The notes under the pieces were generated by a model that ran no database searches, had not been told where the DNA came from, and saw only the letters and a list, made by a program, of their open reading frames with translations. Positions 1 through 29,738 of a stretch of DNA of 29,738 nucleotides are shown here, piece by piece. The translations under genes and the position numbers were made by a program. Source of the DNA: Acidobacteriota bacterium (GTDB lineage: Bacteria > Acidobacteriota > Polarisedimenticolia > JACPZX01 > DASXTC01); the NCBI GenBank assembly GCA_046758155.1, contig JBHHZN010000001.1, positions 1-29,738 on the forward strand, read 5' to 3'. Every line of letters begins with the position of its first letter. The first letter of the stretch is position 1.

Positions 1-296
1 AGAAGGATCAAGATCAGGCTCGTGAACAGGACGAACGTGCTGCGCTCGGCCGGCGCGGGCACGATCCGCGTCCATCGCTTCTTGAACCATGGCCGCGCCA
101 TCGTGCTGTGCTGCACGGCGAAAAGACCCAGGAGCAACGCATCGAGGAGAAGCGCGCCAGCCGGGGAAACCGTGGGACCGGTGTCGATGGACTTCGGCAC
201 GATGAGACCCCCCACGAATCCGACCGCGTACATGAAGGTGACCAGGAAAATCCCGTAGACGAACACGCCATAAATAAGGATAAGGGTCCTGCCCAT
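1..296 (-). CDS. mddA: Methanethiol S-methyltransferase MddA-like membrane methyltransferase (NnrU/ICMT family), 5' part only; runs off the window edge
   Basis: Manual translation from ATG at 296 (SD GGAGGAGG just upstream): MGRTLILIYGVFVYGIFLVTFMYAVGFVGGLIVPKSIDTGPTVSPAGALLLDALLLGLFAVQHSTMARPWFKKRWTRIVPAPAERSTFVLFTSLILIL. The PKSID, LFAVQHSxMARPxFK and AERST motifs are typical of MddA. No stop codon before position 1, so it is not in the ORF track. Confidence 0.85.
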   Translation of the reverse strand, partial: MGRTLILIYGVFVYGIFLVTFMYAVGFVGGLIVPKSIDTGPTVSPAGALLLDALLLGLFAVQHSTMARPWFKKRWTRIVPAPAERSTFVLFTSLILIL

Positions 297-422
297 GCTA
301 CCTCCTCCAGAAAACCCCGCCTGGGGCGACTTCCGGCCCAGGGACCCGATTCTACAGTAAATGCCGGCGGCGCGATCAGGCGGCCCGGGGCGGTGGCATC
401 GGCGACGGCCACCCGGGAAGGG

Positions 423-794
423 TCACTCGGCCTCGTCGGGCCGGGGCGCGAAGGCGGGGAGACGCTTGCGGATGACGTACAGCAGCAGGCCGAGAATGAC
501 GAGGGTGACGCCGGCCCTGAGCGGTTCATGGCGCATCGCGTGCGTCACGGTGGCGCCGATCATGACCACCCCCAGCGCGATCGCCCCGTGGCCCGCGAGC
601 TGCGGGATCAGGACCAGGACCGCGCCGATCAGCTCGACGCCTCCGACCAGGATATAGAAATGGTCGGGATAGCCGGACTGCGCGAACATCTCGACGATCT
701 CCGCATTACCGGATAGCTTGCTGAGCGCCGCGATCAGGAACAAAATGCCCAGCAGGGCCTGCACCGACCACACGAGGACATCAGAGCCTCTCAT
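423..794 (-). CDS. DoxX family membrane protein
   Basis: 123 aa with four hydrophobic segments. LFLIAALSKL and GGVELIGAVLVLIP match the DoxX pattern. Confidence 0.8.
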   Translation of the reverse strand: MRGSDVLVWSVQALLGILFLIAALSKLSGNAEIVEMFAQSGYPDHFYILVGGVELIGAVLVLIPQLAGHGAIALGVVMIGATVTHAMRHEPLRAGVTLVILGLLLYVIRKRLPAFAPRPDEAE

Positions 795-802
795 CGGTTG
801 CC

Positions 803-808
803 ATTATA
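803..808 (-). promoter_or_regulatory. Perfect -10 hexamer (TATAAT) 8 nt upstream of the DoxX ATG; possible leaderless promoter
   Basis: The minus strand reads GGATATAATGGCAACCG-ATG(794). There is no SD between the -10 and the ATG and no recognisable -35. Confidence 0.45.
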
Positions 809-1008
809 TCCTCTCGCTGGCCGCTCCGCGCCGGTGACCGCCACCGTTCAGGGCGCGTCTCCGCGGTCGGCTCGCGCGGCGGCGGCCATTCCTCCCGGGG
901 TCGCTCTCGGCCGACGAGTCCACCCGCCCACCGGAGCGACAAGCCTCCCGTCGAATCACCGGCAGCACGCACCGCTCCGCCTGAGGATGAGACGGAAACC
1001 GGTTCCTC

Positions 1009-1995
1009 CTAACGGCCGACCGACCGGGTCACGGCCTGGACCATGCGAAACAGCTTCCGGGAAACCACGTAGTGTCGAACGGCGCGTTGCTCGGCACCGA
1101 AGCTTCTCTTGAATCGAACGACTCCTTCATGGCCGCCGCTGGGGTTGAAGTCGTAATAGAGGAAGCCACGCTCACACGCGTCCTTGATGACCTCGGCCTG
1201 CAGCAGGTTGCTCGGGCGGTAAGGGAAGAATCTCTCCATGGTCCCCCCGTGCCAGTAAACCCCATGCCGATTCCAGTAGAACACCCAGGCTCCGGCGATC
1301 ACATCTCCTTCGTGCTCGGCCAGCCACAGCTTCAGGTGGCCGGGATGCTCCCGGGCCAGCCGGTGGCCCTGCTCGAACAGCCCCACCGGGTACCGACTCG
1401 TGGCCCGCTGGCCCCAGCGGCGCAGCGAGTCCTCGTACACGCCATAGTAGGCGCGATAATCAGCCAGGGTTTCCGCCGCGCGGATGGTGACGCCCAGGCG
1501 CCGCGCCTTCCTGATGGAACGCCTGTTGGAATCGGAGAATCCCCCCAGCACGCTACTGCAGCCCGGCCCGAGCCGCAGGACCTGCGTGAAATCCTCGCGC
1601 GCAACGTGATCCTCCAGCTCCACGGGATCGGCCCCGAACGGGTTGCTGGTCAGTTGAAGCTGCGCGAGGCGAGGTTGTCCGAGCAGCGCCGCCTGGATCG
1701 CGCTTCGTTCGCGGTCTTCCAGGGGACCGTCGGCGATGGGGCCTCCGTAGCAGCCCGCGAAAGTGGAGACGTGATCGCGAAACAACCCCTTGACGTGGCG
1801 TCCGACCTCCAGAAGAGGCACCACCACCCGCACGCCGCTCGCCAGCGTGGCGCCCAGGCTGACATCCCGGTATCGCGGGAAGGTCCGGACGACGAGCCGG
1901 TGCCACAGGGGAGTGTGAAAGAAGGTGGCCTCACGCGAGGCGCGGGCCACATCGAACCAGAACTACTCGCCCACCGGCTGAAGGATCTCGGACAT
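1009..1995 (-). CDS. GNAT-fold FemAB/Acetyltransf_6-like protein, with an in-frame TAG at 1963-1965 near the N-terminus (uninterrupted ORF 1009..1950)
   Basis: ATFFHTPLW, RRSIRKARRLGV, IAGAWVF, YWHGG, NLLQAEVIKDACERG, YDFNPSGG and FKRSFGAE are the usual pattern of this family. ATG at 1995 with AGGAG upstream reads MSEILQPVGE*FWFDV in frame into the GTG at 1950. Confidence 0.75.
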
Positions 1996-2127
1996 GGCTC
2001 CTGGAGGACGGCCCCTCCGCATCATCGACCAACGGCGCGTTCAGGACACGCGATGAGAAAACCCGCCGTCGGCCCCCGACACGATCCCGGGTCGCGGCCA
2101 CCGCCTCACGCCGGGAGGCCGCGCCGG

Positions 2128-2156
2128 AATATGCAACGCGAGCATCCACCGGTCAA
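2128..2156 (-). promoter_or_regulatory. sigma70-type promoter for the GNAT gene
   Basis: Minus strand TTGACC (2156-2151), 17-nt spacer, CATATT (2133-2128). Confidence 0.5.
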
Positions 2157-2207
2157 GGCCGATCTCCGGCCACGGTGAATCGCGTGGCGGCTCTCGACCG
2201 GCCCGTT

Positions 2208-4439
2208 TCACCGTCTCGGCTCGAGGCGTCCTTCCCCCGCGGGGGGGAGAGCCGGCGGCCCATCCCGCCATCGGAACCGGGCTAGCCGGCGGAGCCGCCG
2301 ATCCGGCGTGTAGCTCGAGACCTCCACCATCTGCGCGCCGACATGCAGGACCAAGATCGATCCCTTCCCGAGGATCGCGCCCCGGCGCGCCGCGGGATCC
2401 CCCGGATCATCCAGCGAGCACGCGATCCTCAACGGCGGGTGCCCGCCCGCGGCGTCCGGCGTTCCCTCCGCCTCGCACGAGACCAGGCGGACCGGCCCGC
2501 TCCCGCCCCCACGGTCTGTCTCGTAGCCCTCCTCCCCCCCGCCGCCTCGGGGGAGGCCATGGCTGTCGCGGATCACGATCGTCACCGGGCGGGCGCCCGT
2601 CGCGACGCCGAGCGACGAGGCCCCAGGCTCGAAGGTAATCCTCACCTCACGTCCCATTTCCCGGACGGAAACCTGGCGGTGAGCCAGCGGCCACAGCAAG
2701 CCTGTCATGTCGAGCCCGAGGATCTGCTGCCACCGCCCCTTCGAGATGCCCCCACCGCCCGCGACCAGCACCTCGGCGAGACCCTGGCGATCGTCGAGAT
2801 CGTGGACGAGGCGCGCCAGACGGAACCGTTCGTTGGCGTCCATGCCGGAATCGACGACAACGGCGATCCGCTTGTCGCCGGATGCGGCGCGGACCGGATC
2901 GCAGACGACCCAGATCAAGCCCTCGGGGGCGGGACGACTTGCACACGGAAGGCCCGCGGCCTCCAGATCACGCATCATGGGACGGATGAGGAACCGCTGT
3001 CCGATGAAGATGTGCCGCAGCCGCGTCGTGGCCAGCACCTCGAGCTCCTCGCTCAACCTCTTGCTCTTCCAGAAAACAGGAGCCAGAGGAGGCCTCGCCC
3101 GGACCGTCTCGATGTCGGCGTCGAGATAGAAGCCCAGCCCGTAGATCTCCATGTCCACCACAACAAACTCGGTCCGTCCCGGCCGCACCTCCCCACGGAT
3201 CGACTCCGCGAGCCTTCGCGCGTCCGCACCGGTCGGGATCACGCCGGCGGCGAGCCGGGTGATCAGCAGCAGAGGGATCCAGACGGCAAGCAGGCGAGGT
3301 GTGGGCAGCGAGGATCGCCCTGCCGCGGACGACTCAGCGCCGGACGGGCCGCTCGAACGGATCGGCAGCACCGGCACCGTCGCGAGCGCCAAGGCCGGCA
3401 GGATCGGCAGGGCGTAGATGGGCATGCGGGATCGCGCCAGAAGCAGGACACACGTCGGCACGGCGACCCACAAGGTGAGAAACAGCCGCGCCGGGCACGA
3501 CCGGAGCCGCGAGCGCATCGCGGCCACGGACCTCACCAGTCTCTTCCAGCGCCAGAGGAAACACCAGGGGATCATGCCGGCGATCAACGCCGGAACATAA
3601 AGGAACGCGTTGTACCACGCCTCGTTGCGCTCGTGGATCCCGGTGAACACTCTCTGGTAGAACTCCGGTCCGAACAGGTAACTCGAGAGGCCGGGATGCC
3701 AGATCATCGCCGCGATGTACCATGGCAGGCCGATCGCCGCGAAGAGCGCGATCCCGGCGGGACTCAGCGGCCGCAAGCGGCGAGCACGCTGACCGGGAGC
3801 ACGCACCAGCGCCACGAAGGCCAGGATGACGAGCAGCGGGAGGAGGCCGGGAGGGCCCTTCGCGAGGAAGGCCACCGCCAGGCAGCCCCACATGCCCATC
3901 ATCCCGGCGCGGGCGCGGCGCGGGCTCTCGGCGATCCATCCACACCAGAAGCAAAGAAGAGATGCCGACGCCGCCAGCGCCAGCAGCGTGTCGGGCGTCA
4001 CGACGCTTGCCGCGAGGAACGGCCCGAGCGCCGTCGCGTAGACGATCCCCGCCCAGCGCCCCCGGCGTCGACCCCAGAGAACCGACCCGAACAGGGAAAC
4101 CACGAGGGCCGTGGCCAGGAAAGCAACGGCCTGGAAGAACCTCGCCCCCCATTCGTTCAGACCCAGGAGATGGAACCCGGCGGCGACCAGCCAGTACATC
4201 AGCGGAGGCTTGGTCAGGTGGGGCTCGTTGTGCAGCGTGGGCACGAGCCAGTTACTCGAGAGGATCATCTCCCGTCCGGCCTCGACGTACCGCGCCTCGG
4301 TCGGCTCGAGCAGCCCGGGGCTTCCCAGGAAGGCGAACGCAGCCACCAGGAGGATGGCCCAGCAAAGAACGCTACCCGGTATGGGCCTTCCGGAATCGGC
4401 GGAAGAAACCCGCGAAAAGGTCACGCCCCACCGTACCAC
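2208..4439 (-). CDS. ArnT-like GT-C (family 39/83) glycosyltransferase with an additional C-terminal soluble domain
   Basis: EARYVEAGREM, PTLHNEPHLTKPPLMYW, FLAKGPPGLLP, PWY and YALPILPALAL motifs, plus many TM segments. The exact start codon is uncertain. The sugar substrate is unknown, so no symbol is given. Confidence 0.85.
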   Translation of the reverse strand: MVRWGVTFSRVSSADSGRPIPGSVLCWAILLVAAFAFLGSPGLLEPTEARYVEAGREMILSSNWLVPTLHNEPHLTKPPLMYWLVAAGFHLLGLNEWGARFFQAVAFLATALVVSLFGSVLWGRRRGRWAGIVYATALGPFLAASVVTPDTLLALAASASLLCFWCGWIAESPRRARAGMMGMWGCLAVAFLAKGPPGLLPLLVILAFVALVRAPGQRARRLRPLSPAGIALFAAIGLPWYIAAMIWHPGLSSYLFGPEFYQRVFTGIHERNEAWYNAFLYVPALIAGMIPWCFLWRWKRLVRSVAAMRSRLRSCPARLFLTLWVAVPTCVLLLARSRMPIYALPILPALALATVPVLPIRSSGPSGAESSAAGRSSLPTPRLLAVWIPLLLITRLAAGVIPTGADARRLAESIRGEVRPGRTEFVVVDMEIYGLGFYLDADIETVRARPPLAPVFWKSKRLSEELEVLATTRLRHIFIGQRFLIRPMMRDLEAAGLPCASRPAPEGLIWVVCDPVRAASGDKRIAVVVDSGMDANERFRLARLVHDLDDRQGLAEVLVAGGGGISKGRWQQILGLDMTGLLWPLAHRQVSVREMGREVRITFEPGASSLGVATGARPVTIVIRDSHGLPRGGGGEEGYETDRGGGSGPVRLVSCEAEGTPDAAGGHPPLRIACSLDDPGDPAARRGAILGKGSILVLHVGAQMVEVSSYTPDRRLRRLARFRWRDGPPALPPAGEGRLEPRR

Positions 4440-4480
4440 ATGAAACCCGAGGAGCTTCGCCGGGACTGCACCCCGGGAAT

Positions 4481-4535
4481 CTTTACATATTTGTCATCTT
4501 CGGTTCAGCGGCAGGTCATTTGCGTGACCTATGGT
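4481..4535 (+). promoter_or_regulatory. Four 11-bp-spaced direct repeats (PhoB/OmpR-type boxes) followed by a -10-like hexamer
   Basis: CTTTAC (4481), TGTCAT (4492), GTTCAG (4503), GGTCAT (4514), then TATGGT at 4530-4535, 10 nt after the last repeat. This is the geometry of E. coli Pho-box promoters. Confidence 0.6.
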
Positions 4536-4572
4536 GATGCCGATCACGATCGATTCATGAGGAGTCGCGCGG

Positions 4573-5949
4573 ATGCAGGTTGCTCGGCCGATGAAACTCG
4601 ACGCAACGCGGGATCGCAGCGGGAAGTACGCCCTCCACGTCAATCCGGCCTGGGTCCGGCTGCTCAACGTGCTGGGAATGAACACCACCTACGTCCGCTG
4701 CCAGGGCTCGGAGCTGGAGACAGCCGACGGCCGGCTGGTACTGGATTTCCTCTCCGGGTACTGCGTTTACAACATGGGGCACAACCACCCGGACATCATC
4801 GCGGAGATCGAGGACGAGCTGCGCGGCCTCCGGCCCCATATGCTGCAGAGCCACGTCTCCTTGCTGGCCGGCGAACTGGCCGAGCGGCTCTGCGATCTCG
4901 CCGGCAGGAGGCTGAAGAAGGTTTTCTTCACGAGCTCCGGGAGCGAGGGGATCGAGACGGTCATCAAGTTCGCCCGCGCGGTCACGGGCCGCGATGGGCT
5001 GCTGTATTGCCGGGGGGCTTTTCACGGCCTGACCAACGGGGCGCTTTCCCTGATGGGCGACCCCTGGTGGCGCGAGGGGTTCGGGCCGCTGCTCCCGCAC
5101 GCTCACGAGGTGGAATTCGGCGACATCGAGGCGCTCGAGGAAAAGCTGGCCACGCGGCGGATCGCGGTCTTTCTCGTCGAGCCCGTTCAGGCCGAGGCGG
5201 GCATCCGTCTCCCGCCCGACGGGTACCTGCGCGAGGCGCAGGCGTTGTGCCACCGGCACGGGACCTTGTTCGCTCTCGATGAAGTTCAGACCGGACTCTT
5301 CCGCACCGGGCCCTTCCTGGCGGCGCACAACGACAGGCTGGATCCGGACATGGTGGTGCTCGCCAAGGCTCTCAGCGGCGGGTTGATCCCGACGGGCGCG
5401 GTGCTGATGAGCGACGCCATCAGTCGTGGCATCTACAGCTCACTCTCACGATCGTTCATCCAGGCTTCGACCTTCGGTGAGAACAACCTGTCGATGCGTG
5501 CCGGCCTGGCGACCCTGCGAGTCCTGGAGAAAGAGAAGCTTGGCGACCGCGCCCGGGTGCTGGGCGAATACATGAGGCGCCGTTTGACCGAGGAGCTCGG
5601 AGAGTTCGAGATGATCGCGGGGGTGCGCGGCCTCGGCTTGCTCGACGGCATCGTCTTCCGTCCCCCCCACGGCCTGAAGTTGCGCACCTTCCATGCCGCT
5701 TTCACCAGGATCCACCCGGGGATGTTCGGGCAAATGGTCGTCAGCGATCTTTTCCGCGGCAGGAACATCCTGACCCAGATCTGCGGCAACAATCACATGG
5801 TCCTGAAAGCGGCCCCACCCCTGGTTGTCACCAAACATCAGGTGGATCGCTTCGTCGGGGCGCTGCGCGGCTGCATGCAGGCCGTCCACAAGGGAATCGC
5901 CTTCTGGAAGGGTGGGCTGGCGATGATCCCGCGATCGGCGCGAGCATAG
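4573..5949 (+). CDS. Class-III PLP aminotransferase, HpnO-like (aminobacteriohopanetriol aminotransferase subfamily)
   Basis: LDFLSGY, GHNHP, KVFFTSSGSEG, AFHG, EPVQAE, DEVQTG and the PLP lysine in LAKALSGG. The N-terminal YALHVNP..LG and C-terminal FGQMVVSDLF..ILTQICG..VLK segments resemble HpnO as I recall it. SD AGGAG lies upstream. Confidence 0.8.
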   Translation: MQVARPMKLDATRDRSGKYALHVNPAWVRLLNVLGMNTTYVRCQGSELETADGRLVLDFLSGYCVYNMGHNHPDIIAEIEDELRGLRPHMLQSHVSLLAGELAERLCDLAGRRLKKVFFTSSGSEGIETVIKFARAVTGRDGLLYCRGAFHGLTNGALSLMGDPWWREGFGPLLPHAHEVEFGDIEALEEKLATRRIAVFLVEPVQAEAGIRLPPDGYLREAQALCHRHGTLFALDEVQTGLFRTGPFLAAHNDRLDPDMVVLAKALSGGLIPTGAVLMSDAISRGIYSSLSRSFIQASTFGENNLSMRAGLATLRVLEKEKLGDRARVLGEYMRRRLTEELGEFEMIAGVRGLGLLDGIVFRPPHGLKLRTFHAAFTRIHPGMFGQMVVSDLFRGRNILTQICGNNHMVLKAAPPLVVTKHQVDRFVGALRGCMQAVHKGIAFWKGGLAMIPRSARA

Positions 5950-6043
5950 CGGCCGCCGGTTCGGCCGGCGCGGCGCCGGCTCCACCCCGTCGGCCGCTGG
6001 CGTCGGGGCGTCGCTTGAGGCTAAGATTCCTTCCACGGTCCTC

Positions 6044-6721
6044 ATGCGCCTCTATCTGATCGAAGACGATCTCGAGATCCAGACCTTCCTCCGGCACGCT
6101 CTGACAGAGGAGGGACACATCGTCGATGTGGCCGGCAGCGCCGAAGAGGCGCAGGCGGCCATCGGCGACCTGACCCATGATCTGCTGATCGTGGATCTGA
6201 ATCTCCCCGGCATGGACGGCCTGGATTTCATCCAGAGCTGCCGCAGCAAGGGGGTCTCGGCCCCCGTCCTGATACTCTCCGCTCGCCGGTCCGTGGACCA
6301 GAGGGTCCTCGGGCTCGAAAGAGGGGGAGACGACTACCTCACGAAACCGTTTTCCCTGGCCGAGCTGCTCGCCCGTATCCGCGCGCTGCTCCGGCGCTCG
6401 AGCCCGGCACAGGGTGATCCCCGTGTCCTGAGGGCCGGCGACCTCGAGATCGATCTCCTGCGGCACGAAGCAAGGCGGGGGGATCGGCGTCTGCAGCTCA
6501 CCGCGAAGGAATTCCAGTTGCTGGAGTACCTGTGCCGGAACAAGGGGCGTGTCGTGACGAGAACGATGATCCTCGACAGGGTGTGGGGTATGCGCTTCGA
6601 TCCGGCCACCAACGTGGTGGACGTCCACATCCACAGATTGCGCGGGAAGGTCGATCAACAAGGCGAGCGGCAGTTGATCCACACGCATCGTGGAACGGGG
6701 CACTTCCTGGAGGAACGATGA
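6044..6721 (+). CDS. OmpR-family (CusR/CzcR-like) response regulator
   Basis: Receiver IEDD, DLNLPGMDG and DDYLTKPF; winged-helix NVVDVHIHRLRGKVD and HTHRGTG. Confidence 0.92.
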   Translation: MRLYLIEDDLEIQTFLRHALTEEGHIVDVAGSAEEAQAAIGDLTHDLLIVDLNLPGMDGLDFIQSCRSKGVSAPVLILSARRSVDQRVLGLERGGDDYLTKPFSLAELLARIRALLRRSSPAQGDPRVLRAGDLEIDLLRHEARRGDRRLQLTAKEFQLLEYLCRNKGRVVTRTMILDRVWGMRFDPATNVVDVHIHRLRGKVDQQGERQLIHTHRGTGHFLEER

Positions 6722-6722
6722 C

Positions 6723-8144
6723 ATGTTCCGCAAGACTGCGGCCTGGCGTCTCTCCATGCTCACGACGATCGCCTTCGCCATCGGGACTGCAGCATCGCTC
6801 GTCATCGCTCATCTCATGGTTTCTCATACCATCCGGGAACGCAGCGACGTCTGGCTGCGGGGAGAGATCGAGGTGCTGGCCGACATCACCGAGATCACCC
6901 AGCCGACGGGGGCGCGCATCCAGCAACTGAAAAACGCCGCCGAGCTCGCGCTGCAGGAGGTGGCACCGAAGACGGCGGGCCAGGGCTCCCCCGGGGTGCC
7001 CGTCTTCTTCCTCGCCACGGCACGCGACGGGCATCCGTTGCTCTGGCTGGGCCCGGACCGGATGCAGCCGTTTCTCGACGCTCTGGCCACCGAAGACACG
7101 TTCCACGAGGACCCTCGCACGGTCGAGATCGACGGATGGAACCTTCCGTTCCGCGTCGCCAGCGGCAGGACCTCCAGCGGCGAAGAGGTCTTCCTGGGTC
7201 TTTCCGATGAGAACGCGCTGATCGTCATCCACAAGATGGCATGGACGTTCGGTGAAGTGTGGCTCGGGATGGTCGTCTTCGGGCTGATGGTTTCCTTCCT
7301 GAACGCCCGGGGCATCCTGCGGCGGGTGGACCGCATCACGGAGACCGCGGCACAGGTGGGAAGCGAGGAGCTGCAAAAACGGGTGCCCGATGTGGGAGGT
7401 TCCGATGAAATCGCGCGCCTGACCGCTACGTTCAACAGCATGCTGGACCGCATCGAGAACGCCGTCGAACAGATCCACGCCATCTCCGACGGCGTCGCGC
7501 ATGATCTTCTCAGCCCGGTCACCTCCGTGCGCGGAACGCTCGAGATGGCCCTGACGAACGGGAAGCCCGAGAATCTGCGCGAGGCCGCCGCCACGGCCAT
7601 CGACGGGCTGGACCGCCTGCTTCGGATCCTGAATTCCTCCCTGGACATGGCGGAGGCCGAGGCGGGGGCCCTGCGGCTGCATCGCGAAGACGTCGATCTC
7701 GGAGACATCGCCACGGAGATGATCGAGATCTACCAGCCGGCGGCCGAGGAGCATGGCCTGACGCTGCGGGGGGAATCCAACGGCACGGCCCTCGCCCTCG
7801 TGGACCCGGACCTGACACGCCGTGCCCTGGCGAACCTGCTGGATAACGCTCTGCAGTACCTTCCCCGCGGGAGACATGTCGTCGTCTCCGCAAAGCGCGG
7901 CCCGCACGCGGTCGAATTGACCGTCGCCGACGACGGCCCCGGGTTCCCTCACGAACTGCGGGGGAAGATCTTCGAACGCTACGTGAAAGGACCCCATTCG
8001 CGCGGGTTCGGCATCGGGCTGTCGCTCGTGCGTGCCATCGCACGCGCCAACGGCGGGGAAGCCAGCATCGGGGTCAGCAGCGCCGGGGGAGGGCTCGTGA
8101 CGCTGTCGTTTCCACGAGCGGGCGGGATGAACAAAATGTCATGA
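6723..8144 (+). CDS. HAMP-domain sensor histidine kinase
   Basis: Two TM segments, HAMP (DEIARLTATFNSML), H-box HDLLSP, N-box NLLDNALQY, DDGPG and GFGIGLSLV. Start taken as ATG 6723 behind GGAGG. Confidence 0.9.
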   Translation: MFRKTAAWRLSMLTTIAFAIGTAASLVIAHLMVSHTIRERSDVWLRGEIEVLADITEITQPTGARIQQLKNAAELALQEVAPKTAGQGSPGVPVFFLATARDGHPLLWLGPDRMQPFLDALATEDTFHEDPRTVEIDGWNLPFRVASGRTSSGEEVFLGLSDENALIVIHKMAWTFGEVWLGMVVFGLMVSFLNARGILRRVDRITETAAQVGSEELQKRVPDVGGSDEIARLTATFNSMLDRIENAVEQIHAISDGVAHDLLSPVTSVRGTLEMALTNGKPENLREAAATAIDGLDRLLRILNSSLDMAEAEAGALRLHREDVDLGDIATEMIEIYQPAAEEHGLTLRGESNGTALALVDPDLTRRALANLLDNALQYLPRGRHVVVSAKRGPHAVELTVADDGPGFPHELRGKIFERYVKGPHSRGFGIGLSLVRAIARANGGEASIGVSSAGGGLVTLSFPRAGGMNKMS

Positions 8145-8188
8145 GAACGCAAGGTCCCTTTCAGATATGTCCATTATGATGCCTCACG

Positions 8189-9277
8189 ATGCGCTCTGAG
8201 AGCGAGACCGGGGGCAATGGCACCGTGGCGCGGATCGCCGCCGTGGGCGAGGCGTTCCCGGAGTATTACTACAGGCAGGCGGAGATCTTGGAGGCGCTCG
8301 AGCGGATCTGGGGAGATAGGGACCTCGACATGGTGAAGCTGGAGCGCCTCCATCGCCACGCGGCGGTGAGAGGCCGCCATCTGGCCCTGCCCCTGGAAGC
8401 GTATCAGCAGCAGCCACGCTGGGGAGACGCCAACGACACCTGGATACGGATCGCCGATGAGCTGGGCGGCCGGGCGGTCCTGGCGGCGCTGACGGCGGCT
8501 GGGCTCGGGATCGCCGACGTGGGCACGCTGATATTCACCTCGGTGACGGGCCTGGCGACCCCCTCCATCGATGCACGCCTGGTCAACCGACTCGGCCTCT
8601 CCCCCGGCGTGAAGCGGCTGCCGCTGTTCGGACTGGGTTGCGTCGCGGGGGCGGCGGGCATCGCACGCTGCGCCGATCTCGCGAAAGGCGATGCCGACGC
8701 CGTCATCGTCCTGCTCTCGGTGGAACTGTGCTCGCTCACCTTCCAGTACGATGACCTGTCGGTACCCAACCAGGTCGCCGCCGGTCTGTTCGGCGATGGG
8801 GCCGCGGCCGCCGTGATCGTCGGCAGGAACCGACCCGCGGACGGTCCCTGCGTGGTGGCCACCCGGTCTGTCTTTTACCCCGACACCGTGGAGGCCATGG
8901 GATGGCGGATCTCGGAAAAAGGATTCCAGCTGCTGCTCTCACGGGAGATCCCGACGTTGATCCGCCGGCATCTGGGCGAGGACGTGGATCGGTTCCTCGC
9001 CGAGTCGAGCCTGGGCCGTCGCGACATCACGACCTGGATGGCTCACTCGGGAGGTCCGCGGATCCTCTCGGCGGTGAAGGAAACGCTCGATCTGTCCGAT
9101 GAGGCTCTTGCCGTCACGTGGGAGAGTTTGCGTAGCGTGGGCAATATCTCCTCGGCATCCATTCTGCACGTGCTCAAGCGCACGATGGAGCAGCGGCGGC
9201 CTCCGCGGGGATCGCTCGGCCTGCTGTTCGCCATGGGGCCGGGATTTTGTGCGGAGCTGGTGCTGGTGCGATGGTAA
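8189..9277 (+). CDS. Type III polyketide synthase (SrsA/BpsA-like alkylresorcinol/alkylpyrone synthase group)
   Basis: Cys-His-Asn triad in GLGCVAG, HSGG and GNISSAS; also LFGDGAAA and the C-terminal AMGPGFCAELVLVRW. Confidence 0.92.
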   Translation: MRSESETGGNGTVARIAAVGEAFPEYYYRQAEILEALERIWGDRDLDMVKLERLHRHAAVRGRHLALPLEAYQQQPRWGDANDTWIRIADELGGRAVLAALTAAGLGIADVGTLIFTSVTGLATPSIDARLVNRLGLSPGVKRLPLFGLGCVAGAAGIARCADLAKGDADAVIVLLSVELCSLTFQYDDLSVPNQVAAGLFGDGAAAAVIVGRNRPADGPCVVATRSVFYPDTVEAMGWRISEKGFQLLLSREIPTLIRRHLGEDVDRFLAESSLGRRDITTWMAHSGGPRILSAVKETLDLSDEALAVTWESLRSVGNISSASILHVLKRTMEQRRPPRGSLGLLFAMGPGFCAELVLVRW

Positions 9278-10428
9278 CGAACGACAAAACACCGGATCTG
9301 CTCGTGGTCGGCGGCGGGCCGGCCGGACTCGCCGCGGCGATCGTCGCGCGGCGGCTGGGACTCGGCGTCACCGTCATCGACAAGCGCCAGCCGCCCATCG
9401 ACAAGGCCTGCGGCGAGGGGATCATGCCGGATGGGGTGGAAACGCTCGCGCGGCTCGGGGTCATCCTTCCGCGTGACCGCGTGGCGGCGTTCGGCGGCAT
9501 CCGATACATCGAAGGCGGCATCATGACGACCGCGCGGTTCCGGGCCGGAAGCGGCCTGGGCGTGCGGCGAACGGTCCTGCACGAGGCGCTCATCGGTCGC
9601 GCGCGCTCCCTGGGCGTTCATCTCGACTGGGGCCGCGCGGTGCGGCGATTGTCGCCCGACGGCGTGGAGGCGGACGGCTCCCCGGTGAGGGGTCGCTGGA
9701 TCGTCTGCGCCGATGGGCATGACTCCCTCTGCCGGCGAGCCCTGGGACTGGACGTATCCCCCATTCACGAGCGGTTCGGCATCCGCAGGCACTTCCGGGT
9801 CCGACCATGGGCCGACCTGGTCGAGGTGCACTGGTCGGACTCCTGCGAGATCTACGTGACACCGGTGGCGCCGGATCAAGTCTGCGTCGCCACGCTGACG
9901 CGAGACACCGGCCTGAGGCTCGACGAGGCCCTGCGACGGTTCCCCGCACTGGAGAAGAGGCTACGGCATGCCGCCATCATCTCCGACGACCAGGGCGCCT
10001 CGACGGTCTTCCGCCGCCTGCCCCGCGTCGTATCGGGGCGGTACGCTCTGATCGGCGATGCTTCCGGATCGGTGGATGCGCTGACCGGCGAGGGCGTATC
10101 GCTCGCGTTGCGCCAGGCGCTGGCGCTGGGAGCCGCCCTGCGGGAAGGTGATCTGCGGGCGTACGGCGCCGCCCACGCACGGCTGATGCGCCTTCCGGCG
10201 GCGATGAGCCGGGGAATGCTCGCCATCAGCGGGAAAGGATAGTTGCGGCATGGCGTCTTGAAGCTGCTCGACACGGCGCCCGGCCTGTTCGCCCGGCTCC
10301 TGGACCTGCACACCGGGATGCTGACACCGCGCGCGCGGAGCCGGTTCGGCGCCGGTGTTCCCGAGCGACTCCTCACCCCGGAGCCGGCTTCCTCCCCTTC
10401 ACCCGCCTTTCCAGCAAGAGGGCGATGA
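9271..10428 (+). CDS. FAD-dependent oxidoreductase/monooxygenase (GGR-like), interrupted by an in-frame TAG at 10240-10242 (uninterrupted ORF ends at 10242)
   Basis: VVGGGPAG, DKACGEG and LIGDASGSVDALTGEG motifs. The start overlaps the PKS stop. The frame continues after the TAG as LRHGVLKLLDTAPGLFARLLDLHTG to a TGA at 10428 that forms an ATGA overlap with yceI. Confidence 0.8.
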
Positions 10429-11036
10429 AAGTCAAGCCACCGCGCGCGCGCCGGGCCGCCGTCCTTCTCGCCGCGCTCGCGGTGGCGGCCTGCCCGACGG
10501 CGACGGCCGCCGAGATGGGACTGAAGCTCGACCCCGACTCGACGAGCATCCGCTTCGCCCTGGGAGCCACCCTGCACACCGTGCAGGGAGAGGCGAGGAT
10601 GCGCGAGGGAGCGATCCGGTTCGATCCGGACTCCGGCGCCGTCTCGGGCCGCATCGTCGTCTCCGCGCGTAGCGCCACGACCCACAAGCCCTCGCGCGAT
10701 AAACACATGCACGCTGATGTGCTCGAGAGCGAGGAGTTCCCCGAGATCGTGTTCTCGCCGCACACCATGCAAGGGGATCTCCGGCCGGAGGGAGAGAGCC
10801 GGGTGCGGATCTCCGGGACGCTGGAGATCCACGGCGCCGTGCACGATGTCACCTGGCCGGTGAATGTCAGCATCGAGGGCGACAGCCTGAAAGGGTCGAT
10901 GAGCTTCACCGTGCCGTACGTCCAATGGGGGATGAAGGACCCGAGCATTTTCGTGCTGCGCGTTCACAAGGAAGTCGAAGTCATCGTGATGTTCCAGGGG
11001 GTACTCGAGGAGGAGAACGCCTCCCCGCCTCCTTGA
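10425..11036 (+). CDS. YceI-family lipid/polyisoprenoid-binding protein with signal peptide
   Basis: N-terminal signal/lipoprotein-like segment, then LDPDSTSIRF, RDKHMHADVLESEEFPEIVF and GTLEIHG, the YceI pattern. Confidence 0.85.
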   Translation: MKVKPPRARRAAVLLAALAVAACPTATAAEMGLKLDPDSTSIRFALGATLHTVQGEARMREGAIRFDPDSGAVSGRIVVSARSATTHKPSRDKHMHADVLESEEFPEIVFSPHTMQGDLRPEGESRVRISGTLEIHGAVHDVTWPVNVSIEGDSLKGSMSFTVPYVQWGMKDPSIFVLRVHKEVEVIVMFQGVLEEENASPPP

Positions 11037-11326
11037 AGAGGCTCTTTCTCATACTGGCCGGCCGGACTCGGCCCGGCCTTGCCACCGGGCCTCCCAACGA
11101 GGCGCCCGCGCTCCTGCCCGCGTGGCCTCGAGGGATCCGCGCCGGCGGGGACCGGCTTCAACGCTCGATGCGAGGCGCGTGCATCGCCGGCCGTCGTGCC
11201 CAGATCCCACCTCTCGGCTCTCCGCGGGCATGCGTGCGCTCACGGGCGAAGCTCATGCACCTGCGCCGGCGATGGCCCCCGCTGCGAGGCCGGCCGGCTG
11301 GACTCACCCGAGCCGCGGGACCTCGC

Positions 11327-13540
11327 TCAGGATTTCAGCTTCATCCCACCGGCCGCCGCCTTGCTCATCGGCTTCTCGGAAGTCTCCGGCTCGTAGCGAT
11401 AGGTGTGATAGTACCCGTCCCGGTGCGATGCATCGACGGCGTTGATGATCGCTCCGAGAACCCGCGCGTTCATCCGCCTCAGCTTGTCGGCTGATCGAGC
11501 CAGCGCGTGCCGCGTGGTCCTGTCGGCCTTGGCCACCAGGACCACGGCGTCCATCGTGGGGCTCATGATGATCGCGTCGGTCGCCACCAGCACCGGCGGC
11601 GAATCGAAGATCACGTGATCGAAGCCGCCTTGGATTCGCTTCACCAGTGAGCGGAACTGGTCGGAATCGAGAAGCTCGGCCGCGTTGGGAGGCACCGGCC
11701 CGCTGGGCAAGAGGAACAATCCCGCGCAGGCGCCCGGAACCATCACCTCCTCCGGTTCCAGCTCTCCGCTCAGAACGTTCGAGAGACCCCGGCTCGCTTC
11801 CATTTCGAGAGCCTTCAGCAGGCGGGGCCGGCGGAGGTCGGAGTCCACGACCAGGACCTTCTTGTTGATCTGCGTCAGGGCGGCCGCCAGATTCAGAACC
11901 ATCATGGTCTTGCCCTCGGCGGCGCCGGGACTCGTCACGAGGAGCGTCCTCGGCGGATGGCCCGGGGAGGAGACGAGCAATTCCGTCCGGACCTCGCGGA
12001 AGACCTCCGCGGCGGGCGCGTGGGGCTTGTGCAGCACCGTCAGATCGACCTCCGGACAGGAGCCGTTGGTACTCCCCTGCCTGACGCGGAACAACCCCCG
12101 CTCGCCTCCTTGCCTGCTCAGGTCGGGGATCATCCCGAGGCAAGCAAGACCGGCGGCCCGATCGAGATCTTCCTCATCGCGGACCGAATCGTCGAGATAG
12201 TCGAAGAAGAACGCCAGCCCGATGCCGAGGCCCAGACCCGCCAGCAGGCTCAGGGCGAGGTTCATCTTCTTGCGCGGCCAGGACGGCTCCAGCGGCACGT
12301 GGGCGCGATCGACGATGCGGATGTTGGTGATCGGCGCTCCCCGCATGGAGGCGGTGGCGTTCGTCTCCGCTTCGCGCTTGAGCATGGCATCGAGCGTGGC
12401 GCGGCGGCTCCGGATGTCGGCCTCTCGACTCTTGTATTCGATCGCCATGACATGGAGGTTCTGGGCCCTCCTCTTCTGGGCCGCCAGCGTCCTCCGCAGG
12501 GCACGCTCTTCGTTGCGCGCGGCAAAAAACCGCTCCTCGGTGTCCGCGAGCAGCCGCTGGTACAAAGAGGACTTCTCTTTCCGGAGGCGAACGCGGGTGT
12601 TCTCCAGCTCGCTTTCCAGGCGGGCCATGGCCGGCCAGTCGGGCTTGAAGCGCTTCCCCATGCTCGCGTACCGCCGCTCGAGGTCCGCCTCCTTGGCCGC
12701 GAGGGTGAGCAGTATCTCGTTGTTCATCAACTCGGGCAGCACGCCCTCGAGCGAATCCCGCATGGCGACGTACCTGGCTTCCGCCAGGATGCGCTTCTTC
12801 TGGGCATCCGTGTACGCGCCCGTGAGCTCCCTGAGCTTCTGGGACGTGACGTTCTGCCGGTCGTCGATGAGCACGATATCATGCTTGCGGGCATACTCCT
12901 GCTGCTCGCGCTCCTTCTTCTCGATCTCCTTGCGCAGAATCTCGATCTGGTGGGCGACGGATCCGGAGGCCTCCTCATTGGTGTTGTAGACGGTTTGCAC
13001 AGTGAAGTTGAAGTACGCGTGCGCCACGTTGTTGGCGACTTTCGCGGCCAGATCCCTATCGGTGTCCTCGAACGAGATGTTGATCAGGCGGCTGTTGCGG
13101 ATCACTTCGACCTCGAGGTCTTCCTTCAGCTCTTCCGCAAGGAGCTGATCGCGCTGGTCGTCAGTGAGCGTCTCGTCCTCGAGCCGTGCGAACTTCTTGA
13201 AGCCGGGACGCGATTTCAGGTCCAGTTCGCGCACCACCGTTTTCAGGATGCGCCAGCTCTTGATGAGACGCGATTGAGTGCCGATGAAATCCTTGTTGGA
13301 ATCGATCTCGCTCAGGACACCTTCGAACGGAAGGATCTGCGGCTCCGCGTTCTGTATCTCGATCTGCGCGGTCGCCGTGTAGCGGGGACGGACAAGAAAG
13401 GACCCCAGCATCACGATCCCCGTCACCAGCAAGACCGCCGAGTAGACGAGCCATCGGCGCTTGACCACAACCTGCCAGTACTCGATCAGATGGATCGGCC
13501 GACTCTCCCACCTCTCCAAATTCGTCGGGCTCCCGTGCAT
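11327..13540 (-). CDS. Wzc/GumC-like polysaccharide co-polymerase with BY-kinase (tyrosine autokinase) domain
   Basis: Two TM helices flank a coiled-coil periplasmic region. Walker A SPGAAEGKT, A' VDSDLRRP, B IFDSPP and a C-terminal Tyr cluster GYYHTYRYE. SD GGAGG upstream. Confidence 0.9.
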   Translation of the reverse strand: MHGSPTNLERWESRPIHLIEYWQVVVKRRWLVYSAVLLVTGIVMLGSFLVRPRYTATAQIEIQNAEPQILPFEGVLSEIDSNKDFIGTQSRLIKSWRILKTVVRELDLKSRPGFKKFARLEDETLTDDQRDQLLAEELKEDLEVEVIRNSRLINISFEDTDRDLAAKVANNVAHAYFNFTVQTVYNTNEEASGSVAHQIEILRKEIEKKEREQQEYARKHDIVLIDDRQNVTSQKLRELTGAYTDAQKKRILAEARYVAMRDSLEGVLPELMNNEILLTLAAKEADLERRYASMGKRFKPDWPAMARLESELENTRVRLRKEKSSLYQRLLADTEERFFAARNEERALRRTLAAQKRRAQNLHVMAIEYKSREADIRSRRATLDAMLKREAETNATASMRGAPITNIRIVDRAHVPLEPSWPRKKMNLALSLLAGLGLGIGLAFFFDYLDDSVRDEEDLDRAAGLACLGMIPDLSRQGGERGLFRVRQGSTNGSCPEVDLTVLHKPHAPAAEVFREVRTELLVSSPGHPPRTLLVTSPGAAEGKTMMVLNLAAALTQINKKVLVVDSDLRRPRLLKALEMEASRGLSNVLSGELEPEEVMVPGACAGLFLLPSGPVPPNAAELLDSDQFRSLVKRIQGGFDHVIFDSPPVLVATDAIIMSPTMDAVVLVAKADRTTRHALARSADKLRRMNARVLGAIINAVDASHRDGYYHTYRYEPETSEKPMSKAAAGGMKLKS

Positions 13541-13556
13541 CGGGGGGATACCTCCA

Positions 13557-14234
13557 CTAGACCGTCTTCGCGACGAAGGCTTTCAGTGCCTGTATGGACG
13601 CGGGAGGCGCCTGGAGAAACTGAACACCGTAACCGTATAATCCTCCGACCAGCGTTTCCGATCGGACGACCTCCCCGAGAACGCGGATCTTCGGATCGTG
13701 GTTGGGAAGATTGAAAGTCAGCTGGAGCGCCGCGTTCTTTGTTAGGACCTCCCGTGTCGTCAAGTAAAGACCGGTGTAACTGATATTGTGCACCTGCCCC
13801 TTGAGGCGCTTTCCGTCCCCTTGGATCCCTATCCGCAGATGGCAGGCCGCCCGCACGCCACGGCGGCGCCTCAGGCCGAGCAGCCCGGCGACGCTGTCCA
13901 GCAAGGCATCTCGACCCTCCGCTTTCCTTGTGACCGCCGCGGCGCCCGCTTGCAGACACCGTTCGCTGATCTCCTCGGGCTCATGGATGCTGATCACCAG
14001 GATCGGAACGGCTTCCGTCTCGGGATCCGCCTTCAAACGCCGGCAGACCTCATCGCCATTCATCTCCCCCATCTCATAATCCAGGACGATCAGGTCCGGC
14101 TGGAGCGTCTTCACGAGTCGCGTGACCTCCTCGGCCCGCGTGGTGACGAACACCTTGAAATCCCGCGCTTCGAGGAAGGATTTCTCGACCGCCAGGGTCA
14201 GCTTGCTGTCATCGGCGAGCAGGATCTTGTGCAT
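13557..14234 (-). CDS. Response regulator with N-terminal REC and C-terminal PilZ domain
   Basis: MHKILLADDS, DLIVLDYEMGEMNG and VTRK form the receiver. RRGVR (RxxxR) and NISYTG (D/NxSxxG) are the PilZ c-di-GMP motifs. The start is uncertain; the ORF track extends it to 14405. Confidence 0.85.
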   Translation of the reverse strand: MHKILLADDSKLTLAVEKSFLEARDFKVFVTTRAEEVTRLVKTLQPDLIVLDYEMGEMNGDEVCRRLKADPETEAVPILVISIHEPEEISERCLQAGAAAVTRKAEGRDALLDSVAGLLGLRRRRGVRAACHLRIGIQGDGKRLKGQVHNISYTGLYLTTREVLTKNAALQLTFNLPNHDPKIRVLGEVVRSETLVGGLYGYGVQFLQAPPASIQALKAFVAKTV

Positions 14235-14685
14235 GCATGACCGAAGAAAACAGGAAAGCGCTGCCGAAGAAGCCGCGCCTGCGGCCTGATCCGGTCTCGG
14301 TGATTCCCTGGTCCACGAGAACCCTCTCCCCCGGGGTTCCTCCCCGGGGAACCGGGTGGAACGGACGCGGACAACCATCGATTTAGTTGACCGGCCGTCT
14401 AACACCTCTATAAGCTAGGAAAGATCAGGCAGAAGGTCAAGCGGGCACCACACGGGTCCGGTCGACCTCCGGGGATCGTCGATGGACACCCCGAGCGGCC
14501 ACTTCCGCGGTCGGCCGTTGATCCCCTTTTTGGTTCTACCCGGGATCCCTCTGGCGGCGGGATGTCGCGGTCCCCCGGCCGCCACCGCGCGCCAAGCCAT
14601 GGGGACACCCGGAACCCCCCAGCGGAGCCGTGATCTTGGACGCCGGCACACAGGACCGTGACTGACAGAGCATGGCAGGAGGTGG

Positions 14686-14694
14686 TGGTAGACT
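14686..14694 (+). promoter_or_regulatory. Extended -10 candidate for phoB
   Basis: TG-G-TAGACT about 20 nt upstream of the GTG start, with SD GAAGGAG between them. Confidence 0.35.
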
Positions 14695-14714
14695 GCGCTG
14701 GAAGGAGCCCGAGC

Positions 14715-15410
14715 GTGCAACAGGCGAAGATCGTCCTCATCGAGGACGAGACCGACATCCGAGAGGTGATCACGTACAACCTCGAACGCGAAGGATACCG
14801 TGTGCTCACGGCTTCGGATGGACAGGCGGGCCTTCACCTCGTGAAAAAGGAAGCTCCGGGGCTCGTTTTGCTGGATCTGATGCTTCCGGGCCTGGACGGG
14901 ACGGAGGTCTGCCGGCGACTGAAGGCCGATCCGCTGCTGCAGGCCGTCGCGATCATCATGATCACCGCCAAGGGGGAGGAAAGCGACATCGTCCTGGGAC
15001 TGGGACTCGGAGCCGACGACTACATCACCAAGCCGTTCAGCCCCAGGGAGCTGGTGGCGAGAGTCCGCGCCGTGCTGCGCCGCGGGCCCCTGATCGAGCA
15101 GAGGGCTGCCAGCCGGGTCACACGCGGCGCCGTGGCCGTCGATCAGGATAGGCACGAAGTCCGCGTGGGAGGAACGCCGGTCGCCATGACCGCCACGGAA
15201 TTTCGCCTCCTGCACCTGCTGGCCTCCCACCCTGGACGGGTCTTCACCCGCGATCAGCTCCTCAGGAGGGTGATCGCGGAGGATTCCTTCGTCGTGGAGC
15301 GCAACATCGACGTCCACGTGCGAGCGATACGCAGGAAACTCGGCCCCCATCGCGATCTGATCGAAACGATCCGGGGCGTCGGCTACCGCTGCCGCGATGC
15401 GGAGGAATGA
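14715..15410 (+). CDS. phoB: Phosphate regulon response regulator PhoB
   Basis: OmpR-family REC plus wHTH (DLMLPG, DDYITKPFS, RNIDVHVRAIRRKLG, ETIRGVGY). Directly upstream of phoR and pst. GTG 14715 follows SD GAAGGAG. Confidence 0.85.
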   Translation: MQQAKIVLIEDETDIREVITYNLEREGYRVLTASDGQAGLHLVKKEAPGLVLLDLMLPGLDGTEVCRRLKADPLLQAVAIIMITAKGEESDIVLGLGLGADDYITKPFSPRELVARVRAVLRRGPLIEQRAASRVTRGAVAVDQDRHEVRVGGTPVAMTATEFRLLHLLASHPGRVFTRDQLLRRVIAEDSFVVERNIDVHVRAIRRKLGPHRDLIETIRGVGYRCRDAEE

Positions 15411-15413
15411 CGG

Positions 15414-17198
15414 ATGCTGTCTTCCAGGATCCTCTGGAAGCTGTATGCCGGTTACGCCATCGTCATCCTGATCTCCACGGTGATCGTCGGAGGGCTCATC
15501 TCGCGAAGAATCGAGGCGGAGACCCTCGACGAGATCCAGCGTTCCCTCAGCGCGCGTGCCTTTCTTCTGCGCGATGCAGCCGCGCGATCGTTCCTGTCAG
15601 CCGGCGACGCTTCGCTGCAGGCCCGGATCAGGACGATCGGCAGGCAGATCGGGACGCGACTCACCGTCATCCGATCCGACGGCCTGGTCCTGGCGGACTC
15701 CGACAAGAATCCCGACCGGATGGACAATCATGCGAATCGGCCCGAGATCATGCAGGCGCGATCCCACGGGCGGGGAACGGCCACAAGGCTCAGCCACACG
15801 CTGGGCACGCGCATGATGTACCTGGCGTTGCCGGTCAGGGCGGACTCATCCATCATCGGTTATGTGCGCACATCCTTGCCGCTTTCCGTCATCGACCGCA
15901 AGCTCGCCCACGGGCGGGCGATCGTCCTGGTCGGGGCCGCCTCCTCCGCCGTCATCGCCCTGCTGGTGGGCTTTTTCCTGGCCCGCGGGTTCACTCGGCC
16001 CCTGACGACCATGACCCGGGTGGCCCAGATGATGGCCCGGGGGGAATACGACCACCGTCTTCCGACCACCACACGCGACGAGATCGGGGAGCTGGCCTCC
16101 GCGCTCAACCAGATGGCCGAAAGCTGCAGCCTGCGGATGCAGCGGATCACCAGCGACCACGACAAGCTTCTCGCGATCCTGGCCGCCATGGTCGAGGGAG
16201 TCATCGCGGTCGACAGGGATGAACGCGTGGTCCACCTCAACCGGGCGGCCATCCGGATCCTGGGGCCGACACAGGGAAAGGGCGTCGGCGATCACATCTG
16301 GGAACTGATCCGTCTTCCGGAGATAGCCGACGCCATCACCACCAGCCTGCGCGAGGCCGGCGAGACGAGGAGGGAGCTGCGGATCCCGACAAGCGGCGGG
16401 GATCGCGTCATCGAAATGCATGCATCCCCTCTGCGGGACGGCGGCGGCGAACCCACGGGAGCGGTGATCGTCCTCCACGATGTCTCGGAGTTGAAGCGAC
16501 TGGGAACGACCCGCCGCGATTTCGTGGCCAACGTTTCGCACGAGCTCAAGACGCCCATCGCCGCCATCCGTGGGCTGGTCGAAACGGTGATCGACGACGC
16601 CTCGATGAGCCCGCAACAGCGCCGGAGGTTCCTGGGGAAAATCCAGTCCCAATCGCTGCGGCTCTCGACGATCGTGACCGATCTTCTGACCCTCTCGCGT
16701 CTCGAGACGGCCGGCGACGGGCTGGTGCGCTCCCTGCTGGACCTGCGCGCCATCGTGGACAGATCGGTGAAAGATCTCCTTCCGTCCGGCGAGGCCAAGG
16801 GGATCACGATCGCGAGCGAGACACCCGACGAACCCGTCACGGTGCTGGGCGACAAGGAGGCGCTGTGCCAGACCGTCAACAACCTCCTCGACAACGCCGT
16901 GAAATACACGCCGGCGGGAGGCAGCGTCCGCGTTCGCCTCCGGGTCGATGGAACCAACGCCTTCATCGAGGTGCAAGACACCGGCATCGGCATCGAACCA
17001 CGCCACCAGCACCGGATCTTCGAGCGGTTCTACCGGGCCGACAAGGCCCGATCCCGGGAGCTCGGCGGCACCGGGCTCGGCCTGTCCATCGTCAGACACA
17101 TCGCCCTGGCCCACGGGGGACTGGTCTCGATGGAAAGCACACCCGGAGAAGGCAGCACCTTCCGTGTCTCGCTCCCGCTGGCCCCCCCTTCAGCCTGA
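15414..17198 (+). CDS. phoR: Phosphate regulon sensor kinase PhoR (HAMP-PAS-HisKA-HATPase)
   Basis: NHANRPEI periplasmic motif, MVEGVIAVD PAS start, RRDFVANVSHELKTP H-box, NLLDNAVKY, FERFYRADKARSRELGGTGLGLSIV. Confidence 0.9.
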   Translation: MLSSRILWKLYAGYAIVILISTVIVGGLISRRIEAETLDEIQRSLSARAFLLRDAAARSFLSAGDASLQARIRTIGRQIGTRLTVIRSDGLVLADSDKNPDRMDNHANRPEIMQARSHGRGTATRLSHTLGTRMMYLALPVRADSSIIGYVRTSLPLSVIDRKLAHGRAIVLVGAASSAVIALLVGFFLARGFTRPLTTMTRVAQMMARGEYDHRLPTTTRDEIGELASALNQMAESCSLRMQRITSDHDKLLAILAAMVEGVIAVDRDERVVHLNRAAIRILGPTQGKGVGDHIWELIRLPEIADAITTSLREAGETRRELRIPTSGGDRVIEMHASPLRDGGGEPTGAVIVLHDVSELKRLGTTRRDFVANVSHELKTPIAAIRGLVETVIDDASMSPQQRRRFLGKIQSQSLRLSTIVTDLLTLSRLETAGDGLVRSLLDLRAIVDRSVKDLLPSGEAKGITIASETPDEPVTVLGDKEALCQTVNNLLDNAVKYTPAGGSVRVRLRVDGTNAFIEVQDTGIGIEPRHQHRIFERFYRADKARSRELGGTGLGLSIVRHIALAHGGLVSMESTPGEGSTFRVSLPLAPPSA

Positions 17199-17220
17199 AA
17201 GGGCCCACGGCTGAAGTTTC
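17188..17220 (+). terminator. Possible weak terminator hairpin at the end of phoR
   Basis: Inverted repeat CTTCAGCC / GGCTGAAG with a 13-nt loop followed by TTTC. The U-tract is short. Confidence 0.25.
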
Positions 17221-17260
17221 ATCCGGTCTTCATGCCGTCTTTACCGGCACGCTGGACACT
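17217..17260 (+). promoter_or_regulatory. Pho-box-type promoter upstream of pstS
   Basis: TTTCAT (17217), CTTCAT (17228) and CTTTAC (17239) at 11-bp period, then GACACT at 17255-17260, 10 nt after the last repeat. Confidence 0.6.
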
Positions 17261-17325
17261 GCCGGCACAAGAAGCTCTCGGATCATCGTCCCGAGAATCT
17301 TTTCTCCACGGAGGGAGAGCCGATC

Positions 17326-18318
17326 ATGAATCGTGTCCTGCCGGCCATGGTGATGTCTGCGGTTCTCTTGCTGTCCCGTTGTGCGGGCAACCCGGGCCCA
17401 TCCACCGGACCGAGCGAGACCATCCACATCGACGGTTCCAGCACGGGTTTCCCCGTCACCGAGGCGGTGGCGGAGGAGTTCCGGAACGTGCGGCAGGCGG
17501 TGCGCGTGACCGTCGGCATTTCGGGAACGGGGGGCGGCTTCAAGAAGTTCTGCGCCGGGGAAATCGACATCAACGATGCGTCCCGGCCCATCAAGGCATC
17601 CGAGATCCGCAAGGCCAGAGAGAACGGGATGGAATTCATCGAACTGCCGGTGGGCATCGATGGATTGTCCGTCGTCGTGAATCCGGCCAACGACTTCGTC
17701 GATTACCTGACGGTCGAGGAGCTTCGAAAGATCTGGAGCCCGGGAAGCACGGTCCATCGATGGAGCGACATCCGGCCCGGCTGGCCCGACAGACCGATCA
17801 CGCTTTACGGCCCGGACACCGACTCCGGAACATTCGACTATTTCACCGAGGCGATCAACGGCAAAGCCCAGGTCTGCCGGCCCGACTACACCGCGAGCGC
17901 CGACGACAACGTGCTCGTGCACGGCGTCGCGGGAGACGAAAACGCCCTCGGTTTTTTCGGCTACGCCTACTTCGAGGAAAACCGCTCGAAATTGAAGCTG
18001 GTTCCGGTCGATGCCGGCGATGGACCGATCGCTCCCGCGCCGGCGACGATCAGCGACGGGAGTTACGCGCCCCTTTCCCGCCCGATCTTCATCTACGTCA
18101 ATAAAGAATCGCTGGAGAGGCCCGAGGTCGAGGCCTTCGTGAGCTTCTACCTTGAGGAGGCACCCCAGCTCGTGAGGGAAGTCGGATACGTCCCGCTGCC
18201 GGCGAACTTCTACGCCCTGTCCCGTGAGCGCCACGTGAAACGGATCGCGGGCACCGGTTTCTCACTGCGAACCGGCTCCACGATCGGCAGTGAGGACCTC
18301 GTCGATGGCGGCCACTGA
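17326..18318 (+). CDS. pstS: Phosphate ABC transporter substrate-binding protein PstS
   Basis: [44 protein letters not shown] and [12 protein letters not shown]. Confidence 0.93.
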
Positions 18319-19258
18319 ACCCGACCCCCTGACCGCGGGCATGGCCCTCGCCGCCGCCGAGCCGACCACCGGCGACAGGAAACATCGGTGGAAGGAAGCG
18401 GCCGCCAGGGGAGTGTTCTTCCTTTGCGCCGTGCTGTCGAGCGTGACCACCTTCATGATCATCGCGGTCCTCGCACGTGAGGCCTTGCCATTCTTCCGCC
18501 ACGTACCGATCAACGAGTTCCTCTTCGGCACAAGGTGGACGCCCCTTCTCGAGCCGCGTTTCTTCGGCGTCCTGCCGTTGCTGTGCGGTACTCTCCTCAT
18601 CGTCGGAGGGTCCGCCCTGATCGCCCTGCCCGCGGGACTCGCGACGGCCATCTACCTGAGCGAGTACGCCTCCTTGCCGACCCGGAGCGTTATCAAGCCC
18701 GTGCTGGAGATCCTGGCGGGCATTCCCACGGTGGTTTACGGCTTCTTCGCCATCACCTTCATCACCCCCTTGATGGCGATGGTCATTCCGGCCACGCGCG
18801 TGTTCAACGCAGCCAGCGCCTCGATCGTGGTCGGGATCATGATCCTCCCGATGGTCGCGTCGCTCTGCGACGACGCCTTGCGCGCGGCCCCCGATTCTCT
18901 GCGGCAAGCGGCCTTCGCGCTCGGAGCCACGCGGTTCGAGGTGACCGCGCGGGTCCTGGTGCCGGCTTCCCTGTCGGGCGTGACGGCTTCGTTCGTCCTG
19001 GCGGTCTCTCGCGCCATCGGCGAGACGATGGCCGTCACGCTTGCCGCCGGGGCCACCCCCAAGCTCACGCTCAACCCGCTCGAGAGCATCCAGACGATGA
19101 CCGCCTACATCGTGCAGGTGAGCCTCGGCGACACACCGGCCGGCACCATTCAGTACCAGACGATCTTCGCGGTGGCGGCCTTGCTGTTCGTGATCACCTT
19201 GACCATCAACATCGTCGCCAACCGCGTCCTGCAACGACTCCGGGAGGCCCACGCATGA
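18305..19258 (+). CDS. pstC: Phosphate ABC transporter permease PstC
   Basis: [13 protein letters not shown] and [10 protein letters not shown] motifs; operon position. Confidence 0.93.
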
Positions 19259-20115
19259 TCCACGCCCGCGTCGCCCGCCGCCACAGGACCGCCAGGCTTT
19301 TCCGGTACGCCTGCACGGGCATCACCTGGTCGGGCGTCGCCGTCCTCGCGATCCTGCTGCTTCACGCCTGCCGGGAGGGGTTCGCCTGGCTCGATCCGCA
19401 GTTCCTCAGCCATTTTCCTTCACGATTTCCCGAGAAGGCCGGCATCCGATCCGCCCTGTATGGAACCGCGTGGCTGATCGTGTTGACGGCCGCCATATCG
19501 ATCCCCATCGGTGTCTGCGCCGCTGTTTACCTCGAGGAGTACGCGACGAGGGGAAGGTTCGCGCGCTTTCTCGACATCAACATCGCGAACCTCGCGGGCG
19601 TGCCCTCCATCGTGTACGGCATTCTCGGCTTGACGATCTTCGTCCGCTGGTTCGCCCTCGGACGCAGTGTCCTGGCGGGCAGCCTGACGATGAGCCTGCT
19701 GATCCTGCCGGTCGTCATCATCGCGGCTCGAGAGGCGATCAAGAGCGTGCCGACGAGCATCAGGCAGGCGGCCTTCGCCCTCGGAGCGACCCGATGGGCG
19801 ACGGTCCGCGACCACGTCCTTCCTGCGGCCCTGCCCGGCATCCTGACCGGCCTGATCCTCTCGATGTCCCGCGCGCTGGGAGAGACGGCGCCACTCATCA
19901 TGATCGGCGCCTTGACGTACGTGGCCTTCGTGCCGTCCGGCCCGATGGATCCCTTCACGGCGCTTCCAATCCAGATCTTCAACTGGGCCTCTCGGCCACA
20001 AAAACAGTTTCACGAACTGGCCGCCGCGGGAATCATCGTGCTTCTGTTCATGCTGCTGGCGATGAACGCGACGGCCGTTTTCATCCGAAGCAGGGCGGAA
20101 AGGAACCGAGGATGA
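19255..20115 (+). CDS. pstA: Phosphate ABC transporter permease PstA
   Basis: [11 protein letters not shown] and RALGETAPL motifs. ATGA overlap with pstC; the ORF track start at 18535 is a spurious extension. Confidence 0.93.
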
Positions 20116-20882
20116 GCACCGGCGGCGCGGCCGAGCCGGCCTCCATCCTCGAGAGCCGCAACGTGTCCGTTTCCTACGGCCCGAAGGCCGCGCTATGCCG
20201 CGTCTCCCTCTCCATTCCTCAACGCCGCATCACGGCCATCATCGGTCCCTCCGGCTGCGGCAAGAGCACGTTGCTGCGATCGTTCAACAGGATGAACGAT
20301 TTCATTCCCGGCATGAGCATGCAAGGGGCGGTCCTGTACAAGGGAAGGGATCTCTACGCCCCCGGCGTCGATCCGGTCGATGTCCGGCGGCGGATCGGCA
20401 TGGTCTTTCAGGAACCGAATCCATTTCCCAAATCGATCTTCAAGAACGTCGCCTGGGGCCCGGCCATCACCGGGTTCTCCGATATCACCGAGCGGGTCGA
20501 GCGGTCCCTGCGGCAGAGCGCTCTCTGGGACGAGGTCAAGGATCGCCTGCACGACTCCGCGCTCACTCTCTCGGGGGGGCAACAGCAGCGCCTTTGCATC
20601 GCGCGAGCCCTCGCCATGGAGCCGGAGGTTATCCTGATGGACGAGCCCTGCTCGGCCCTGGATCCCGTCTCCACGTCACGCATAGAGGATCTGATGTTCC
20701 AGCTCAAGGAACGCTACACGATCATCATCGTCACCCACAACATGCAGCAGGCCGGGCGGGTGTCCAGTTCCACGGCATTTCTGGAGGACGGCCGGCTCAT
20801 CGAGTTCGGCGACACCGAGCAGATCTTCACACGCCCGGCACGGAAGCGCACCGAGGATTACGTCTCCGGGCGGTTCGGATAG
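20112..20882 (+). CDS. pstB: Phosphate ABC transporter ATP-binding protein PstB
   Basis: Walker [10 protein letters not shown], signature [27 protein letters not shown] and [13 protein letters not shown] overlap with pstA. Confidence 0.95.
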
Positions 20883-20894
20883 GAGAAAGCGCTC

Positions 20895-21560
20895 ATGTCG
20901 ATTCATCTTCAACGCGACATGGAACATCTCAAGAAGGCGATCCTCTCTCTCGGGTCCATGGTGGAGGAAGCCACCAACAAGTCCATTCTCGCCCTGGTCG
21001 ATCGCAGGCCCGATCTGTCCCAGGAGGTCATCAACGGCGACGCCCACATCGACCGGGAGGAAGTCGAGATCGAAGAGGACTGTTTGAAGATTCTCGCCCT
21101 CCACCAGCCGGTCGCCGCCGACCTCCGCTTCATCATCGGCGTCTTGAAGGTCAACAACGACCTGGAGCGCATGGGCGATCTCTGTCTCAACATCGCCGAG
21201 CGGGCCGCCTACCTCTGCTCTCACGAACCCCTGGTGCCCACCGTGGAGTTCTCGAGCATGGCGAAGCACACCCTCACGATGCTCAGGAGAAGCCTCGACG
21301 CGCTGATCGGCCGGAACACCGTGCTGGCGCGCGAAGTTCTTGCGATGGACGATCGGATCGACGAGGCGAACAGACGGATGTTCGCCCGGCTGCAGGATCT
21401 GATGCGGCAGGATCCCGAGCTGATCGATCGATGCGTGCAGTTGATCTCCGTCTCGCGCTACCTGGAACGGATCGCGGACCTGACGACCAACATCGCCGAG
21501 GACGTCGTCTTCATGATCGACGGCGAGCTGATCCGTCACCAGCCTCCCGGAGGATCATGA
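20895..21560 (+). CDS. phoU: Phosphate signalling protein PhoU
   Basis: LHQPVAADLR, DLERMGD and LERIADLTTNIAEDVVF repeats; last gene of the pst operon. Confidence 0.93.
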   Translation: MSIHLQRDMEHLKKAILSLGSMVEEATNKSILALVDRRPDLSQEVINGDAHIDREEVEIEEDCLKILALHQPVAADLRFIIGVLKVNNDLERMGDLCLNIAERAAYLCSHEPLVPTVEFSSMAKHTLTMLRRSLDALIGRNTVLAREVLAMDDRIDEANRRMFARLQDLMRQDPELIDRCVQLISVSRYLERIADLTTNIAEDVVFMIDGELIRHQPPGGS

Positions 21561-22204
21561 GGCGCGCCGGCGGGACCGTGAAGCTCCCCCTGGTCCCGGG
21601 GCGCCGGCGCCTGCCGGCCGAGCAGCCGCTCGAGCATCCGCTCGACGGCGGGAGGAAAGGACCACTGCTGGATCAGGACGATGACTCCGTCGCGGTCCAT
21701 CACGTAAAGCAGGTTCGGCTTCAACCCGTACGACGCCCGCACCGTCTCGCCGGGAGGCTCCACCAGGACCGTGGCGGTGGTCCTCAACAAGCCGGCGGCC
21801 TTGCGGGCCTGGGCGATCCGCTGCCTGATCCGGTAGGTCTGGCGCCAGGGCGCCCCGGGGTGCTCCTCGCGCGAGTACAGCAGGAAGAAGGCGACGTCCC
21901 GGTCGCTGAATCGCTCCCGGATCCGCTGCATGGCCGAAGCCTTCGACCGGAATACGTTTCAGGAGTACGAGCCGAATTCCAGGACGGCGATGCGTCCGGC
22001 CCGGGCCTCGGAGAACCGGACGGGGGTTCCGTCCAGATCGTAGGCCCAGAAGTCCGGGGCCTCGGCCCCCTTGATCGCCCGGCGCGAAGGAATGAGAGGA
22101 AGGGCATCCGGGGCAGGCAAGGCCCCTCCGGCCCCCCTGCCTCCCGCGGGCGCGGAAGCGGAGACCGCGAGCAGCATCATCACCTGGACGAGGAACGGTC
22201 GCAT
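21536..22204 (-). CDS. Iodothyronine deiodinase-like (thioredoxin-fold) selenoprotein; TGA at 21959-21961 read as Sec (222 aa, U82)
   Basis: ORFs 21959..22204 and 21536..21931 are in the same frame and join as APDFWAYDLDG..VLEFGSYS-TGA-NVFRSKASAMQ..FFLLYSREEHPGAPW..SYGLKPNLLYVMDRDG. This corresponds to the deiodinase FGSxT-U and YIxEAHP motifs. N-terminal signal peptide present. Confidence 0.8.
21932..21948 (-). promoter_or_regulatory. Bacterial SECIS-like hairpin immediately 3' of the UGA
   Basis: The mRNA reads UGA-AACGUAUUCC-GGUCGAA-GGC-UUCGGCC: a 7-bp stem (one G-U pair) whose loop starts with G, 17 nt after the UGA. Confidence 0.6.
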
Positions 22205-22398
22205 CGATTCGCCATCTCAAACAAGCCTCGTCGCGGAAAGTATTCCCCCCCCGACCGCCTCGCGGCAACGTTGCCTGCGCCGGGCCCCCAGGTGCTGACT
22301 CCTCCCGGGCCCGGGCCGCCTCATGATCGACCCACGCCGACGAGATCGAACCGGTCGCCCGATCCCTCGCCCAGGAGAGAAGGGAGTCCGGCCTCGGC

Positions 22399-23958
22399 TC
22401 AGGCGGCTCCGGCGCTGGCGCTGGCGCCGGCGCGGACCATGTCGCGGGGAAGGTCCATCAGCCGTGTCCCCTGGACCGAGCGATGGACCTCCAGGAAGGT
22501 GTTCGCGTCGGTCAGGTTTCTCAGGGCGCGTGGAAGGCCGATCATGCGGGAGATCAGCCATGGGGAGAACGCGGCCGCGAGCAACAACTGGTTGATCTGG
22601 CTTGGCCGGAAGCGGACCTGCTGGGCCACGCGGTAGACCCTCGCCACCTGCCGGTAGAACTCCCCGATATCGAGTTTTGTCTTCATCAGGGCGGTGAACA
22701 GTGAGAAGGCCGGATGCGTCACCACGCCTCGATCGGCGAGCTCGGGGCTCTGCCGGAGGACCTCCTCGTACAGGACGGTTCCCGGCAGCGGCGTGGCGAT
22801 GGTGAAGCTGGCGACGCGGATCCAGGGCCGGTGGGCCTTGAGGAACCGCACGATCTCGTCGAAGTAGGCGATATCCGCATCACAGGGAATGACGATCTGC
22901 GCGAGGACGGAAGCCCCAGCGCGCGCCGCGGCGCGGATGGCCTCGCTGTTGGTGTCCACCGTGTTCCTCTTGCTGTAGTTGTCGAGCTGCTCGTCGGTCA
23001 CCGCCTCGATGCCGAAGAAGATCCACTTGAGACGTCCCTCCCTGATCCAGCTCTTGAAGCGTTCTTCCTGGCGCATGTAAAGGTCCGTGCGCGTCTCGGC
23101 GGTGATGTAGAAACTCATCCTTCGAGGCAGAAAGTCCGAGCTCAACCACTTCAAAAGCGGATCATGCAGTTCACGGATCTGCTTCTCGCTGCCCTGCATG
23201 AAGATATCGTCGGCCAGCAGGACGGTGCGCGCCAGGGGAGGCAGCGAGCGGAAATCATGCTTGACGTTTTCCAGCGACGCCAGCGATACCTTCCGGCCGT
23301 GGGTCATCCAGACACTGCAGAAGTTGCAGTCGAACGGACAGCCTTCACTCATCTGGCCGATCCCCGCGGGCCTGAACCCCTGCAAGTACGATCTCCAGTA
23401 ACGCCCGGGAAGCAGGTGCCAGGCGTAAGGACGCAGGTGCGACATCGGCCGCGCCATGGTCGGTCCTGGAGTCAGGGTCCACCGGCCGTCTTCCCGATGG
23501 AAGAATCCCGGGAAAGATGCGGGGCGTTCTCTCGTCTCGGCGATCTGCGCGACCAGAGACGCCAGCGCCATGTCACCGCCACGAAAGCAGATCAGATCGG
23601 CGGCGGAATTGTAAAACGCCTCCGGTTCCTCGGAAGGCGCCGTTCCGCCGAGAACGATCGTCGTCGCCGGGCACGCCCGGCGGAGGTCGGAGGCCGCCGC
23701 GATCGCCTCCTCGCCGTTGGAGGTGAACGTCAAGGAGATGCCGACCAGGTCAGGAGGATCGGTCCGAACTCTCTCGAGGAAACGCCGCCGTTCTCCACGG
23801 ATCCTGAAATCGACGATCTCGATGTCGGCGCCCTCGATCTGGCCGGCCAGGCGGATCTGGGCCAGCGGAGGATAGGTGGCGATGAGCGGCAGGCCGAACC
23901 GGCGGCTGATGGGGTTGATATCGGGCTCGATCAGGACCACACGGGGTCGACGGTTCAC
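22399..23958 (-). CDS. Cobalamin-binding radical SAM enzyme (class B methylase type), resembling hopanoid C-3 methylase HpnR
   Basis: N-terminal B12-binding-like domain (YPPLA, DLVGIS, IVLGG), CxxxCxxC in GCPFDCNFCSVW, then ADD, ETRTD, FFGIEA and TPLPGT. GTG start behind a GGAG-rich SD. Confidence 0.8.
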   Translation of the reverse strand: MNRRPRVVLIEPDINPISRRFGLPLIATYPPLAQIRLAGQIEGADIEIVDFRIRGERRRFLERVRTDPPDLVGISLTFTSNGEEAIAAASDLRRACPATTIVLGGTAPSEEPEAFYNSAADLICFRGGDMALASLVAQIAETRERPASFPGFFHREDGRWTLTPGPTMARPMSHLRPYAWHLLPGRYWRSYLQGFRPAGIGQMSEGCPFDCNFCSVWMTHGRKVSLASLENVKHDFRSLPPLARTVLLADDIFMQGSEKQIRELHDPLLKWLSSDFLPRRMSFYITAETRTDLYMRQEERFKSWIREGRLKWIFFGIEAVTDEQLDNYSKRNTVDTNSEAIRAAARAGASVLAQIVIPCDADIAYFDEIVRFLKAHRPWIRVASFTIATPLPGTVLYEEVLRQSPELADRGVVTHPAFSLFTALMKTKLDIGEFYRQVARVYRVAQQVRFRPSQINQLLLAAAFSPWLISRMIGLPRALRNLTDANTFLEVHRSVQGTRLMDLPRDMVRAGASASAGAA

Positions 23959-24102
23959 GACGATCCTCGCTCTCCTCTCCTGCCCCAGGTTGCGCCGCGC
24001 GCCGCCGCCCTGACAGGCCCTTCCGCCTCGTCCCGGGACCTACAGCTACCCCCTGGAGGCAGCCCGCTGACCGCTTGACTCGACGTCGTTGAGAGTGTCC
24101 CC

Positions 24103-24132
24103 ACTCTAGCGTGTCTTCCGCGCCACTGTCAA
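24103..24132 (-). promoter_or_regulatory. sigma70-type promoter for the radical SAM gene
   Basis: Minus strand TTGACA (24132-24127), 18-nt spacer, TAGAGT (24108-24103). Confidence 0.55.
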
Positions 24133-24496
24133 CGAGGCGATCCGCCCGACCCCGTCCGAGAGAAGGAGCCTGCCTCCGCTGCGCATCGACCTACACGAGA
24201 ACGGCTTCCTCGCTCGACGGGCGTCCCCGGATTCACCCCGGATCTCGAAGCGAACGCGTGACCGTGGAGGACGGCACCGATCCTCGAGGATCGACCGCGC
24301 CGCCATCCGGGAACGCTTCGTTCGATCTCGTTTCTGGGAACGGAGTCTCCGGCGCCCTTCGAACAGCGCCCGATATGTCTCCTGGTTTCCCGAGGCACGT
24401 GACGGCGCCGGCCGGCCTGGACCTGGTCGCGCCGCCCGGGCGCGCATCGAGCCGGCGAACATCCTCTTCGCATGACACGATAGGGATCATCCACCG

Positions 24497-24505
24497 TGAT
24501 ACAAT
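24497..24505 (+). promoter_or_regulatory. Extended -10 promoter candidate for the cytochrome operon
   Basis: TG-A-TACAAT about 125 nt upstream of ATG 24631. Confidence 0.4.
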
Positions 24506-24630
24506 GTTTTGCACCGAGACCCATCGGGGAACACGTGGACCACGCAGAGGAGATCCTGTTTGCGCGGAATCCGGGCGTGGAGTACCGAGCCGGGCAGCCT
24601 GGAGGGGCTCCTGTTGACGGCCGCAGCGCG

Positions 24631-25881
24631 ATGAGGCGACTCTTATCACCTCCTGTTGTTTTCTCGGGCACGGTCCTGGCGCTGTGCCTGGCGCTGCTCG
24701 CCGGGGTGGATCCCGGCGCCCGGCCGGCATGGGCGGCCTCGGCTGAAACGTTTTCCGCCCTGGTGCACAGGCTCGACGCCCAGGACTGGGTGCCGCCATA
24801 CTTCGCCGGCCATGTGCCGGTGTTCAACGCCCCGCGGGAGGAACAGCTCCTGCGCCGGATGTCGAAGGAATCTTTCACCCTGGTACCCGTCGGCCTCTAT
24901 GCGTATCGAACCTCACCCTTGCGGGTCGAGGTCGGCAAGCGGCTCTTTCACCGTTATGACTGGGGAACGTCGCAGCGCTGGCGATCCGACGAGCGATACA
25001 TGTTCTATGCCCTCGGTGTGTCCACCTTCCGGGATTTTCAGTCGCGCTACGGTGTGCTGGGCGGCACCGACGCGCAGCTCGTCGGAATCGTCGGCATGCC
25101 CGCGCCGGATGGGCGCATCGATTACGGATGGTCGTGCGCCTTGTGTCACGAGGGTGCCGGAGACGGCGGACGCCCCACTCCCGGTGTTCCGAACCACCTG
25201 TACGAATACGGCCGCGTCCGTTATCAGGGACTGGTCGCCCACGATCCCGCGCCCGATTTCGCGCGTCCCGGCGCCACCGATCACGACATCCCGATCGGGC
25301 ACCTCGCGGCCCTCGGTCCGGGGCGGATGGACATGAACGCCGATCGCGTCGAGAATCCCGTCAAGATCCCGCCCCTGTGGGGATTGAAGGAGGTACGCAC
25401 CGGGATCTTCGCCAACGGCAGCATCGGCAACATATGGTTTGTTCTCGGCATCCACAACGGCGGGATCTCCTATCCCTCATCGGAGCTGCTCGAAGCTCTC
25501 GTGGCGTACGTGCTGAGCATCGAACCCCCGCCGAACCCGCGTCCGAAAGGAGCCGCCGAACAACGGGGAGAGAAGGTGTTCGAACGCGCCGGCTGCCGCA
25601 CGTGCCATGCGGGCCCCTACTACACCAACGGTGAGGTCATCTCGCTGGAGGTCATCGGCACCGATCCGGAACGCGCCCGGCAGGAGTTTCCGAAAGGGTA
25701 TCGCGTGCCGACCTTGCGCCGCCTTGATCTGCAGCGCCTGTTTCTTCACGATGGCTCGATCGGATCACTCGGCGATCTTTTTTCACGCGAGCGGCTCAAA
25801 ACGACTGGGGGCCACCTGTACGGCCTGGACCTATCCGAAGCGGAGAAACGAGATCTTGTGGCATTCCTCCTCTCACTCTGA
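24631..25881 (+). CDS. Exported di-haem c-type cytochrome, RoxA/CcP-MauG superfamily-like (paralogue 1)
   Basis: Signal peptide from ATG 24631. Haem motifs CALCH and CRTCH, plus GPGRMD, IGTDPER, GYRVPTL, FLHDGS and GGHLYG..LVAFLLSL. Confidence 0.8.
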   Translation: MRRLLSPPVVFSGTVLALCLALLAGVDPGARPAWAASAETFSALVHRLDAQDWVPPYFAGHVPVFNAPREEQLLRRMSKESFTLVPVGLYAYRTSPLRVEVGKRLFHRYDWGTSQRWRSDERYMFYALGVSTFRDFQSRYGVLGGTDAQLVGIVGMPAPDGRIDYGWSCALCHEGAGDGGRPTPGVPNHLYEYGRVRYQGLVAHDPAPDFARPGATDHDIPIGHLAALGPGRMDMNADRVENPVKIPPLWGLKEVRTGIFANGSIGNIWFVLGIHNGGISYPSSELLEALVAYVLSIEPPPNPRPKGAAEQRGEKVFERAGCRTCHAGPYYTNGEVISLEVIGTDPERARQEFPKGYRVPTLRRLDLQRLFLHDGSIGSLGDLFSRERLKTTGGHLYGLDLSEAEKRDLVAFLLSL

Positions 25882-27192
25882 CCGCACTCCAGAGGCCTCG
25901 CCCGTCCGGCGTCGCCGGGCGAGCGCCTGGTGGCCGGGAACCGCCCTGGCCATCATGCTGAGCATGCCTTGGGGATGCGCGCCCGCGAACAAGACGGTCC
26001 CCGCAGAAAAAGGCGACCGATTGCGGGAATCGGGCGATCTGGTCGCGGACCTGAAGAGAAGAGGCTGGGAGCCGCCCTACTTTCAGGGCACCATCAGGAC
26101 ATTCCCGGAGGGGTACCACCTGAGCCTGGCCCGGCGGGCGCTGGCGAGCCGACAGACACGATCACGATCGGTGGATTCACCTACAGGACGTCTCCGGCCC
26201 TGATCGCCGCGGGGCGGGAGATATTCCGGAATCACGACTTCGGTTCGCACCTTTTTTGGGACTTTCGCAGAGCGATCGACTACTCCACGGGAATCACCGA
26301 TGCAGCCGAGTACTCGAGACGCTACGGCGTCAAGCGCGATGGGGAAGGGTATTTCGTCGGCCTGGTCGGAGTGAAAAGAAACGACGGGAAGGTCATGTAT
26401 GGACATTCCTGCGCCCTGTGCCACGCGAACGTCGGCGAGGACGGCGCGATCGTGGAAGGAATGGCCAATCATGACTATGACGTCGGGCTATACTACGAGG
26501 CCCTGCGATCGACGATACGCGATGTGGACCAGATCTATCTGGGCGACGCGGGCCTCGACGTGCTGGGCTCCCAGGGAGCCGGGCGAACCGATTCCACCAT
26601 GGACGGGTTCTACGCCCCGATGCGGATCCCCCACCTGTTCGCGCTGAGGGCCTTCGAGCACGGCCTGCGGGCCAACGGCGACATGCCCAACCTGTGGATC
26701 CAGTGCTATCGCAACCTCAACGGCGCGTACGCGGTGGATTCGGACATCATGGAGGCCCTCATGGCCTTCCTCCTCTCCATCAAAGCCCCGCCGAACCCAC
26801 GCCACCTTGGAGAGAGGGAAAGACACGGAGAGACGATCTTCCGTGGGCAGAGATGCCATCGCTGCCATCTGCCCCCTTACTACACGAACGGGCGGGTGAT
26901 CGACTGGAAATCGATACGCACCGATCCCGACCGCATCCACAACGGCTACCCGAAAGGATACAAGGTCCCGAGCCTTCTCAGGCTCGATCGCTACCGCTTC
27001 TATCTTCACGACGGCTCCCTGACCGCACTCGGACAACTGTTCGATCCGGCGCGGCTCGAACCGACGTACCAGGCGCCGGGCATTCCGCCGGCTCGTCGCA
27101 AACCGGGTGTGGGAGTGCCGGGCCATCGTTTCGGCCTGCGCCTCTCGCCATCGGATCGTGCGGATCTGATCGCTTTTCTCGAGTCGCTCTAG
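25856..27192 (+). pseudogene. Second di-haem RoxA-like cytochrome (paralogue 2), with an apparent single-base frameshift at about 26135-26160; start uncertain
   Basis: The frame of ORF 25607..26203 gives a lipoprotein-like signal (RRRRASAWWPGTALAIMLSMPWGC) and LVADLKRRGWEPPYFQG, homologous to LVHRLDAQDWVPPYFAG of paralogue 1. The frame of ORF 25930..27192 carries TYRTSP, CALCH, CHRCH, LHDGS and GHRFG. Confidence 0.7.
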
Positions 27193-27286
27193 CGACGATG
27201 CCTCCGCCGCGTCTCCAGTGCGAACCCATCCGGCAAGCCATCACCGTTCACCCGAGAACCACCGGGAAACGACCCGGGAGGATCCC

Positions 27287-28084
27287 ATGAAGACCATCGC
27301 CCCGTCATCCTCGTTGCTCATCGTCTGGATCGCCCTCGTCGCCGGGTGCGCCGAGCCGGCCCGATTCCCCTCGGGACGCGTCGTCGATCTCACCTATCCG
27401 TTCGACTCCACGACCATCTACTGGCCCACGGAACCGCCCTTCCGGTACGAGCGGAACACGGAAGGGGTGACCGAGGCGGGACATTGGTACGCCTCGGGCC
27501 GCTTCGCCGCCGCGGAGCACGGCGGCACCCACATCGACGCCCCTTTTCATTTCTGGGAGGCCGGATCGAAGCTGGATGCCATCGACCCGGGCCGGCTCAT
27601 CGGCCCCGGGATCGTGGTTGACGTCTCGCGATCGTGCGGCAAGGACCCGGATTACCTGGTGACGGTCGATGACCTGCTGGGCTGGGAGAAACGCAACGGC
27701 AAGATCCCCGACGGAGCCATCGTCCTGCTGAAGACCGGTTTCGGCGCTTTTTACCCCCGGCGGGATCGTTACCTGGGAACGGCGGAGATGGGCGCGGCGG
27801 CGGTCGCGAAACTCCATTTCCCGGGTCTGCACCCGGACGCCGCGCGATGGATCGCCACGCAGCGTTCCATAGGGGCCATCGGGCTGGATACGGCGAGCAT
27901 CGATCGGGGACAGTCGGTGGATTTCGGCTCGCACATCGCGCTGTTCGAGCACGACATTCCCGCCCTCGAGAACATCGCGAACCTGAGCGATCTGCCCGAA
28001 GTCGGATTCGACATCATAGCTCTGCCGATGAAGATCGGCGGCGGCACCGGGGGCCCGCTGCGCATCGTGGCGATCCTGCCGTGA
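27287..28084 (+). CDS. Cyclase-family (kynurenine formamidase-like) metal-dependent hydrolase, lipoprotein
   Basis: Lipobox LVAGC, VVDLTYP, EHGGTHIDAPFHF (HxGTHxDxPxH), HFPG, GLDTASID, LENIANL and ALPMKIGGGTGGPLRIVA. SD GGAGGA before ATG 27287. Confidence 0.9.
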   Translation: MKTIAPSSSLLIVWIALVAGCAEPARFPSGRVVDLTYPFDSTTIYWPTEPPFRYERNTEGVTEAGHWYASGRFAAAEHGGTHIDAPFHFWEAGSKLDAIDPGRLIGPGIVVDVSRSCGKDPDYLVTVDDLLGWEKRNGKIPDGAIVLLKTGFGAFYPRRDRYLGTAEMGAAAVAKLHFPGLHPDAARWIATQRSIGAIGLDTASIDRGQSVDFGSHIALFEHDIPALENIANLSDLPEVGFDIIALPMKIGGGTGGPLRIVAILP

Positions 28085-28113
28085 AGGCTCCGGAGCCGGC
28101 CGGACCGCACGGG

Positions 28114-29715
28114 TCAACGTGGGTTCTCGAAGCGGACGAATCCCAGAGGCCGGAGCTGCTCGGGCGTGTCCCTCAAGAGGGCCCTCTCCCGCGCGCGCGG
28201 CAGCAGACCCCGCGTGAAGTAGACGGGCCGGCCCTCATTCCGGAACAGCACGGCGAGACGCAGGTGGGTGCCGCGTGCCGCGTGGATGACGCTGACATCG
28301 CGCCGAACGGCCTGGATCCAGAAAAGGTACCGCAGCTCCATCGCCGGCCAGTATCTGGTCAGGATCACCGCCTCGCGCGGCAAGGGCGCCCGCGCGACAC
28401 GCTCGAGCAGCTCTTGATAAGAGCGCTCCTGGAGTGTATCGCGATCGACGTACCGATCGTTGATCGGCACGAGGAGCAGGCACGCGACGACGCACGCCGT
28501 ACCGTGGACTCTCCACCGCCACGTGCGCGACACCGCCGCCGGGAGATCCGGCGGACCGGCGCAACCCAGCCCGGCGAGCAACGACATCCCGATCAAGCCC
28601 GGTATCGTGAACGTCAGGCTGTCCCAGACCTTGTAGACGAGCAAGAAGACGAGGTTGCCGGCGCACAGCCCCAGGCCGAGAAGGGCCCAGCCGGGCCGGC
28701 GCCGCCAGAAGAAGACGCCGGCCAGGGCCAGCAGGACTCCCGGCGGACCGAGACTCATGCCCCCGCGTAACATCACATCGGTCATTCCGGCCGGGGCGAA
28801 TCGACTCCCCCAGATCCCCAGGCCGCTCACCAGCCAGGCGTACTTGCGGAGGCTGTCCCGCGCCCCGCCCCACCCGATGCGGGGCGACCAGCTCAGGCCG
28901 AGCATGAAAGACAGCGTCGAGCGCGTGGCTGCCGCGACTCCGGATCGGTGCGTATAATCGAACGTCACCTCCCCGGGCTGGTATCCGATCATGGTGTCCC
29001 TGAGCATGTCGTCCCGAACCGCGAAACGATGCGGATCGCTGTGGGCGATGTTGAGGCCGAACGCGACGACAAACGGCAGGAGAAACCAGCCCGCCGCCGC
29101 CAGCCAGCGGGCCGCCGTCATCGAGACTCGCTTGCGGGAGCCGAGCCACAACCCCAGGAAGGCCGGCACGATCATGATCTCCGATGGTCGTTCGGCGACG
29201 GCGACTCCCAGCATCACGGCCATCGTGGCCAGCCAGACCACCCGGCCGGTCTCGATGAGACGCGTGGCGGCCTCGATCGCCAGGAGGATGAAGGCGGCGC
29301 CGAAAACGTACACCTCGGCGATCGTCGCCTGGCTCCAGTAAACGGAGCTGAACGCGAGCATCATCCCGGCGACCCACGCCGGAAGGCTGCGTCCCGTGAT
29401 ACGCCGCACGGCGGAGAACAGGGCGATACAGCCGATGACACCGAAAACGGCCGACATCAGGTTCATCCGCCAGGCCACGCTGCGTCCCACCGGCAGGAGG
29501 CTGAAGACCTTGCCCGCGCTTACCTGCAGGGCATAGCCCGGCGAGTGGCAGATCCCGAGCAGGGGGGCGGCCCACTGCAACTCGCCCGAGTCCCCCTCGG
29601 CCGCGCCGGGATGAAGCCTCTTCAGATAGAGCACGGACTGCGCCGCGACCAGGCTCGCCATCGCGAGCCGCCCTCCCCAGCGGTCGCGCATCCATCCGGA
29701 GGCGTCGAACCTCAT
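28114..29715 (-). CDS. DUF2723-domain (TMEM260-like) multi-pass membrane glycosyltransferase (GT-C)
   Basis: GDSGELQWAAPLLGICHSPGY, FSLLPVG..AWRMNLMSA and WSQATIAEVY motifs, plus many TM segments. Confidence 0.8.
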   Translation of the reverse strand: MRFDASGWMRDRWGGRLAMASLVAAQSVLYLKRLHPGAAEGDSGELQWAAPLLGICHSPGYALQVSAGKVFSLLPVGRSVAWRMNLMSAVFGVIGCIALFSAVRRITGRSLPAWVAGMMLAFSSVYWSQATIAEVYVFGAAFILLAIEAATRLIETGRVVWLATMAVMLGVAVAERPSEIMIVPAFLGLWLGSRKRVSMTAARWLAAAGWFLLPFVVAFGLNIAHSDPHRFAVRDDMLRDTMIGYQPGEVTFDYTHRSGVAAATRSTLSFMLGLSWSPRIGWGGARDSLRKYAWLVSGLGIWGSRFAPAGMTDVMLRGGMSLGPPGVLLALAGVFFWRRRPGWALLGLGLCAGNLVFLLVYKVWDSLTFTIPGLIGMSLLAGLGCAGPPDLPAAVSRTWRWRVHGTACVVACLLLVPINDRYVDRDTLQERSYQELLERVARAPLPREAVILTRYWPAMELRYLFWIQAVRRDVSVIHAARGTHLRLAVLFRNEGRPVYFTRGLLPRARERALLRDTPEQLRPLGFVRFENPR

Positions 29716-29738
29716 GACGAATGGAACCGGTCTGGCCG

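Follow-up and report, generated by a model that had tools for sequence, protein, structure and literature searches.

A probable deiodinase-like selenoprotein, divergent and free of cysteine, is encoded across an in-frame UGA in an Acidobacteriota MAG

The window analyzed here is a whole 29,738-nt stretch of DNA from an Acidobacteriota MAG (2.31 Mb, 348 contigs, 81% complete, 65.5% GC). In this window, a minus-strand gene is convergent with pstSCAB-phoU, overlapping the 3' end of phoU by 25 nt that include its own stop codon (Table 1). Specifically, the gene starts with ATG at 22204, encodes its last residue, W222, at 21539, and ends with TGA at 21538-21536. Within the 222-codon frame there is a single internal stop, the TGA at 21961-21959, in the context VLEFGSYS-U-NVFRSK. 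The open frame comprises 226 codons, and because an in-frame stop sits four codons upstream of the ATG at 22204, this ATG is the earliest possible start.

The initial annotation regarded two fragments of the ORF track as one gene split at this TGA, and expected standard annotation to report two short products. The split is literally true, because the halves are separate entries in public protein collections, one of 81 aa (P0009) and one of 131 aa (P0004). A single frame carries a coding signature on both sides of the TGA. GC3 is 0.83 ahead of the TGA, 0.89 beyond it, and 0.93 in the folded core that follows, as compared with 0.82-0.84 in the neighboring genes and 0.53-0.70 in the overlapping alternative frames. 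The codon-position GC pattern of the C-terminal tail is atypical. Together with a single protein domain that runs across the TGA, the shared frame and coding signature bear out the proposal. As judged from the sequence, we confirm that the two minus-strand hypothetical ORFs are one gene, predicted to encode an exported thioredoxin-fold protein of the deiodinase family with a catalytic, UGA-encoded selenocysteine (Sec).

Table 1. Positions of the genes, protein features, and RNA hairpin in the window
Feature	Position	Strand	Remarks
phoU	20895-21560	(+)	
Complete CDS of the predicted 222-residue selenoprotein	21539..22204	(-)	P0003, with C written for U
Thioredoxin/peroxiredoxin-fold domain, deiodinase type, residues 45-200	21605..22072	(-)	Pfam, Dio3 alignment, AF2, Foldseek
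Y110-S-R-E113-E-H115-P116 motif, counterpart of the Tyr/Glu/His proton-relay residues in deiodinases	21857..21877	(-)	Alignments
Candidate bacterial SECIS hairpin GGUCGAA-GGC-UUCGGCC, 7-bp stem	21932..21948	(-)	Folding, geometry, relatives
In-frame UGA, codon 82, read as selenocysteine	21959..21961	(-)	Catalytic column; aligns with mouse Dio3 Sec
Probable Sec-type signal peptide MRPFLVQVMMLLAVSASA	22151..22204	(-)	Sequence reading
B12-binding radical SAM gene	22399-23958	(-)	Upstream after a 194-nt gap, same strand as the selenoprotein gene

The B12-binding radical SAM protein encoded upstream is distantly HpnR/BchE-like, with a score of 142 bits against a cut-off of 650. Of the 40 relatives searched, 11 have an orthologue of it (58-70% identity), in no case with an adjoining selenoprotein gene, and for this reason we rejected a functional link between the two genes. 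In one genome (G003), a deiodinase-like gene lies 13 kb from the radical SAM orthologue. At the pst/phoU loci of 80 other genomes there is no deiodinase-like neighbor. Among named genomes, an Acidobacteriota MAG gives the best PstB match (74% identity); those that follow, at 57-66%, come from many different phyla, which makes PstB a tentative guide to the phylum. Scanning the intergenic regions for promoters and terminators gave nothing useful, and the genomic context of the nearest Cys homologues, which lie on contigs of less than 2 kb, was uninformative.

Next to Pfam PF00837 (T4_deiodinase), the protein scores 32.9 bits over residues 45-173 (model positions 75-212 of 237). This score is above the gathering cut-off of 27, so the predicted protein passes Pfam's threshold for membership in the deiodinase family. 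It also matches Pfam AhpC-TSA (29 bits, cut-off 26) and, at 64.9 bits over model positions 179-321, the catalytic half of NF038285, the NCBIfam model named 'deiodinase family protein'; the latter score is far short of the full-length equivalog cut-off of 250. The best sequence match among solved structures is the catalytic core of mouse Dio3 (4tr3, E 1.7e-7). In this alignment FGSYS-U82 pairs with FGSCT-C(Sec), the Sec position of 4tr3 being Cys in the crystallized mutant, so that the TGA falls where the initial annotation had placed it. The downstream deiodinase motif that it had read is also there. Specifically, residues 106-120 are FFLLYSREEHPGAPW, and EEHPGAPW within this region aligns with EAHPSDGW of mouse Dio3.

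An exhaustive HMMER search of 1.84 billion cluster representatives returned 1299 homologues, 301 of them at E<=1e-10 and none exceeding ~40% identity. Among the best 148, 109 have Cys in the column of codon 82, 28 have Ser, 4 have Ala, and 3 have Thr; this is the column that aligns with the Sec of mouse Dio3. G78, S79, Y110, E113, H115, and P116 are near-invariant among the homologues and all are kept here; in a 135-sequence alignment E113 is invariant, and Y110, H115, and P116 are at least 90% conserved. All of the 52 nearest homologues match both PF00837 and NF038285. An N-terminal LTXXQ domain, of the periplasmic Spy/CpxP type, is present in 14 of these 52, which supports the prediction that the family is extracytoplasmic. 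In a protein-language-model atlas the protein falls among clusters named 'deiodinase family protein'.

The AlphaFold2 model, built with 135 sequences, has a mean pLDDT of 85.4 and exceeds 90 over most of residues 45-200. The TGA is flanked by strand 72-78 and helix 83-98, which form one beta-alpha unit with pLDDT above 95. U82 is located directly before helix 83-98, at the helix N-terminus, which is the canonical active-site position of the thioredoxin fold. Helix 126-140 is the counterpart of deiodinase alpha-D. In a Foldseek search against the PDB, the lowest E-values belong to extracytoplasmic ResA/DsbE/TlpA-like oxidoreductases (ResA, a DsbE-like protein, and Etrx2). Among the matches listed, the top query-normalized TM-scores are those of Dio2 (0.63) and Dio3 (0.62), and Dio3 has the highest identity (25%).

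The N-terminal segment MRPFLVQVMMLLAVSASA has a basic, Arg-containing n-region, a hydrophobic core of ~14 residues, and VSA/ASA cleavage motifs; the lipobox cysteine and the twin arginine are both absent from the N-terminus. A Gly/Ala/Pro-rich linker follows, to about residue 40, and the model has low confidence over residues 1-40 (pLDDT 48-72). Export is predicted because of this N-terminal sequence, the LTXXQ fusions in the family, and the resemblance to exported proteins of the ResA/TlpA type. The signal peptide that was claimed for the protein is thus plausible, by eye and by family context, and stands as a prediction.

The mRNA from codon 82 reads UGA-AACGUAUUCC-GGUCGAA-GGC-UUCGGCC. The hairpin begins 10 nt after the codon and its apical GGC loop begins at nt 21, counting from the U of UGA, in agreement with the bacterial SECIS described previously (PMC1088965). 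The folding energy of the 25-nt hairpin (z -1.67) is only mildly unusual for a GC-rich genome, and no energy signal is seen when 41-81 nt around the UGA are folded (z +0.30 to -0.33). An Rfam scan of positions 21400-22400 assigned the hairpin to no family and gave just two chance miRNA matches. By a criterion set after the hairpin had been seen, namely a perfectly paired stem of 7 bp or longer whose loop contains GG and begins at nt 19-24, 312 of the 59,416 TGA triplets in the MAG (0.53%) qualify.

Relatives define the geometry further. When 119 genomes of the class were searched with PF00837, 10 proved to have canonical FGS[YF]T-U-PPF genes, each containing one TGA. In all ten, a 5-7-bp hairpin presents a GGU(C) loop that starts exactly at nt 21, and the stems differ among the ten (e.g., GCGCUC/GAGCGC, CGGGC/GCCCG, and GGCGGGA/UCCCGCC). 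None of the four non-Sec homologue genes examined as DNA (one Cys, three Ser) has an equivalent hairpin. The geometry of the hairpin after the UGA is therefore specific, though its energy is unremarkable.

The MAG encodes part of the machinery for Sec insertion. selB is located at C79:5492-7387 (324 bits, cut-off 242), and its product is complete, with the beta-barrel and the SECIS-binding winged-helix domains 2 and 3. The gene for tRNA-Sec is located at C33:7-100, at a contig end, with anticodon tca (75.9 bits, cut-off 47), and ARAGORN concurs. selA and selD were not found in the 81%-complete MAG. Of 15 relatives drawn from the family, order, and class of the MAG, all have selA and 14 have selD, a gene that itself bears a TGA in 13 of these 14. 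Because the two genes are near-universal in these relatives, the gap is best explained by incompleteness of the MAG. Of selABCD, which the initial annotation expected in the genome, selB and tRNA-Sec are present in the MAG itself, and selA and selD in nearly all of the relatives. The same MAG contains a second Sec-containing paralogue (C116:501-1853, motif LGCLT-U-PPF), which has a signal peptide, two paired EF hands, and a region weakly resembling DsbD_N.

The protein is isolated within its family. Neither the 40 relatives nor 15 billion predicted proteins nor the genome and metagenome scans gave an orthologue above ~40% identity, and protein searches of genome contigs and metagenome contigs gave no close orthologue. 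The motif E-F-G-S-x-[ST]-U-N-[VI]-F, written as a degenerate DNA pattern, had 21 matches, all of them low-GC chance ones. Because no orthologue exceeds about 40% identity, conservation of the UGA at codon 82 cannot be demonstrated. Its identity to the Sec forms found within its family and order is 32-37%. In the tree, the protein is a long-branch singleton (terminal branch 1.42, median 0.57) outside the clade of the other Sec forms of its class. Two near-invariant family residues are altered, P83 to N and A114 to E. Position 83 is Pro in 134 of 148 homologues, so the U-N-V-F context is unusual, as had been stated; it is not unique, because the Cys homologue P0054 has C-N-V-F.

This isolation speaks most strongly for a pseudogene, i.e. 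a Cys-type gene in which a TGC or TGT at the catalytic codon became TGA by a nonsense mutation and which is now decaying, with the hairpin being a chance product of GC-rich sequence. The long branch, the replacement of P83 and A114, the atypical codon-position pattern of the C-terminal tail, and a hairpin z-score of only -1.67 fit this explanation too. A decaying gene, however, would have to carry a single lesion exactly at the sole codon where Sec is expected, keep the remaining catalytic motif residues all intact, and retain the high GC3 of the core after the TGA. The hairpin loop is positioned as in the 10 of 10 Sec relatives, in a geometry found after about 0.5% of TGA triplets, Sec is decoded elsewhere in the genome, and two samples show the same sequence. 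Because the motifs are intact, the coding signature continues past the TGA, and the hairpin is of the type usual in the lineage, we consider a pseudogene improbable, at somewhat less than one chance in ten.

An error of assembly or base calling at the TGA, or its reading as another amino acid through genome-wide reassignment of TGA, is more improbable still. Coverage of the MAG is low (word depth about 6-7), which speaks for an error. In Logan contigs from two runs and two samples of one hydrothermal-vent metagenome study, however, the TGA stretch is reproduced with zero differences; these samples may be the assembly's own source and are not fully independent, and assembled contigs hide rare variants. 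The contigs were assembled separately and agree at every base over the gene, with the sole variant within 1 kb at 22290, outside it. A base-call error is unlikely because separately assembled contigs of two samples share the TGA. Because the selenoprotein gene and phoU both end in TGA, the genome uses this codon as an ordinary stop, and we rejected genome-wide reassignment. That the halves are two independent small genes of 81 and 131 aa is scarcely credible, for although gene callers gave exactly these products and an ATG (M92) lies 10 codons past the TGA, colinear homology to a single thioredoxin-fold domain crosses the TGA, the predicted beta-alpha unit straddles it, and neither half is a known stand-alone domain.

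We therefore favor, with a probability of about 85%, a single-domain, exported, bacterial deiodinase-like protein in which Sec82 is the only redox-active residue and is inserted by SelB and tRNA-Sec via the hairpin. The parts of this reading observed directly are the continuous domain across the UGA, Cys in the homologue column, a hairpin of the lineage type, and selB with tRNA-Sec. The protein contains no cysteine, for which reason Sec82 would be the sole redox-active residue.

Bacterial deiodinase-like selenoproteins are already known, as the initial annotation stated. They were first reported in 2005 from the Sargasso Sea, as four Sec sequences with Cys homologues and a bacterial SECIS (Zhang, Fomenko & Gladyshev; PMC1088965), and again in 2008 from the GOS data (PMC2398784). 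Reviews of the prokaryotic selenoproteome from 2022 and 2026 include the family and give its motif as UxxC (PMC9312934, PMC13188914), and a redox role is presumed for the family. The protein described here shares with these selenoproteins PF00837, the Sec in the FGS-x-[TS]-U column, the Cys homologues, and a SECIS with a G in the apical loop straight after the UGA. It differs from them in being wholly cysteine-free, and from the canonical Sec forms of its class, which are common there, in having U-N-V-F instead of T-U-P-P-F. Thus, it is a divergent, somewhat atypical addition to a selenoprotein family known in bacteria since 2005, and not a new system.

Among solved structures, Dio1-3 (4TR3, 9H48) are the best matches by sequence and by query-normalized TM-score (0.62-0.63). 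The relay residues Ser/Thr(Ser)/Tyr/Glu/His are kept as S79, S81, Y110, E113, and H115, and the Trp after the HP motif is kept as W120. The identity is 21-25%, a predicted signal peptide takes the place of the membrane anchor of the animal enzymes, and the proximal and distal Cys used for regeneration are missing. The deiodinase insertion falls ~5 residues short of that of Dio3, and nothing in the alignment pairs with the QH of YVIPQH. We take the loop-D histidine of Dio3 to lie in this YVIPQH segment (Dio3 numbering). Thyroid hormones are not expected as substrates in a vent bacterium.

With NF038285 (a 347-aa model), the protein shares the C-terminal catalytic domain; ~175 N-terminal model positions are missing, leaving a short stand-alone domain with a probable Sec. 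The ResA/TlpA/DsbE oxidoreductases and 1-Cys peroxiredoxins resemble it in Foldseek E-values, in the AhpC-TSA match, and in export, which is predicted here. Its S-x-x-U, with S79 at -3 of U82, parallels the T-x-x-C of peroxiredoxins, whereas the full PxxxTxxC motif is not present, with Leu instead of Pro at position -7. In contrast to the TlpA/ResA type, it has U-N-V-F and no CxxC or UxxC pair. The identity to both groups is 12-22%, and Y-x-x-E-x-H-P is specific to deiodinases.

These comparisons suggest how the protein may work. SelB and tRNA-Sec would insert Sec82 at the UGA, directed by the hairpin. After export, the selenolate would be placed at the N-terminus of helix 1 and tuned by S79, S81, Y110, E113, and H115, which correspond to the proton-relay residues of the animal deiodinases. 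A Ser/Thr/Tyr/Glu/His network is the proposed proton relay of Dio2 and Dio3 (PMC11592359). The selenolate would attack an electrophile, which could be a peroxide, a sulfenate or disulfide, or perhaps a carbon-halogen bond, giving Se-OH, Se-S, or Se-X. Because the protein has no cysteine, an external thiol reductant would be required to regenerate Sec82.

The role predicted from sequence and modeled fold is most likely that of a periplasmic one-selenol reductase. Roughly, we would place somewhat more than half of the likelihood on a reductase of the peroxide or thiol type, about a fifth on a reductive dehalogenase, and the remaining quarter on other chemistry. A bolder and unlikely idea, to which we give only slightly better odds than one in ten, is that the selenoprotein and the wider bacterial family are cofactor-free periplasmic reductive dehalogenases that use a selenol or thiol against iodo- and bromo-aromatics occurring naturally in the sea and at vents. 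If this were true, the chemistry of the animal deiodinases would exist in bacteria, independent of the corrinoid dehalogenases, and the cysteine-free U-N-V-F protein would represent a minimal version with one selenol, dependent on an external periplasmic reductant. To our knowledge, no bacterial deiodinase-like member has been assayed for dehalogenation.

The finding leaves existing knowledge of selenoproteins and deiodinases unchanged. It turns two mis-called hypothetical ORFs into one probable selenoprotein gene, whose product is a divergent, cysteine-free, and, by prediction, exported member of the family. The lineage, which probably comes from a hydrothermal vent, has at least three distinct clades of Sec-containing deiodinase-like proteins, two of them within one genome, the source MAG. 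Because of these at least three Sec clades, the lineage is a good place to study the function of deiodinase-like enzymes.

The 3' end of the deiodinase-like selenoprotein gene converges with that of phoU. Over its last 22 residues the selenoprotein is rich in Gly, Pro and Ala and model confidence is low; the codon-position GC of the corresponding 22 codons is atypical (GC1 0.96, GC3 0.68). Among the neighbouring genes, the radical SAM protein has only a distant likeness to HpnR/BchE (142 bits versus a cut-off of 650), and it is conserved, with orthologues at 58-70% identity, in 11 of 40 relatives covered by the search. The two tandem c-type cytochromes give weak matches to MauG/di-haem peroxidases and are followed by a cyclase/arylformamidase-family gene.

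Features of the window, of its MAG (G000; C116, one of its contigs) and of class relatives (L, loci)
Feature	Location	Strand	Remarks
Selenoprotein gene/phoU overlap	window 21536-21560	convergent	25 nt, 3' ends
B12-binding radical SAM protein gene	window 22399-23958	-	519 aa
Tandem c-type cytochrome genes (two), then cyclase/arylformamidase-family gene	window 24496-27192, 27218-28084	+	
Second selenoprotein gene	G000:C116:501-1853 (L142:501-1853)	+	signal peptide, LGCLT-U-PPF, NF038285
Canonical FGS[YF]T-U-PPF genes	L107-L116 (class relatives); also L018, L020, L025		

Among the 148 nearest homologues (P0010-P0157), the catalytic Cys column is occupied by Ser in 28, and these forms may therefore be redox-inactive. 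In 14 of the 52 nearest homologues, an N-terminal LTXXQ domain (Spy/CpxP-like periplasmic chaperone) is fused to the deiodinase-like domain.

Of 119 genomes from the class, 10 carry canonical deiodinase-like selenoprotein genes, with the motif FGS[YF]T-U-PPF. In each of these genes the SECIS loop GGU(C) begins at nt 21, counting from the U of UGA, and the stems vary in sequence but retain pairing.

The MAG to which the window belongs also encodes a second selenoprotein, which is exported. It has a signal peptide, a weak DsbD_N-like region, a deiodinase-related thioredoxin-fold domain that bears the motif LGCLT-U-PPF (NF038285, 65.6 bits), and an EF-hand pair at the C-terminal end. Within the class, at least four genomes (L017, L021, L022 and L026) encode orthologues that share this motif and have a hairpin with a GGUCU loop ~28 nt past the UGA.

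Of the 15 relatives searched for selA and selD (same family, order and class), 14 bear selD. The gene has an in-frame TGA in 13 of them, and SelD is therefore itself a selenoprotein there. The lineage appears to be selenoprotein-rich.
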